From contig CAXXSR010000001.1 in assembly GCA_963662615.2 (NCBI GenBank), positions 480,001 to 544,000 of the forward strand: a stretch of DNA of 64,000 nucleotides, written 5' to 3'. The position numbers and the translations under genes are program-made. A model generated the notes under the pieces. That model saw only the letters and a program-made list of their open reading frames with translations. It searched no databases and was not told the DNA's origin. Below are positions 1-64,000 of this stretch, one piece after another. This DNA comes from Dehalococcoidia bacterium (GTDB lineage Bacteria; Chloroflexota; Dehalococcoidia; Bin125). Each line of letters starts with the position of its first letter. Positions within the stretch are counted from its first letter, which is position 1.

Positions 1-453
1 ATGCCGGCCGCTCGGGCGACGTCCCTGCGGGCGATGCCGCCGCTCCAGGAGACGAAGCTGACGATGTCCTCCTTGGTGCCGAAGCCGGAGCCGCGGTACA
101 GGCCCACCGCACCGATGCCGCCCAAGACGCCCAGCATCCCGTCGGCGTGGAACGTGTCCGCCGTGTCCTCGCCCGATCCCAGCTTGACGATGATCTCGTC
201 GCCGTTCTTGAGTTCCAGCGCCGGCATCGGCCAGTAGAGGAAGTCCTTGCAGAGGAACCAACCATCTAAGTTGACCGGCGTGGGACTGGCGCCGCGGAGG
301 CGGGGCCGCCGCCGCGGGCTCCGCGCCGTCGTCGTCGCCACAGCCCAGCAGGGCCAGGCCGGCGGCGCCGATGCCCAGGCGAGCGGTCCAGGACAGCATG
401 GTGCGACGCGAAAGTCGCCCTCGTCCCGCTTGCGTCCGGCCTTCTTCGCCCAT
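1..453 (-). pseudogene. Tat-signal lipoprotein with lamin-tail-like domain, frameshifted near 290 and running off the window
   Basis: SD GGAGGAG before ATG at 453; reads MGEEGRTQAGRGRLSRRTMLSWTARLGIGAAGLALLGCGDDD (twin-Arg plus lipobox). The protein-like continuation PVNLDGWFLCKDFLYWPMPALELKNGDEIIVKLGSGEDT is in a different frame. Confidence 0.6.
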
Positions 454-579
454 GGCTCCTCCTCACCGCTCGCGCTACGGCGGCACGGCTTCCGGCTCTG
501 ATGCCTTCGACCCCATATACGCACGCCTCAGCGGTTTGGACCACCCCGGGGAGGCGGCGGACGACTCGCTGTCGGCGCA

Positions 580-634
580 CTGTGACTACAGGCCTGTGAC
601 CCCGGGGCTGTGACTAGAGGGCTGTGACCCCGGC
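580..634. repeat. Four CTGTGAC direct repeats at 14-bp period
   Basis: CTGTGAC starts at 580, 594, 608 and 622, with alternating spacers. Confidence 0.8.
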
Positions 635-647
635 AGAACGCACTCGC

Positions 648-1370
648 CTAGTCCAGGGTGACGCTGAAACGGATCTCGTCCAGCGAGGGAGGGCCCGGCG
701 ACGGCCGCTCGCTGTCCTCCAAGGAAACGGCGAAGCCCACGACATGCTCGTCCTCCCTCGTCGACAGCGCCAGCGCCACGAACTCTTCCCCGCGCACTTG
801 GAAGGCTTGGTCGCGTGCGATGCCGCCGCCGTCCAGCAGGCGCCAGAGGCGGTAGCTCTTGCCTTGCGGGGTGGGCGGGATCGCTTGGAAGAGGAGCCCC
901 ACCGGCGCGCCGGCGTAGTCCGTGACGTAGACCCAGCCGGCGCTCTCGGATGCTCCCACATCGGCGGCGGGCCCGGCTTCAACCGGCAACCAGCGGCCGG
1001 CGGGCTCACCGTCGTCATCGCTGAAGAGGAGGACGCCGAAGGCCACGGCGACGGCAGCGGACGCCGCCGCTACGGCGTGGGGCAGCCACCGCCGCCACAA
1101 AGGCCAGTGGCGGCGAGCACGGCGCTGGGCCTGCTCCGCGCTGCGCTCCTCGCGGGCATGGGTGATGATGCGTCCTTCCAGCCGGAGAGCGGGCGTCGGC
1201 TGCTCCGCTGGGGCGGCCGCCAGCGCGTCCGCGGTGGACAGCAGCTGCGCCAGCTCGCGACGGCCTTCTGGCCAATCGCGAAGGAGCGCCAGGAGTTCTT
1301 GGCGCTCCTCCTCAGGCAGCGCGCCCAGGGCGTAGGCGGCCAAAAGATCGCGGGCCTCGTCGCGGTCCAT
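648..1370 (-). CDS. Anti-sigma factor, RskA family
   Basis: N-terminal DLLAAYALGALPEEE, one TM helix, C-terminal SYRLWRL and FAVSLE motifs; coupled to an ECF sigma gene. Confidence 0.85.
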   Translation of the reverse strand: MDRDEARDLLAAYALGALPEEERQELLALLRDWPEGRRELAQLLSTADALAAAPAEQPTPALRLEGRIITHAREERSAEQAQRRARRHWPLWRRWLPHAVAAASAAVAVAFGVLLFSDDDGEPAGRWLPVEAGPAADVGASESAGWVYVTDYAGAPVGLLFQAIPPTPQGKSYRLWRLLDGGGIARDQAFQVRGEEFVALALSTREDEHVVGFAVSLEDSERPSPGPPSLDEIRFSVTLD

Positions 1371-2026
1371 TACGGCGACGCTCCGTCAAGGTGCTTGCGC
1401 ATCTTCTCCAGCCCCAGCCGCATGCGGGACTTGACCGTGCCCTCTGGAATCGCCAACGACTGCGCGATCTCCCGGTGCGTGAGCCCCTGGAAGTAGGACA
1501 TCTCCATGACTTGACTCTGCTCGCTGGGCAGCTTCAGGAAGGCTTCGCGGACCACGATGCGGTCGAGCACCGGCGCGTCGATCGGATCAACCGGTGCCAG
1601 CAGGCGCTCGACGTCCGCGATCGGGCCGGCGCGACGCAGCGGCTCGCGCCGGCGCAGGACGTCCACGCAGAGATTGCGGACCACGCGCGAGAACCAGGTA
1701 GGAAATGAGGCTTTGTCCGCATCGAAGCGGCCGGCGTGCCGCCAGACCCGCAGGAACGCCTCTTGGACCGTCTCCTCGGCGATGTCCTCTCGGCCCAGAA
1801 TGCGGTAGGCGAGGGTGTAGGCGAGCCGACCGTAGCGGCGGTAGAGCTGTCGCAGTGCCTCTTCATCCCCGCCGGCGATGCGGCGCAGCAGCAGCTCCTG
1901 CTCACGACGATCCTGCATCCGCCGCCGCCCCTCACTGCGATTCGCGGTCCAGGGCGATGGTCGGGCAGGAGCACGCCGGGTGGCAAGGGCCAGGGATTGC
2001 GGCGCCGGCATCAGCGCGCGGTTCAT
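1370..2026 (-). CDS. ECF sigma-70 factor, SigK-like (alternative start 1918)
   Basis: AEETVQEAFLRVWRHA (region 2) and GLTHREIAQSLAIPEGTVKSRMRLG (region 4). Confidence 0.92.
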   Translation of the reverse strand: MNRALMPAPQSLALATRRAPARPSPWTANRSEGRRRMQDRREQELLLRRIAGGDEEALRQLYRRYGRLAYTLAYRILGREDIAEETVQEAFLRVWRHAGRFDADKASFPTWFSRVVRNLCVDVLRRREPLRRAGPIADVERLLAPVDPIDAPVLDRIVVREAFLKLPSEQSQVMEMSYFQGLTHREIAQSLAIPEGTVKSRMRLGLEKMRKHLDGASP

Positions 2027-3515
2027 GCCAAGAGGTACGGGATCGCCGCCGAGTCCGATCAGTCCCGCCCTGGAGGGGCGGACGGCCCGGCGCGCGGATC
2101 CGTCGCTCGCCCGCTGGATCTGCAGGGGCTATCCTCGGGACGGGCGGCGTCTTGCGGAAGATCGAGCCTTGTGGTTGTGGCCGTTTGTCGGTGGACCAAA
2201 GTTGCGGGGGCGCTTGTCGTCGCGCCTCGCCCTGGGCCTGACGCTCGTCCTGACCACTGTCGGCGTGGCGGCGCTTCTTGCCGTTCTGCTCAACGATTCA
2301 GATGCCGGCCGCGAGACGGACGCGACGACCGCCGCCGTTTCGGAGCCGGCGCCGCTCCCCCAGCGCGCGCCGGCCGGCGCGTCCCCCCCGGCGCCCTCCT
2401 CCTCGCGGCCGACGGCGGGGCCGACGGCGCTACCCTCGGGCCCCGCCGCGGCGGCCCCTGGCGGGCCCGCCCCAGCCGTTGCGGCTCCAGGGACGCAGAG
2501 CGCCGAGCCGGCCCCGTCCGCTCCTCCCGAGTCTGTTCCTCCCGAGTCTGTTCCTTCCGAGGCTGTTCCTTCCGAGCCTGTCGATGGGCCCGCGCTCGAC
2601 GAGGGGCCGTCGGATGAAGCGCCTCCTGCTTCCTTGGATAGCGCGCCGGCCGGCGGAGCGAGCGGTTCCGCCGCTGAGGGGTCCGACGCCCTTGCTCCTC
2701 CCGAGGCAGAGGGCGAGGCCAGCGTCGTTCCGGCCACGATTCGGCAGGGGGAGACCGCCCTGGTGCGCCTCTCCGGCGTCGACGCCGCAGGGGCTGCGCT
2801 CAGCGTTGAGGGCGCCACCTGGCCCATGGTGCAGGAGGAGGGCGCTTGGCTCGCCTACGTGCCCGTCCCGCCCTTGAGCCGCCTGGGCTCTTACGCCATC
2901 AGGATCGACCTCTTCGACGCCGACGGCGCCCTCATCGGCACGTACGTGGCCCCGCTGCAGGTTGTTGAGACGGGACAGGAGATTGAGGAGATCTTCCTGG
3001 ATCCCGACACCGCCGCCCTGCTGGCGCCGGAGCTTGTGGCGATCGACAACCGCGTGCGCTACGAGGACCACGTCGCCGTGAGTGGAGCGCGACGTTGGCG
3101 CGACCCCTGGCGGAGCCCGCTGGAGGGCCCGCTGGATGGCGAGAGCTCCGGCAACTTCGGTGTCCTGCGCTCGTACAACGGCGCTGCCCCGCGCGACTGG
3201 CATCACGGCCTCGACATCGCCGCCGACGCGGGCGCCCGCATCGCCGCGCCCGCGGCCGGGCTGGTCGTTTTCGCCGGCGAGCTGCCCGTGCACGGCCTGG
3301 GCGTCATCCTGGATCACGGCGCCGGCGTCTTCAGCGGCTACTGGCACATGTCCGCGCTGGCCGTGGACGAGGGGGCGCTGGTGGCCCGCGGCGACACGCT
3401 GGGACGCGTGGGCCAGACGGGGCTCTCCGTTGGCCCCCATCTGCACTGGGAGGTCATTGTCCACGGCCGCGACGTGGACCCTGCTCAGTGGCTCCAGGCC
3501 GCGCTCCATCAGTAG
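2025..3515 (+). CDS. M23 family metallopeptidase with TM anchor and Pro/Ala-rich linker (start uncertain)
   Basis: WHHGLDIA (HxxxD) and GPHLHWEV (HxH) motifs; 15-bp PPESV-coding repeats near 2521-2580. Confidence 0.85.
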   Translation: MPRGTGSPPSPISPALEGRTARRADPSLARWICRGYPRDGRRLAEDRALWLWPFVGGPKLRGRLSSRLALGLTLVLTTVGVAALLAVLLNDSDAGRETDATTAAVSEPAPLPQRAPAGASPPAPSSSRPTAGPTALPSGPAAAAPGGPAPAVAAPGTQSAEPAPSAPPESVPPESVPSEAVPSEPVDGPALDEGPSDEAPPASLDSAPAGGASGSAAEGSDALAPPEAEGEASVVPATIRQGETALVRLSGVDAAGAALSVEGATWPMVQEEGAWLAYVPVPPLSRLGSYAIRIDLFDADGALIGTYVAPLQVVETGQEIEEIFLDPDTAALLAPELVAIDNRVRYEDHVAVSGARRWRDPWRSPLEGPLDGESSGNFGVLRSYNGAAPRDWHHGLDIAADAGARIAAPAAGLVVFAGELPVHGLGVILDHGAGVFSGYWHMSALAVDEGALVARGDTLGRVGQTGLSVGPHLHWEVIVHGRDVDPAQWLQAALHQ

Positions 3516-3608
3516 CCGCCGGCCACAGCCGCTGGCTCCGAAGGGCCGGGCGCTGGCTCCGAAGGGCCGGGCGGTGGCGCGCCGGCGCTCGCTACACTGA
3601 CCCCGCGC

Positions 3609-4634
3609 ATGGCATCACCCTCGACAGCAGGGGAGCCCTCGACACCAGGGGAGCCGTCGTCGCCGGGAGCGGACGCCGCTGCCGCCGCCCCGATGCCGGT
3701 GATGGACCTGGACGTCTACGCCGCCGCCATCAGCGGCGCGTTTCTCGACATCGCCCAGGGCGAGCCGCCGGCGCTGCTATCGGCGAGCCGGGCCAACGTC
3801 GTTGTGGCGACTGCCGGCGGCGTCGCCTTTCACTTTCCGCGTGAAGAAGCCGCGGCGGAGCGACTCGCGATGACAGGGCTGTTGCTTCCGTACCTGCGCG
3901 GCCACGTCACGCTGGCGATTCCGGCGCCGGAGTGGCGGGCAGCGCCGACGAGCGCGCTTCCGTGGGGCTTCTGGGGCTATCGCCGCCTGCCCGGCGCACC
4001 GCTCCAGCCCGGGCAGATCAACGAGCGCACGGTCGTGCGGTTGGTGACCGACTTGGCGATCTTCCTCTCGGAGCCGCATCAGTTCCCGCCGCAGCGGGCG
4101 CGGGCCCTGGGAGTCGCCGGGCCCGACGCCTGGAGAGAAGGATGCAAGCGGCTGCGCGGGGACGTGCTCCCTGTGCTGCGGAAGCGCCTGAGCGTCTCGG
4201 AGTACCCCCGAGTGCGCCGTTGGTGGGACGCGTTCCTCCAGGACGAAGGTAGTTGGGTGTTCAACCCCACGCTGGTCCACGGCCAGCTGGTGAGCGAGCA
4301 TCTCCTGTTCGACTCCGGTGCGGCAGCGCTCAGCGGCGTGATCGGCTGGGGCCATTCCGCCGTGGGCGACCCCGCCGCGGACTTCGTGGGGCTGATTCAC
4401 TCCTACGGCGGCGATTTCGCCTGGCGCGTCGTGGACGCCTACCGCGGCCGCGGTCTGGGGGTGGACGCCGGTTTTCTGAAGCGGGTGCGACGGCTCAGCG
4501 CGCTGCGCGCCTTCCACGACGTGCGGATTGCAGCGCAGTCCCTGGGCGAACCGGGTGCGCCGAGTCTGGAGGAGGCGGTGGTGCAGCTCCGCGCCGGCCC
4601 GATCCTGGCCCGCCCGTCTCCGTCCGCCCCTTAG
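3609..4634 (+). CDS. Aminoglycoside phosphotransferase (APH) family protein with degenerate catalytic motifs
   Basis: YRRLPG, PTLVHGQL and GVIGWG..GDPAADF match the APH fold, but both conserved Asp residues are replaced. Confidence 0.8.
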   Translation: MASPSTAGEPSTPGEPSSPGADAAAAAPMPVMDLDVYAAAISGAFLDIAQGEPPALLSASRANVVVATAGGVAFHFPREEAAAERLAMTGLLLPYLRGHVTLAIPAPEWRAAPTSALPWGFWGYRRLPGAPLQPGQINERTVVRLVTDLAIFLSEPHQFPPQRARALGVAGPDAWREGCKRLRGDVLPVLRKRLSVSEYPRVRRWWDAFLQDEGSWVFNPTLVHGQLVSEHLLFDSGAAALSGVIGWGHSAVGDPAADFVGLIHSYGGDFAWRVVDAYRGRGLGVDAGFLKRVRRLSALRAFHDVRIAAQSLGEPGAPSLEEAVVQLRAGPILARPSPSAP

Positions 4635-5161
4635 CCCTCGTCGCCGGGGAGACCTTGGACGGCGCGCATCGCTTGGATCTGGCCAAGGTGGAAGGGGCCG
4701 TGGGTCAGGACTCCCTGGCCAATGTGCTGAAGTTTGGGCTGAATACCAAACGGCTTCATCTCCGTGACCGAGAACAGCTCCTCGGGACTGGCGGACTCCA
4801 GGTAGCCCATGACGTCGGCGTGGACGTCTTGGGCGTACTGCACCAGCGCCTGAACGCTGGGGACGCGGAGGGCGTGCGCCTCCGCCTGCGACATGCCGGT
4901 TCCCTGCGCCACTTTGGGCAATCCCCATTGGGCGTCGAGCCCTTGTCGGAGCCAGACCGGCGGCTTGCGCTCCTGGAGGACGAAGTTGATCACGCTGTCC
5001 TCGCTGCGGAGCCAGTGCCAGGCGTGGAAGGCGATGTGGCAGGTGCGGTCGTTGACGCGGTGGTACAGCTGCTCCTCCGTCAGATCCGAGAGCGCGGCCT
5101 GGTACTCCAGGTTGAGCTTGTTGACGAAGTGGCAGAGAAAGTCGCTGAGGGTGGATGCCAT
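4631..5161 (-). CDS. DinB family protein
   Basis: IAFHAWHWLRSED and HGPFHLGQI motifs. Confidence 0.85.
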   Translation of the reverse strand: MASTLSDFLCHFVNKLNLEYQAALSDLTEEQLYHRVNDRTCHIAFHAWHWLRSEDSVINFVLQERKPPVWLRQGLDAQWGLPKVAQGTGMSQAEAHALRVPSVQALVQYAQDVHADVMGYLESASPEELFSVTEMKPFGIQPKLQHIGQGVLTHGPFHLGQIQAMRAVQGLPGDEG

Positions 5162-5394
5162 GTTCCGGCGCTCCTCTTCCGCCGAACCGGGCGGGCTCTT
5201 CGCTGCAAGGTAGCGCCGAAGCGGGCTCTGTCGACAGCGGCCAACGGGCCCTACGCATTGAATGCCGCGTCTCTTTGGCGCCGGTGGGAGTCGGAGCGGT
5301 GAGGGCGGTGCGGTGAGGGCGGTGCGGCTGGCGACGGGGGGCGATCCCTGATAGTCGCGCCGATCGCCGGCACGTAGTCTGAGAGCAAGGCGCT

Positions 5395-6186
5395 ATGGTC
5401 GAGGTCAATCCCCCTCTCTCCGCAGCCTCCTCCGGTGGACCGACGCCCGTGCAGTCGGCGCAGCTGGCCGACGACGCGTTCGCGGAGCAGTGGGCGAAGG
5501 CGCAGTCGGCGGCGGGGCCCGCTTCACCCACTCAGCTCCCCAGCGGAGACGAGGACGACAACCCCCTCGCGCCGCCCTCTCCACCCATGCCCCCCGGCAC
5601 TACGTCAGCGCCAGCACCTGTCGGTCCCTCCAGCGCCGACGTCGGCTCCGCGAGCGGGGCCGCCGAAGCAGGGGAGTCCGGCGCGGCGGCGCTGCTCACC
5701 GCACTGGGCATCTCGCCGGCGCTCTCGCGCATCATCAAAGAGGCGCGCAGGTTCGTCCCCCCCGGCGCAACGCTTCAAGTCCTTTCCACGGAGCCGGGCC
5801 GGTTCCGCGCCCGCTTTGCGGGGGGCCCAACGACGGCCGGCCCGTCGCCGGTTGTGACTCTGGGGTCCGCGACGCCGACCGCCACCGGGATCGACATGCC
5901 CACGCCACCCGCACCACCTCTGCCCCCGAACATTGGCGGCGCCGACGCAGCCGGACCGCCGCCTCCGCCGCCCATCCCCCCGGACGAGATCCCGTTCAAC
6001 CCCGCGCCGGCGCCCGACGACGAGAGCGTCGACGACTCGCCCTTGCCGGCCCAGTCCAACGCCGCCGTCATGCCGCCCAGCCAAAGCGCCGTCCAGACCG
6101 CCTACCGCTTGGCGCAGCAGGGGGAGTTGAATTGGGCCGCTGCGCCTTCAAGCGTGCGCGACGAGGCGGTGGACGAGCAAGCCTGA
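5395..6186 (+). CDS. Pro/Ala-rich hypothetical protein
   Basis: 263-aa ORF fills the intergenic space with plausible codon usage; no family recognised. Confidence 0.6.
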   Translation: MVEVNPPLSAASSGGPTPVQSAQLADDAFAEQWAKAQSAAGPASPTQLPSGDEDDNPLAPPSPPMPPGTTSAPAPVGPSSADVGSASGAAEAGESGAAALLTALGISPALSRIIKEARRFVPPGATLQVLSTEPGRFRARFAGGPTTAGPSPVVTLGSATPTATGIDMPTPPAPPLPPNIGGADAAGPPPPPPIPPDEIPFNPAPAPDDESVDDSPLPAQSNAAVMPPSQSAVQTAYRLAQQGELNWAAAPSSVRDEAVDEQA

Positions 6187-6260
6187 GCGGCGGCCGCGGC
6201 AGCCAATGCGGTGACGCAGCCCGCGGCGATGCAGCCCACGCCCGGGCTGATCCCGGCCCT

Positions 6261-7469
6261 CTAGCGCGGGAAGAGCGCGGCGGCGCCCGTCACCTGAAGG
6301 CGGACACGATCGCCCAGGTGGAAGTCATCGCTGGGGCCCAGCCGGGCTCGCACCGTCCGTCCCGACGGCAGCCGCACGGCGATGAGCTGGTCGTGACCGT
6401 AGTACTCGCGCTCGATCACCTCCGCGACCGGCCCGCCCTGGGCTTCGTCGGAGGCGCTGGCGAGCCGCACCATCTCCGGGCGCAGCATTACCTCCACTTC
6501 GCTTCCGACAAGCACCTTGCCGCCGGCGGGTGTCTCCGAGGATGCCGCCAGCAAGCCCACTTCCGTGCGTACGCCGCTCCCCTCCACGCGCCCGGGGAGG
6601 AAGTCGGCGTCGCCCACAAACTCGGCCAGGGCGCGGCTGGCGGGCCGGCGATAGATCTCCTGCGGCGTCGCGACCTGCTCAATGCGCCCCTCCCACATCA
6701 CGGCGACGCGGCCGGCCAGGCTGAACGCCTCTTCCTGGTCGTGGGTCACGAAGACCGCGGCCGCCCCCGCGCGACGCAGGATCTGCCGTACCTCGCTCCG
6801 CACCGACGCGCGCAGGGGGCTGTCCAGATTGGAGAACGGCTCATCCAGGAGGATCAGGGCTGGTTGGGGGGCGAGGACACGAGCCAGCGCCACCCGCTGC
6901 GCCTCTCCGCCCGACAGTTCGTGGGGGTAGCGGCCGGCCAGGTGCCCCAGCGCGACGAGGTCCAGCGCCTCGCGTACGCGTGCGGCGGTCGCGGCGCTCA
7001 TCCGCAGTGCCGGCCGGTTCCGCCAATGCACCCGTGTCCAACGGCGGAGCCGCGCTCCCAGGCTGCCGTCATCGTCGTCGTCGGCCGCCGGCTCGACGCT
7101 GGTGGCGGTGAGGCCGTAGCGGACGTTGGCGGCCACGGTGAGATGGGGGAAGAGGGCGTAATCCTGAAAGACCATCCCCACGCGCCGGCGCTCGGGCGCC
7201 AGCATTGTCCCGGATCCCACTACCTCCTGCCCGTCGATGCGGACGCTGCCGCTGTCGGGCGTCTCGAAGCCGGCGATCAGGCGCAGGGCGGTCGTCTTGC
7301 CGCAGCCGCTGGGGCCGAGAATGGCGACCAGCTCGCCGGGGAACACCGTCAGCGAGAAGCCGTCGACCGCGGCGACGGAGCCGAAGCGCTTGCCCAGGCC
7401 AATGCACTCCAGCGCCGGCGGCGCAGCAGGGAGGGTGCCGTCAGTCACGGATCTGTTTGTCACGGCCAA
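6261..7469 (-). CDS. fbpC: Fe3+ ABC transporter ATP-binding protein
   Basis: GPSGCGKTT, LSGGEAQR, LLDEPFS and C-terminal TOBE-like region; in operon with permease and binding protein. Confidence 0.9.
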   Translation of the reverse strand: MAVTNRSVTDGTLPAAPPALECIGLGKRFGSVAAVDGFSLTVFPGELVAILGPSGCGKTTALRLIAGFETPDSGSVRIDGQEVVGSGTMLAPERRRVGMVFQDYALFPHLTVAANVRYGLTATSVEPAADDDDDGSLGARLRRWTRVHWRNRPALRMSAATAARVREALDLVALGHLAGRYPHELSGGEAQRVALARVLAPQPALILLDEPFSNLDSPLRASVRSEVRQILRRAGAAAVFVTHDQEEAFSLAGRVAVMWEGRIEQVATPQEIYRRPASRALAEFVGDADFLPGRVEGSGVRTEVGLLAASSETPAGGKVLVGSEVEVMLRPEMVRLASASDEAQGGPVAEVIEREYYGHDQLIAVRLPSGRTVRARLGPSDDFHLGDRVRLQVTGAAALFPR

Positions 7470-9057
7470 TCAACAGTGCCATAGGGATCGCCGCCAGGGC
7501 AATCAACAGCAGCGCGGGCGCTGCGGCACGGGCGAAGAAAGCCTCGTCGGCCGCCAGCCAGACCTTGGTGGCGAGGGTATCAAACTCAATCGGCGCCAAG
7601 AGGAGGGTCGCGGGCAGCTCCTTCATCGTCGTCAGGAACACCAGCGCGAAGCCGCTGATCAGGCCGGGCAGCAGCAGGGGCATCGTAATCGTGGCCGTGA
7701 CCCAAGGGGGCGACCGGCCCAAGCCGCGCGCCGCCTCCTCCACGCTCGGCTTGATCCGGACCATCGCCGCGCGCACCCCTGCCAGGGCTTGGGGAAAGAA
7801 CAGGACCAGATAGGCAAAGATGAGGACGGCCCAGCTCTGGTACAGCCCCGGCACGACCTTGAGCGAGAAGAAGACGAGCGAAAGCGCCACCACGATGCCG
7901 GGCAAGGCGAAGCCGAAATAGCTGAGCCGCTCCACCAGCGCCGCCAGCATCGAGCGGCGGCGCACCACCACGATGGCGACGGGAATCGCCGCCGCCGCCG
8001 CCACCGTGCCCGCCACCGCGGCGACCGAGAGCGAATGCCACGCCGCCGACCATATGCCGCTGAACGGCTCGCCGGCGCGCAGCCCGCGCACCAGCCAGTC
8101 CAGGAGCACGCCCACCGGCACTCCCAGGGCGGCGATCGCAACCAGCGCCAGGAAGGCGGTCGCCGGCCAGCGCCACCGGCCCAGCCGGATGACGCGGGGC
8201 GGCCGCGGGCTGCCGGCCCCGCTGGTGTAGTAGCGTCCCCGCGATCGCGAGAGGGCCTCAGCGGTCAGCAGGACCACGACCAGCGCGACCAGCAGCAGGC
8301 TCAGGACCGCCGCCGCCGAGCGGTCGAAGCTGCTCTGGTGCTGCACGAAGATGGCGCGGGTCAAGGTGTCGAAGCGGAGCATGGAGACGGCGCCGAAGTC
8401 GCTGATGGTGTAGAGCGCGACCAGCAGCGCGCCGGCCGCCAGCGGCACTCGCAGCTGGGGCACCACCACCCGGAAGAACGTGCGCCAGGGGCCCGCACCC
8501 AGCGCCCGTGATGCCTCCTCCAAAGCCGGGTCAACGCCGCGCAGCCCCACTCGCAGCGTCAGCAGCAGATAGGGGTAGCTGAAAAGGGTAAGGGCGAGCC
8601 AGGCGCCCTCGAAGCCGAAGATGTTCGGGAGCGACTCCACCCCGAGCGGCTCCAGCAGTCGCTGGAACGATCCCCGCGGCCCCAGCGCCGCCACGAAAGC
8701 GAGGCCGCCCACGAAGGAGGGGATGACCAGCGGCAGGACCATGACGACGCTCCAGAAGCGGCGCCAGGGCAGGTCCGTCCGCACCGTCAGCCAGACCGTG
8801 GGCAGGGCCAGGGCGATAGAGCCGGCCGTGACCGCTAGCGCGAGAAGGGCGGTGTTCTTCAGCAGCGTCAGGGTTGAATCACGGGTGAGGTCGCGCCAGG
8901 CGTCGGCGTCGGCCTGGGCGGCGCGCACCAGCAGGTAGACCAAAGGAATCGCCATCGCTCCGGCGACGGCCAGCGCCGGCAACCAGACGAAGGCCGGGCC
9001 CCGCCGCCTTGGCGGGAAACGCTGTGCCCGCGCCGGAAGCCCGGTGAGAAGGGACAT
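7441..9057 (-). CDS. fbpB: Fe3+ ABC transporter permease
   Basis: Two EAA loops (LEEASRALG, VEEAARGLG), DFGAVSML and MKELPAT. Confidence 0.92.
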   Translation of the reverse strand: MSLLTGLPARAQRFPPRRRGPAFVWLPALAVAGAMAIPLVYLLVRAAQADADAWRDLTRDSTLTLLKNTALLALAVTAGSIALALPTVWLTVRTDLPWRRFWSVVMVLPLVIPSFVGGLAFVAALGPRGSFQRLLEPLGVESLPNIFGFEGAWLALTLFSYPYLLLTLRVGLRGVDPALEEASRALGAGPWRTFFRVVVPQLRVPLAAGALLVALYTISDFGAVSMLRFDTLTRAIFVQHQSSFDRSAAAVLSLLLVALVVVLLTAEALSRSRGRYYTSGAGSPRPPRVIRLGRWRWPATAFLALVAIAALGVPVGVLLDWLVRGLRAGEPFSGIWSAAWHSLSVAAVAGTVAAAAAIPVAIVVVRRRSMLAALVERLSYFGFALPGIVVALSLVFFSLKVVPGLYQSWAVLIFAYLVLFFPQALAGVRAAMVRIKPSVEEAARGLGRSPPWVTATITMPLLLPGLISGFALVFLTTMKELPATLLLAPIEFDTLATKVWLAADEAFFARAAAPALLLIALAAIPMALLIGRDKQIRD

Positions 9058-9063
9058 GCTGGG

Positions 9064-10200
9064 TTACGGCAGCGCGCCGACCTCCCGGAGCAAGTTCAGC
9101 GTGCCCCGTAGATCGGCCAGCGACGTCAGGCGCAGGGAGGGGGGTTGCAGCGTGGCCAGCGGCGGAATGCCGGGGCCGGGCGCCACTCCAGCGATGAGCG
9201 GATATTCGTTGGTCTCCTGGGCGAAGTAGCGCTGCGCCTCCGGCTCCAGGAGATAGGTGAGGAAGCGAAGCGCCGCCGGCTCGTTGGGGCTGGAGCGGAG
9301 CAGGCCGGCGCCGGCCACGTTGATGAGGGCGCCGGCGGCGCCGGGGTCGGTGTAGCGGTTCGCCGCGGGGAAGTTGCGGTCCTCGGCCAGGAAGCGGTGC
9401 AGGTAGTAGTGGTTGACCAAGCCCACGTCGATCTCGCCATCGGCGACGGCCTGCACGATGGGCGAGTTCTTGGGGTACTCCTTGACCCCGTTGGCGATCA
9501 TGCCGCGCAGCCAGCGGGCCGTGCGCTCGTCGCCGTCGATCTCGCGCATCGCAGTGACGAAGGCCTGGAACGAGCCGTTGGTGGGCGCCCAGCCCACGCG
9601 ATCGCGCCACCGCGGCTCGACGAGGTCAACGATCGACGCGGGCAGCTCCTCCTGCGTGAGCCGCTGCGTGGAATAGACCAGGACGCGCGCACGTCCGGAG
9701 ACGCCCACCCAGGCGCCGCCGGCCGATTGGAAGGCCGCATCGACCCGCGCGAGGACGTCGGCGGGCAGAACGGCGAGGAGGCCGGCCGCCTCCACCGCGC
9801 CCAAGGCGCCGGCGTCTTGGGCCAGGAAGATGTCCGCCGGGGAGCGCGACCCTTCTTCCAGGAGCTGGGCTGCGAGCGCGGCTGTGTCGCCGTAGCGGAC
9901 CCGCACATCGACGCCGGTGGCCTCCTCGTATCGATTCAGCAGGGGGCCGATCAGGTCCTCGCTGCGGCCGGAGTAGACCGTGAGGGAGCCCGACGCGCCG
10001 GCGGTGTCTGGGTTGCCGGTGCCTGGGTTGCCGGCGCCGTCATCGTCGCCGCAAGCGGCCAGGGCCAAGGCCGCGAGCGTCGCCAGGCAGACGATGAGCC
10101 GCAGGCGGGTTGGCCGCCATGCCCCGTGGCCCTCCACGCCTCCTCCTTGCAGGCTCCCTGACACGGAATCCACCGGTTCCGCGGGAGGGACCATCCGCAC
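9064..10200 (-). CDS. fbpA: Fe3+ ABC transporter substrate-binding lipoprotein (FbpA/FutA); start may be downstream
   Basis: Lipobox LAAC, LTVYSGR, EGSRSPADIF and the iron-binding motif LVNHYY. Confidence 0.9.
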   Translation of the reverse strand: MRMVPPAEPVDSVSGSLQGGGVEGHGAWRPTRLRLIVCLATLAALALAACGDDDGAGNPGTGNPDTAGASGSLTVYSGRSEDLIGPLLNRYEEATGVDVRVRYGDTAALAAQLLEEGSRSPADIFLAQDAGALGAVEAAGLLAVLPADVLARVDAAFQSAGGAWVGVSGRARVLVYSTQRLTQEELPASIVDLVEPRWRDRVGWAPTNGSFQAFVTAMREIDGDERTARWLRGMIANGVKEYPKNSPIVQAVADGEIDVGLVNHYYLHRFLAEDRNFPAANRYTDPGAAGALINVAGAGLLRSSPNEPAALRFLTYLLEPEAQRYFAQETNEYPLIAGVAPGPGIPPLATLQPPSLRLTSLADLRGTLNLLREVGALP

Positions 10201-10236
10201 CCCGCGCGCGTGGCAGCATGGCGACGCGCGCAGGGG

Positions 10237-10273
10237 TTAAGCTAGGCTTCTTCATCTCGTTAGCCAAGGTTAA
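10237..10273. promoter_or_regulatory. Putative iron-repressor (DtxR/IdeR-like) operator
   Basis: AT-rich imperfect inverted repeat TTAAGCTAGGCT-N13-AGCCAAGGTTAA directly upstream of fbpA; each arm resembles a DtxR half-site. Confidence 0.45.
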
Positions 10274-10481
10274 TATGAATCTGGAGGCGACATAACACAT
10301 TGAAGGCCGCTGCGAAGACGGCCGTTCCGGACACGGCCGTTCGGGACACGATCGCCGTTCGTCAGAGGGCAGACGGTGGTGGCGGCCGCGCACGGCTGGA
10401 GCCGGCTTGGCGCAGGGGAATCGCCAGGGTCGCGGGCGGGTCTGGCGGGCTGTCAGATGATGCCGGGTCCAGCCGCGGGAG

Positions 10482-10787
10482 TTACCAGGACGACTTGCGC
10501 ACGCCGGGGATAAGCCCGCGCGCTGCCAGTTCACGGAAGGTGATCCGTGAGAGGCCGAATTTGCGCATGTAGGCCCGCGAGCGCCCGGTCACCAGGCAGC
10601 GATTCTTGATGCGCGAGGGGCTGCTGTTGCGCGGCAGCTTCTGCAGTTGCACTTGGGCCAGCCAGCGCGCGTCCGGGTTCTGCCACGACGCTCGCAGCTT
10701 CGCCTTGAGTTCGGCGCGCTTATCCTTGTACTGCTCAATCATCTTGCGGCGCTTGAGGTCGCGCGCGATCTGGCTCTTTTTCGCCAT
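10482..10787 (-). CDS. rpsN: 30S ribosomal protein S14, long Zn-independent form
   Basis: MAKKS start, [35 protein letters not shown], ends PGVRKSSW; only one Cys. Confidence 0.97.
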
Positions 10788-10909
10788 ATGGTGTCCCCTG
10801 CGGCCGCGACGACATCGGACCGCTGCTGAGGACAGGCTATCGAAGCGTGGCCGGTTGGGGCAACTGCCGGGCGCGCTCCCCGGCCGTCCGACGTGGGCGC
10901 CTGGGACGC

Positions 10910-11827
10910 ATGGGGGGGAAGGGAGTGAGGTGGTGGCCCGTGAGCGTGCTTCTGCAAATCAGGGGCTGGCCCTGGCTCCTGCGGGACCGCGCCATTGACG
11001 CGCTCTTCCGCGTCCAACGCGAATGCCTGAACGACCACATCGCGGCGACGCCGGCCGAGCCCGCTGCGGTCGCACAGGAGCTGCGGGAGATGGCGGCCTT
11101 CCTGAAGGCCGAGGCCGTTGACCCGGCCACGGGCCGGCTGGACTTCGCCATGGTGGCGAAGTCGGAGGCGTACCGGCGCTTCCGGCAGTCCTGCACGCCA
11201 CGGGCGCGCGGGCTCGACCTGCGCCGCCTGGGTCGCCGCGAAGAGCGGCTGGCGTTCTGGATCAACTGCTACAACGCCCTCCTCGTTGACGCCGTGATCT
11301 GCTACGAGATCCGCACCTCCGTGAAGGAGGCGCGCGGCGGGCTGGTGGGCTTCTTTCGCCGGGCGGCTTACGAGATCGGCGGGTATCGCTTCTCGTTGGA
11401 CTACATTGAGCACGGCGTGCTGCGCGCGAATCGTGGCCATCCCCGCATCCCGGGGCCGCATTTTCGCGCCACCGATCCGCGTCGGGCCTGCGCGCTGGAG
11501 AAGGCGGACCCGCGCCTTCACTTCGTGCTCAACTGCGGCGCCGCCAGCTGCCCACCGATCAAGTCCTTCAGCGCGGACCGCATTGACGAGGAGTTGGAGC
11601 TGGCCGCCGCCGGCTTCCTCAACGGCCCCGAGGGGGCGACGTTGGACCGGGCCCAGGGCACGCTGCTGCTGCCTCGCGTGATGAGTTGGTACGCCACGGA
11701 TTTCGGCTGCCAGGCGGGCGTGGTCCGGTTCGTGGCCCGGCATCTGGACAGCGACGCCGACCGCGAGTTCCTCCAGAGCGAACGCGTGAAGCTGCGCTAT
11801 CGCGAATACGACTGGAGCCTGGGCTAG
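10910..11827 (+). CDS. DUF547 domain protein (start uncertain)
   Basis: [44 protein letters not shown] and YDWSL motifs. Confidence 0.9.
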
Positions 11828-11866
11828 CGCAGGGAGCGGCGGCTTCGATCCGGCGGCGACCAGCCG

Positions 11867-12352
11867 CTATTTCGGTTTGCCCCCCGGTTCGTGCGTGCGC
11901 TTCTCGATCGATTGGCCGCGCTTCGCTTCCAGACGGGCGAAGGCCCGTCCCTTCTCCGGGTGCGGGTCTGCGACGAGACCGTAGATCTCGCGGCCTTCGT
12001 GGTCTTGGGGGAGATAGGTGGTGATGGGAAGACCTTCCGCATCGCAGAAGAGCAGTCAATGGCAGTACTTGTATTTCTGCATCTCGTCGCAGGGGCAGAT
12101 CCAAGTTGAGGACTTCACCTCTTCGTGCTTGTCCTCGTAGAAGTTGCAGGGGCAGAGCGGCCGGCCGAGATCGTCAACGTGCTTGGCCAAGCCGATCACG
12201 AGGAACTCGGTGATCTCCTTCTGCGGGTGCAGGAAGGAGCCGCTGCGCTCGGCATAGCCACGGACGAACTTCCACATCTTGGCCAGGCTCTTCTCCGACG
12301 CCTCCTTGCGGTCGGCGTCGGTGACCTGGTCCACGGGCTGTTCGTCAGCCAT
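11867..12352 (-). CDS. Ferredoxin:thioredoxin reductase catalytic subunit, probable selenoprotein (Sec at TGA 12056-12058), 161 aa
   Basis: CPC, CPC, then CH-TGA-LLF where the family has CHC; frame stays open to TAG at 11867-11869; SECIS-like hairpin follows. Confidence 0.85.
12023..12043 (-). promoter_or_regulatory. Bacterial SECIS-like stem-loop
   Basis: GAUG-C-GGAA-[GGUC]-UUCC-CAUC starts 12 nt after the UGA; G-first apical loop lies 21 nt from the UGA. Confidence 0.75.
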
Positions 12353-12405
12353 GTCCTGCTCCCTCCAAGCGGGATGGCGCGACCGCCATCGCAGCGCCGG
12401 CGCTA

Positions 12406-12480
12406 TGGCTAGTAATCGCGGCGCCGCCGCTTTGGCTAGTAATCGCGGCGCCGCCGCGACGGCTAGGAATCGGGGCGGCG
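12406..12480. repeat. 27-bp tandem repeat (about 2.7 copies) overlapping the PAC2 gene stop
   Basis: TGGCTAGTAATCGCGGCGCCGCCGC at 12406 and 12433, degenerate copy at about 12461. Confidence 0.8.
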
Positions 12481-13359
12481 ACTTTCGCGCAAGAAGTCCT
12501 CCAACTCCTCAATCAGCCCCTCCGCCGAAGGCAGCTCCAGCGGGGCGCCGGGGGGGACATCGGCGTCGGCCGGCGCCCGCGCGCCTTGCACTTCCTCCAA
12601 ACGGCGTATGTAGGAGGCCAGCCTCTCGTTCTGTTCGACCGCCGTCCGCATGCGTCGCTGGAAGCCGTCGATCTCCTTGTCAAGGTACTCGTAGTTCACC
12701 GTGAGGCCGGAAAGCTCGGCGAATTTCTCCAGCAACGATCGCGTTGCCATGGGGTTGCGCGCCCCCGGGAGGTAGTGAGGCACGCTGGCCCAGAAGCTGA
12801 TCCCATCGATCCCGCGCTGCCGGCAGAAGTCGTGGAAGACGCCCACAACGCCGATGGGGCCTTCGTAGCGGGACGGGTGCAACTGGTAGCGGTCGGCGAG
12901 CTTCGAGGCGTTGGCCGATCCGCGCACCGCGACGGGCCGGGTATGCGGGACCGGAGCGGCGAACGCGCCCAAGGTGACCACCAGCTCCACTTGCGTGGCG
13001 CCGATCAGCTCGGTGATGGCCCCCATGTAGCTCTTCCAGCGATGGTTGGGTTCCACGCCCGCCCCCAGGATGAGGTCCCGCGGCAGCTCCGGCAGCCGGG
13101 CGGCAAAGAACTCGGTGCTGGGCCAAACGATCTCGCGCTCGCCGTCGCGGTAGCGCGCCAGCGGTCGCGCCTGGGTGAAGTCGTAGTAGTCCTCCGGATC
13201 GATGGTGGCGAAGAGCTGCGCGTCCAGCGTGCTGATGAGCGAGCGGACCGCCTGCGAGGCCGCCTCGCCGGCGTCGTTCCAGCCGCTCCAGGCCAAGACG
13301 AGCAGGGGCGTGCGCAGATGCGGGGCGCTCTCCATCTGGAGGTGCGGATGTTCGGCCAT
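12463..13359 (-). CDS. PAC2 family (proteasome assembly chaperone-like) protein
   Basis: GWNDAGEAAS, DPEDYYDF..ARP, EPNHRW, PHTRP, YEGPIG and WASVPHY motifs. Confidence 0.92.
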   Translation of the reverse strand: MAEHPHLQMESAPHLRTPLLVLAWSGWNDAGEAASQAVRSLISTLDAQLFATIDPEDYYDFTQARPLARYRDGEREIVWPSTEFFAARLPELPRDLILGAGVEPNHRWKSYMGAITELIGATQVELVVTLGAFAAPVPHTRPVAVRGSANASKLADRYQLHPSRYEGPIGVVGVFHDFCRQRGIDGISFWASVPHYLPGARNPMATRSLLEKFAELSGLTVNYEYLDKEIDGFQRRMRTAVEQNERLASYIRRLEEVQGARAPADADVPPGAPLELPSAEGLIEELEDFLRESRRPDS

Positions 13360-13453
13360 GGCACCAACGATTGTAGCGATCGGGCGAAACGCCCGGCCAG
13401 CGGCGTCTGAGAGGCCGGATACATCCCCCCAACGCCCAGCACGGGGACATCCA

Positions 13454-13519
13454 TCCTTCGTGGCACAACCGTCCTTCATGGGGCATCTGTCCTTCATGGG
13501 GCATCTGCCCCATGAAGGA
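13454..13519. repeat. 18-bp tandem repeat ending in a 14-bp-arm inverted repeat
   Basis: Two exact TCCTTCATGGGGCATCTG units plus one degenerate unit; 13490-13519 forms TCCTTCATGGGGCA-TC-TGCCCCATGAAGGA. Confidence 0.8.
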
Positions 13520-13999
13520 TGGGGCGTCCGCACCTGCTCTCGGCGCCGGGCCGCGGCCACACTGAGCGCGAACTCAGGTGATTCAAGCGGGAACCGAGAG
13601 GCAGCCTCGATCGTCAAGTGCAGTAGCGGTCGAGACGGCCATCGCAGGGAAGCGGGGCGCAATGACTTTGAACCGGGCAGGGAACGCATTTGGGGCCGTC
13701 ATGGTGACGGCCGGGACCACGAGCGCCCCGTCGCAGCTGAAGGCGGCGGCGCGCGTATGGACGTAGGTGCGGACGGCCGCGGAGCGCAGGCAGGAGCGGA
13801 CCGCGGTCCTGGGCCGGCTGCACCGCTTGGCGGAGCGCGACCAGGTCGCAAATCGACGCGGATCGACGGCAGCGCCGCAGCGCGCCGAGGGCGGTTCCGG
13901 CGCGCGGCTTGACTCGCGGCTGGGGAACCGACGAAGGGTCCGCGTCGTCATGCCAGAAACGGCGTCACAAGTCGGCGCTCGCGGTTAGGACGGTTGAAG

Positions 14000-14200
14000 A
14001 TGTTGCATAGAACGTATCGAAGCTGTCTCAACTGTCGCAGCGTCGCCATTGGCGGCCTTGTGGGCGCCGCGATCGGCGCCGCCGTTGGCGGCGTCAGCGG
14101 CGATTGGCTGTTCACGGCGATGTGGACGGCGGGCAGCGGCGCCCTGGGCATGGTGATGGTTTACGCCTCGGTCTTGTCGGCGTCGTCCCGCTGGGAGTGA
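14000..14200 (+). CDS. Small glycine-zipper membrane protein
   Basis: IGGLVGAAIGAAVGG plus a second hydrophobic stretch; N-terminal CLNC. Confidence 0.5.
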   Translation: MLHRTYRSCLNCRSVAIGGLVGAAIGAAVGGVSGDWLFTAMWTAGSGALGMVMVYASVLSASSRWE

Positions 14201-14258
14201 GAGGCGGCGCCACGCCGGAGCGGCGGCCGTCCCTCTTCTCGCGCGCCGCCTCGCCCAC

Positions 14259-16127
14259 CTAGACGTGGAGAGCCTCGGCCACATCCGCGAGGCCCAGCGA
14301 TTCCAGCTTGCTGCGGCTGGGGGTGCAGGTCTCCGCGTCCCAGTCGCAGGCGCGGAGGAAGTCGCGCTCCATGGTCTCGGCATCGACGATGACGTCCTTC
14401 AGCGGCCCCGACTGCTGCGCCGTCCCCTCGCCGCCGTAGATGCGGCCGGGCACGTTGCGGGCGCGGGGGTTGTTGCCCTCGCGCACCTCAAAGGCCATGC
14501 GCAGGTTGGCGATGCGCTCGCCCGCGCGCTGAAGGTCGTCGCCGTTGATGCTCCAGCCGGTGACCTTATTGATCCACTCAGGGAAGCGGTCGGTGGGGGC
14601 GGTCATCATGATGAACTGGCACATGCCCGTGGCGTTGACGATGTGCATGTACTCGCTGGCGCCCTTGTGGTGCTCCCCCCGGTTCGCGTAGTCCTTGAAG
14701 TCCTTGGGCGCGCGCGGGTACTTGGGGCCGCCGAACGTGCTGCGACCCTCGTATTGGGTGTGCCGCGCCGGCGTGGGGTCCAGCTTGTAGGTGGTGTGGA
14801 ACTCCGGCTGCAGCTTGGGGTCGTGCATGGGCACTTCTTGCCCACCGATGTGCATGGCGTATTGCTCCGCGCCGCGGCCAATCTTCTCAGCCGCGACCTT
14901 GACGCCGTCGGCCAGCACGTCGCCGATGCCCTCGCGCTTCCCCATCTTGTGCAGCAGCGCGATGATCGCTTTGTCGTCTCCCCAGCGCAGCTCCAGGCCG
15001 TCCGTGTCCTCCTTCGTGAGGATGCCGTTCTCGAAGCACTCAACGGCGAACGAGATGGTCGCGCCGGCGCCAATGGTGTCCAGCCCGTACTCGTTGCAGA
15101 CGTGGTTGGCGAAGATCAGCGCGTCCAGGTCGTTCATCAAGTTCATGGTGCCGAAGGAGGCCATGGTCTCGTATTCGGGGCGGTGGGTGTGATGCGGGTA
15201 GGGGTACTGCGCGTTGCTTGATTCCACGCTCTCGGCGCCGCAGGCCAGCGGGCAGTGCCAGCAGGCGTAGTGCTTCTCCATCTTCTCGTTGACGACGGTC
15301 CCTTGCAGGCTCTCGACGTCGCTGAAAACGTCTTCGCCCACGCCGCCCCAGTTCTGCACGGGTGAGTCGCCGCTGTGCGCCGAGCCGGCGGTGATGCCGG
15401 TGGTGCCCACGGTGCGGAAGAAGTCGCGCAGTGGCGCCGCGAACTCGTCCAGCGACTCCTTCATCATCCGGCGCGCGTCCTTGTCGTGCTGCTGGATCAT
15501 CTGCCGGGTGGACTTCACCACCACCGCTTTGACCTTCTTTGATCCCATCACCGCGCCCACGCCGGAGCGTGCGGCCAGGCGGCCGTGGTCGTTGCAGATG
15601 CCGCTGAGGTAGGAGAGGTTCTCTCCCGACTGCCCGATCACGGCGACGGAGGCCTTCTTACCGTACTTTTCCTTGAACTGCTTTTCGGCGCTGATTGCGT
15701 CGATGCCCCAGTAGGCGGAGGCGTCCTCAATGCTGACCTTGTCATCCTCAATGAGAATGTAGACGGGGCGATCGGCGGCGCCGTAGAGGAGGATGCCGTC
15801 CCAGCCCGCGAACTTGAGGTAGGGGCCAAAGTCGCCGCCGCAGTTGGCGTCGCCCCAGCCGCCCGTGGGCGGGCTCTTGCAGACGGCCTGGAAGCGGTTG
15901 CCGAAGATGGGCGTGCCGGTCATCAGCCCTGGAATGAGCCCCAGAACGTTCTCCGGCCCCAGGGGGTCGGCGCCCTGCGGGATGCGGTCGAACAGCAGGC
16001 GCACGCCAATGCCGTAGCCGCCTAGATAGTCTTTGTACATCTGCTCGGGCAGCTCTTCCGGCGAGATCTTGCCGCTGCTCAGATCCACGTTCAGGATCTT
16101 GCCGTTGTATGCGAGTTCCTCCGGCAT
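14259..16127 (-). CDS. aor: Aldehyde:ferredoxin oxidoreductase (W/Mo AOR family)
   Basis: KILNVDLS, YLGGYG, KSPPTGGWGDANCGG, RSGVGAVMGSKKVKA, CWHCPLAC, EYET, GLDTI and HDPK motifs. Confidence 0.95.
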   Translation of the reverse strand: MPEELAYNGKILNVDLSSGKISPEELPEQMYKDYLGGYGIGVRLLFDRIPQGADPLGPENVLGLIPGLMTGTPIFGNRFQAVCKSPPTGGWGDANCGGDFGPYLKFAGWDGILLYGAADRPVYILIEDDKVSIEDASAYWGIDAISAEKQFKEKYGKKASVAVIGQSGENLSYLSGICNDHGRLAARSGVGAVMGSKKVKAVVVKSTRQMIQQHDKDARRMMKESLDEFAAPLRDFFRTVGTTGITAGSAHSGDSPVQNWGGVGEDVFSDVESLQGTVVNEKMEKHYACWHCPLACGAESVESSNAQYPYPHHTHRPEYETMASFGTMNLMNDLDALIFANHVCNEYGLDTIGAGATISFAVECFENGILTKEDTDGLELRWGDDKAIIALLHKMGKREGIGDVLADGVKVAAEKIGRGAEQYAMHIGGQEVPMHDPKLQPEFHTTYKLDPTPARHTQYEGRSTFGGPKYPRAPKDFKDYANRGEHHKGASEYMHIVNATGMCQFIMMTAPTDRFPEWINKVTGWSINGDDLQRAGERIANLRMAFEVREGNNPRARNVPGRIYGGEGTAQQSGPLKDVIVDAETMERDFLRACDWDAETCTPSRSKLESLGLADVAEALHV

Positions 16128-16269
16128 GGGCCGTCCCACCTTTCCTGCACGATCGCGCCCGGCGCCGCAGGCGCCTGGTCGTCGCCGCCCGATTATCGCG
16201 GAGCGACGCCGCCCGCCACAAGGGCCGCGGCAGTCCGTCCCCGCGCCGCCCGCCTACGAATTCGCCCGC

Positions 16270-17223
16270 CTACGAATCCAGGCGCGCCAGCTTGCCCAGC
16301 AGCGCCAGCGTCCGCTCAATGCCGGCTTGCGGGTCGTCACCCACGGGGAGGACCATGGCCAGCAGCTCGTCGGCGCCGTAGTCGGGCAACGTCGCGATGC
16401 GCTCGGCGACTTGCTCCTCGGAGCCGGTGACGACCAGCGCCTCGGCCAATGTCTCGGAGAGTTCCGGGCCGGCCGCCTCCGGGAAGCCGGCGTCCTGGAA
16501 CATGCGCGCGTAATAGGGGAGACGCAGGTAGCGGCCCAACTGCTGTCGCGCCGCCGTCCGCACGGTCGCGGCATCCTCACTGACGATAATGGGCGCATGG
16601 ACGACCATGGGGGGCTTGGCCCGGCCCGTCTGCGCGGCGCCCGCCGCCAGAGCCGGGGCGGCCACGTCGCGGATGTAGGGCCAGGGGCACATCCAGGAGA
16701 TGGCGCCGTCCGCCAGCTCCCCGCAGAGCCGGAACGCTCTGGGGCGCAGGGCCGCCGCCATCACGGGCACCTCTCTGGGGCTGTCAATCTCCCCTTCCGC
16801 CCGCAGGATCTCTCCCTGGAAGGCAACGCGTCCCTCCTGGAGGACCGCCTTGAGGATGGTGAGGTACTCCCGCAGGTGCGCCTGCGGGCGCTCGAAGGGG
16901 ATGCCCCAGACGCTTTCGACCATTGGCTGGTGGCTCGGGCCCACGCCCAGTCGCAAGCGCCCCGGCGCGATCTCGTCCACCGCCAACGCCGACTGGGCCA
17001 GGGAGAGAGGGTGCCGGGGAAAGGTGGGCACGATCGACGTGCCGAACTGGATGCGCTCTGTCCGCGCGGCTGCGGCGGCGAAGACGGGGAAGGGGTCCGG
17101 CGCCAGTCGGCCGACGGTGAGCCAGGCGACGTCCAGCCCCGCCCGCTCCGCCGCTACGATCCCGTCAACCAGGCCGGGCGCATCCGGCGCGGCCACATGT
17201 ACACCGATGGTCAGATTTTGCAT
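16270..17223 (-). CDS. LLM class (luciferase-like) oxidoreductase, probably F420-dependent
   Basis: TERIQFGTSIVPTFPRHP, GRLRLGVGPSH and AALRPRAFRLCGELADG motifs. Confidence 0.9.
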   Translation of the reverse strand: MQNLTIGVHVAAPDAPGLVDGIVAAERAGLDVAWLTVGRLAPDPFPVFAAAAARTERIQFGTSIVPTFPRHPLSLAQSALAVDEIAPGRLRLGVGPSHQPMVESVWGIPFERPQAHLREYLTILKAVLQEGRVAFQGEILRAEGEIDSPREVPVMAAALRPRAFRLCGELADGAISWMCPWPYIRDVAAPALAAGAAQTGRAKPPMVVHAPIIVSEDAATVRTAARQQLGRYLRLPYYARMFQDAGFPEAAGPELSETLAEALVVTGSEEQVAERIATLPDYGADELLAMVLPVGDDPQAGIERTLALLGKLARLDS

Positions 17224-17295
17224 GACGCCCCCGCTGCGGGCGCCGCGATCCCGCGGCGGCGCCGGTCGCCAGGATAGCGCTTGGAGCCCGTCGGA

Positions 17296-18522
17296 TCAGC
17301 CGCTGTCGTAGCCCTCGCTGAGGGGCCGGTTGGCGCGCTGGCCGGCGGCGCCCTCCGGCCCGAAGTCGTCAATGACGGCCGCCAGCTCCTCGCCGGTGGG
17401 CAGCGGCGGCAGCGCCGGCGGCTGTCCCGGCAGCTCGCTGACGTGGAGGGTCTGGGTGGGGAAGGCGAACTCCACCTCCAGCCGTTCGGCCAGCCGCATG
17501 ACGTCCAGATTGAGGACGTGGCGGGTCCGCATCTCTTGGTTCCAGCCTGCTGCGGCAATGAAGCATTGCAGCACGATGTCCAGGCTGTGCGCCCCGAATT
17601 CGGCGAACTCCACCAGGTAATTGTCCTGGCGGATGTCGGCACGGGTGCGGAGGATGGCGCGCACCCCTTCCACGAACGCCTGCAGCCGCTGGGGCTCCGT
17701 ATGGTAGGCGACGCTCAGGGTGGTGCGGTAGCGGCGCCAGCGCCGCTCGCGCCAATTGTCGATGTCCGTGTCGGTCATGCGGGCGTTGGGGATCGTGACC
17801 AGCGAATCGTAGAAGGTGCGCACGCGCGTGGAGCGGAAGCCGACCGCCTCGACGGTGCCGGTGACGTCGCCGACGGTGACCACGTCGCCCACCTGAAACG
17901 GTTTGTCCGTAAAGATCGTGACGCCGCCCAGCAGGTTCTTGATCGTGTCCTGCGCCGCCAGCGCCACTGCCAGGCCACCGATGCCGAGCCCGGCGATCAA
18001 GGAGGCGATATTCACGTCCAGGTTCTGCAGGACGAAGAGCACGCCGATGATCGCGACGAAGATCTTCAGCGTGGTGCGCACGAGCGGAACGAGCTGATCG
18101 TCCAGCTTGGTCTCCGTCAGCTCCGCGCGCCGGCGGAGGACGTCGGCGAAGATGTCGACGGCCCGATAGGTCAGCCAGACGGCTGAGCCGCCGCCCAACA
18201 GCCGCCCCAGCGTCTGCAGGACGTCCTCCACGTCCGCGTCGAAGTCCAGGACCGGAAAGCCCACCAGGATGGTGATTGCGACGGTGAGGCCCAGGAGGGG
18301 CCGGTTCAGCCGCCGGCGTTCTCGCGTCCAGAAGGGCACGCTGTCGTCCGTGACCCGATAGCGGATGTAGAGAGCGATGAGCCCGACGGCGATGCGCTGC
18401 GCCGCGAGCGCCAGCACGACGAGGACGGCGAGGCCGAGGAACTGCTCGACCTCAATGCCCAAGAACGTGTCTTTGAACCAGTTCGGGGTGAGGACGGGTG
18501 GGGCGGCCGAGGGACCAGCCAC
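17296..18522 (-). CDS. MscS family mechanosensitive channel
   Basis: LIAGLGIGGLAVALAAQDTIKN, KPFQVGD, GFRSTRVRT and FAFPTQTL motifs. Confidence 0.95.
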   Translation of the reverse strand: MAGPSAAPPVLTPNWFKDTFLGIEVEQFLGLAVLVVLALAAQRIAVGLIALYIRYRVTDDSVPFWTRERRRLNRPLLGLTVAITILVGFPVLDFDADVEDVLQTLGRLLGGGSAVWLTYRAVDIFADVLRRRAELTETKLDDQLVPLVRTTLKIFVAIIGVLFVLQNLDVNIASLIAGLGIGGLAVALAAQDTIKNLLGGVTIFTDKPFQVGDVVTVGDVTGTVEAVGFRSTRVRTFYDSLVTIPNARMTDTDIDNWRERRWRRYRTTLSVAYHTEPQRLQAFVEGVRAILRTRADIRQDNYLVEFAEFGAHSLDIVLQCFIAAAGWNQEMRTRHVLNLDVMRLAERLEVEFAFPTQTLHVSELPGQPPALPPLPTGEELAAVIDDFGPEGAAGQRANRPLSEGYDSG

Positions 18523-18804
18523 GCTGGACCTCTCCTTGCCTGGGGCGCCTCAACACCGGGCTTCCGGGTTCCCCGGCCGGTGAGGGTCTCGGCTCGCCGA
18601 GCCGGACGCACGACTGGGCGCCTGACGGTACCGTAGCGAACAAACAGATCATGCGCCAACGCACTTGACTAGAACGCGGCTCCCTACAGGCGTCTCGTCT
18701 TCTCAGGGAATGACCGCCGCGAGGCCCGGCCTGCCGTACAATCGCACGCGAGACCCGTCCCAGCGGGGCCGGCGCAATGGGGTGGGGCGAGAGGGAGAAA
18801 CGCC

Positions 18805-18999
18805 GTGAAGGTCGTGGTTGATTACGATAAGTGCGACTCGAACGCTGTCTGTGTGGGGATCGCCCCGGAGCTCTTTGAGGTCCGGGACGACAATTTTCTC
18901 TACATCCTGCAGGAGAATCCGCCGGAGGAGCTGCGGGCCAAGCTGGAGCAGGCCGTGCGCATGTGTCCCACCCACGCCATCTCCATTGAAGACGATTGA
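18805..18999 (+). CDS. [3Fe-4S]-type ferredoxin
   Basis: CDSNAVCVGIAPELF and CPTHAI; SD GGAG before GTG. Confidence 0.92.
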   Translation: MKVVVDYDKCDSNAVCVGIAPELFEVRDDNFLYILQENPPEELRAKLEQAVRMCPTHAISIEDD

Positions 19000-19086
19000 G
19001 GCGCCAAGCGCCCCCTTGGCTCACGAAGCGAGGCACCCGAGCCCAAGCCTCCGCCCCCAGAACGCCCCAGCGCCCGAAACGATGCA

Positions 19087-20298
19087 ATGGCCAACCTCAC
19101 CCGCTGCGTGGTCGTCGGCGCTTCCCTGGCGGGCCTGCGCGCGGTCGAGGCGCTGCGGCGGGCCGGCTACGACGGCGCCATCACCATGGTGGGCGCGGAG
19201 GCCCACCTGCCGTACGACCGCCCGCCGCTCTCCAAAGAGATCCTGGCCGGCAAATGGGAGCCGGAGCGCGCCGGCCTGCGCGAGTCGGGGAGCTACGCGG
19301 AGCTGGATGTAGACCTCCGGCTGGGCCTGGAGGCGACCGCCCTCGACCCCGGTGCGCGTGAGCTTCAGCTTGACGGCGGCGGCCGGCTGCCCTTCGACGG
19401 GCTGATCATCGCGACCGGCGCCAGGCCCCGTATGCTGCCCAACACGCCCGACCTGGCCGGCATCTACACCCTCCGTACCTTGGACGACTGCCGCGCGCTC
19501 CGTGGCGAGTTTGAGGCGGGCCCGCGCGTCGTGGTGGTGGGGGCGGGCTTCATTGGCGCCGAGGTCGCCGCCACCGCCCGCGGGCGCGGCCTGGACGTCA
19601 CCTTGCTGGAGGCGCTCCCCGTTCCGCTGGCGCGCGCATTGGGGGAGGAGATGGGCGAAGCCTGTGCCGATCTTCATCGCGAGCACGGCGTCGACCTGCG
19701 CTGCGGCGTCAGCGTGGCCGGCTTCGACGGCGCCGGGCGGGTGGAGCGGGTGCGGCTGGCCGACGGCGCGACGGTCGCCGCGGACGTGGTTGTCGTCGGC
19801 ATCGGGGTGACGCCGAACACGAGTTGGCTGGAGTCGTCGGGGCTGCCGCTGCGTGACGGGGTGGTCTGCGACGCGACCTGCGCCGTGGCGCCGGGCATCT
19901 ACGCCGCCGGCGACGTGGCCCGCTGGGACAACCCGCTGTTCGGGGAGGAGATGCGGGTGGAGCACTGGACCAACGCGGTGGAGCAGGGCGCCGCCGCCGC
20001 CGAAAATCTGCTGGCCGGCCCGGAAGGGGCGCGCCCCTTCGCGCCCGTTCCCTTCTTCTGGTCCGACCAGTACGACACCAAGATCCAGTACGTGGGATCG
20101 TCCCGCGCCGACGACGAGGTGCGGGTCGTGCACGGCTCGGTCCGAGAGAACCGATTCGTGGCGATTTACGGCCGCAACGGGCGCATCATGGCGGCGCTGA
20201 CGTTCAATTGGCCCCGCTTGCTGCTGGACTATCGCCGCCTCATCGGCGAGCGCGCCTCCTGGGACGATGCGCTGGCCCATGCGGCGGAGGTTGGCTGA
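19087..20298 (+). CDS. FAD-dependent NAD(P)H:ferredoxin reductase
   Basis: GASLAG, PYDRPPLSK, ATG, GAGFIG, AAGDVA and VPFFWSDQYD motifs. Confidence 0.95.
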   Translation: MANLTRCVVVGASLAGLRAVEALRRAGYDGAITMVGAEAHLPYDRPPLSKEILAGKWEPERAGLRESGSYAELDVDLRLGLEATALDPGARELQLDGGGRLPFDGLIIATGARPRMLPNTPDLAGIYTLRTLDDCRALRGEFEAGPRVVVVGAGFIGAEVAATARGRGLDVTLLEALPVPLARALGEEMGEACADLHREHGVDLRCGVSVAGFDGAGRVERVRLADGATVAADVVVVGIGVTPNTSWLESSGLPLRDGVVCDATCAVAPGIYAAGDVARWDNPLFGEEMRVEHWTNAVEQGAAAAENLLAGPEGARPFAPVPFFWSDQYDTKIQYVGSSRADDEVRVVHGSVRENRFVAIYGRNGRIMAALTFNWPRLLLDYRRLIGERASWDDALAHAAEVG

Positions 20299-20306
20299 CG
20301 GGCGAT

Positions 20307-20873
20307 TCAGGCGCCGCGGCTGCCGGGCTCGCGTTCCACGTCCGCGAGCCGACAGATCTCGTCGAGCAGCGTGTCGAGCGAGTCGATCTCGCCGTCCAGG
20401 CTGAGGTGCCGGTCCTCAGGTCCGAAGACGTACCAGCGCACGTTCCCCATGGTTTCGACTCGCCGCAGGGCACGGACGTCGTTCCAAGCAAGCGACTGCA
20501 GCAGCCGCCCTTGGTGCCGCGCCTCGATTCCGCTCTCCCGCAGGACGATGGCGGTCGCCGTGCGCTGCCAGGTCAGGTAGACCAGCGGCAACATCAGGCC
20601 CGAGACGACGAAGAAGAAGATGCTGATCCCCAGCAGCTCCGCGCCGCCCGCGACGAGCCAGGCGATCAGTGTCCCCACGGCGGCAAGAAAAGGAAGCAGG
20701 AAGGAGGCGTTGTTGTACCAGCCTGCCTGGTGGGAGTGCGCGCTGACCGAGTCGGGCAGCGCCGCGATGGCGGCTGCGTCCCTGGGGCGCAGGCGCCTCG
20801 CGGTGTCGGAGTCGCGAGGCCCGGACCGGGTCTCCTCCGGCGCCGCGATCGAGCGGCCGGACGGCCGCCGCAC
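20307..20873 (-). CDS. Membrane protein with bacterial PH-like C-terminal domain (start uncertain)
   Basis: Two TM helices, then IVLRESGIEAR and LAWNDVRALRR; GTG overlaps the peroxiredoxin stop. Confidence 0.65.
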   Translation of the reverse strand: MRRPSGRSIAAPEETRSGPRDSDTARRLRPRDAAAIAALPDSVSAHSHQAGWYNNASFLLPFLAAVGTLIAWLVAGGAELLGISIFFFVVSGLMLPLVYLTWQRTATAIVLRESGIEARHQGRLLQSLAWNDVRALRRVETMGNVRWYVFGPEDRHLSLDGEIDSLDTLLDEICRLADVEREPGSRGA

Positions 20874-21355
20874 TAGACCAGTTCCAAAATGCTCTGCGCC
20901 GACGTGAGGGTGCAGGTCCCCGGCTTCTCTTCCACGTTCAGCGCTTTGACGACGCCGTCGTCCAAGACCATGGCGAAGCGGGTGACACGCGAGCCCAGGC
21001 CCACGGCGCTGAGGTCCACCGCCAGGCCTAGCGCGCCGGCGATGTCGCCGTTGCCGTCGCTGAGCATGGTGATGTCGTCGCTGCCGTGCTGCCGGTTCCA
21101 CTCCTGCAGCACGAAGACGTCGTTGGCGGCCAGACAGACGATCTCGTCCACTCCCTTGGCCCGCAGCGAGGCCGCTTCCTTCACGTAACTGGGGAGGTGC
21201 TCGTTGGTGCAGGTGCCGGTGAAGGCGCCCGGGATCCCGAACATGACCACCCGCTTCCCGCCCGTCACCTCCCCCAGGCTGACCTTCTTGGGACCGTCGT
21301 CCAGCACGAAGCCGGCCACGTCCGCCGGCACTTTCGCTCCCACTGCGATAGGCAT
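20873..21355 (-). CDS. Peroxiredoxin, Prx5 type
   Basis: PGAFTGTCTNEHLP, NDVFV, SDGNG and RFAM motifs. Confidence 0.95.
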   Translation of the reverse strand: MPIAVGAKVPADVAGFVLDDGPKKVSLGEVTGGKRVVMFGIPGAFTGTCTNEHLPSYVKEAASLRAKGVDEIVCLAANDVFVLQEWNRQHGSDDITMLSDGNGDIAGALGLAVDLSAVGLGSRVTRFAMVLDDGVVKALNVEEKPGTCTLTSAQSILELV

Positions 21356-21487
21356 TGGCGCTGCTCCCTCCCCCGATTACCGTGATCGCGACCGCCGCGG
21401 GAGCGGCGGGGCTCGGATAAGGGTAGCCGGTCGCGCGGACAAGGATCAGCCGACGCGACAGAGGCGGAGTCGGCGGGGAGGGGAACG

Positions 21488-21875
21488 ATGGCGAAGGCGC
21501 AGAGCGGGGCCGAGGTCCAGGCGTTCTTCAACGGATTGGGGGCGGCGCAGCGCCCCATCGCCTTGGCGCTGCACGAGATCGTTGTGGGCGTGGCGCCGGA
21601 GTGCGAGCAGTCGATCAAAGTGGGGCCACCCCACCTACACCCTCAACGGCAACGTCTGCTCCATCATGCCCGCGCGGGAGTACGTGCGGCTGCAGCTCTT
21701 TCGCGGCGTGGAGCTGGACGACCCGGCGCGACGGCTGGAAGGCAGCGGCAGGGGGATGCGGCATGTGAAGGTGCGCAGCGTCTCGGAGTTGGACGCGGCG
21801 TCACTGCGAGACTTCGTCCGGCAGGCAGTGCAGCTGCAGCGGAGTGGTTCCAGAGCGAACCGTTCCGGGACGTGA
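21488..21875 (+). pseudogene. DUF1801 (YdhG-like) protein with one-base frameshift
   Basis: N-part ending APECEQSIK and C-part KWGHPTY..LEGSGRGMRHVK are in different frames; extra A in the run at 21617-21619. Confidence 0.85.
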
Positions 21876-21953
21876 CCGGCGCCGCGACGAGGCCGAAGCG
21901 AGCGTCCTCCTTCGCGGACGAGCGCGAACGGGCGGGCGCGTTGACAGACGTGG

Positions 21954-22029
21954 TGGTAGCCCCAACGGGATTCGAACCCGTGCTACCAGCTTGAAAGGCT
22001 GGCGTCCTAGGCCTCTAGACGATGGGGCC
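21954..22029 (-). tRNA. tRNA-Glu(TTC)
   Basis: Cloverleaf with anticodon arm CCAGC-CTTTCAA-GCTGG, GTTCGAATC T-loop and encoded CCA. Confidence 0.97.
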
Positions 22030-22139
22030 GCGCGCGTGGCGGGCGCAGCCTATCACGGCGGCGGCGCGTGACATAGTCTGCGGGCGCATCCGCGTGCGCC
22101 CGCCGATGTCCCCAGTCCGATCTGGAGCGTACGATCGAT

Positions 22140-23591
22140 ATGGTGGCGGCGCCGCCACCGTCAGGGGGCGTGCGAGACGGCATGACGCCTGCAGATCACC
22201 GCCGACCCGCCGACGTGGTGCTGCGGCGCAGGCGCATTCGTCCCGAGACCGTGGAGTTGCGGCCCCCGCGTCGCCGCTTCGGGCTGCGGCCCACGCCGTG
22301 GTTGGTGGCGGGATCGTTCGCTGCGGTCATCGCCGTGGGCACGTTCCTCCTCTCGCTCCCCATTGCCGCGGAGTCGCGGGACTGGACCAGCGGCTGGGAC
22401 GCCCTCTTCACGGCCGCGTCCGCCGTCTGCGTGACCGGCCTGGTCCGCGTGGACACGTCGGAACACTGGAGCGGCTTCGGCGAGGCGGTGATCCTCGGGC
22501 TCTTTCAGGCGGGCGGCCTGGGCGTGACCATCTATGCGGGCATGGTGATCATGGTGGCAGGGCAGCGCTTCGGCTTGCGCGGGCGCGAATTCTTTGGCCT
22601 GGAACTGACCGGCGCAGGCGACTGGGACGTGCGGCGCCTGCTCCGGCGCGTCTTGATCTTCGTGCTGGTGACGGAGATCGTTACCTTCGTGCTGCTGCTC
22701 CCCTGGTTCCTGGAGCGGTCCGCGGACGCCAACGCCGTCTGGCGGTCGCTGTTCCACGCCGTCTCCGCCTTCAACAACGCCGGCTTCGACGTCATGGGCG
22801 GCCGGCGCAGCATGACGGCGGAGATCGGCTCGGCCTATCCGATCGTGGTCATGGGCGTGGCCGCGCTGCTCGGCAGCCTCTCGTTCGTCACCGTCTTCGA
22901 TCTGCGCCGCCACCGCCGCCGTTGGAATCTGGACACGCGGGTCGTGGTGGTGGGCATGGTGGCGCTGCTCGCGGTGGGCATGCTCATCTTCGCCGCCGGC
23001 GAGGTGCAGGGCGGCCATGTGCTCGACGGCCTCGGCGCCGTCGACGTCATTGCCAACAGCTTCTTCCTCTCCGTCAATCGCACCACGGGGATGGCCACTG
23101 TGGACATGGGCGCCATCCGCGACGTCACGGCCGCGGTCCTGTTAGCGCTCATGTTCATTGGCGGCGCCTCCACGTCCAACGCGAGCGGGATTAAGGTGGG
23201 CGCCTTCATGGTCAGCGTGGCCGTGGTGCTCTCCAGCCTGCGCGGCCGCCACCGGGCGGAGCTGTTCGGGCGCGAGCTGCCGCCGGCCATCGTGCTGCGC
23301 GCCGTCGCCGTGGTGCTGCTCGGCGTGGCGACCGTCACAGCCGGCGTCTGGGCCCTGGGGGTCACGGACAACGATCTGCGCTTCCTGCCCACGGTCTTTG
23401 AGGTGATGTCGGCGGCGGCCAACGTGGGTTGGTCGCAAGGCGTGACGGCGCAGCTTTCCACGGTGGGAGCGATGGTGTTGGTGGCGCTGATGTTCGTGGG
23501 ACGATTGGGGCCGCTGATGGTGGCGCTGACCGTGCCGGAGCGCACGCAGGCCAGCTACCACTACCCGGCGGAGGGGCTGCGGATTGGCTAG
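22140..23591 (+). CDS. ktrB: Trk/Ktr potassium uptake membrane subunit
   Basis: ALFTAASAVCVTGL, SAFNNAGF, RTTG, MFIGG and FEVMSA pore-loop motifs. Confidence 0.92.
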   Translation: MVAAPPPSGGVRDGMTPADHRRPADVVLRRRRIRPETVELRPPRRRFGLRPTPWLVAGSFAAVIAVGTFLLSLPIAAESRDWTSGWDALFTAASAVCVTGLVRVDTSEHWSGFGEAVILGLFQAGGLGVTIYAGMVIMVAGQRFGLRGREFFGLELTGAGDWDVRRLLRRVLIFVLVTEIVTFVLLLPWFLERSADANAVWRSLFHAVSAFNNAGFDVMGGRRSMTAEIGSAYPIVVMGVAALLGSLSFVTVFDLRRHRRRWNLDTRVVVVGMVALLAVGMLIFAAGEVQGGHVLDGLGAVDVIANSFFLSVNRTTGMATVDMGAIRDVTAAVLLALMFIGGASTSNASGIKVGAFMVSVAVVLSSLRGRHRAELFGRELPPAIVLRAVAVVLLGVATVTAGVWALGVTDNDLRFLPTVFEVMSAAANVGWSQGVTAQLSTVGAMVLVALMFVGRLGPLMVALTVPERTQASYHYPAEGLRIG

Positions 23592-23644
23592 CCCGGGCGG
23601 CCGGTCGCGGGGGCGGGGCGCCGCGGAGAAAGGTGAGAGCGACG

Positions 23645-24283
23645 ATGGCAATGCAGATCGCGGTATTGGGGCTGGGACGCTTCGGCTCGCAGTTGGCGCG
23701 GGCGTTGTCCGAGATGGGGCACGAGGTGCTGGCGGTCGATCGGAGCGAGTACGAGGTGCAGCAGCTCGCCGACGTCGTGGCGAAGGCGGCGATTGCGGAC
23801 ATGACGGATCCGGACGCCCTGCGTGACTTGGGCACCGGCGGGGTGGACGTGGGAGTGGTGGCGACGGCGGAGCTGGAGGCCAGCGTCCTGGCAATCATGA
23901 ATCTGCAGGCGTTGGGCGTCCCCGCCATCCACGCCAAGGCCGGCAGCGACGGGCACGCCACTATTCTGCGTCGCCTGGGCGCCCACGGCGTGGTGCAGCC
24001 GGAGAAAGAGGGGGGCGAGCGCTACGCCCATCTGCTGGGCTTCCCGGAGGCCAAGGACTACCTCACGCTCACGCGGGAGTACGGCATCGGCGTCTACCCG
24101 GTCCCCGCGCGACTGCAGGGCAAGCAGTTGGACGACATTGACGGCCGCGCGCGCACGCGCCGCTTGTTGCTGGTGGTGCGCGATAACCAAGTGCAGCTGA
24201 ATCCCGTGCGCTCGCAGGCCATTGAGGCGGGGGACCTGCTGGTCTTCGCCGGCGCCGACGAGGATTTGGCCCGGGAGCTGTGA
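23645..24283 (+). CDS. ktrA: Trk/Ktr RCK regulatory subunit
   Basis: IAVLGLGRFG Rossmann motif, VVQPEKE and a TrkA-C-like tail. Confidence 0.92.
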   Translation: MAMQIAVLGLGRFGSQLARALSEMGHEVLAVDRSEYEVQQLADVVAKAAIADMTDPDALRDLGTGGVDVGVVATAELEASVLAIMNLQALGVPAIHAKAGSDGHATILRRLGAHGVVQPEKEGGERYAHLLGFPEAKDYLTLTREYGIGVYPVPARLQGKQLDDIDGRARTRRLLLVVRDNQVQLNPVRSQAIEAGDLLVFAGADEDLAREL

Positions 24284-24371
24284 GGCTACGGATCAGGACG
24301 CTCGTTGCCGGCCGGCCGCGCATAGCAACGAGGCCGCCCTTCGGTAGAAGGACGGCCTCGAGGGTAGACGT

Positions 24372-24446
<75 letters not shown>

Positions 24447-24502
24447 ACGTGCACACAGAACAGGGCGTAGAGGGTGCTGATGTACTGCCGTCACCGCAAA
24501 GT

Positions 24503-27493
<2,991 letters not shown>

Positions 27494-27725
27494 TACTTTA
27501 CGGTCACGGCATGTACACCATATGCACCTGTGTGATCACGGCGCGACACGCACGTGGCTCCCACCTCCAGCGAGGTCCCGAGCCCGCGCGCCGTCGCGCT
27601 GACCGACCCTTCCCGGCCAAGGCCAGGAAGGGATCGTGTCGCTCTACGCCCTATTCTGTTGCTAAGGTGCTTCGCCCTCACGGGCACGGTTACCCGCCCC
27701 CGCGCGTGGCGAAGTCAGCCAGGTA

Positions 27726-27754
27726 AGTCTAGGCAGGGCCGCGGGGGGTGTCAA
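27726..27754 (-). promoter_or_regulatory. Sigma70 promoter for the 23S-tRNA-fMet transcript
   Basis: TTGACA-17 bp-TAGACT on the minus strand, about 230 nt upstream of the 23S 5' end. Confidence 0.8.
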
Positions 27755-28216
27755 CCTGGACGGAGCCCGGCCCGCGGGGGCCGGGGGCGCTTATGGTCAG
27801 CAGACGCGCGCGCGCTTGAAAAGGGCGTGCGAAGACGACGCGGACGATTCCGGCGCCGACTGTCTAGGCGGCCGGCGCGGGGTCCGGGTGCAGGGGGCGA
27901 GGTCGGGCCTGCAGCCGCGCGAAGGGCGAGATGTTCGTTGGCGCCGCCGTCTCGCCTAGCTCTGCACCAGCAGGCCAGGCCAGGGGCCGCAGCGCAATCA
28001 CCGACCGTTGTCGGGGCCAAGGAATGATCGTCGCCTCGCGGGGATGTCCGTGGAGTTGGCTCGCCACGCTCGCTCCTTCTCTTTACCACCGCTGCCAGTG
28101 GCATGACCGATCCTCGGGTGCTGGGCAGCGGCGGGGTATGGGGGACCGCCCCAATTGGGGGCGATGCCGTCCCTAACGCGCCCCCGCCAAGCGCCGAGGT
28201 TCGGCGGCCCGACATC

Positions 28217-29248
28217 CTATGCCGGGGCCAGGGTGCGCAGCGCCGTCAGCTTCGCTCCGGCGGCGCCGGAGACGAGCGCTTCGCGAGCTTGCGCAATCCC
28301 GTCCGCCAGTGAGGGCGCCGCTCCCACGGCCCACAGTCGAAGGCCGCCGTTGAGCGCTACCACGTCGGCACGGGGGCCGCGGTCCCGTCCCGCCAGCACC
28401 GCTTCCAGCGCCTCCGCGTGGCGCCGCGGGTCCGGCGGGCAGGCCAGCTCTTCCGCATCCGCGGGCTGCAGCCCGTGCTCCCGCGGGCGCAGGCGAAACT
28501 CCGTCACGCTCTCGGGCGTGACCTCGTACAGGCGGGTGGGCCGCGCTGTGGTCACGTCCTCGGTTCCCTCCAGCCCCTGGACGATCAACGAGCGTGGCCA
28601 GCCCATGGTCTGCATGGCGGCGGCGAGCGGCTCCACGTAGGGCGCATGCGTGAGGCCCACGATGTGGTGCGGCGCGTTCGCCAGGTCGTACAGCTTCTCG
28701 GCCGTGTTGATGCCGGTGCGCAGGCCCAGCTGGTCGCGCAGGGGCAGGAGCGCGGCGAGCGGCGGGGCGAAGAGGCGCGCGTCCATGTAGCCGAAGCCGT
28801 CGCGCTCGATCGACTCTTGGACGGCGGGCGGCGGCAGGCCTGTGGGGATGCCCAGCGCCTCCAGCACCGGGGCCAGCGCCAGGCCGCGCTTGGGCGGCAT
28901 CTCGCCGCTCCCGTGGAGCACCTGCGGTGCGCCGGCCGCCGCCGCCACGAGGCTGGCGGCGGGGCTGATCAGCAGCGCCTGCAACCGCCCGTCGTAGGGG
29001 CTGCCGATGTCCAGGAGGTGCGGCACGTTGGGGTGGATCGTCGTCGCCTGGTCACGGATCGCGTCGATGAAGCCCGTCAGCTCCTCCGCCGACTCGCCTT
29101 GCACTCGCATGGCGATCAGGAAGGCGCCGGCCTGCGCCGGGGTGGCCTCGCCGCGGAGGATGAGCCCCAGGGCCTCGCGGGCTTCGTGGCGGCTGAGGTG
29201 CCGGTTACTGTGCGGCCCCGTGCCCACCATCTTGATGAAGCGCTTCAT
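28217..29248 (-). CDS. Anthranilate phosphoribosyltransferase-like protein (TrpD2/YbiB type)
   Basis: QAGAFLIAMRVQGES, PYDGR, LRDQLGLRT and VQGLEG motifs; lacks the canonical TrpD GTGGD. Confidence 0.85.
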   Translation of the reverse strand: MKRFIKMVGTGPHSNRHLSRHEAREALGLILRGEATPAQAGAFLIAMRVQGESAEELTGFIDAIRDQATTIHPNVPHLLDIGSPYDGRLQALLISPAASLVAAAAGAPQVLHGSGEMPPKRGLALAPVLEALGIPTGLPPPAVQESIERDGFGYMDARLFAPPLAALLPLRDQLGLRTGINTAEKLYDLANAPHHIVGLTHAPYVEPLAAAMQTMGWPRSLIVQGLEGTEDVTTARPTRLYEVTPESVTEFRLRPREHGLQPADAEELACPPDPRRHAEALEAVLAGRDRGPRADVVALNGGLRLWAVGAAPSLADGIAQAREALVSGAAGAKLTALRTLAPA

Positions 29249-29348
29249 GGTCGTGGCTTCACCCTCACCGCCATGGGGCGACCGGCCGGGCGGACCCGTG
29301 TGTACGCCGCTCCAGCGTACAGAGATGGGGCAACGACGCGCGTCCGCT

Positions 29349-30491
29349 TCAGGCGGGCGCTGCGGTCCGCATCGCCGCGGGGTCGACGCCCTGCGCCGTA
29401 CACCACTGCCGATATACCGTGGGCGAGATCTCCGACGGTTTGATCTCGCTGCGGCCTCCCCAAAACACTGTGGTGTACGTGACGGGGATGTGCGCCGCCT
29501 GAAGATGCCGGTCAATGGCGCTCTTGTGCGCCAGCACCACCGCCTTTTCCTCCCCATGCGCCACGCCCATGACGTTCACGTTGTGGAAGTCCGCCCCCGC
29601 GTCGCGCCAGTAGGCGTGGGTCATGATGTGATGCCGGCCCACTTCCTGGCCCGCAGCGATCTCCCACCCCGGCGGCACCGCCCAGTGAAACAGGGCGTTG
29701 TAGCGGGTGACCGGCTTGGCGCCGGCCACCGCCTTGACGTGCTCCAGGAAAGTCGAGAAGCGTCCGACCACGTTGCGCGTCTGGAGCGACTCGGCGACTG
29801 CGAAGAACTCGTCCAACGGCACACCCGCCTCGGCGGCGCGGGCGCGCCAGAGGTCCGGCTGGATCTCCTCCGGCTGGAACTCTCGTTTCAGCGCGTCCAG
29901 TACCTGCCACTCCAGGTCGCTGAGCCGGACGATGTCCGTGTCCATGACCTCCGCGGGCTCATCGGCGCGACTGCCGGGCGGCAGACCTCGCCGCCGGATG
30001 TGGCCCACGCCCAGCTTGAAGAGCCGCTGGGCCGGCATGAGCCGGTAGCGCTGAACGCCGGTCCGCCGCGCCAGGAGGTCGGCGTGTTTCTGGAGCGAGT
30101 AGCCCTGCGGCACCTTCAGCGTGGTCCAGAGGCGGTAGGCGGCTCCGGACGAGGCCGCATCCGTAGTGCGGATGACCACGTGTCCGGAGAACGGATCGTC
30201 CTGGTACATGTAGTCGAAGGCCTCACGCAGCCGGTCGTCGGGCAGCTGCCAGGCCGTCAGCGCGCCGTGCGCGAGGTTGATGGAGAGCAGGGTTTGGCGC
30301 ACCCGCCGGATGGTCCCCGCCGCCAGCATGGCCCGGATCCGCTCGATCACCGTCGGCAGCGGCACCTCCGAGCGCCGTGCGATCTCCCCCAGCGGGTCGC
30401 GCTGAAACCCTTCGAGCTGGTCCTCTGAAACCGCCAGCACGGCCGCGTTGATGGGGTCGTCAACGGTCACGGGGACGGGGGGGGCGGTCAT
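29349..30491 (-). CDS. Siroheme decarboxylase-like protein (fused AhbA/AhbB, NirDL type, Lrp/AsnC fold)
   Basis: Two Lrp-like modules with GHVVIR and THAYWR motifs. Confidence 0.8.
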   Translation of the reverse strand: MTAPPVPVTVDDPINAAVLAVSEDQLEGFQRDPLGEIARRSEVPLPTVIERIRAMLAAGTIRRVRQTLLSINLAHGALTAWQLPDDRLREAFDYMYQDDPFSGHVVIRTTDAASSGAAYRLWTTLKVPQGYSLQKHADLLARRTGVQRYRLMPAQRLFKLGVGHIRRRGLPPGSRADEPAEVMDTDIVRLSDLEWQVLDALKREFQPEEIQPDLWRARAAEAGVPLDEFFAVAESLQTRNVVGRFSTFLEHVKAVAGAKPVTRYNALFHWAVPPGWEIAAGQEVGRHHIMTHAYWRDAGADFHNVNVMGVAHGEEKAVVLAHKSAIDRHLQAAHIPVTYTTVFWGGRSEIKPSEISPTVYRQWCTAQGVDPAAMRTAAPA

Positions 30492-30511
30492 GCGCCTGGA
30501 CTCGGCACGGG

Positions 30512-31126
30512 TTAGGAGTACCGCTCCTCTTTCCAGGGGTCGCCGTGGATGTGATAGCCGTACATCTCCCAAAAGCCGGGCTGGTCCTGCGGCAGGAACT
30601 CCATCCCCCTCACCCACTTGGCGCTCTTCCAGAAATAGAGCGAGGGGATCACCGCCCGCATGGGCCCGCCGTGCTCCCGCGCCAGCGGCCGGCCGTCATG
30701 TTTGACGGCGAACATGGCGTGGTCGTCGCGGGAGATGTCCTCCAGCGACACGTTGGTGGTGTAGCCGCCGTAGGAGTGGAACATGACGGAGACGGCGCCG
30801 GGATTGATTTTGATGCGCGACAGCACCGCCGACATGGGCACGCCCTCCCACTCGTTGTCGTAGCGCGACCAATGCGTGACGCAGTGGACGTCGTTGACGC
30901 GGCTCTCCGTCCCCATCGCCAGGAACTCGTCCCAGCTCCACGCGATCTCCTCGTCCACCTCGCCCCAGACCTTGAAGCGCCAGGTTTGCGTATCGATCTG
31001 GGGTGTGGCGCCGTAGCTGAGCACGGGCCAGTCGTTCGTCAGACGCTGGCCGGGGGGAAGGCGGGCGTCGCCGCTCTCGACGCGGCGGCGCTGCTCCTGG
31101 CTGAACGGGGTCGTGGCGGGCGGCAT
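30512..31126 (-). CDS. Sulfite-oxidase-like molybdopterin oxidoreductase (YuiH type)
   Basis: RLPPGQ, DVHCVTHWS, EHGGPMR, YFWKSAKW, GFWE and GDPWKEERY motifs. Confidence 0.95.
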   Translation of the reverse strand: MPPATTPFSQEQRRRVESGDARLPPGQRLTNDWPVLSYGATPQIDTQTWRFKVWGEVDEEIAWSWDEFLAMGTESRVNDVHCVTHWSRYDNEWEGVPMSAVLSRIKINPGAVSVMFHSYGGYTTNVSLEDISRDDHAMFAVKHDGRPLAREHGGPMRAVIPSLYFWKSAKWVRGMEFLPQDQPGFWEMYGYHIHGDPWKEERYS

Positions 31127-31245
31127 AGTCCGGCTTTGCTTCCAGTGGGCGGATGGCGCGGGCCGTCGCCCAGGCCATGCTACGAGCGCACTGCCGCGCC
31201 AGCAAGCAGGGCGCCGGCGGCGCAGCGCCGAGGGCCGCTGGTACG

Positions 31246-31887
31246 ATGAAATTGATGGCGATCTCTTCCGATCGTGACTCGTCCGACCGTGACGGCCCCC
31301 CGACGTCGCCGCCGCCCTCCGCGCCCGGCTCCGCACCGGATTCGGCGCCGCAGGCTGCTTGGTGGCGGCGCGCCTGGCGCCGTCGCCGGAGCCGTCAGCG
31401 GCAAGACCTTGTGTTCTTCGGGATCGCCGCCGGCTGGGTCCTCTTCGACCAGATCACCAAGGTGATCGTGCGCTCTTTCCTGGACAGGGGCGAGCATTGG
31501 GAGCTGGCGTCGTTCTTCCGCTTCTCGCACGTGACGAACGACGGCGCGGCCTTCGGGCTCTTCGACGGCGCCAACGTGCTCTTGGCCGCTTCCACCCTCA
31601 TCGCCGTCGTGGTGGTGGGCCTCTACTATCTCTTCCCCCCGCTGAATCACTGGATGATCCGCCTTGGCCTGGCGCTGATCCTGGGCGGCTCCGTGGGGAA
31701 TTTGCTGGACCGGCTCTATCAGGGGAGCGTGACGGACTTCATCAATTTCTCTCATTACGTGCCTTGGCCGCTTCCACCCTCATCGCCCGCCTTCAACGTG
31801 GCGGATTCCGGCATCGTCCTCGGGGTCGCCGCGGTGATCTTGTATCTTCTCTTCGCTGAGCCCCGAAGCGCAACGCCCGATCCGTGA
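31246..31887 (+). CDS. lspA: Lipoprotein signal peptidase II (start may be 31255)
   Basis: DQITK, NDGAAFG, GNLLDR, VTDF and FNVAD motifs. Confidence 0.95.
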   Translation: MKLMAISSDRDSSDRDGPPTSPPPSAPGSAPDSAPQAAWWRRAWRRRRSRQRQDLVFFGIAAGWVLFDQITKVIVRSFLDRGEHWELASFFRFSHVTNDGAAFGLFDGANVLLAASTLIAVVVVGLYYLFPPLNHWMIRLGLALILGGSVGNLLDRLYQGSVTDFINFSHYVPWPLPPSSPAFNVADSGIVLGVAAVILYLLFAEPRSATPDP

Positions 31888-31927
31888 ACTCCGCGCTGCG
31901 CCGTCGCGGGGATGATACGGTGCCCCC

Positions 31928-33011
31928 ATGACCGCTGGGCCGGAGACCGACACGCCCTCGCCCGACACGCCCTCGCCCGACGCGCCCTCGCCCGACGCGC
32001 CCTCCCGACGCGATTCGCCACGAATATCTGGCGGACCGCGAAGGCGAGCGCTTGGACGTGTTCCTCGCGCGCCGGCTGCCGGGGCTCTCGCGCACGGCGG
32101 CGCGCCGGCACATTGTGAAAGGTCTTGTTTTCGTAGAGGACGAGATCGAGCGCCCCAGCTACCGCCTCCGCTTTGGCAACACGGTGGGAGTCTGGCCTGC
32201 GCCGCCGCCCCAGCCGGTGGCGGAAGCGGAGGATATCCCGTTCGACGTTCGCTACGAGGACGCCGAAGTCATTGTCGTCAACAAGCCGCCCGGCCTGACG
32301 GTGCATCCCGCGCCGGGCGAGCCGCGGGGGACGCTGGTCAACGCCCTGCTCGCCCGCTGTCCCGACCTCCAGGCGATCGGCGACGCCATCCGTCCCGGCA
32401 TCGTGCACCGGCTCGACAAGGACACCAGCGGCGTGATGATGGTGGCCAAGCAGCAGTCGGCCATGCACGAACTCCAGGAGCAGATCCGCGCTCGCACGGT
32501 GGAGAAGCGCTATTGGGCCGTGGTCGCCGGCACGCCCGACCCGCTCAGCGGCAAGATCGACGCCCCCATTGGCCGCGACTTCGCCGATCCCCGCCGCATG
32601 GCGGTCGTTGAAGGCGGCCGCCCGTCCCAGACCGAGTACGAGGTCCGCGAGCGTTTCCTGGATACGTCGCTGCTGGAATGCCGGCTGATCTCCGGGCGGA
32701 CCCACCAGATCCGGGTCCATCTGACCGCGCTGGGCCATCCCATCATTGGCGACCGCATTTACGGCTTCCCCTCCGACCTCATCGACCGGCAGGCGCTCCA
32801 CGCGCGCGTGCTCGCGTTCGCACACCCCCGCAGCGGGGAGCGAATCCGGATTGAGGTGGAGCCGCCGCCGGACTTTCTCGCCCTCCTGGACGAGCTGCGC
32901 CGGATGGAGCCCGTGCATGGACCGGACATCGCTCCGCTTGCTACGGTGACGACGCCGCCTGACGCTCCCGGCTGGCGCCCGTCGCGGCACCGATCGCGGC
33001 ACGTCCGTTAG
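31928..33011 (+). CDS. rluD: RluA/RluD family pseudouridine synthase; N-terminus frameshifted in a 15-bp repeat (intact frame from 32052)
   Basis: GERLDVFL S4 start, VNKPPG, HRLDKDTSG, GRTHQIRVH and QALHA motifs. Confidence 0.9.
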
Positions 33012-33050
33012 CGCCCGCCCCAGACCGCCGCCACAACGCAACAGCGATCC

Positions 33051-34532
33051 ATGACGGTACGCGTACGCTACGGCCCCAGCCCCACCGGTGAGCCCCATGT
33101 GGGCAACATCCGCACCGCCCTCTTCGACTGGCTCTTCGCACGCCACCACGGCGGGCAGTTCCTCGTTCGCATTGAGGACACCGACCAGCGGCGCACGGTG
33201 GAAGGAGCGGAGGAGCGCATCTTTGACGCTCTCCGCTGGTTAGGCATCGACTGGGATGAGGGACCCGACATCGGCGGGCCCTACGCCCCCTACCGCCAGT
33301 CCCAGCGGCTTCCTCTCTATGACGAAGCCGTGGAGAAGCTCCTGGCCGACGGCGCCGCCTATCGCTGCGCCTGCACGCCCGAGCGGCTCGACGCGTTGCG
33401 CAAGGTACAGCAATCGCACAAGCAGCCGCCGGGGTACGACGGCCACTGCCGCTCGCGGCCGCTGGCGGAGGTCGAGCGCGAGATCGCGGAGCACGAAGGC
33501 CGCTTCGTCGTGCGCCTGCGGATACCGGAGGACGGTGTTACGGAGGTCGTCGATGCGCTCCGCGGCGCTGTCTCCTTCGACAACGCGCTTTTGGACGACC
33601 ACGTCTTGCGCAAGGCGGACGGCTACCCCACGTACCACCTCGCCTCCGTGGTGGACGACGCGGCGATGGCGATCACGCACGTCTTCCGCGGCGACGAGTG
33701 GCTCTCCAGCGCTCCCCGGCACCTCCTCCTCTACCGCGCGCTGGCGCTGGAGCCGCCGGTCTTCGTGCACCTGCCGGTGATCCTGGGGCCGGACAAGGGC
33801 AAGCTCAGCAAGCGCCACGGCGCCGTCAGCGTGCGCGAGTACGCCGCGCAGGGCTTTCTCCCGGAAGCGATGATGAACTTCCTGGCACTGTTGGGCTGGG
33901 CCAAGGACGACCGCACGGTCCAGATGAGCGTGGACGAGATCATCGCGGCGTTCGACATCGACGGCCTCGGCACGACCAGCGCCACGTTCGATCTGGAACG
34001 GCTCACGTCCATGAACGGCGCCTACATCCGCGATCTGTCGGCGGACGCGTTCCTCGCGCGCGTTGGTCCTTGGCTGGAGGAACGGTTGCCGGCCGCCGTC
34101 CCCCGGCCCGTCGATGCGGGAATCCTCCGGCCCGTCGCCCCGTTGATTCAGGAGCGGGTGAAGCTGCTCAGCGAAGTCGTGGACTACACCGACTTCTTCT
34201 TCCTGGAGGGGCCGCTCCCCTACGCCGGCGAGTCGCTGCTGGGCAAGGGCTTCCGCAACGACCGGTCGGGCGCGCTGGCGGCGCTGACGGAAGTGCGATC
34301 GGTGCTGGCGGGCGTCGAGCCGTGGACGGCGGAGCGTATTGAGGCGGCGCTGCGGGGCTTGGCGGATCGGCTGGAGCTGAAGCCCGGCGTGCTCTTCACG
34401 CCCGTCCGTATCGCCGTGACCGGGAGGACAGTGGCGCCGCCGCTCTTTGAGACGATCGCGCTGCTGGGTAAGGAGAGGACGCTGGCGCGGCTGCAGGACG
34501 CGGCGGAGCGTCTTGAGCAGGTCGCGGGCTAA
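33051..34532 (+). CDS. gltX: Glutamate--tRNA ligase
   Basis: RYGPSPTGEPHVGN (HIGH), RIEDTD and KLSKRHG (KMSKS) motifs. Confidence 0.98.
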   Translation: MTVRVRYGPSPTGEPHVGNIRTALFDWLFARHHGGQFLVRIEDTDQRRTVEGAEERIFDALRWLGIDWDEGPDIGGPYAPYRQSQRLPLYDEAVEKLLADGAAYRCACTPERLDALRKVQQSHKQPPGYDGHCRSRPLAEVEREIAEHEGRFVVRLRIPEDGVTEVVDALRGAVSFDNALLDDHVLRKADGYPTYHLASVVDDAAMAITHVFRGDEWLSSAPRHLLLYRALALEPPVFVHLPVILGPDKGKLSKRHGAVSVREYAAQGFLPEAMMNFLALLGWAKDDRTVQMSVDEIIAAFDIDGLGTTSATFDLERLTSMNGAYIRDLSADAFLARVGPWLEERLPAAVPRPVDAGILRPVAPLIQERVKLLSEVVDYTDFFFLEGPLPYAGESLLGKGFRNDRSGALAALTEVRSVLAGVEPWTAERIEAALRGLADRLELKPGVLFTPVRIAVTGRTVAPPLFETIALLGKERTLARLQDAAERLEQVAG

Positions 34533-34620
34533 GGCGCCCACGTCTTTCGACCCTTCGTCCTTCCCGCAGGGAAAGATCAGGACAGGCGGGCTCGGGACGA
34601 GCGGCGCCCGTCCGCTGGAA

Positions 34621-34650
34621 TTGCCCGATTTCCGCCGTGTTGCCTACACT
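34621..34650 (+). promoter_or_regulatory. Promoter of the tRNA-Gln/tRNA-Glu pair
   Basis: TTGCCC-18 bp-TACACT ending 8 nt before tRNA-Gln. Confidence 0.6.
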
Positions 34651-34658
34651 GGATCAGG

Positions 34659-34732
34659 TGGGGATTAGTCTAGTGGTAGGACGACTGACTCTGGATCAGT
34701 TAGCGGGGGTTCGAATCCTCCATCCCCAGCCA
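34659..34732 (+). tRNA. tRNA-Gln(CTG)
   Basis: Acceptor stem TGGGGAT/ATCCCCA, anticodon loop CTCTGGA, encoded CCA. Confidence 0.96.
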
Positions 34733-34741
34733 AACCCAAGC

Positions 34742-34818
34742 GGCGCATTCGTCTAGCGGCCCAGGACACCGCCCTCTCAAGGCGGAGATCGGGGGTTCGA
34801 ATCCCCCATGCGCTACCA
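34742..34818 (+). tRNA. tRNA-Glu(CTC)
   Basis: Anticodon arm CCGCC-CTCTCAA-GGCGG, GTTCGAATC T-loop, encoded CCA. Confidence 0.96.
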
Positions 34819-34830
34819 AACGAGTCACCG

Positions 34831-34853
34831 GCTCCCCTTGGGGGAGCCTTTTT
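34831..34853 (+). terminator. Rho-independent terminator after the tRNAs
   Basis: GGCTCCCC-TTG-GGGGAGCC followed by TTTTT. Confidence 0.8.
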
Positions 34854-35095
34854 GTGTGGCGGCGCCTCGACACGGATCGGCCTCCAGCGGCCGCCGCCGC
34901 TGTCTCAGCCTGTCGCCCGTGCTCGTTCGCACAGGACGACACAGCCAACGCAGCAACGGTGAGGAGTGCGACTCCACCGAGTTGCTTAACCAACCTTGAG
35001 GAGAGCCGTACCATCGGTGGGGAGCTGCGCCTGTTTTCCGCTGCGCACGGACGTCAGTGATGCAGTGAGTCAACCCGTTAGGAGAGTGGACGACC

Positions 35096-36280
35096 ATGGC
35101 TCTACCAGAGCGAATGAAATTCGGAATCTTCATGGGGCCGTTCCACCGGGTGGGAGAAAACCCCACGCTCGCCTTGGACCGCGACCTGGAATTGATCCAG
35201 TGGCTCGACAGTCTCGGGTATGACGAGGCGTGGATCGGCGAACACCATAGCGCCGGATGGGAGACGATCTCCTCTCCCGAGATCTTCATTGGCGTGGCCG
35301 CCGACCGCACGAAGCACATCAAGCTGGGAACAGGCGTGATCAGCCTTCCCTACCACCATCCCTTTAACGTCGCCAACCGCATGGTCCAACTGGACCACAT
35401 GAGCCGCGGGCGCGTGATGCTGGGCGTAGGGCCCGGCGCCTTGCCCGGAGATGCCTACATGCTGGGCATTGACTCCACCGTGCAACGACAGCGTATGGAC
35501 GAGGCGTTCGGGATGGTCTTGCGGCTGATGACCGAGACCGAGCCCATCACCTACAAGAGCGACTGGTTCGAACTTCGAGAAGCCCTCTTACAGTTGCGGC
35601 CTTTCAGCAAACCCCACATGCCCATCGCGGTTGCCGCGGTCCAATCCCCCGCTGGGGTCGCATTAGCTGGGAAATATGGCGCGGCGCTGCTGACCATCAC
35701 CATTCCCCGCGACCCGTCCGCCGCTCCCGCGGCCGACCTCGCCGGGCTCTGGAACATCGCCGAGGAGTCAGCGGCGGAACACGGGCAGAGAGTGTGCCGC
35801 GACGACTGGCGCTTGGTCTTGCCGGTACACCTGGCCGAAACCAAAAAGGAAGCGCTGGAGCAGGCCCGGTTGGGCGCCGGCCGCTTCCAACGAGAGTACA
35901 TGGAGCACACCATCGGCCGGGCACAGATGGTAGACGGCCCGCCGGAGAGGATCGTCGACGCGATGGCCGACAGCGGCGCCTGGATCATCGGCACGCCGGA
36001 TGACTGCATCGAGGGCATCAAACGGTTGGATGAGCAGAGCGGGGGCTTTGGCGGCTTTCTGGTCCAGGCCATTGACTGGGCCCCTCGGGAGCACCTCCTG
36101 CACAGCTTTGAGCTGTTAGCCCGGTACGTCATGCCCCATTTCCAGGGCAGCACCTTGAGCACCGTCGCATCCAACGCGTGGGCCTACGAGCGGCAGGGAA
36201 CGCTGAACGCGGGCCGCGATCGAGCCATCGACCGAGCCAGATCGGACTACGCCAATCGAGCACTGGAAAGACGGCTCTAA
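35096..36280 (+). CDS. LLM class flavin-dependent monooxygenase (limonene monooxygenase-like)
   Basis: FGIFMGPFH, WIGEHHSAGWE, LGTGVISLPYHHP and LGVGPGALPGDA motifs. Confidence 0.93.
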   Translation: MALPERMKFGIFMGPFHRVGENPTLALDRDLELIQWLDSLGYDEAWIGEHHSAGWETISSPEIFIGVAADRTKHIKLGTGVISLPYHHPFNVANRMVQLDHMSRGRVMLGVGPGALPGDAYMLGIDSTVQRQRMDEAFGMVLRLMTETEPITYKSDWFELREALLQLRPFSKPHMPIAVAAVQSPAGVALAGKYGAALLTITIPRDPSAAPAADLAGLWNIAEESAAEHGQRVCRDDWRLVLPVHLAETKKEALEQARLGAGRFQREYMEHTIGRAQMVDGPPERIVDAMADSGAWIIGTPDDCIEGIKRLDEQSGGFGGFLVQAIDWAPREHLLHSFELLARYVMPHFQGSTLSTVASNAWAYERQGTLNAGRDRAIDRARSDYANRALERRL

Positions 36281-36386
36281 GCGGCGCACGACGCCAGGAA
36301 AGCGGTCTGGCCCGAACGCAACGGCGCGGCGGCGGGCGCAGGGCCTCCAGCCGTCCTTGCCACGACGAATGCCTCGGCTACCTCCC

Positions 36387-36611
36387 CTACGCCTCGACGA
36401 AGAACGACCAGAAAGCCAGGGACGGGACGAACTCGAAAAGCAAATTCTCGCACTCTAGGCAAGCCCAGACCCAGGCGTCTGGGGATTCGAGGGAGCGGAG
36501 GCATTTTCGACAGTACCGACTCCCGCAGGGCTCGCAGGTCTCCCACCCGGAGTACAGGCGCCACAGCCACCCTCGCTTCTTGCCGCATCCCCGACATGCC
36601 TTGGTCCTCAT
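36387..36611 (-). CDS. Small 8-Cys Zn-finger protein, 74 aa
   Basis: SD GAGAGGT before ATG; CRGC, CEPC, YCRKC and CLEC; hydrophobic C-terminus. Confidence 0.6.
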   Translation of the reverse strand: MRTKACRGCGKKRGWLWRLYSGWETCEPCGSRYCRKCLRSLESPDAWVWACLECENLLFEFVPSLAFWSFFVEA

Positions 36612-36794
36612 GAGGCACCTCTCAAGCCGTTCTGCTCGTTCACCAGCCTGATACTCGCTGCCTCGATGCGCCGCGGGCAGGTGCACCCGCCCCATCCGCC
36701 ATGGGACGAATGACCCATTCGTCTCTTTTGCTGGTGAGCGAAGCATCCTGCCTCCCATCTGTCTTCGTCCCCTGCGGCATTCAGGAGGCGCCGA

Positions 36795-36875
36795 GTCCTT
36801 GCGCCCCAGTCGCTCGGCGACCGTGTACACACCCTCTCCGGCCCTCATCCAAAGCGTCGTCGCGGTGTGCCACGC
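36795..36875 (-). pseudogene. Tyrosine recombinase C-terminal remnant
   Basis: WHTATTLWMRAGEGVYTVAERLGRKD resembles box II (RHT.AT...G......RLGH), with the catalytic R and H decayed. Confidence 0.55.
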
Positions 36876-37148
36876 GGCCAGATCGAGGCCGCCTGCCCTC
36901 ACGCAGAAGATCGACTCCGCGGACGGCGAGCGGGCTCGTCCCCAGTGCGCTAGTCTCCGGCCGCGGGCACCGATCGGACCTGCTCCCCGGCGGCGTCGGC
37001 TGGGGCCCCCACGCTTGCGGACACGACGCCGGCGACAGCATCGTGACCCTCATCTGGACGCCGCCACGGCCGCACTGCCTGTCTGCTGCGCTCGACGTAC
37101 TCTGCATCCCTGCCCGCATCGTGCCTCACAAAACGAGGGGAGGAGACC

Positions 37149-37562
37149 GTGACGCATTTCAGTGCTGCCGCCGAGAAGCGCTTGCGCGCCGACCAGATCG
37201 CCTGGCTCACCACCGTGAGCCCCAGCGGGATGCCGCGGTCGTCGCCGATCTGGTTCCTCTGGGACGGCGAGACCTTCCTCATCTTCAGTCAGCCGAACAA
37301 GCCCAAAGTCCGCAACGTCGAAGCGCACTCCAAAGTCTCACTGCACCTCGACGGCGACGGGCGGGGCGGCAACATCGTCACGATCGAGGGGACGGCGCGG
37401 ATCGACCGCGATGCGCCGCCGGCCGATGCCGTCTCCGCTTACGCGGAGAAATACGCGGCTGGCATCAGGCGCCTGGGGATGGATGCGGCCAGGTTCGCCG
37501 CGGACTACTCGGTGGCGATCCGGATCTCTCCCCTGCGCGCCCGCGCCTGGCTGGTGTCGTGA
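37149..37562 (+). CDS. PPOX class F420-dependent oxidoreductase
   Basis: IAWLTTV..G.PRSSPIWFLWDG, SQPNKPKVRN and YAEKY; SD GGAGGAG. Confidence 0.9.
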   Translation: MTHFSAAAEKRLRADQIAWLTTVSPSGMPRSSPIWFLWDGETFLIFSQPNKPKVRNVEAHSKVSLHLDGDGRGGNIVTIEGTARIDRDAPPADAVSAYAEKYAAGIRRLGMDAARFAADYSVAIRISPLRARAWLVS

Positions 37563-37818
37563 CGATCGGATGCTTCTCGACCTCGACTCCGAGAGCAGAC
37601 GAACGACCTGGGGGCGCTGGGTAGAACTGCACCCGGCGAGGCGCGGTGTATCCCGCAAATGGAGCCGCGGGGCGCCCTCCTGCGAAATCCAGGCAGCGTT
37701 AACCCACAATCTCCTACGAGTATCCTGTGCCCCCTGAAGACTGGCGGTGTCGTGCGCCGCCATCTAGCAGAGAATGCAGGGCCAGCCAATTCGGTTCTTT
37801 CGCGGATAGGGGTGACGA

Positions 37819-38532
37819 ATGCGGTGGTTCGTGGTCGCGCTCGCATTGGCAACCGTTCTCACATCAAGTGTGGTGTTTGCGGCAGAGAAAGCGCACGCCC
37901 CGGCCCAAGGAGCTCCCTCGGCTGACATCACGCTGGAGGCGGGCATCAACGAGCTGGTGTATCTGGGTGAGACGGCGACGGTAGAGGAGGCGCTGAACTC
38001 GATTGCTGGCCTCTATTCTGCGGTGTTCCATTGGGACAACACCACGCAAACGTGAAGCGTGAATCGACCGGGCGAGCCGGCCTTCCTCTCCGACTTGGAG
38101 ACGATGGAGTTCGGCCAGATCTATTGGATTGTCGTCTCCGCGCAAGTCCAGCTTACGATCGCGGAGATTGGCGGATTAGCCGGCCCGACCATCGCGATTA
38201 CGGGTCTGGACTTCGCGTTCGACGGTGTGCCCGAAACCGTGGACGCCGGACTCGTGACCTTCACGTTCGAGAACACGGGCGCCGAGTTTCACGAGATGAT
38301 CTTGGCGCGGCTGCCCGAGGGAATGACGTTGGAAGAGGCTCTGGCACTCCCCCCAGACGATGAGAGCCTTCTCCCGATCGGGGTCCTCTTTGCCCTGCCG
38401 GGAGTCCAGGGTGGCAGCTTGACCGTCGACCTCGAGCCCGGGACCTACGCGTTCATCTGCTTCTTCGAGAACGAGCAGGGCCCGCATGCCTTCCAGGGGA
38501 TGGCCGCCGAGTTCATCGTCGCCGGGCCCTGA
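37819..38532 (+). pseudogene. Secreted protein with C-terminal cupredoxin-like domain, interrupted by in-frame TGA at 38053-38055
   Basis: Signal peptide; WDNTTQT-TGA-SVNRPG continues in frame to FENTGAEFHEM and PGTYAFICFF..PHAFQGM (His, Cys, His, Met ligands). Confidence 0.75.
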
Positions 38533-38628
38533 GCTTGGCGCTCAGCGGCGGCCCCACCTACACCTGCGCCCCCCGACAGGCAGCAAGTTCTCGCCACTGG
38601 TCGCGCCAGCTCATGCGGATCATGTGCC

Positions 38629-39165
38629 TCATACCGTCGGCGAAAGGCTCTTGGTGGGCGCGTCCCACCATATCTCGTCCTTGGCGTCCGTGTACTCGAA
38701 GACGCCGAGGTATTTCGCCGCCCAGCTTAGCGCCGGCAGTCCGAAGCCAGATTTCATCGCCCGCGCCTTGATCTCGCGTGCCGGTAAGGGACCTTCGGCC
38801 AGCCAGCGCATCAGGTCGTGCGCTGCAGCGTCGCGAGAGGCGGGGCTGCACGGTGGGGGCGGGGCTCCATTACGGCGAGCCCCCAACATGCGCGTCGTGT
38901 CACACTCGCCGCACAACCTCTTGTCCCCAAGCGACTTGGAACATTCGCCGCAATAGGCGCGACGACATTGGGAGCATTCGCTCCAGAAGGGGAAGCGCCA
39001 GATCGCCGCGCGCTCATCACCGCACTTCGAACATTGCCCCTGCGCGAGGCTTCGCAGCCCTCGCTTGCGGCCCCTGAGTCGGTACGTGAGCGAGAGAAGG
39101 ATGTCGACCAGCACGTAAGCGAGAAGACCGCAGAGATAGATGGCCAAGAGTGCGAGCAGCGGCAT
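38629..39165 (-). CDS. Membrane-anchored 8-Cys Zn-finger protein with winged-helix-like C-terminus
   Basis: N-terminal TM; CSKC, CSQC, YCGEC and CGEC; C-terminal WLAEGPLPAREIKARAMKSG..AAKYLGV..WW. Confidence 0.65.
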   Translation of the reverse strand: MPLLALLAIYLCGLLAYVLVDILLSLTYRLRGRKRGLRSLAQGQCSKCGDERAAIWRFPFWSECSQCRRAYCGECSKSLGDKRLCGECDTTRMLGARRNGAPPPPCSPASRDAAAHDLMRWLAEGPLPAREIKARAMKSGFGLPALSWAAKYLGVFEYTDAKDEIWWDAPTKSLSPTV

Positions 39166-39530
39166 GTCCCACCCCTTTCATCCGACGCCAGCTCATCCCG
39201 GGCTGAGGCAAGGATGGATGTCCTGGCCGCCTGAAGGGAGGTGCGGGTGCCCCATCCGCCGTGGGACGAACGACCCCGCCGCTCGTCGGCCGGCAGGAAG
39301 TCCGGACTCGGTACGGAGCGAAGCCGCGTACGAGGTTCCGCCCGTCACAGCCACCTCGCGCCCGGTTTCAGGCCCCCAACCTCGAGACCCCCGGACCTGC
39401 CGTGCGGGGTCATGTTCGACGTCACGCGGCGACGGAGCGCGGGACTGGAGGACAGATGGACGCGCTGGTTCCAGATGGCGGCAGCACCCGTCGACGGGCG
39501 CCGTCACCTCACGTCAGCGACCGTTGCGAA

Positions 39531-39612
39531 CTCTCAAGGCGAAGGTCGTGGTTTCGAATCCCGCAGGCGCTGCCACACGCGTCACCGGCTCCCCGAACGG
39601 GGAGCCGGTTTT
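39531..39612 (+). repeat. att-like degenerate copy of tRNA-Glu(CTC) 3' half and terminator
   Basis: CTCTCAAGGCG..TTCGAATCCC..GCGCT.CCA.ACG.GTCACCGGCTCCCC..GGGGAGCC aligns with 34774-34853. Confidence 0.85.
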
Positions 39613-40215
39613 CGCCTGCTGGGGGGCGATTCGGCCCTTCAGGGGACGACGTGGGCGACCCGCCAGCGAGCGCCCTCCCGGAGAAGGTGAACCGTCGCCC
39701 GCACTCCCTGGGGGTTGACGAGACACACCTGTGCTCGGCCCCCATGAACGTTGACCGATTCCACCGTGGGGGAAGCGAGCGCCGCTGCGCCGAAGGACTC
39801 GGTGACGGCGGTGACGCGGGCAGAGTCCCGGTCCATGGCGACGCAGGTCATGCTTCCGCCTCTCCAAGTTGCTTGCGCGTCCCCGACCGCCGGGGTCCGG
39901 CGCCTCGGCGCTATCGCTAAGGAGCGATCGCGAAAGATCGATTGCGAAAGAGCCATCGCTAAGGAATAGACGGGTTATCGCTCCGGGCGTGACGATCCTC
40001 GTGGACCCGGGCGGCCCGAGTGCGCTCCATCTGGTGGTGGCGCCGCTGTCGCGTCGCGCCCCTGGGCTCGACGGCGGCTTGATTGAACAGCGGCGGGATT
40101 AAACGGCGGTGGGCTCGCTCGGAGCGGCTGCGAGTAGACTGACCTGGCCTGAGACGGAGAGGGCCCCGATATCTTGGCTCGACCGCAGACAGCGAAGCGA
40201 TGCGCTGCCAGCTGA

Positions 40216-41217
40216 ATGGAGTCCATCATGCCCGACCGCGACCTGTTCCGCTCCGAGACGTTCCGCCCCGAGACGTTCCGCCCCGAGGCGATCGACGCGG
40301 AGACCGCCGCCTTCAACGCCGATCTAGCGCGGCAGTTGGCCGGCGCGCCTCGCAACGAGGATCGGCCCATCGACGTGGCGCGGCGCGAGCGCGAATCGGG
40401 CGAGGGCGTCTTTGGTCCCATCACGTTGCTGGAGCAGGCGGTTGAACGGCGCATCCCGGGCCCGGGCGGCGAGGTGCCGCTGCGGCTCTTGGTGCCGGAT
40501 GCGGTCCACGGCGTCTATCTCTACCTCCACGGCGGCGGCTGGGTCTTCGGGCGCGCCCACCTCCAGGACGACGCGCTCTGGCGCATTGCGACCGAGGCCG
40601 GCGTGGCCGTGGTCAGCGTGGACTACCGCCTGGCGCCGGAGCACCCCTATCCCGCGGGCCCCGACGACTGCGAGGCCGCCGCGGTCTGGCTCGCGCGCAA
40701 CGCGTTGGCGGAGTTCGGCACGGATCGGCTCGTGATCGGCGGCGGTTCCGCAGGCGCGCACCTGGCCGCGGTCACGCTCCTGCGGATGCGGGACCGGCAC
40801 GGCTACACCGGCTTCGCCGGCGCCGATCTGCTCTATGGCATCTATGACCTCTCCATGACGCCCAGCCAGCGGCTGATCGGCCGCGACAGCCTCGTCATCG
40901 ACGCGAGGTCGATGGCCTGGTTCTACGACCAGTTCGTGCCCACGCAAGACCGTCGCGATACGGACGTCTCGCCCCTGCACGCGGAGCTGGCCGACATGCC
41001 GCCGGCGCTGTTCACCGTGGGCACGCAGGATCCGTTGCTCGACGATTCGCTCTTCATGTGCGCGCGCTGGATCGCGGCCGGGAACGAGGCCGAGCTGGCT
41101 GTCTATCCCGGCGGGGTGCACGGCTTTACGAACTTTGCCGGCTCCTTGCCCCGCCGGGCGAACGAGCAGCGCACGGAGTTCATCGCCGAGGCCGCGCGCG
41201 AGCGGGTCGAAGCCTAG
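40216..41217 (+). CDS. Alpha/beta hydrolase, HSL family esterase
   Basis: HGGGW, VDYRLAPEHPYPA, GGSAG, DPLLDD and HGF motifs. Confidence 0.95.
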   Translation: MESIMPDRDLFRSETFRPETFRPEAIDAETAAFNADLARQLAGAPRNEDRPIDVARRERESGEGVFGPITLLEQAVERRIPGPGGEVPLRLLVPDAVHGVYLYLHGGGWVFGRAHLQDDALWRIATEAGVAVVSVDYRLAPEHPYPAGPDDCEAAAVWLARNALAEFGTDRLVIGGGSAGAHLAAVTLLRMRDRHGYTGFAGADLLYGIYDLSMTPSQRLIGRDSLVIDARSMAWFYDQFVPTQDRRDTDVSPLHAELADMPPALFTVGTQDPLLDDSLFMCARWIAAGNEAELAVYPGGVHGFTNFAGSLPRRANEQRTEFIAEAARERVEA

Positions 41218-41222
41218 CCGTC

Positions 41223-43370
41223 CTAATCTCTCCTCATTGCCGCGGTGCGCGCGGCCGTCGCCAGCACGACCGCGGCGGCGGCGGCGACGCCGACAGCCGC
41301 CAACGGCGAGAGCCGGTCGGCATCGTCGTCGTGCGCAAGACCGCCGCTCCCTGTGGAAGGAAGGGCTGCGGGCGCCTCGGCACCCGCTGGTTCGCCCGTT
41401 GGCGCCTCCGGCACCGCGGGCGCCTCCGGCGCCGTGGGCGTGACCGTGGTGTCTGCAAGCACGAGGTGGAACACGTAGGCGCTGCCGGACGCGTCGTGAT
41501 CGCCGAACGCGCCCACGGAAACCGTGTCGCCGCTGATGGCGACGCTCGCGCCAAACTGGTCACCGCGGGCGGCGTCGGCGGCGGTTAGTTTGGCCACCTG
41601 GCCCCAGGCCCCCGCGCCCCCTTGATCGCGCGCGAAGAGGTAGGCGCTGCCGGAAGAGGTGCCGGCGTCGTCATCGCCCGCGGCGCCCACGATCACCGTG
41701 TCGCCGCTGATGGCGACGCTCTCGCCAAACGCAGCGAACGCGGCGGCGGCGGCGGCGGTCAGTTTGGCCACCTGGCCCCAGGCCCCGGCGCCCCCTTGAT
41801 CGCGCGCGAAGAGGTAGGCGCTGCCGGACTCGGCGCCCGCGTGGTCATCGAACAGTGCGCCCACGATCACCGTGCCGCCACTGATGGCGACGCTCACGCC
41901 GAACCCGTCACCCGAGGCACCATCGGCGGCGGTCAGTTTGGCCACCTGGCCCCAGGCCTCGGCGCCCCCCTGATCGCGCGCGAAGAGGTAGGCGCTGCCG
42001 GATCGCTCGCCCGCGTCGTCATCGCCGCTCGCACCCACGATCACCGTGTCGCCGCTGATGGCGACGCTCGAGCCAAATCCGTCACCTGCAGCGGCGTCGG
42101 CGGCGGTCAGTTTCGCCACCTGGCCCCAGGCCCCGGCGCCTCCCTGATCGCGCGCGAAGAGGTAGGCGCTGCCGGAATCGTCGCCCGCGTCGTCATCGTG
42201 GATCGCGCCCACGATCACTGTGTCGCCGCTGATGGCGACGCTCCTGCCGAAGCGATCGTCGGCGGCGGCATCGGCGGCGGTCAGTTTGGCCACCTGGCCC
42301 CAGGCCTCGGCGCCACCCAGATCGCGCTCGAAGAGGTAGGCGCTGCCGGACCGGTCGCCCGCGTCGTTATCACCGCGCGCACCCACGATCACCGTATCGC
42401 CGCTGATGGCGACGCCCACGCCAAAGCGGTCAACCGCGGCGTCGGCGGCGGCGGTCAGTTTCGCTACCTGGCCCCAGGCCCCGGCGCCACCCGAATCGCG
42501 CGCGAAGAGGTAGGCGCTGCCAGACAGATTGCCCGTGTCGTCATCGTCGGGCGCACCCACGATCGCCGTGTCGCCACTGATGGCGACACTCCAGCCAAAC
42601 CGATCCTTCGCGACGGCGTCGGCGGCGGTCAGTTTGGCCTGCTCGGTGGGAGCCGTGGGAGTGGTCGGCGGCGACGCCGTCGTATCGACCTCGGTGGGAC
42701 CCGTGGGCGTGGTCGGCGGCGACGCCCCGGCGTCAACAACCTGCAAGAATCCGTCGCCCGCGGCCATGCGCTCGCCCGGGCCTGTCACCGCCTGGGGTAC
42801 ATGGTCTTCCGCTCCCCAAATCGCGAGGTCGGCCGCGCCGAAGTCGTCGACGCGTTCACAGAGCTGAATCGTGACGCCGTGGACCCCGAGGACACGCTGG
42901 AGCTCGGCGGCGAGGGCCAGGGCCACACGCGATCGATCGACGTCGTCGATGGCCGCGTCCGCCGTTGCCGGCGCGGCCCAGATCCGACACGGACGGGCTT
43001 CTTCCACAGACGACGTCCCGGCCGTGTCGAAGCCCCCGGCCACGAGCCAAGATTCGGCCAGGTCGGCGGTGATTCCGAACTGGGCAATGTTCGAACGGAT
43101 TGCGGGGATCGCGTAGTGCAGACGCGTCCGGGGATTCAAGCCGGCCTCGACCACCACCGCGTCCGCGTCCATGACAATGGCCAAGGCGAGCACGAGGCGC
43201 CCAGGTGAGAGTGTCTCGGAGGATGTCGACGCCCAGAGGGCTGCGAAGGCCCAGCGGAGGTCATCCGCGTCCGGCTCGGCCGGCTCCTGCGCCTGCGCGG
43301 GAGCCTGGGCAAGGGCGACGAGGAGCAGGCCAATGGCGGCGCCCATGACTACGCGAAGCGGGTATCGCAT
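41223..43370 (-). CDS. Surface protein with FG-GAP repeat propeller and LPxTG sorting signal
   Basis: Signal peptide; seven KLTAADA..FG.SVAISGDTVIVGA..GSAYLF repeats; C-terminal LPSTG, hydrophobic helix and RRD tail. Confidence 0.9.
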   Translation of the reverse strand: MRYPLRVVMGAAIGLLLVALAQAPAQAQEPAEPDADDLRWAFAALWASTSSETLSPGRLVLALAIVMDADAVVVEAGLNPRTRLHYAIPAIRSNIAQFGITADLAESWLVAGGFDTAGTSSVEEARPCRIWAAPATADAAIDDVDRSRVALALAAELQRVLGVHGVTIQLCERVDDFGAADLAIWGAEDHVPQAVTGPGERMAAGDGFLQVVDAGASPPTTPTGPTEVDTTASPPTTPTAPTEQAKLTAADAVAKDRFGWSVAISGDTAIVGAPDDDDTGNLSGSAYLFARDSGGAGAWGQVAKLTAAADAAVDRFGVGVAISGDTVIVGARGDNDAGDRSGSAYLFERDLGGAEAWGQVAKLTAADAAADDRFGRSVAISGDTVIVGAIHDDDAGDDSGSAYLFARDQGGAGAWGQVAKLTAADAAAGDGFGSSVAISGDTVIVGASGDDDAGERSGSAYLFARDQGGAEAWGQVAKLTAADGASGDGFGVSVAISGGTVIVGALFDDHAGAESGSAYLFARDQGGAGAWGQVAKLTAAAAAAFAAFGESVAISGDTVIVGAAGDDDAGTSSGSAYLFARDQGGAGAWGQVAKLTAADAARGDQFGASVAISGDTVSVGAFGDHDASGSAYVFHLVLADTTVTPTAPEAPAVPEAPTGEPAGAEAPAALPSTGSGGLAHDDDADRLSPLAAVGVAAAAAVVLATAARTAAMRRD
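41470..42640 (-). repeat. Intragenic tandem repeats of about 180 bp (FG-GAP units)
   Basis: Near-identical units containing GAAGAGGTAGGCGCTGCC and CTGATGGCGAC recur at a 180-bp period. Confidence 0.9.
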
Positions 43371-43430
43371 CGGGATGCTCCCTTGCCGGCCTGACGCTGG
43401 GGGGACGGCCAAGGATCAGCCTCCCTGTTC

Positions 43431-44417
43431 CTACCCATCCCCGAGTGTACGGCGGTATCCATTACCTTCGCTGCTGAGCACGTAGGCGGTGGTGGTGCAG
43501 CCCGCGTCGTCACAGAGAAGTTCGTCGAAGGAGATGTCGCGCCGCGCGTCGCCGTTCACGTCCTCGACGCTGCGCACGATGATATTCAGGCTTGAAGCGG
43601 TCTCGCCGCGCAGCTGCTTGACCGCGTTGTGATCGTAGGCGATGCGGAAGACCCCCGGGCTGTCCGGCAGCGGGTCGTAGATGACGAGGTTGCTGCCGAC
43701 GTCCGGGGCGCCGCCCGTGGCCGGGTCCGTGAACACGAGCACGATGCTGGAGCGGCCGTCGCCCGGCTGGATCGCGTCGCGGTTGGTGTCCGCGAGATTC
43801 CAGCGGGAGCCGTCCGCCACCCGCGGCAGGGCCCAGGCGCTGGAGAGCGGCAGCAGCGCGTCGATGGTGGTCCGTCCCTGGATCCAAGGCACAAGCGTGC
43901 TCCCGAAATCGGCGAACGCGTCCGGCCGGTCCGGCACCTCCGCCACCGTCACGCCCGGATCGGGCTGATCGAAGAGGCTGGGGGTGGTGACGATCTCGTC
44001 GCCCGTCAAGGCCGCGGAATCCACTGCCGGCGCTGTTGTGTCGGCTTCAACGGCGGGTTCAACTTCGTCCTCGCTGGCTGCAGGCTCGTCAACGGTCGGC
44101 GCCTCGGCCGGGGCGGTCGCCGCTGCAGGCTCCGCCGGGGGCGCAGCCTGCTCGGCCGGCGCCTCAGTTACTTGGGCTGGCTCCGTTGGGCGCGGCGGCG
44201 CCTCCGCGCGGGGGGCGGCGTCGTCGGCGTCGTCGGCGGGAGCGTCTCGGGCGGCAGCGTCGTCAGGGGTCTCGATCGGCGCGGCTGTGTCTGCCGCCGG
44301 CGACTGCGCTGCGTCAGCGCTGGCCTCGCTCGCGTCGTCGTTCCCGCCGCCGCACGCGGCCGCGACGAACGCTGCCAGGCAGGCGCCCGTCGCCAGGATC
44401 GTGATCCGCTTTGTCAT
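43431..44417 (-). CDS. Hypothetical lipoprotein
   Basis: Lipobox AAAC, acidic Pro/Ala linker, DVNGD motif and C-terminal Cys pair. Confidence 0.8.
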   Translation of the reverse strand: MTKRITILATGACLAAFVAAACGGGNDDASEASADAAQSPAADTAAPIETPDDAAARDAPADDADDAAPRAEAPPRPTEPAQVTEAPAEQAAPPAEPAAATAPAEAPTVDEPAASEDEVEPAVEADTTAPAVDSAALTGDEIVTTPSLFDQPDPGVTVAEVPDRPDAFADFGSTLVPWIQGRTTIDALLPLSSAWALPRVADGSRWNLADTNRDAIQPGDGRSSIVLVFTDPATGGAPDVGSNLVIYDPLPDSPGVFRIAYDHNAVKQLRGETASSLNIIVRSVEDVNGDARRDISFDELLCDDAGCTTTAYVLSSEGNGYRRTLGDG

Positions 44418-44697
44418 CGCAATCCTCCCCTTGACCTAACCGGCGCCGATCACGTCGCCGATTTCCAAGCTAGACGGCGGCAAGCGGCATTCGGTTCCAC
44501 GGTGAAGAGCGGCCTCGCGAAGCGTCACGCACTCGACCTGAAGAGATGGCTGCGCTGCCCGCTCTGGAATGGGGGCTGGACGGGAACAATTCCGGCGTGG
44601 GATCGTTCCCGCTAGTAACGGCGCGCGCGGGTAAGGGAGAGGCCCTTCGACCGTGCGGCGTGCTGGGCACGCCTCGCGCCTCGGAAAGGACGGCATC

Positions 44698-45366
44698 ATG
44701 CGACGCTTGCTCGCGTTCCTGTTGGTGGTGGCGGCCGGCGCGGTCGCTGCCGCGGCGGTCCTGTATCTGGTCGTGTTCGACTCCGGCAGCGACGAACTCG
44801 CCGTGGGCGTCAACTTCCATCCCTTCACCTCGTCGCCGGGCAATGAGAGCTGCATCCCCGCCGTCGACGGTGGCAGCGGCCCTCCCAACAGCTGCGATCC
44901 GATCAACCTCGTCTTCGACGGCGTCGCCCTCGATGTCGCCGTCGGGGCGTTCATCGACGCCGGCTGGACGACGATCGGATTCGGCTCCACGCAGTTGCTC
45001 TTCTTTGACGACGAACAGCGACTGCGGCCTCAGAACGTGCAACTGTTCTTGCAAAACAGCCTCGACGAGCGCTTCCACATGCGGCTCTGGGGCGCCGCCG
45101 ATCCAGGCGGGAACGTTGTCATCATCGGCGCGGTCCATCACGAGCGGGGCTTCATCAATCACGCGATCGATCGCGACTGGGAAGCGGCGGAGCGTCGCGT
45201 GCGCGACGATCTCTGCGAGGACGGCCCTTTCCGCTGCCGCGGCAACTCGACGCTCAAGGAACAGTTGGAGATTCAGGGCGACGACACCGAGTGGCGCGGC
45301 TGGACCAACGACGGCAAGCCCGCGCTGATCAGCAGACCGGGCAAGCCGGATGCCGTTACGGAATGA
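44698..45366 (+). CDS. Secreted hypothetical protein (LssY C-terminal-like)
   Basis: Signal anchor; DPINLVF, RFHMRLW, GAVHHE and HAIDRDWEAAE motifs. Confidence 0.7.
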   Translation: MRRLLAFLLVVAAGAVAAAAVLYLVVFDSGSDELAVGVNFHPFTSSPGNESCIPAVDGGSGPPNSCDPINLVFDGVALDVAVGAFIDAGWTTIGFGSTQLLFFDDEQRLRPQNVQLFLQNSLDERFHMRLWGAADPGGNVVIIGAVHHERGFINHAIDRDWEAAERRVRDDLCEDGPFRCRGNSTLKEQLEIQGDDTEWRGWTNDGKPALISRPGKPDAVTE

Positions 45367-45475
45367 CCATCCGACTTTGAGCGCACGCCTGGGATACGAG
45401 AGGCCTCGGTGGGAGCCGGGGAGGACGAGGCCGGCCCTGCTCGCCGTTCCCGGGGGCGAGGGCTAGGCTGACGAC

Positions 45476-45997
45476 ATGGGCAGCTTCCGCGTCGAGATCG
45501 AGATCGGCGATTCGCAGGGAGAGCGCTGGGAGACGGTGGAGGCCCTGGTAGACACCGGGTCGAGCTACACTTGGGCGCCGGCGGAGATGCTGGGACGGTT
45601 GCGCCTGCGGCCACAGTTCCGGCGGGAGTTCGAGACCGCCGACGGGCGGGTGATAGAGCGGGAGATGGCGGTAGCGATGGCCCGTTGGGACGGCCAGGCG
45701 CTGCCTACGCTAGTCGTCTTCGGCGATGAGGGGTCGTCAGCGCTGCTCGGGGTGGTGACGCTGGAGGAGTTCGGCCTGGGCGTTGACCCGGTGAACCGAC
45801 GGCTGATCCGCGGGCGCAGTCTGGCGGCGGAGGAGCTGGCGACGGTGTCGCGGGTGATGCGGGATGAAGACCGGGAGTTGTTCCTGCGGAGCCTGCTGGC
45901 GGCGACGAGCCCAGAATACCTTCGCCGCGTCGAGGAGGCACGGGGGGACTATCGGCAGGAGCGCGCCGGCGGGGCCGCCGAGGTGCTCCAGGCCTAG
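45476..45997 (+). CDS. Clan AA (retropepsin-like) aspartic protease with extra helical C-terminal segment
   Basis: EALVDTGSSYT, FETADGR and LLGVVTLEEFGLGVDPVNRRL motifs. Confidence 0.85.
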   Translation: MGSFRVEIEIGDSQGERWETVEALVDTGSSYTWAPAEMLGRLRLRPQFRREFETADGRVIEREMAVAMARWDGQALPTLVVFGDEGSSALLGVVTLEEFGLGVDPVNRRLIRGRSLAAEELATVSRVMRDEDRELFLRSLLAATSPEYLRRVEEARGDYRQERAGGAAEVLQA

Positions 45998-46025
45998 CGG
46001 CCGTGGCTGATGGCCGAAGTGGGGT

Positions 46026-46214
46026 ATGCCTAAAGTCGCTGACGCGATCCATCTCGTCGAGCGCGACGGCTGGGTGCTGGTCCGGACCAGCGGGAGCCAC
46101 CGGCAGTACAAGCACCCGGAGAAGCGAGGCACGGTTACGATCGCCGGCCCGGAAAGCAGTGACCTGGCTGCGGGTACTTGGAACAGCGTCTTGAACCAGG
46201 CCGGGCTGAAGTGA
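46026..46214 (+). CDS. hicA: HicA family toxin
   Basis: DGWVLVRTSGSHRQYKHPEKRGTVTIAG and GTWNSVLNQAGL. Confidence 0.95.
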   Translation: MPKVADAIHLVERDGWVLVRTSGSHRQYKHPEKRGTVTIAGPESSDLAAGTWNSVLNQAGLK

Positions 46215-46225
46215 AGGGCGCCCTG

Positions 46226-46432
46226 ATGAAATACGTTGTGGTGTATGAGCAGACGCCGAAGAACTGGTCGGCGTATGTGCCGGACCTGCCGGGCTGCGTT
46301 GCGGCCGCGGACACGCGCGAGGAGGTGGAGCAGCTGATTCGGGAAGCGATCGCGCTGCACATCGCGGCCATGCGCGAGAGCGATGAGCCGGTGCCGGAGC
46401 CCGGGGCCTGGACGAGCCTGGTGGAGGTGTAG
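46226..46432 (+). CDS. hicB: HicB family antitoxin, short form
   Basis: YVVVYE..WSAYVPDLPGCVAAADTREE..IREAI. Confidence 0.93.
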   Translation: MKYVVVYEQTPKNWSAYVPDLPGCVAAADTREEVEQLIREAIALHIAAMRESDEPVPEPGAWTSLVEV

Positions 46433-46851
46433 CGAGCCGGCGGCTCTGCAGGTGGGGCGCCGCAGCCAGATCTCTCGATTCGCCGAACGGAAACCGCGCC
46501 GCACGCGGGATAAATCAAAAAAAGTGGGGCGGGGCCCGGCGGCGCGGTCCATCACGAGCGGGGCTTCATCGATCACGCGATCGATCGCGACTGGGAAGCG
46601 GCGGAGCGTCGCGAGCGCGACGATCTCTGCGAGAACGGCCCCTTCCGCTGCCGCGGCAACTCGACGCTCAAGGAGCAGCTGGAGATTCGGGGCGACGACA
46701 GCGAGTGGCGCGGCTGGACCAACGACGGCGAGCCCGCGCTGATCAGCAGCCCGGGCAAGCCGGACGCCGTTCTCATGAGAGGCGGACCGCTGGCGTTGAG
46801 CCGCTAGAATTGCGAGGCGCGCGATGGTAGACGTGCGCAGGGAGCGGCTCA

Positions 46852-47244
46852 ATGGTCGAGGGGCTGGCGGATCGGCTGGGGACGCTGTCGCGTGAGCGGA
46901 CGCAGGTGCTGCCCGCGCTGCACCTGCTCCACGACCTCGCCCACCACCTCCCCTCCGACGGCTTAGAGGAGGTGGCGGCCTGGCTCCATATCCCCAAGTC
47001 GGAGCTGTACGCCATCGCCACGTCCTACACCGAGTTCCGCCTTGCGCCACCGGCGCCGGAAACTCTGCGCGTCTGTCGGGGCCTGAGCTGCGTCATCGCC
47101 GGCAGCGGCGCCTTGGCCGACGCCCTTCGCGCCGCGGGACGCGAAGTGGAGGAGTGCGAGTGCCTCTTCGCCTGCGCCGTCGCGCCGGTGGCGACGGATC
47201 AGGGCCGCCTCGTGGGCCGGGCCCGCACCGAGGCGCTCACCTGA
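46852..47244 (+). CDS. NuoE-like [2Fe-2S] subunit of NAD-dependent formate dehydrogenase
   Basis: ATSYTEF, RVCRGLSC and ECLFACAVAP motifs. Confidence 0.88.
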   Translation: MVEGLADRLGTLSRERTQVLPALHLLHDLAHHLPSDGLEEVAAWLHIPKSELYAIATSYTEFRLAPPAPETLRVCRGLSCVIAGSGALADALRAAGREVEECECLFACAVAPVATDQGRLVGRARTEALT

Positions 47245-48770
47245 TGCCCCGCATCAACGTCCGCGCCGGCTCCATGGGTCGCGCTGTGGGCGCCCTCGAT
47301 CTGATCGACACGCTCCGCGCCGCCCTGCCCGACGTCGAGATCGTGGAGACGGGCAGTGACGGCGCCGGCTGGGCCGCGCCCGTGATCGCCGCCGCCGCCC
47401 GTCCTTCGACAGGCTCAGGACGAGCAGCGGCCGCCCCGGCGACGCCGGACGAGGCGGTGCGCGTCGCCCGCTCCCTCCTCGACGGCGACGGCGCCGACGA
47501 CGCCGTACTGCGCAGCTATCTGAGCGCGCAGACGCGCCGGCTGTTGGCGCGGGCCGGCGACATCGATCCCACATCGCTGGAGGAGGCGCGGGAGGCTGGG
47601 GCCTACCTGGGCTGGGAGCGCGCGCGCGGCGCTGCAGCGGAAGAGGTCGTGGCGACGGTGGAGGCGTCGGGGCTGCGCGGGCGCGGCGGCGCCTACTTTC
47701 CCCTGCACCTCAAGTGGCGCAGCGCCCGCGAGGCCGCGCAACGGAACGGCCGGCCCTTGCTCGTGATCAATGCGGAAGAAGGAGAGCCGGGCGTGTTCAA
47801 GGACCGCGTGCTGATGGAGTCAGATCCGCACGCGCTGATCGAGGGCATCCGCATCGCGGCGCATGCCATCGGCGCGGAGCGCGCCTATTGTTACATCAAC
47901 GGACAGGCCGAGCTTTCGGCGGAGCGCGTGCGCGGGGCGATCGACGCCGCGGAGACGGCCGGGATCGTGGGGCCGGACGCCGGGCTGGTGATCGAGATTC
48001 GCCTCGGCGCCGGCGGCTACGTCTGCGGTGAGGAGACCGTCATCCTGGAGAGCATCGAAGGGCAACGCGCCGTGCCGCGACTGCGTCCGCCCTTCCCCAC
48101 GGAGAGCGGCCTCTGGGGCCGGCCCACGGTGATCAACAACGTCGAGACGTTGTGCAACCTCCCGGCCATCTTCCGCGACGGTCCGGAACGGTTCCGCGAG
48201 GTCGGCACGGAGGAGGCGCCCGGCACCAAGCTGATCTGCCTGACCGGCAGCCTGCCGCACCCCGGCCTGATCGAGGTGCCGATGGGCACCTCCATCGCCG
48301 AGATCCTCCGCATCGGCGGCGCCGAGGATGCGGCGGAGCCGGTTGAGGGCGTCGTCGCCGGGGGGCCGTCCGGCGGCTTGCTGCCACCCAGCAAGTTCGA
48401 CCGCCCCATTGGCCCCGGATTCATTGACGAGGCCGGCGCGGTGCTGGGATCGGGCGGCATGGTGGCGTTCGGCGCCGCCTTCCCCGTCGCCGACGTGCTC
48501 GCCCTGGAGGCCGACTACAACGCGCAGGAATCCTGTGGCAAATGCACGCCCTGCCGCGAAGGCAGCGGCCGCCTCGCCGACGCCCTCCGCCGCCTGCGCG
48601 ACGGCAACGCCGCCGGCAAGCGCGCGGCGCTCCGCGACATTGAAGAGCTAGTACCCGTGCTGCGCCTGGCCTCGCTGTGCGGCCTGGGCCAGATGGCGCC
48701 TCACCCCGCGACCAGCGCCCTGCAGGACTTTGCGGAGGAGATCGGTGCGACGGCGAGGAGGGGACCATGA
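47244..48770 (+). CDS. NuoF-like FMN/NADH-binding subunit of formate dehydrogenase
   Basis: SGLRGRGGAYFP, NAEEGEPG, YVCGEET, INNVET, ESCGKCTPCREG and SLCGLG motifs. Confidence 0.95.
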   Translation: MPRINVRAGSMGRAVGALDLIDTLRAALPDVEIVETGSDGAGWAAPVIAAAARPSTGSGRAAAAPATPDEAVRVARSLLDGDGADDAVLRSYLSAQTRRLLARAGDIDPTSLEEAREAGAYLGWERARGAAAEEVVATVEASGLRGRGGAYFPLHLKWRSAREAAQRNGRPLLVINAEEGEPGVFKDRVLMESDPHALIEGIRIAAHAIGAERAYCYINGQAELSAERVRGAIDAAETAGIVGPDAGLVIEIRLGAGGYVCGEETVILESIEGQRAVPRLRPPFPTESGLWGRPTVINNVETLCNLPAIFRDGPERFREVGTEEAPGTKLICLTGSLPHPGLIEVPMGTSIAEILRIGGAEDAAEPVEGVVAGGPSGGLLPPSKFDRPIGPGFIDEAGAVLGSGGMVAFGAAFPVADVLALEADYNAQESCGKCTPCREGSGRLADALRRLRDGNAAGKRAALRDIEELVPVLRLASLCGLGQMAPHPATSALQDFAEEIGATARRGP

Positions 48771-51547
48771 CGACCGCGGATGCGCCCGCGACGACCGTGA
48801 CGCTCACAATCGACGGCGAAGCCCTGGCGGTGCCGGAGGGCAGCACGGTCCTGGATGCGGTGCTGCGAAACGACGGCAACTTCCCTCATCTCTGCAAGGA
48901 CCCCAACGGCCCGCCGCTGGGCGCCTGTCGCACTTGTCTGGTGGAGATCGATGGCACGCGCGGAATGCCGGCATCGTGCCACACGCCGGCGGCGGAGGGC
49001 ATGGTGGTGCGGACGACGGCGCCGGCGGTGGTCGCGGTGCGCAAGGGCGTGCTGGAGCTGACCCTGGCGATGCGCGACGCGTCGCAGACGGCGGAGCCGG
49101 ACTCGGAGTTGACGGTCAACGCCGCCTCCCACGCCGCCGATGCCCGTCGTTGGGACGGCAGCGCCAACACCCACCGCGATGACTCCAACCCCTTCTACCT
49201 CTTCGATGCGAGCGAGTGCATCCTTTGCGGGCGCTGCACGTCCGCCTGCAATGACCTGCAGAGCATCGGCGCGATCGGCATCGCCGGGACCGCCAAGGAG
49301 GCGCGCATCGCCCCGTTCGACGATGAACCGTTGAGCGAGTCCACCTGCACCTCTTGCGGCCAGTGCGTCGCCGCCTGCCCCACGGGCGCGCTGCGGCCGA
49401 AGCGCGCCGGCGCGCCGATCAAGACCGTCTCCACCGTTTGCCCCTACTGCGGCGTGGGCTGCGGCATCAAGGTCAGCGTCGACGCCGAGGAGCGGATTAT
49501 CCAAGTCGACGATGACCCCGACAACCGCTCCTCCGAGGGGCTGCTCTGCGTGAAGGGCCGCTTCGGCACCACCTTCGTCAACCACCCCGACCGGCTGACG
49601 ACGCCGCTGATCCGTCGCGCCGGCGAACTCCAGCCCGCTTCCTGGGACGAGGCGTTGGACCTCGTCGCCGACAAGTTCGTCGAGCACCGCGGCGCCTTCG
49701 GCGCCTTCTCCAGCGCCAAGGCCACCAACGAGGACAACTACATGATCCAGAAGTTCGTGCGCCTGTTGATGGGCACGAACAACATTGACCACTGCACGCG
49801 GCTGTGCCACGCGCCGTCAGTGGAGGCGATGCTGGCGCAGTTCGGCAGCGGCGCCACCTCCAACTCCTACACCGACTATGAGGACGCCGGCTGTCTCTTC
49901 ATCGTCGGCGCTGACCCCTCATCGAACCATCCGGTGGTGGCCAGCCGCATGCGTCGCGCCATTGAGGAGCGCGGCGTCAAGCTGATCGTGCTCAACCCCA
50001 AGCGCATCGAGATGTGCGACCACAGCGACCTCTGGCTGCGCGAGTTCCCCGGCACCGACGTGGCCGTGCTCAACGGCATGGCCCACGTCATCCTGGCGGA
50101 GGGGTTGGCGGACGAAGCGTTTATTCGTGATCGCACGGAGGGCTTCGAGGAGTGGCGCAGCGGCGTCGAACGGTACACGCCGGAGCACGCCTCCGAACTC
50201 TCCGGCGTCCCCGCCGAGCTGATCCGCCGGGCGGCGCGCCTCTACGCCGCTCCCGCCGGCGACGGCGCGCGCGAGGGGCGCAACGGCTCCTGCCTGGTCT
50301 GGGGCATGGGCGTCACCCAGCACACCAACGGACTGGCCAACTGCACGGCGCTGCTGAATCTCGCTCTCTTGGTTGGGCAGGTCGGCAGGGTGGGCAACGG
50401 CGTCTCGCCCTTGCGCGGCCAGAACAACGTGCAGGGCGCCGGCGACGCCGGCTGCATCCCCGACGCGCTCCCCGGCTACCAGCGCTACACGCCCGACGTG
50501 CTGGAGCGGTTTGAGGCCGCCTGGGGCGGTCCGCTCCCGGCCGAGGAGGGGCTGCGCGCCACCGACATGGTGGAGGCGATCGGTGAGGGGGCGGTCCGCT
50601 GCATGTACGTCGTGGGGGAGAATCCCGCCCTGACCGACCCCAACCTGGCCCACGCCACGAAGCTGCTGGAGAAGCTCGACTTCCTCGTCGTGCAGGACAT
50701 CTTCATGCACGAGACGGCGGATCTGGCCGACGTCGTCCTGCCCGCCGCCTCCTTCGCCGAGAAGGAGGGCACGTTCTGCAATAGTGAGCGACGGGTCCAG
50801 CGCGTCCGCCAGGCGATCCCGCCCATCGGCGGGAGCCGGCCCGACTGGGAGATCGTGCAGGATCTGGCGCCCCGCGTCGCGCAGCGGCTCGGCGTCTCGC
50901 TCCGAGGCTTCGACCACCCCGGCTCCGCCTCCATCTTCGACGAGATGGCGTCGCTGATGCCGATCGTCGCCGGCCTCTCGCATGCGCGCCTCGATCGGGA
51001 GGGCGGCATCCAGTGGCCCTGCCCCACGCCGGACCATCCCGGCTCGGCGCGGCTCTACGCCCAGGACTTTCCGCGCGGGCTGGGGAAGTTCATCGCCGTG
51101 GCGCAGACGGCCCCCAGCGCCGAGGAGCCCGACGAGCGCTACCCCTTCATTCTCAACACGGGCCGCGTCCTCTACACCTGGCACGGCGGCACCCTCACGC
51201 GCAGAGTCGAGGGGCTGGTGGAGAGCTTCCCCGAGCTGCGCGTCGCGCTGAACCCCAGTGACGCCGCCCGCCTGGAGATCGAGAACGAGGAGGCGATCTG
51301 GGTCGCCTCGCGGCGGGGCCGGCTAGAGGGCGTCGCCTTCGTCACGCAGGACGTGGCGCCGGGCTCCGTCTTCCTGCCCTTCACGCGCCTCAAGGAGAGC
51401 GCCGCCAACTGGCTGACCAACAACGTCTACGACGAGACCTCGCGCATCCCCGAGTTCAAGGTCTGCGCCGTCCGCATCGAGCGGGCGGGCGAGCCCACGG
51501 AGTGGCGGCGCGAGCGGCGGCGGGGCAAGCGGAAGCAGTACTGGTAG
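48767..51547 (+). CDS. fdhA: Formate dehydrogenase alpha subunit (Mo/W-bisPGD, Cys-ligated)
   Basis: N-terminal Fe-S motifs, CPYCGVGC, NNIDHCTRLCHAPS, PLRGQNNVQG and PEFKVCAV. Confidence 0.96.
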   Translation: MTTADAPATTVTLTIDGEALAVPEGSTVLDAVLRNDGNFPHLCKDPNGPPLGACRTCLVEIDGTRGMPASCHTPAAEGMVVRTTAPAVVAVRKGVLELTLAMRDASQTAEPDSELTVNAASHAADARRWDGSANTHRDDSNPFYLFDASECILCGRCTSACNDLQSIGAIGIAGTAKEARIAPFDDEPLSESTCTSCGQCVAACPTGALRPKRAGAPIKTVSTVCPYCGVGCGIKVSVDAEERIIQVDDDPDNRSSEGLLCVKGRFGTTFVNHPDRLTTPLIRRAGELQPASWDEALDLVADKFVEHRGAFGAFSSAKATNEDNYMIQKFVRLLMGTNNIDHCTRLCHAPSVEAMLAQFGSGATSNSYTDYEDAGCLFIVGADPSSNHPVVASRMRRAIEERGVKLIVLNPKRIEMCDHSDLWLREFPGTDVAVLNGMAHVILAEGLADEAFIRDRTEGFEEWRSGVERYTPEHASELSGVPAELIRRAARLYAAPAGDGAREGRNGSCLVWGMGVTQHTNGLANCTALLNLALLVGQVGRVGNGVSPLRGQNNVQGAGDAGCIPDALPGYQRYTPDVLERFEAAWGGPLPAEEGLRATDMVEAIGEGAVRCMYVVGENPALTDPNLAHATKLLEKLDFLVVQDIFMHETADLADVVLPAASFAEKEGTFCNSERRVQRVRQAIPPIGGSRPDWEIVQDLAPRVAQRLGVSLRGFDHPGSASIFDEMASLMPIVAGLSHARLDREGGIQWPCPTPDHPGSARLYAQDFPRGLGKFIAVAQTAPSAEEPDERYPFILNTGRVLYTWHGGTLTRRVEGLVESFPELRVALNPSDAARLEIENEEAIWVASRRGRLEGVAFVTQDVAPGSVFLPFTRLKESAANWLTNNVYDETSRIPEFKVCAVRIERAGEPTEWRRERRRGKRKQYW

Positions 51548-51676
51548 GGCGTGAGCATAAACGGCCGGAACGAATCGATTCACATGATCTAGGCTGGTTG
51601 CGCTGCGACAGCGTCGAGCGTCGTGGTGAGCGCACGGCGCGTTGGATAGGCGCAGCAGCGTTAGGGAGTGCAGGCC

Positions 51677-52021
51677 ATGGTGGACAGAGGCATCTGGACC
51701 ACTACTGACGAATTGCGGCCCGAAGACCTCGACGGACTGATGGGGTCAGTGCGGCTGGTTTGTATCACATTCAACGCGTACAGCGACTTGAAGAGAGCAC
51801 TCGGCAGCGACGAGACCGTCCAGAAACTCCTTGTGGAAAAGGCGACCGCCTTCGAGAAGCCCATCGCGGTCAACATCCCGATCGGGCAGGGTGCCTCTAA
51901 CACGGTCTTCATGTCGCCGGCTACCTGGACGGAGGAGAGGCTCAAAGGATGGGTTGGCACGTACAAGCCGCTCATCGATCACGCGTTCGGGGAGAGCGGG
52001 CGACCGGAGCGGCCGGGTTAG
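51677..52021 (+). CDS. Hypothetical protein in an inserted, lower-GC segment
   Basis: ORF with SD-like GGGAG upstream and globular composition; no family recognised. Confidence 0.5.
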   Translation: MVDRGIWTTTDELRPEDLDGLMGSVRLVCITFNAYSDLKRALGSDETVQKLLVEKATAFEKPIAVNIPIGQGASNTVFMSPATWTEERLKGWVGTYKPLIDHAFGESGRPERPG

Positions 52022-52194
52022 TGCCGGGCGCGGGTCGGCGCAAGGGGAAGCGGCGGCAGTACTGGTGGGTGCACACACTTCGTGACATATGATGGAAAGA
52101 GACAGCAGATAGACGGCCCTTCGGATTCACGTTCGACGTACCCCTAGCCCGAACACGCTCGGCCAGGTTCACGGACGAACTTGGTCATCGTTGG

Positions 52195-52229
52195 AAAACA
52201 AAATGGGCTCCCATTGCGGGGAGCCCATC
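52195..52229 (-). terminator. Rho-independent terminator
   Basis: ATGGGCTCCC-N6-GGGAGCCCAT hairpin with a T-rich tail on the minus strand, just after the ORF ending at 52252. Confidence 0.65.
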
Positions 52230-52251
52230 ACATGGCTGGCAATGCTCGTCC

Positions 52252-52674
52252 TTACAGTCGTTCGATCATCTTGACAACAAAGTCCGCGGCGGCACTACCA
52301 AGGCCGCTGAGCATAATTGCGCGCGGAGCGCTCGAGTTCTGACGTAATTCGGCGTGGTCTCCAAGGATATCGCCGTCGTCTTCAAAAGCAGGAACAACCT
52401 CGCAGATGCCGATTTCGCGTTCACCATCGGCATCACGAATGACTTCAAATCGGTGCCTATGCTCTTGGTTGTGAAAAAGGGCCGTGTGGCCACAATCATC
52501 TTGTAATACGCAAAATTCATGTGGCCGGGATGACATCTCAGGACGCCCCCGGCTTCCAACGCCGTCTTCGTTTGCGACCCATGGCCGCACCTCCTCATCA
52601 TGCGCACGCGCCCGATCTTCCGATCGAGCCTTATCCCTGCCCCCGTGGCAAAGTTCCACGTGCCCATGCCTCAA
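52252..52674 (-). CDS. Hypothetical protein (reading frame and start uncertain)
   Basis: Two overlapping minus-strand ORFs; this one ends just before a terminator. Confidence 0.3.
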   Translation of the reverse strand: MRHGHVELCHGGRDKARSEDRARAHDEEVRPWVANEDGVGSRGRPEMSSRPHEFCVLQDDCGHTALFHNQEHRHRFEVIRDADGEREIGICEVVPAFEDDGDILGDHAELRQNSSAPRAIMLSGLGSAAADFVVKMIERL

Positions 52675-52834
52675 GCATACCTGACTCCCTCAAGCTCGCA
52701 GTTGACACATCTCTTACGGAGGAGAGACAGACACACGCTTAACCTATTAGTGCTTGAGAGTAACCACACCACCCCGCCCTCGCGTCGTAAGCGGCGACCC
52801 GCTCGATTTCCGACGTATGACTCGCTGCCACTGA

Positions 52835-53284
52835 TCATGCCAGAGCCAGCACTGCCGCGAAGCGGACCGGCGAAACGATAGGAATGCCTGCGTACTCCTG
52901 CAGGGCCAGCAGGTGGCGATCTCCGGAGACGATGTAGTCAACCGCGCCGGCCACGGCCGCTTCCAAGACGCGATTGTCCGCGGGGTCGTCGCGGATGCCG
53001 TCGAGGTGTGACTGCGGCGTGACGACCGTCGCGCGTTCCCGCAGCGTCTCCGCGAAGGCGACCGTTTCCTGCTCGGAGTGCTTGTGGGCGCGTGCAACGT
53101 GCGGGCGCAAGAGCACGCGCTGCAGTTCGTCCAAGAGCGGCGGCGATGTGACCAAGACAAACGCGCCGCGGCGCCACGCGCGCAGGACGCGCCAGGGTGC
53201 ACCGCGCTCACTGATCACCGCGCTGACGAGGACGTTGGTATCGAGAACGGCGCGGATCGGAGTCGGCTCACGGTCAGCGGGCAC
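52835..53284 (-). CDS. PIN domain toxin (VapC-like)
   Basis: AVLDTNVLVSA, DDPADNRVLEAA and YIVSGDRHLL motifs. Confidence 0.93.
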   Translation of the reverse strand: MPADREPTPIRAVLDTNVLVSAVISERGAPWRVLRAWRRGAFVLVTSPPLLDELQRVLLRPHVARAHKHSEQETVAFAETLRERATVVTPQSHLDGIRDDPADNRVLEAAVAGAVDYIVSGDRHLLALQEYAGIPIVSPVRFAAVLALA

Positions 53285-53287
53285 GCG

Positions 53288-53575
53288 TCAGTCCGTGGCT
53301 GGGTACGGCCGCCCGCGGACCTCGGCGATGGCCCGCTCTATATCATGCTCAATCTCCTCGTAAGGAACGTCCGCCGTGGCCTTCTGCGCCCGCTCGATGA
53401 ACCCCCACAGGCGCTCCTCTTCACGTTGGAGGGCCTTGTAGCGCTCGACGGGAATCACGACCGCCATGGGCTTGCCCGCCCGCTCAATGACGACCTCGTC
53501 GCCGCGGTAGAAAACCCACTCAAGGAGTTCCCCCAGCCGCTTGCGCGCCTCTCCGGCCGAGACCTTCCGCTTCAT
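53288..53575 (-). CDS. Phd/YefM family antitoxin
   Basis: VSAGEARKRLGELLE..VVIERAGKPMAVVIP. Confidence 0.93.
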   Translation of the reverse strand: MKRKVSAGEARKRLGELLEWVFYRGDEVVIERAGKPMAVVIPVERYKALQREEERLWGFIERAQKATADVPYEEIEHDIERAIAEVRGRPYPATD

Positions 53576-53596
53576 CGCCGTTTCTGCCTATCAATT

Positions 53597-53619
53597 GATA
53601 TGACCATATGGATTATATC
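53597..53619. promoter_or_regulatory. Putative autoregulatory operator of the phd-PIN operon
   Basis: AT-rich palindrome ATATG-AC-CATAT (53598-53609) about 25 nt upstream of the antitoxin start. Confidence 0.4.
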
Positions 53620-53647
53620 GGTTCGTAGGGGAGCGTACGAGGCGGCT

Positions 53648-54421
53648 CTAGAGGCTCCTGGCGAATTTCTTCCCTGCGTCGAAGGCGACCACCCGCTCGA
53701 TGCCGGCGGCGTGGCAGGCGGCGGCGATGGCCGCCGCGCTGGGCTCGTTGAGCGCGGCCTGCGCGATCACGACCGCGAACTCGGCGGCCGGCGGGACCTG
53801 CTTGCGCCCGCCCTGCGGATGCGCCAGCACGGCGGCGATCAGGTCCGGCGTCAGCGGCTCGCCCGCCGTCGCGCCGGTGAGCGCCGTCACCCGCTCGGGC
53901 CGGTGCACGGCGCGCTCATCGAGGGGGCGGCCCAGCACCGTCACCGCTACGACGGCGAGCACGTGCGTCACCGCCTCCGGCAGCACCGGCTCGTGATCGG
54001 CGGGCGCCTTGAAGGCGCGCCCGGCGGCGCCGTCCGCCTCCACGCCCACCAGCTCCACCCCCTCCAGCGCCAGCGCCTGCCGCGGCCAGTCCGGCGCGAC
54101 CGCGCTGATGCGGCCGCGTTCGCCGCGGCCGCTGCCGACGATGATGGCGGCGTGGCCGCGGCGCTGCGCATCGTCGATGGCGGTGGCGCGCACGAGCGGA
54201 TTGGTCGCCAGCGCCAACGGCAGTTCAGACGCCTCGCGGGGGATCGTGAACTTGGTGGTGGTGGTCAGGACGCTGAAGCCGTGCCGGCCGGCGGGCGCCG
54301 CCGGGGCCCAGCGCTCTTGGGCGAGCGCGAAGAGCAGCGTCGTCTTGCCGCCCCCGCCCACCGTGGCGACTATCGCGGGTCCGTCGATCCCAATCGCATC
54401 ATGCAGCGGCTGTGAGGCCAT
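53648..54421 (-). CDS. yqeC: Selenium-dependent molybdenum hydroxylase accessory protein YqeC
   Basis: VGGGGKTT, LTTTTK, VEADGA..FKAPADHEPVLP, VHRPE and HPQG motifs. Confidence 0.92.
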   Translation of the reverse strand: MASQPLHDAIGIDGPAIVATVGGGGKTTLLFALAQERWAPAAPAGRHGFSVLTTTTKFTIPREASELPLALATNPLVRATAIDDAQRRGHAAIIVGSGRGERGRISAVAPDWPRQALALEGVELVGVEADGAAGRAFKAPADHEPVLPEAVTHVLAVVAVTVLGRPLDERAVHRPERVTALTGATAGEPLTPDLIAAVLAHPQGGRKQVPPAAEFAVVIAQAALNEPSAAAIAAACHAAGIERVVAFDAGKKFARSL

Positions 54422-54475
54422 CCCCGCGCATCGTACCGTTTCGAGACGCCGCATTGAGACGGATACACTGTCCGC

Positions 54476-55132
54476 GTGACGGAGCCTGAGTCTCCTCAAC
54501 CGTTCAGCGTCGCGATCCTGGCTGGGGGCTTCGGCACTCGCCTAGGCCAGGAGAAGGCGGGCGCGCTCGCGGCGGGCCGCCCGCTGCTGGAATGGACGGC
54601 GGAAGCGCTGGCAGGCTTGAGCGACGACCTCCTGGTCGTCCGCCGTGTTGACCAGACGCTGCCGCCCGCGCCGGCCGGCGTCACCTGGCGCGAGATCACC
54701 GATCGCCGCGCGCAGGCCGGGCCGCTGGCCGGCATTGAGGCCGCGCTGCAGGCGATCCGCCACGACGTCGTGGTGACGGTCGCCTGCGACATGCCGCTGA
54801 TCCGGCCGACGCTGGTCCGCGCGCTCGCCGCCGCCTGCGCCGATGTCGACGTGGTGATGCCGTACCTGGACGGGCGCGACCAGCCGCTCCTGGCGGCCTA
54901 CCGGCGCACCTGCCTTGCCACCATTGACGCGCAGCTCGCCGCGGGCGACGGTCGCATCCGCGCCATCGTGCCGAAGCTGCGCAGCCGCCGCCTGGAACGG
55001 CCGCAGCTGGAAGCGTTCGATCCTGATCTGATCTCCTTCACGAACATCAACTACCCCGCCGATCTGGAACGCGTCGCGACCGAGCTGACGCGTCGCGCGA
55101 CGGCGGGCGAGCGCGCGGAGGATGCACCATGA
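54476..55132 (+). CDS. mobA: Molybdenum cofactor guanylyltransferase
   Basis: ILAGGFGTRLGQEK, GPLAGI, ACDMP, QPLLAAY and NINYPAD motifs. Confidence 0.93.
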   Translation: MTEPESPQPFSVAILAGGFGTRLGQEKAGALAAGRPLLEWTAEALAGLSDDLLVVRRVDQTLPPAPAGVTWREITDRRAQAGPLAGIEAALQAIRHDVVVTVACDMPLIRPTLVRALAAACADVDVVMPYLDGRDQPLLAAYRRTCLATIDAQLAAGDGRIRAIVPKLRSRRLERPQLEAFDPDLISFTNINYPADLERVATELTRRATAGERAEDAP

Positions 55133-55338
55133 CGATCTACCGGCGGGTGTTGACGGGGCAGGTGGCGCCCGGCCAGCACGGCGACTTCCTGGCAGCGCTG
55201 GAAGCGGCGCTGGACTACCAGGCGCAGCGCGGGGTTGAAGCGCGCTTCGCCGTCTGGGACTCAATTACCGCCGTCTTCTCTAGAGCCACGAGTGCTCTCC
55301 AGCGACGGGTGAGCCACATCGCCGGGCGCGCGCCTTAG
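55129..55338 (+). CDS. Small hypothetical protein, possibly truncated
   Basis: ATGA overlap with the mobA stop; SD GGAGG. Confidence 0.4.
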   Translation: MTIYRRVLTGQVAPGQHGDFLAALEAALDYQAQRGVEARFAVWDSITAVFSRATSALQRRVSHIAGRAP

Positions 55339-56918
55339 CCGGACAGCGCCGCCGCCACGCGGTCTACATCGTCGGCCTCTGTGCCGGCGACGATCCAGGT
55401 CGCCGCGGGCGAGCGCTGGACCCAATAGGCGCGGTCGTCCCCCGCCCAGGAGATCACGGGACCCCCGTCGGCGAGGCCCGCCCGGCCGGAGCGCGCCTCC
55501 AACCAGCGCCCGAAGGCGTCGAAGAATTCGTCGCCTTCCGCCACGCTGTCCCAGCGGAGGTTCCAGGCCAGCAGCTCGGCGCCGTTGGCGCTGCGATAGG
55601 CGGCGGCCCGATCGCCGCCCCAGCCGTCCGCCCCTCGCGCGGCCGAACTGTCGCCAAGCTCGTCGTCCAGCAACACGCGCAGGAAGAATTCGCCCAACGT
55701 GTCCGTGAGGATGAGCGACCAATCAGGACCCAACACACCGCCCAAGTCGGGATCGGCGACGGCGAGCGGCGGCTCGCGGGTGGCTAGCTTGGGCAGATGC
55801 AGCAGCTGCTCGGTGGAATCCGGTGGGTCGGCCAGGAGCGCGTCAATGAAGGCGGCGCCGCGCTCGTCCCGCAGCCTCGCGACGGCGTTCACCCCCTCTT
55901 GGTAGGGCGCATTGAAGATCCGTCGCAGGACGAAGGGCACGGCCGCGCTCACCCCCGGCAGCCGGTCCAGGGCGGGCTCCAGGCCCCCAACGACCTCCGC
56001 CTCCAGGTCCGCGAAAAGCGCCTCCGTCAGCCGTGCATCCCCCTCCACAATGAAGCGAAACGCCAGCCCCCTGTCCGAGTTGTCGTCGAACGCGTCGAAC
56101 GTTCCCTCCAGATCGAAGTGCTGGTCCTGCAAGGCATGGACGAACTCATGCGTGACGGTGTCAATGTCGCGGCGGGCGATGTGGTCGTTGCCGCTGACGA
56201 TGACGAACGACTTGATGTCGGGGTCGTAGAAGCCCAGCACGGCGCCGACGTACAGATCTTCCAGCAGCGGGATCAGCTCGCTGTCGGCGCGGAACACGCC
56301 CAGCAGCTGGAAGAGGGTTTCGGTGAAATCCGCTTCCAGCAGATCGTCCGGCTCATAGGAGTCGCGGAAGTATTCGGCCAAGTTGGAGCGACGGATGAGA
56401 TAGACGGGCACGTCGGCGAGGAGCGGCAGCCCCCGCCGCTCGCCCACCACCTCACCAATGCGACGGAGCAGCTCTACGTCCTAGTCGGCGGTCAGCTCAA
56501 TCAACAGGTCGCGACGGAGAACGCCCCAGTCCACCTCGGTCGGCGCATCGCCGTCGTCTTCTTCGGGCAGCTCCAGCGGCGGCTCAACGGACGCTTCGTC
56601 GGGCCCGGCGGGCGCGGGCGCCGCTGCGGGCGCCGCTGCGGGCGCCGCTGCGGCCGTCTCCGCCTCGCTACCTGATGACGGCGTTCTTGCTTCCTCGCCT
56701 TCGGCCGTCGTTGCGCCGCCATCGTTCGGCTCCGGCGCGGCGGCGGGCGCGCCCTCGACTTCCGCGGGTGCCGGCGTGCTGGCTTCCTGAGCCGCCGGCG
56801 GCGACGGATCGTCGCTGCCTCCGCCGCAGGCGGCCACGAAGATCGCGAGGGCGCCCATCAGGACGCCCATCAGGATGAGGGACGGGTGGCGTGGGTGGAG
56901 GTGAACGCGTTCGCGCAT
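55335..56918 (-). pseudogene. Lipoprotein with HExxH zinc-peptidase-like domain, interrupted by in-frame TAG at 56481-56483
   Basis: Lipobox VAAC; ELTAD-TAG-DVELLRRIGEVVGERRGL continues in frame to LGFYDP, HEFVHALQDQHF, EGDA, PDSTEQ and GWGGD. Confidence 0.8.
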
Positions 56919-57009
56919 GATGCAGCCGTTCCGCACGTATACTCAGCGTAGTACGGCGTCTGGGACTGCGAAGGCGGTGGGCCCGTGCGCGGGACGACGG
57001 GGGGCGCCT

Positions 57010-57300
57010 GTGGTGTCGGTTGACCCGGCCAAGGCGGAGGCGTATCGCGCCGCCTGGGAGGCATGGCAGAAACAGTTGCAGACGCTGCACCGCGTCTTTC
57101 TGGAGGGCGAGCCCATGGGGGCGCCCCAGCTCAAGGGCCTGCTGAACCGGGAAGCCCGCGCCAAGGCGCGCTACGACGAGGCCAGGCTCAAGCTGCTGGG
57201 CATCCCGGCCGGGGCCGCTTCCGGCGACGCCGCGGCCGTGGCGGCGCCCGGGCCACCCGGCCCCGCTGCCTCGGCGTCAAGAGCCGGAGGCGCGCCCTAG
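57010..57300 (+). CDS. Small helical hypothetical protein
   Basis: YRAAWEAWQKQLQTLHRVFLEG..KGLLNREARAKARYDEAR; fills the intergenic gap. Confidence 0.55.
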   Translation: MVSVDPAKAEAYRAAWEAWQKQLQTLHRVFLEGEPMGAPQLKGLLNREARAKARYDEARLKLLGIPAGAASGDAAAVAAPGPPGPAASASRAGGAP

Positions 57301-58118
57301 ACGCCGGCGTCGTCCAGCAGCGGACGGGCGATCACGACCAAGCGTTGACAGCCCACATTGCAACTGCGGCAGGTGATCAACGTGAGCTGTTCGCCGTCGG
57401 TCGCCGCCATGATCTCGACCGCCGTCGGCTCCACGAAACGGATCTCGCGGACCACGTACTCGCTCAAGCCCGCGTCCGTGTAAAGCTCCACGCGGTCGCC
57501 CAACTCCATCTGCTGCAGGTCCCGAAAAACGTGCCCGCCGCGACCGTCGCGGGTACCCACGTGGCCGGCCAGCACCACGTTGCCGCCCTCGCCGGGGTTG
57601 ACGCCGCGGTACTGTCCCACCACGTGATTCGGCGCTTCGTAGCGCAGTTCCCCGTCCTGCCGAGCGATGCCGACCTGCGCCACTGCGGAGTCCAGGGAGA
57701 TGCGCGGAATCACGATCCGCTCAACGGCCCCCGGCCGCTCGATCGCGTCCTCTTCCTCGACCAGGGGGGTGGCCCGCGCCGCCAGCGTAAAGGTCAGGAC
57801 CGTGGGCTCCGCCTGCGTGGCGGGCAGGACCGGCACGCCATCCTCACGGGGGAGTTCGGCGACCGCCACGGGGCCCGAGACGGCGCGGGTCTGAATCGGT
57901 GGGGGCGGCGCCAACTCGGCGGGCTCGGCCGGGGGCGCACTCAGCCCAATCATGACCAGGAGCAGGCCGGCGATCGCCGCGCCGCCCGGCAGCAGATACC
58001 CGCGCAGCGGGGCCATGTCGCGCCTCCATGCCGTCGCCGCCACCCCTGTGGCGGGTTCCCTCGCTCGCTCCTCCGCGTTAATTGTCGTCAGAGCCGGTCC
58101 ACAAATTGACCCTTCCAA
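57297..58118 (-). CDS. Sortase, class F/D-like (start uncertain)
   Basis: TM anchor, PGEGGNVVLAGHV and LTLITC..RLVV (His-Cys-Arg triad). Confidence 0.9.
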   Translation of the reverse strand: MEGSICGPALTTINAEERAREPATGVAATAWRRDMAPLRGYLLPGGAAIAGLLLVMIGLSAPPAEPAELAPPPPIQTRAVSGPVAVAELPREDGVPVLPATQAEPTVLTFTLAARATPLVEEEDAIERPGAVERIVIPRISLDSAVAQVGIARQDGELRYEAPNHVVGQYRGVNPGEGGNVVLAGHVGTRDGRGGHVFRDLQQMELGDRVELYTDAGLSEYVVREIRFVEPTAVEIMAATDGEQLTLITCRSCNVGCQRLVVIARPLLDDAGV

Positions 58119-58135
58119 AAGGCCGGGCCTAGACT
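58106..58135 (+). promoter_or_regulatory. Sigma70 promoter for the 58161-60426 operon
   Basis: TTGACC-18 bp-TAGACT, followed by SD GGAGGT and GTG at 58161. Confidence 0.6.
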
Positions 58136-58160
58136 GGCGCTGAACACGGAGGTCGCGCTG

Positions 58161-58598
58161 GTGGACGATTTCGGGGTCGATCTTGACGAGATCGCCCGCG
58201 TTATCGAGCGCGCCGACGTCTTGGTCATGCGCTTCCAGGTCATTGAGAAGCGACTACTGGTTGACTTTCGCACCTCTGAGGCGGAGGGCCCGCTGATCAA
58301 GGCGGTGCCGCCTGCCTCTTCGGTTGAGGAGCGCTTCCGCAGCTTGAAGGCGCTGCGCCCCGACTTTCCCCTCCCGGAACGGATCCTCTCGTTCATGTGG
58401 CCCCGCGGGCTCGGCTCCTTCCAGGAGGCCGGCCTCCTGGACATGCTGCAGAAACGGCTCATCTCCGTTGGCTCGGAGGCCGTGGATGGGGCGGTGCGAG
58501 AGAGCTACGCGGAGTTGCTGGCGGAGGAGCGTGAGACCGTCCGCGCCGCCATTCGCGGGGGAGAAGGCTTTCAGACCATCTGGGAACGGGGCACATGA
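58161..58598 (+). CDS. Hypothetical protein
   Basis: Good SD, globular composition, translationally coupled to ltaE. Confidence 0.75.
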   Translation: MDDFGVDLDEIARVIERADVLVMRFQVIEKRLLVDFRTSEAEGPLIKAVPPASSVEERFRSLKALRPDFPLPERILSFMWPRGLGSFQEAGLLDMLQKRLISVGSEAVDGAVRESYAELLAEERETVRAAIRGGEGFQTIWERGT

Positions 58599-59653
58599 TG
58601 GCCAACCGCGATCACTCCAGGGACCGACGCCCCATTGACCTGCGCAGCGACACCGTCACCCGGCCCACCCCGGCGATGCGCCGCGCCACGGCCGACGCCG
58701 AAGTGGGTGACGACGTCTTCGGCGAGGACCCCACCGTCAACGCCTTGGAGGCCGCCGCCGCCGCGCGCGTGGGCAAGGAAGCGGCGCTCTTGGTGCCCAG
58801 CGGCACCATGGCGAACCTGACCGCCCTGCTGACCCACTGCCGCCCGGGCGATGAAGTGCTCCTGGGGGACCGCGCCCACATCGTCCGCGCCGAGGTCGGC
58901 GGGGCCGCCCGCCTCGGCGGGCTCCTGCTCACGACCCTGGAGAACCTGGACGATGGCAGCGTGGACCCGGAGCGAGTCCGCACCGCGGCGCGCGGCGCCA
59001 ATCTTCACCATCCGCCCACCACGCTGCTGGCCCTGGAGAACACGCACAACTACTGCGGCGGCGCCGTGCTGTCGCTGGAGATGACCCGCATCCTCACGGG
59101 CGTGGCCCGCGACTTGGGCCTGCGCATGCACTTGGACGGCGCCCGCCTCTTCAACGCCCAGATCGCCACGGGCGTGCAGGCGGCGGAGCTGGCGGCCACA
59201 TTCGACTCGGTCAACTTCTGCCTCTCCAAAGGGCTGGGCGCGCCGGTGGGATCGCTCGTCTGCGGCGATGCCGACTTCATTGCCCGCGCCCGCAAGGTCC
59301 GCAAGATGCTGGGCGGCGGCATGCGCCAGGCCGGCGTCTTCGCGGCCGCCGGCCTCGTCGCGCTCGACACCATGGTCGATCGCCTCGCCGACGACCATCG
59401 CAACGCGCAGGTGCTCAGTGCCGGCCTCCGTGAACTCGGCTTGGAGGTGGATCCTGACCGCGTCGCCACGAACATCGTGGTGGTGCCGGTCGGTGACGCA
59501 CCGGCCTTGCAGCGCCAACTCGCCGAGCAGGGCGTCCTCATCACTGTCCTCTCCGACCGGCTCGCGCGGTTGGTGACCAGCGCCGAGGTCGAAGCGGCGG
59601 ACATTGACGAGGCGCTGGGCCGTATCGAAAGAGCGTTACGGGTCCCCGTTTGA
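58595..59653 (+). CDS. ltaE: Low-specificity L-threonine aldolase
   Basis: IDLRSDTVT, SGTMAN, LENTHN, HLDGARLFNA, CLSKGLGAPVGS and GGGMRQAG motifs. Confidence 0.97.
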   Translation: MMANRDHSRDRRPIDLRSDTVTRPTPAMRRATADAEVGDDVFGEDPTVNALEAAAAARVGKEAALLVPSGTMANLTALLTHCRPGDEVLLGDRAHIVRAEVGGAARLGGLLLTTLENLDDGSVDPERVRTAARGANLHHPPTTLLALENTHNYCGGAVLSLEMTRILTGVARDLGLRMHLDGARLFNAQIATGVQAAELAATFDSVNFCLSKGLGAPVGSLVCGDADFIARARKVRKMLGGGMRQAGVFAAAGLVALDTMVDRLADDHRNAQVLSAGLRELGLEVDPDRVATNIVVVPVGDAPALQRQLAEQGVLITVLSDRLARLVTSAEVEAADIDEALGRIERALRVPV

Positions 59654-60426
59654 TGGTGGGCGCCGGCGCCCTGCGCGGCTTCCTGCGGCTGCCCCTCCTC
59701 CTGGCGGCGAGCGTGGTCGCGACGGCCTGCGCCGCCGCGGGCGACTTTCCCGACCCCAGCAACCCCGTCACTTCGATCTCTTGGCCCGACTACGAGCTGC
59801 TCCGCTACCTGATCACCGACCAGACCAACGCGACGCTGGGCACCGCGGAGTTCGAGATCGAGCGGGACGGCGACGAATTCCAGATGCGCATCCTCTTCCT
59901 CCTGCCCGACAGCGGCGTGAGTGACGAAGTCTTCCTCCGCACGCGCGCCGACACCCTCAAGCCGGTGCGCTACTCGCGCCTCGCGACGAGCCCTGACGAA
60001 CGGATCGAGGCCGGCGGCGTTTACGGTCGCGACGCCGAGGGCCAGTCGATCGTGGACACCACGCTCGCTGAAAACGGCGAGCAGAAGCTGAAGCGGGTGA
60101 CGATCGGCGAGTTCGCCTTCGACAACGACTCCGCGGCCTGGCTCTGGCGCAGCATCGCGTTCGCGCAGGACTTCGGCGTCACCTACCGCTCCGTCAACGT
60201 GCGGCAGCAGCGCAGCCAACTGGTCCGGCTCCGCGTGGTGGGTCAGGACCTGGTTCGCACGCCCGCCGGCGAATTCCTGGCTTGGCAACTTGAGGTCTTG
60301 GGTGGAGCGGAAGTGCAGCACGTCTGGTTTCAAGTGGAGCCCCCGCATCGCCTGGTCCGCTGGGACCTGCAGCCGCGGCAGTACCACCTCATGGAGATCG
60401 TCACGCAGCGCCCCGCCGGCGATTGA
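59650..60426 (+). CDS. Exported beta-rich protein, probable lipoprotein (DUF3108-like)
   Basis: Signal peptide with ATAC lipobox; VRTPAGEFLAW motif. Confidence 0.7.
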   Translation: MMVGAGALRGFLRLPLLLAASVVATACAAAGDFPDPSNPVTSISWPDYELLRYLITDQTNATLGTAEFEIERDGDEFQMRILFLLPDSGVSDEVFLRTRADTLKPVRYSRLATSPDERIEAGGVYGRDAEGQSIVDTTLAENGEQKLKRVTIGEFAFDNDSAAWLWRSIAFAQDFGVTYRSVNVRQQRSQLVRLRVVGQDLVRTPAGEFLAWQLEVLGGAEVQHVWFQVEPPHRLVRWDLQPRQYHLMEIVTQRPAGD

Positions 60427-60442
60427 AGGCGACGCCCGCCGC

Positions 60443-61012
60443 TCACGATCCGCGCGACCAGAGGCAGCCGACGCCGGCCGCCCGCGTGCGCCCTTCCAGC
60501 GCCACGAGCTGATCGCGCAACTGTCCGTCGCGCCGCCAGGCTCGGGCCAGCCCCTCACCGATGAGCACCGCCTCCACCGACGTCCGCTCGGGCGCAGTGA
60601 AGGCGTAGCGCAGAAGCCGGCTTCCGTCGTCGTTTCGCGGTCCCGGCAGCAGCAAGAGCGGCGCGCCCACCGGCAGGAGCCCCGCCAGACGCAGGCGCGC
60701 CTCCTGGGCGCAGCGCTCTCCCCGTTCCGGCGCGTCCACGCCGAACAGCCGGACCCGCACGCGCGCTCCCTCCACGCTGGCGTCAAGCGTGTCGCCGTCA
60801 AGGATGCGCACCGTCCGTGCTCGCTCGAAGGCGCTGAGCGGGAGGTCGGCACGGTGTTGCGGATCGAGGCTGACGAAGCCGGCCGGCACGGTGGCGGCGG
60901 GCAGCTGGACGTGGTCGCCCCCGCCGCTGATCCCCGCCCGCGCCGCCAGCACGGCGATGGCGATGACGAAGGCGGCTGCCGGCAGGCCGACAAGGATCAG
61001 GCGCTGGCGCAC
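60443..61012 (-). CDS. Thermonuclease (SNase-like) family protein
   Basis: RILDGDTL, VRLFGVDAPE, RLLRY, LIGEGLA and GCLW motifs. Confidence 0.9.
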   Translation of the reverse strand: MRQRLILVGLPAAAFVIAIAVLAARAGISGGGDHVQLPAATVPAGFVSLDPQHRADLPLSAFERARTVRILDGDTLDASVEGARVRVRLFGVDAPERGERCAQEARLRLAGLLPVGAPLLLLPGPRNDDGSRLLRYAFTAPERTSVEAVLIGEGLARAWRRDGQLRDQLVALEGRTRAAGVGCLWSRGS

Positions 61013-61135
61013 TGGTGCGGCGTCCGTCGCGCGTCAAGGGGTCGGCGCGGCGGTGGGGTCGCCGCCCGCCCTCGCTGGCGCGCAGCGATCGTAGCAGGCC
61101 GGCCCCGCTGCTAGCCGCGTTGCTAGACTGCGGCG

Positions 61136-61750
61136 GTGCGCTGTCTTCTGATCACGCCGGACGCGCGCTTCGAACGTGAGCTGCGCGAGCGCGGCCCGGA
61201 CGATGTCGCCTTCACCGTCGTGGCGGACGCCGCGGCGGCCATGCGCGCCTGGGCCCGCGGCCGCTTCGCCGCCGCTATCTTGGACGCCGCCACCCCCGCG
61301 CCCGTGGCCCGGGAGTTCCTGCACTGGTGGAGCGCCGCGCCGGAGCGCGCCACGCGCAGGCTGATCCTTGCCGGCCCGGGCGAGGCGGCGCCGCCCCCGG
61401 GCGCCGCGCTCGCCGAGCGCAGCGCGGAGGGAATCGTCCGCGCCTTCTCCTCCCGCGCCGCCACCGTCATCGACACGCAGCGGCACGGCCTCAGCAGTCC
61501 CCAGGCCGGTGTCTCGCTGACGCCGTCGGAGGCGGCGCTGCTGACGTATCTCGTCGAGCGTGGCGGCACCGTCCCCACCGGGGAGCTGCTCCGCAACGCG
61601 CTCGGCTATGCCGATGACAGCTCGCCGGCCGTCGTGCGCACGCATCTGACCAACATTCGCCGCAAGTGCCGGCAGGCCGGTATGGAAGACCCCGTGGGCA
61701 CCGTCCGCCGCCGGGGCTACTTCGCCCGCGGCGTTGCGCTGCGCTCGTAA
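61136..61750 (+). CDS. OmpR-type winged-helix regulator with degenerate receiver-like domain
   Basis: LTPSEAALL, VRTHLTNIRRK and TVRRRGY effector motifs. Confidence 0.8.
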   Translation: MRCLLITPDARFERELRERGPDDVAFTVVADAAAAMRAWARGRFAAAILDAATPAPVAREFLHWWSAAPERATRRLILAGPGEAAPPPGAALAERSAEGIVRAFSSRAATVIDTQRHGLSSPQAGVSLTPSEAALLTYLVERGGTVPTGELLRNALGYADDSSPAVVRTHLTNIRRKCRQAGMEDPVGTVRRRGYFARGVALRS

Positions 61751-61758
61751 CGGCGCGG

Positions 61759-62298
61759 CTACGAGAACGGGCCGGTCACCCAGTCCCAGATCGCCTCCAC
61801 CGCTTCGACGGCGGTGAAGTCGTCGAGCCATCTGCCCTCGTGGAGCGCGAATTCCTGGAACTCCTTCAACGCCAGCAGGAACGCTCCCCAGCGCAAGACC
61901 GGGCCACGCTGAAAGCGGAAGCCGGGATTCCAGTGGGGCAGGCTGGCGACGAAGAGGAACCAGAACTCGAAGAGGTTGGGGAAGAAGAGCAGGACGAAGC
62001 GGTCGCCGCTCGCCTCGAAGGCGACGAACCCCACCAGGCGGAAGGCGAAGAGCCCCACAGCGATGCTGCGCGCCGGTCCCGTCCAGCGGTTCGCCACGAT
62101 CAGGAAGGTGACGAGGTAGACCTGGTCGAGGTACTTGTCGAAGCTCTGGTAATTGGCCACGCCCCCCAGGTCCAGCAGGTTGCGCCAGAAGAGGTCGCTG
62201 AGATCGACGAAGACGGCGATCAGCCCGCCCACGAACGCCCATCGCAGCACCGGCACGGATCCGGCTACGCGAATCGCGCCGATGACGAGCACTTCCAT
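61759..62298 (-). CDS. Integral membrane protein
   Basis: Several TM helices; YQSFDKYLD and FFPNLFE motifs. Confidence 0.8.
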   Translation of the reverse strand: MEVLVIGAIRVAGSVPVLRWAFVGGLIAVFVDLSDLFWRNLLDLGGVANYQSFDKYLDQVYLVTFLIVANRWTGPARSIAVGLFAFRLVGFVAFEASGDRFVLLFFPNLFEFWFLFVASLPHWNPGFRFQRGPVLRWGAFLLALKEFQEFALHEGRWLDDFTAVEAVEAIWDWVTGPFS

Positions 62299-62376
62299 GG
62301 ATTCAGCGTGCGCGGCGGCGGGCGCGCTGTCCAGGGGCCGCCGACGCTGGCGAGATCGCCGGCGTGATCGCCGGCG

Positions 62377-63051
62377 CTAGTAGCTGGAGACGTTGATCTC
62401 TTCCAGCTTGCCGGTGACGAGAAAGATGGCGCGTTCGCAGATGTTGGTGGCGCGATCGGCGATGCGCTCCAGGTTGTGCGACGCCCACAGCACGTGCGTG
62501 ATCACGTCGAACTCCTGCGCGTCGTGCGGCAGCCCCGCCAAGCGCTGGATCAGGTGCCGGTGCACCGTCTCATAGACCGCATCCACCTCGTCATCCAAGT
62601 CACAGGTCGTGCGGGCCAGCTTCACGTTGCGCTCCATGAACGCGGTGATCGCGGAGCGCAGCATCTCCTGGGCCTTTGCCGCCATCTCCCAGAGCGCCGG
62701 CTCCATGGTCGCGGTTGGATCTTCGCCCAGGAAGAGCACGATCCGCGCGATGCCTTCCGCGTGGTCGCCAATGCGCTCCAGGTCTCCAACGATGGAGAGG
62801 ATGGAGACCATCTCCCGCAGGTCGGAGGCCACCGGCGCCTGCAGCGCCATGAGATTGACCACGGCCTCTTCAATGGCGTAGCGCTGGTCGTTGATCTCGC
62901 GGTCGCCATCCACCACGGCGCGGGCCAGCGTCATGTCCCGCGTGCGCATCGCCTCCATGGCGTCGGCGATCGCCTTGTCCACCCGCGCCGCGAGCAGGCG
63001 GACGGCGTCCGTCGATTGGCCCAGCCCTTGGTCGAAGGCGGTGCGTGGCAC
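62377..63051 (-). CDS. phoU: Phosphate signalling protein PhoU
   Basis: QAPVASDLR, DLERIGDHA, DDEVD and LERIADRATNICE motifs. Confidence 0.97.
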   Translation of the reverse strand: MPRTAFDQGLGQSTDAVRLLAARVDKAIADAMEAMRTRDMTLARAVVDGDREINDQRYAIEEAVVNLMALQAPVASDLREMVSILSIVGDLERIGDHAEGIARIVLFLGEDPTATMEPALWEMAAKAQEMLRSAITAFMERNVKLARTTCDLDDEVDAVYETVHRHLIQRLAGLPHDAQEFDVITHVLWASHNLERIADRATNICERAIFLVTGKLEEINVSSY

Positions 63052-63098
63052 TGGGGACCCCCTTTGCCCGCGGGCGGCGGCGCGGCCGCCGCGGCGGC

Positions 63099-63995
63099 CT
63101 AGCCGTAGCGACCGGTGATGTAGTCTTCCGTCCGTTTCTCCTGGGGCGTCGTGAAGATCGTCCCCGTGGGGCCGTACTCCACCAGACGCCCCGTGCGATC
63201 CTGGCCCGCCAGCAAGAAGGCGGTGTAGTCCGAGACGCGAGCAGCCTGCTGCATGTTGTGCGTGACCACGATGATCGTGTACTGCTCCGCCAGCTCGCGC
63301 ATCAGGTCCTCGATTTTGAGGGTAGCAATAGGGTCAAGTGCGCTGGCGGGCTCGTCCATCAAGATGATGTCCGGCTGCACCGCGATGGCGCGGGCGATAC
63401 AGAGGCGCTGCTGCTGGCCACCGGACAGCGCCAGCCCGCTCGTCTTCAGAATGTCGTGCACTTCGTCCCACAGCGCCGCCCGCCGCAACGACGCCTCCAC
63501 CAGCGCGTCCAGGTCGCCCTTGAAGCCGTTGACGCGCGGCCCGAAAGCCACGTTGGCGTAGATGGACTTGGGGAACGGGTTGGGCTTTTGGAACACCATC
63601 CCCACCCGCCGGCGGATATCCACGGCGTCGACCTCGTCACCGAGAATGTTCTCTCCCTCGTAGTCAATCACGCCGCTCATGCGCGCGCTGGGGATCAGAT
63701 CGTTCATGCGGTTGAAGCAGCGCAAGAGCGTGCTCTTGCCACAGCCCGACGGTCCGATCAGCGCCGTGACCTTGCGCTTGGCGATGTCCAGTGAGATCGA
63801 GTCCAGCGCCTGGAACCGCCCGTAGTAGACGGAGACGTCGCGAAGCTCCAGCGCCAGCTCTTCATCCAGCTTGTGGATGACCGACGCCTGCGGTTGGTCG
63901 ATGGCGCCTCGCAGCGAGGCCGCGTCGTCCTGCTGAGTGCTCCGCTCAACCGTCACGGGATATGCCCTGCGCCCATGCCCCTGCTCCGTCCGCAA
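63099..63995 (-). CDS. pstB: Phosphate ABC transporter ATP-binding protein (start may be 63956)
   Basis: [47 protein letters not shown] and [10 protein letters not shown] motifs. Confidence 0.97.
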
Positions 63996-64000
63996 TTCCA

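Follow-up and report, generated by a model that had tools for sequence, protein, structure and literature searches.

Whether an in-frame TGA, at which a short reading frame of a Dehalococcoidia bacterium is annotated to end, represents a true stop or a codon for selenocysteine (Sec) is the question raised by this locus, which lies within a 64,000-nucleotide stretch of DNA, hereafter referred to as the window. Read on the minus strand, the frame opens with an ATG (12352-12350), located 8 nt downstream of a Shine-Dalgarno-like GGAGGG that can be read directly in the sequence (12361..12366, minus strand), and under translation table 11 it ends after 98 aa at a TGA (12056..12352). If this TGA, which is codon 99 (12058-12056), is read through, the frame continues to a TAG (11869-11867), giving a coding sequence of 161 codons plus the TAG (11867..12352, minus strand) and a product of 161 aa. 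All the elements of this longer frame, as they had been described in the initial annotation, are present in the sequence, the strand being the minus strand. In public protein collections the gene is represented solely by a shortened product of about 93-104 residues, the 161-aa sequence being missing from them; the 98-aa fragment belongs to a cluster with 134 members, the lengths of those listed (15) ranging from 73 to 104 aa. A promoter scan found no promoter-like site near the gene, and the two terminator-like sites found in a terminator scan are both on the plus strand, opposite to the gene. In the one RNA run available (X20, share 0.05), no contig covered the gene. The reading that we favour, with a probability of about 0.88, is that the gene specifies a single-subunit homologue of the [4Fe-4S]-type ferredoxin:thioredoxin (disulfide) reductases (FTR), whose UGA99 would be decoded as Sec by means of a SECIS element.

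From the perspective of family and fold, sequence comparison and structural modelling agree in placing the read-through protein among the FTR catalytic subunits. The catalytic core, which spans residues 23-106 (12035..12286, minus strand) and contains C67, C69, C86, C88, C97 and U99, is recognised by Pfam PF02943 (FeThRed_B) with 87.7 bits (cut-off 22; 6.6e-25), and the FTR catalytic chains of the PDB match it at 1e-23, with 42-46% identity and with all six Cys columns aligned. In the 161-aa product these positions appear in the motifs PLCPC, WICPC and KYCH-U-LLFC. Since in the alignment with 1dj7_A the chain index equals the query residue n-12, the six positions listed above correspond, respectively, to indices 55, 57, 74, 76, 85 and 87. 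An AlphaFold2 model built from 55 sequences reaches a mean pLDDT of 92.3 and, over the model range 13-108, is superposed on 7c3f, 7bzk and 1dj7 with Z scores of 12.6-13.0 and an rmsd of 1.1-1.6 Å over 90-94 residues. The canonical FTR catalytic subunit (FtrC/FTRB; 1dj7, 2pvo and 7bzk) shares with this protein the CPC/CPC/CHC motifs, the identity just given, an rmsd of 1.1-1.6 Å over 89-94 residues and, presumably, a mechanism based on a [4Fe-4S] cluster next to a redox pair (PMC3838966), but carries its last Cys where this protein has U, and the C-terminus of this protein is different, and longer, after residue 108.

The codon under discussion (UGA99; 12056..12058, minus strand) stands in the alignment column where the CHC motif has its last Cys, which corresponds to index 87 of 1dj7_A, and this sixth Cys position aligns with Cys in the PDB chains and in 54 homologues. 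A homologue search gave 829 matches, and full-length Cys homologues align over 90-97% of the read-through protein. That Sec takes the place of this last Cys had been proposed from the single sequence, together with a comparison of homologues as a way to check it, and the proposal is supported by the pairing of Cys and TGA found at this column. The gene is present in all 36 of the genomes searched within the same Dehalococcoidia family, and for 28 of these genomes the codon at the column was confirmed to be TGA. Among the loci of relatives (n=30, the present one included), 29 of 30 have TGA at the column and the remaining one, which belongs to another family, has TGC; these TGA counts took in only loci whose codon was read, one genome (G055) having a single internal TGA, yet TGC at the column. 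A second set, made up of the 80 best named loci among GTDB species genomes, which all belong to Chloroflexota and are mostly labelled Dehalococcoidia, yielded 67 TGA, 11 TGC, one TGT and one missed locus under a strict pattern; the missed locus (L049) reads TGA with a looser pattern, which brings the count to 68/80. The first redox Cys, in the CPC motif, is retained without exception in the 96 TGA sequences counted. Four residues past the Sec position (U-L-L-F-C; codon 103, 12044-12046), another Cys is present in 93/96 TGA forms, whereas the same position is occupied by Val in 11/13 Cys forms; because this +4 Cys is encoded by both TGC and TGT, it seems to be the residue, and not the bases, that is selected. 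This pattern is one of several lines of evidence that make the decoding of UGA99 as Sec very likely.

An assembly error can be excluded as the origin of the TGA, given that three DNA runs, each from an independent study, yielded contigs that span codon 99 and show no letter other than TGA. It could also be argued that the TGA is a real stop, so that the product is a truncated fragment of 98 residues, or a pseudogene, and the frame downstream is untranslated. Every gene caller does end the gene there, the fragment cluster of 134 members exists while the read-through protein is missing from the collection, and the hairpin that follows the codon, described below, is not significant by itself. Nevertheless, a product of 98 aa would end before the final residue of the redox pair, and the region 3' of the UGA behaves as a translated sequence: in 82 unique TGA sequences, codons +15, +16, +21 and +36 to +38 encode invariant or near-invariant residues, and these same codons carry 1.4-1.8 bits of synonymous variation. 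By this comparison, the 38 codons 3' of the TGA are translated and under selection at the protein level. Moreover, the downstream region aligns with the invariant residues of the Cys homologues, and the TGA itself is kept in the proportions given above (29/30 and 68/80 loci), in at least four families verified at the column. A real stop is, in view of these data, very improbable, and the reading of UGA99 as Sec is the one followed here.

With respect to the signal that would direct Sec insertion, a hairpin composed of a 4-bp stem, a 1-nt 5' bulge, a second stem of 4 bp and a GGUC loop (12023..12043, minus strand) begins 12 nt past the UGA. The initial annotation had pointed to this hairpin, and it is present, conserved among TGA forms and similar to that of fdhF. 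Taken alone, its fold is unremarkable: a single-sequence fold of 44 nt has -9.7 kcal/mol and a z of -1.24, with 20/200 shuffles being equally good, and in a fold of 86 nt the hairpin is missing from the MFE structure. The hairpin alone is, hence, not beyond chance, and its significance comes only from the comparison between loci. In this comparison, the 12-nt apical stem-loop is identical in 29/29 of the relatives' TGA loci and in 65/67 of the named TGA loci, and codons +5 to +9 show a synonymous entropy of 0-0.17 bit in TGA forms versus 0.54-1.83 bit in 13 Cys forms. On this sequence evidence, the nucleotides of the hairpin are frozen only in TGA forms, that is, they are under a constraint at the RNA level. 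The cells of the stem are paired in 99.5% of cases, as opposed to 31-63% after sliding the partners. One stem pair covaries (GC 20, CG 4, UG 2 and mismatch 1), the support from covariation being thin because 7/8 pairs never vary and because the sequences are also related. No Rfam family fits the hairpin, either at the gathering threshold or at E <= 10, where the only hits were chance ones to snoRNA and sRNA models.

The hairpin does show the features described for bacterial SECIS elements, namely a stem-loop located just 3' of the UGA with a G in the apical loop (PMC9312934, PMC2398784), and it is kept among UGA forms. When the corresponding region of fdhF from E. coli K-12 was folded here, both elements were seen to share the GGUC loop and a single-nucleotide 5' bulge below the apical stem. 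They differ in the spacer between UGA and hairpin (12 nt here, 11 nt in E. coli fdhF) and in the stems, which are of 4+4 bp here versus 3+3 bp in the apical part of the E. coli fdhF element and are unlike in sequence. One further locus (L114, on the same contig as L146) has a TGA without the canonical stem-loop and with Val at +4, a shorter alternative hairpin being visible by eye; in a quick tree with weak support, this locus falls among the Cys forms.

The genome (2.66 Mb in two contigs, 93.6% complete) encodes the machinery that Sec decoding requires. A tRNA-Sec scores 74.5 bits and is called SeC with anticodon TCA by ARAGORN, SelA scores 443 bits, the winged-helix domain of SelB is found in a frame of 653 aa, and selD scores 369 bits. 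All four of selA, selB, selC and selD, which had been put forward as the genes to look for, are hence present. The selD gene (G000:C1:19276-20211; L011) has its own in-frame TGA, situated at the position of the N-terminal active-site Cys; a hairpin with a G-first loop lies around 27 nt further 3' of this UGA. A thioredoxin gene (130.7 bits; G000:C2:309610-310205) is separated from the tRNA-Sec gene by approximately 200 bases and shares its strand. Within the window, the presence of yqeC (53648..54499, minus strand), a marker of the selenium-cofactor trait that serves here as context only, was also confirmed as initially described, with 104.9 bits for Pfam YqeC and 149 bits for TIGR03172 (cut-off 73). 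It adjoins a gene for a MobA-like NTP transferase (54476-55132, plus strand), and a gene for a formate-dehydrogenase-like molybdopterin oxidoreductase of 956 aa, with no in-frame stop, lies nearby (48677-51547, plus strand). Three findings had been named at the outset as telling against Sec, these being a genome devoid of selABC, reads with TGC or TGT at the codon and homologues ending at CH; what was found is that selABC is present, that the contigs contain neither TGC nor TGT, and that the homologues continue past the CH.

Any kind of read-through would account for a frame that is open and conserved past the UGA, including suppression, or a changed genetic code, by which a standard residue (Cys, Trp or Gly) is inserted without selenium. 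Several observations speak against this. Among nine neighbouring genes supported by Pfam, TGA is the ordinary stop in three and an internal TGA occurs in none; a dedicated tRNA-Sec, SelA and SelB are encoded; and a structured element is frozen just 3' of the codon only in TGA forms. Additionally, the state of the codon tracks selA in the ten genomes tested, since selA is found in 5/5 further TGA-form genomes versus 2/5 Cys-form genomes. Within one family (f38), selA is present in the TGA genome and was not found in two Cys genomes (94 and 97% complete). Decoding as a standard residue has, accordingly, very little to recommend it, and decoding as Sec is retained.

Regarding its distribution, the gene was detected at E <= 1e-20 in 33/151 genomes of an even sample of the class (own genome included). 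Of 12 regions fetched from this sample, nine fit the motif pattern, with seven TGA and two TGC, several of these nine being the same contigs as the named loci. To judge from the 36 genomes searched within one Dehalococcoidia family and the 28 confirmed at the column, the Sec form appears to be fixed across that whole family, and the TGA form extends to several further families of the class. Two of the nine loci, from family f34 (L147 and L148, from genomes G174 and G123), carry a more distant type of FTR sequence with TGA at the same column and a different hairpin, with a G-rich loop, at the same codons, which may represent a second origin of Sec or a diverged SECIS. A quick tree, which is to be taken as a hint only (SH-aLRT support only, 54/98 forks open, midpoint root), gathers 77/78 unique Sec rows in one group with a support of 87. 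Two Cys rows (L100 and L110) nest inside this Sec group, and in both the Cys at +4 and the greater part of the SECIS stem-loop are retained, so that, by sequence, they look like recent Sec-to-Cys reversions. This tree would fit one main gain of Sec with rare reversion.

FTR homologues containing Sec are not new. Zhang and Gladyshev (2008) described them as a new selenoprotein family from GOS metagenome reads, on the basis of two sequences, of which one had both of its redox-active Cys replaced by Sec (PMC2398784), so the initial remark that Sec-FTR had been predicted from metagenomes is right, the prediction having been in print since 2008. The entry 'Ferredoxin-thioredoxin reductase, CxU' is listed in reviews of 2022 and 2026 (PMC9312934, PMC13188914), and the latter ties it to NCBIfam NF041072 (FtrB_double_U). 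The GOS Sec-FTR, as described there, resembles the present protein in its Pfam and COG family, in having Sec at a redox-active position within C-x-U and in the SECIS located just 3' of the UGA; it differs in that the present protein has a long conserved tail and comes from Chloroflexota/Dehalococcoidia. The FtrB double-selenoprotein of NF041072 has two Sec, whereas here there is one UGA only and the first motif is CPC; with a score of 35.9 bits against an equivalog cut-off of 160, and a single Sec, this protein is not an NF041072 equivalog. The BSepDB paper counts Dehalococcoidia among the selenoprotein-rich bacteria, and the word 'ferredoxin' does not occur in its main text; the same Chloroflexota clade may already be in GOS Dataset S2 or in the BSepDB tables.

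The closest Cys counterparts are single-subunit FTR-like proteins from Chloroflexota, Nitrospirota and Methylomirabilota, which share 54-69% identity with the query in the alignment of 55 sequences (up to 70% in the homologue search), an identity that extends into the conserved portion of the tail, up to around residue 137, and which differ in having TGC or TGT at the column, no frozen hairpin and Val at +4 in the proportion already given. The C-terminal tail (residues 109-161; 11870..12028, minus strand) is conserved and predicted to be ordered up to around residue 150, after which it is basic and variable. Eleven of its residues (H118, E119, G120, R121, Y124, G125, D129, P130, P132, G135 and R136) are invariant in 55 sequences, the pLDDT of the blocks covering residues 101-150 is 93-98, and the tail falls outside the range of the model that aligns with canonical FTR chains. 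The pattern ..EGLPITEYLPEDHEGRxxYG..DPxPxKGRA.. is kept in Cys homologues of 135-175 aa, those bearing it being named Dehalococcoidia, Nitrospiraceae and Methylomirabilota. Conservation of the tail downstream of the column, one of the points originally singled out for checking, is thereby found in the homologues. The accompanying suggestion that the extended form is what is new is not supported, as hundreds of Cys-containing bacterial homologues keep this tail, the full-length ones of that length among them; since it characterises the bacterial subfamily throughout, with its Cys members, the tail is neither new nor linked to selenium. The canonical heterodimeric FTR of oxygenic phototrophs has a variable subunit, and none was found here: searching the genome, 93.6% complete, for its gene (PF02941) yielded nothing at E <= 1, which agrees with the description of FTRV as exclusive to oxygenic phototrophs (PMC9025218). 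The tail might, as was suggested at the outset, take the place of this subunit.

Directly upstream of the FTR gene lies a conserved neighbour, a gene of the PAC2 family (12463..13689, minus strand; Pfam PF09754, 1.3e-50), which is found beside the FTR gene in 53/109 related loci, many of them with only 1.5 kb of flank, and which is a possible operon partner. A gene for an ABC solute-binding protein recurs in 36/109 related loci. A 27-bp tandem repeat (12388-12477; 3.3 copies, 87% matches) extends from the last part of the PAC2 gene into the spacer that separates it from the FTR gene; the contigs of two runs (X2 and X5) have one extra 27-letter copy, indicating that the number of repeats differs between populations. 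Further upstream, past PAC2 and a few genes away from the FTR gene, there is an aldehyde:ferredoxin oxidoreductase gene (14259-16139, minus strand). Elsewhere in the window, a ferredoxin-reductase-like pyridine nucleotide-disulphide oxidoreductase is encoded at 19087-20298 (plus strand), and a 23S rRNA gene with a tRNA-Met at 24502-27493 (minus strand).

These surroundings bear on the question of the substrate. The protein may be a genuine selenoprotein but of the FDR type, reducing a disulfide other than that of thioredoxin (in another redoxin or in a small molecule), perhaps together with the upstream PAC2-family protein. FTR-like proteins with other partners have been solved, namely the FDR of M. 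acetivorans (4tpu) and a glutaredoxin-FDR fusion (7pwe); both match the query and, as here, have an FTR-like core without a variable subunit. The lack of a PF02941 match in the genome, the conserved tail without a counterpart in canonical FTR and the adjacency of PAC2 in 53/109 loci would also suit such a role, as would the TrxR-like genes encoded elsewhere in the genome, of which there are three (209-290 bits, under the equivalog cut-off of 343). However, the core is far closer to true FTR, by the match, identity and Z scores given above, than to either of these proteins, which have much weaker matches (1.3e-6 for 4tpu and 0.0084 for 7pwe), Z scores of 6.4 and 7.1, respectively, and an rmsd of 4.7-5.6 Å, and which have a rubredoxin or glutaredoxin domain that is absent here. 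Furthermore, the genome encodes three thioredoxins that exceed the curated cut-off. No thioredoxin or ferredoxin gene was found adjacent to the FTR gene, and given that the thioredoxin and TrxR-like genes are not adjacent to it, an FDR-like role, although unlikely, stays a real rival to the reduction of thioredoxin.

In the favoured reading, that of a Sec-containing ferredoxin:thioredoxin reductase homologue, tRNA-Sec and SelB would decode UGA99 after being recruited by the fdhF-like SECIS located inside the coding sequence, 12 nt 3' of the codon. Sec99 (index 87) would then pair with Cys69 (index 57), which remains Cys, and with Sec in place of the last Cys of CHC the active site near the cluster would be a selenenylsulfide rather than a disulfide. 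Residue 87 of FTR is reportedly the cluster-side atom, a point attributed to Dai et al. 2000 and 2007, and we take the cluster-side residue of the FTR active site to be the position occupied here by Sec99. By analogy, selenium is likely to sit on the cluster side of the active site.

In the FTR cycle as published, ferredoxin gives one electron to the cluster, upon which one sulfur of the opened disulfide attacks thioredoxin and the other becomes the fifth ligand of a cluster iron, and a second electron frees the product (PMC3838966). Following this cycle, reduced ferredoxin would supply two single electrons to the cluster of the present enzyme, and one member of the opened chalcogen pair would attack the disulfide of the substrate, with the other binding transiently to a cluster iron. 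The insertion of selenium, the binding of the cluster, ferredoxin as donor, thioredoxin as acceptor and the atom that touches the iron are all features that we infer. A more specific proposal for this Chloroflexota clade, in which selenium on the cluster side forms a Se-Fe bonded one-electron intermediate and the Cys of U-x-x-x-C is a co-evolved protective or resolving partner in a selenenylsulfide, is speculative and we regard it as doubtful. If true, the Se-Fe intermediate with U-x-x-x-C would be a mechanistic variant of FTR not described for Cys enzymes.

The locus does not define a new class of system, Sec-FTR having been in print for well over a decade. Its relevance lies, in the first place, in annotation: the protein is annotated only as a fragment without its catalytic residue, and this widespread member of the Sec-FTR proteins is routinely truncated, so that selenoproteome counts and redox reconstructions of these abundant uncultured bacteria are incomplete. 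In the second place, the family offers a natural swap of Cys to Sec beside a catalytic [4Fe-4S] cluster, accompanied by many Cys controls and two apparent revertants, and this Sec/Cys series constitutes a comparative set for the contribution of selenium to one-electron disulfide chemistry.
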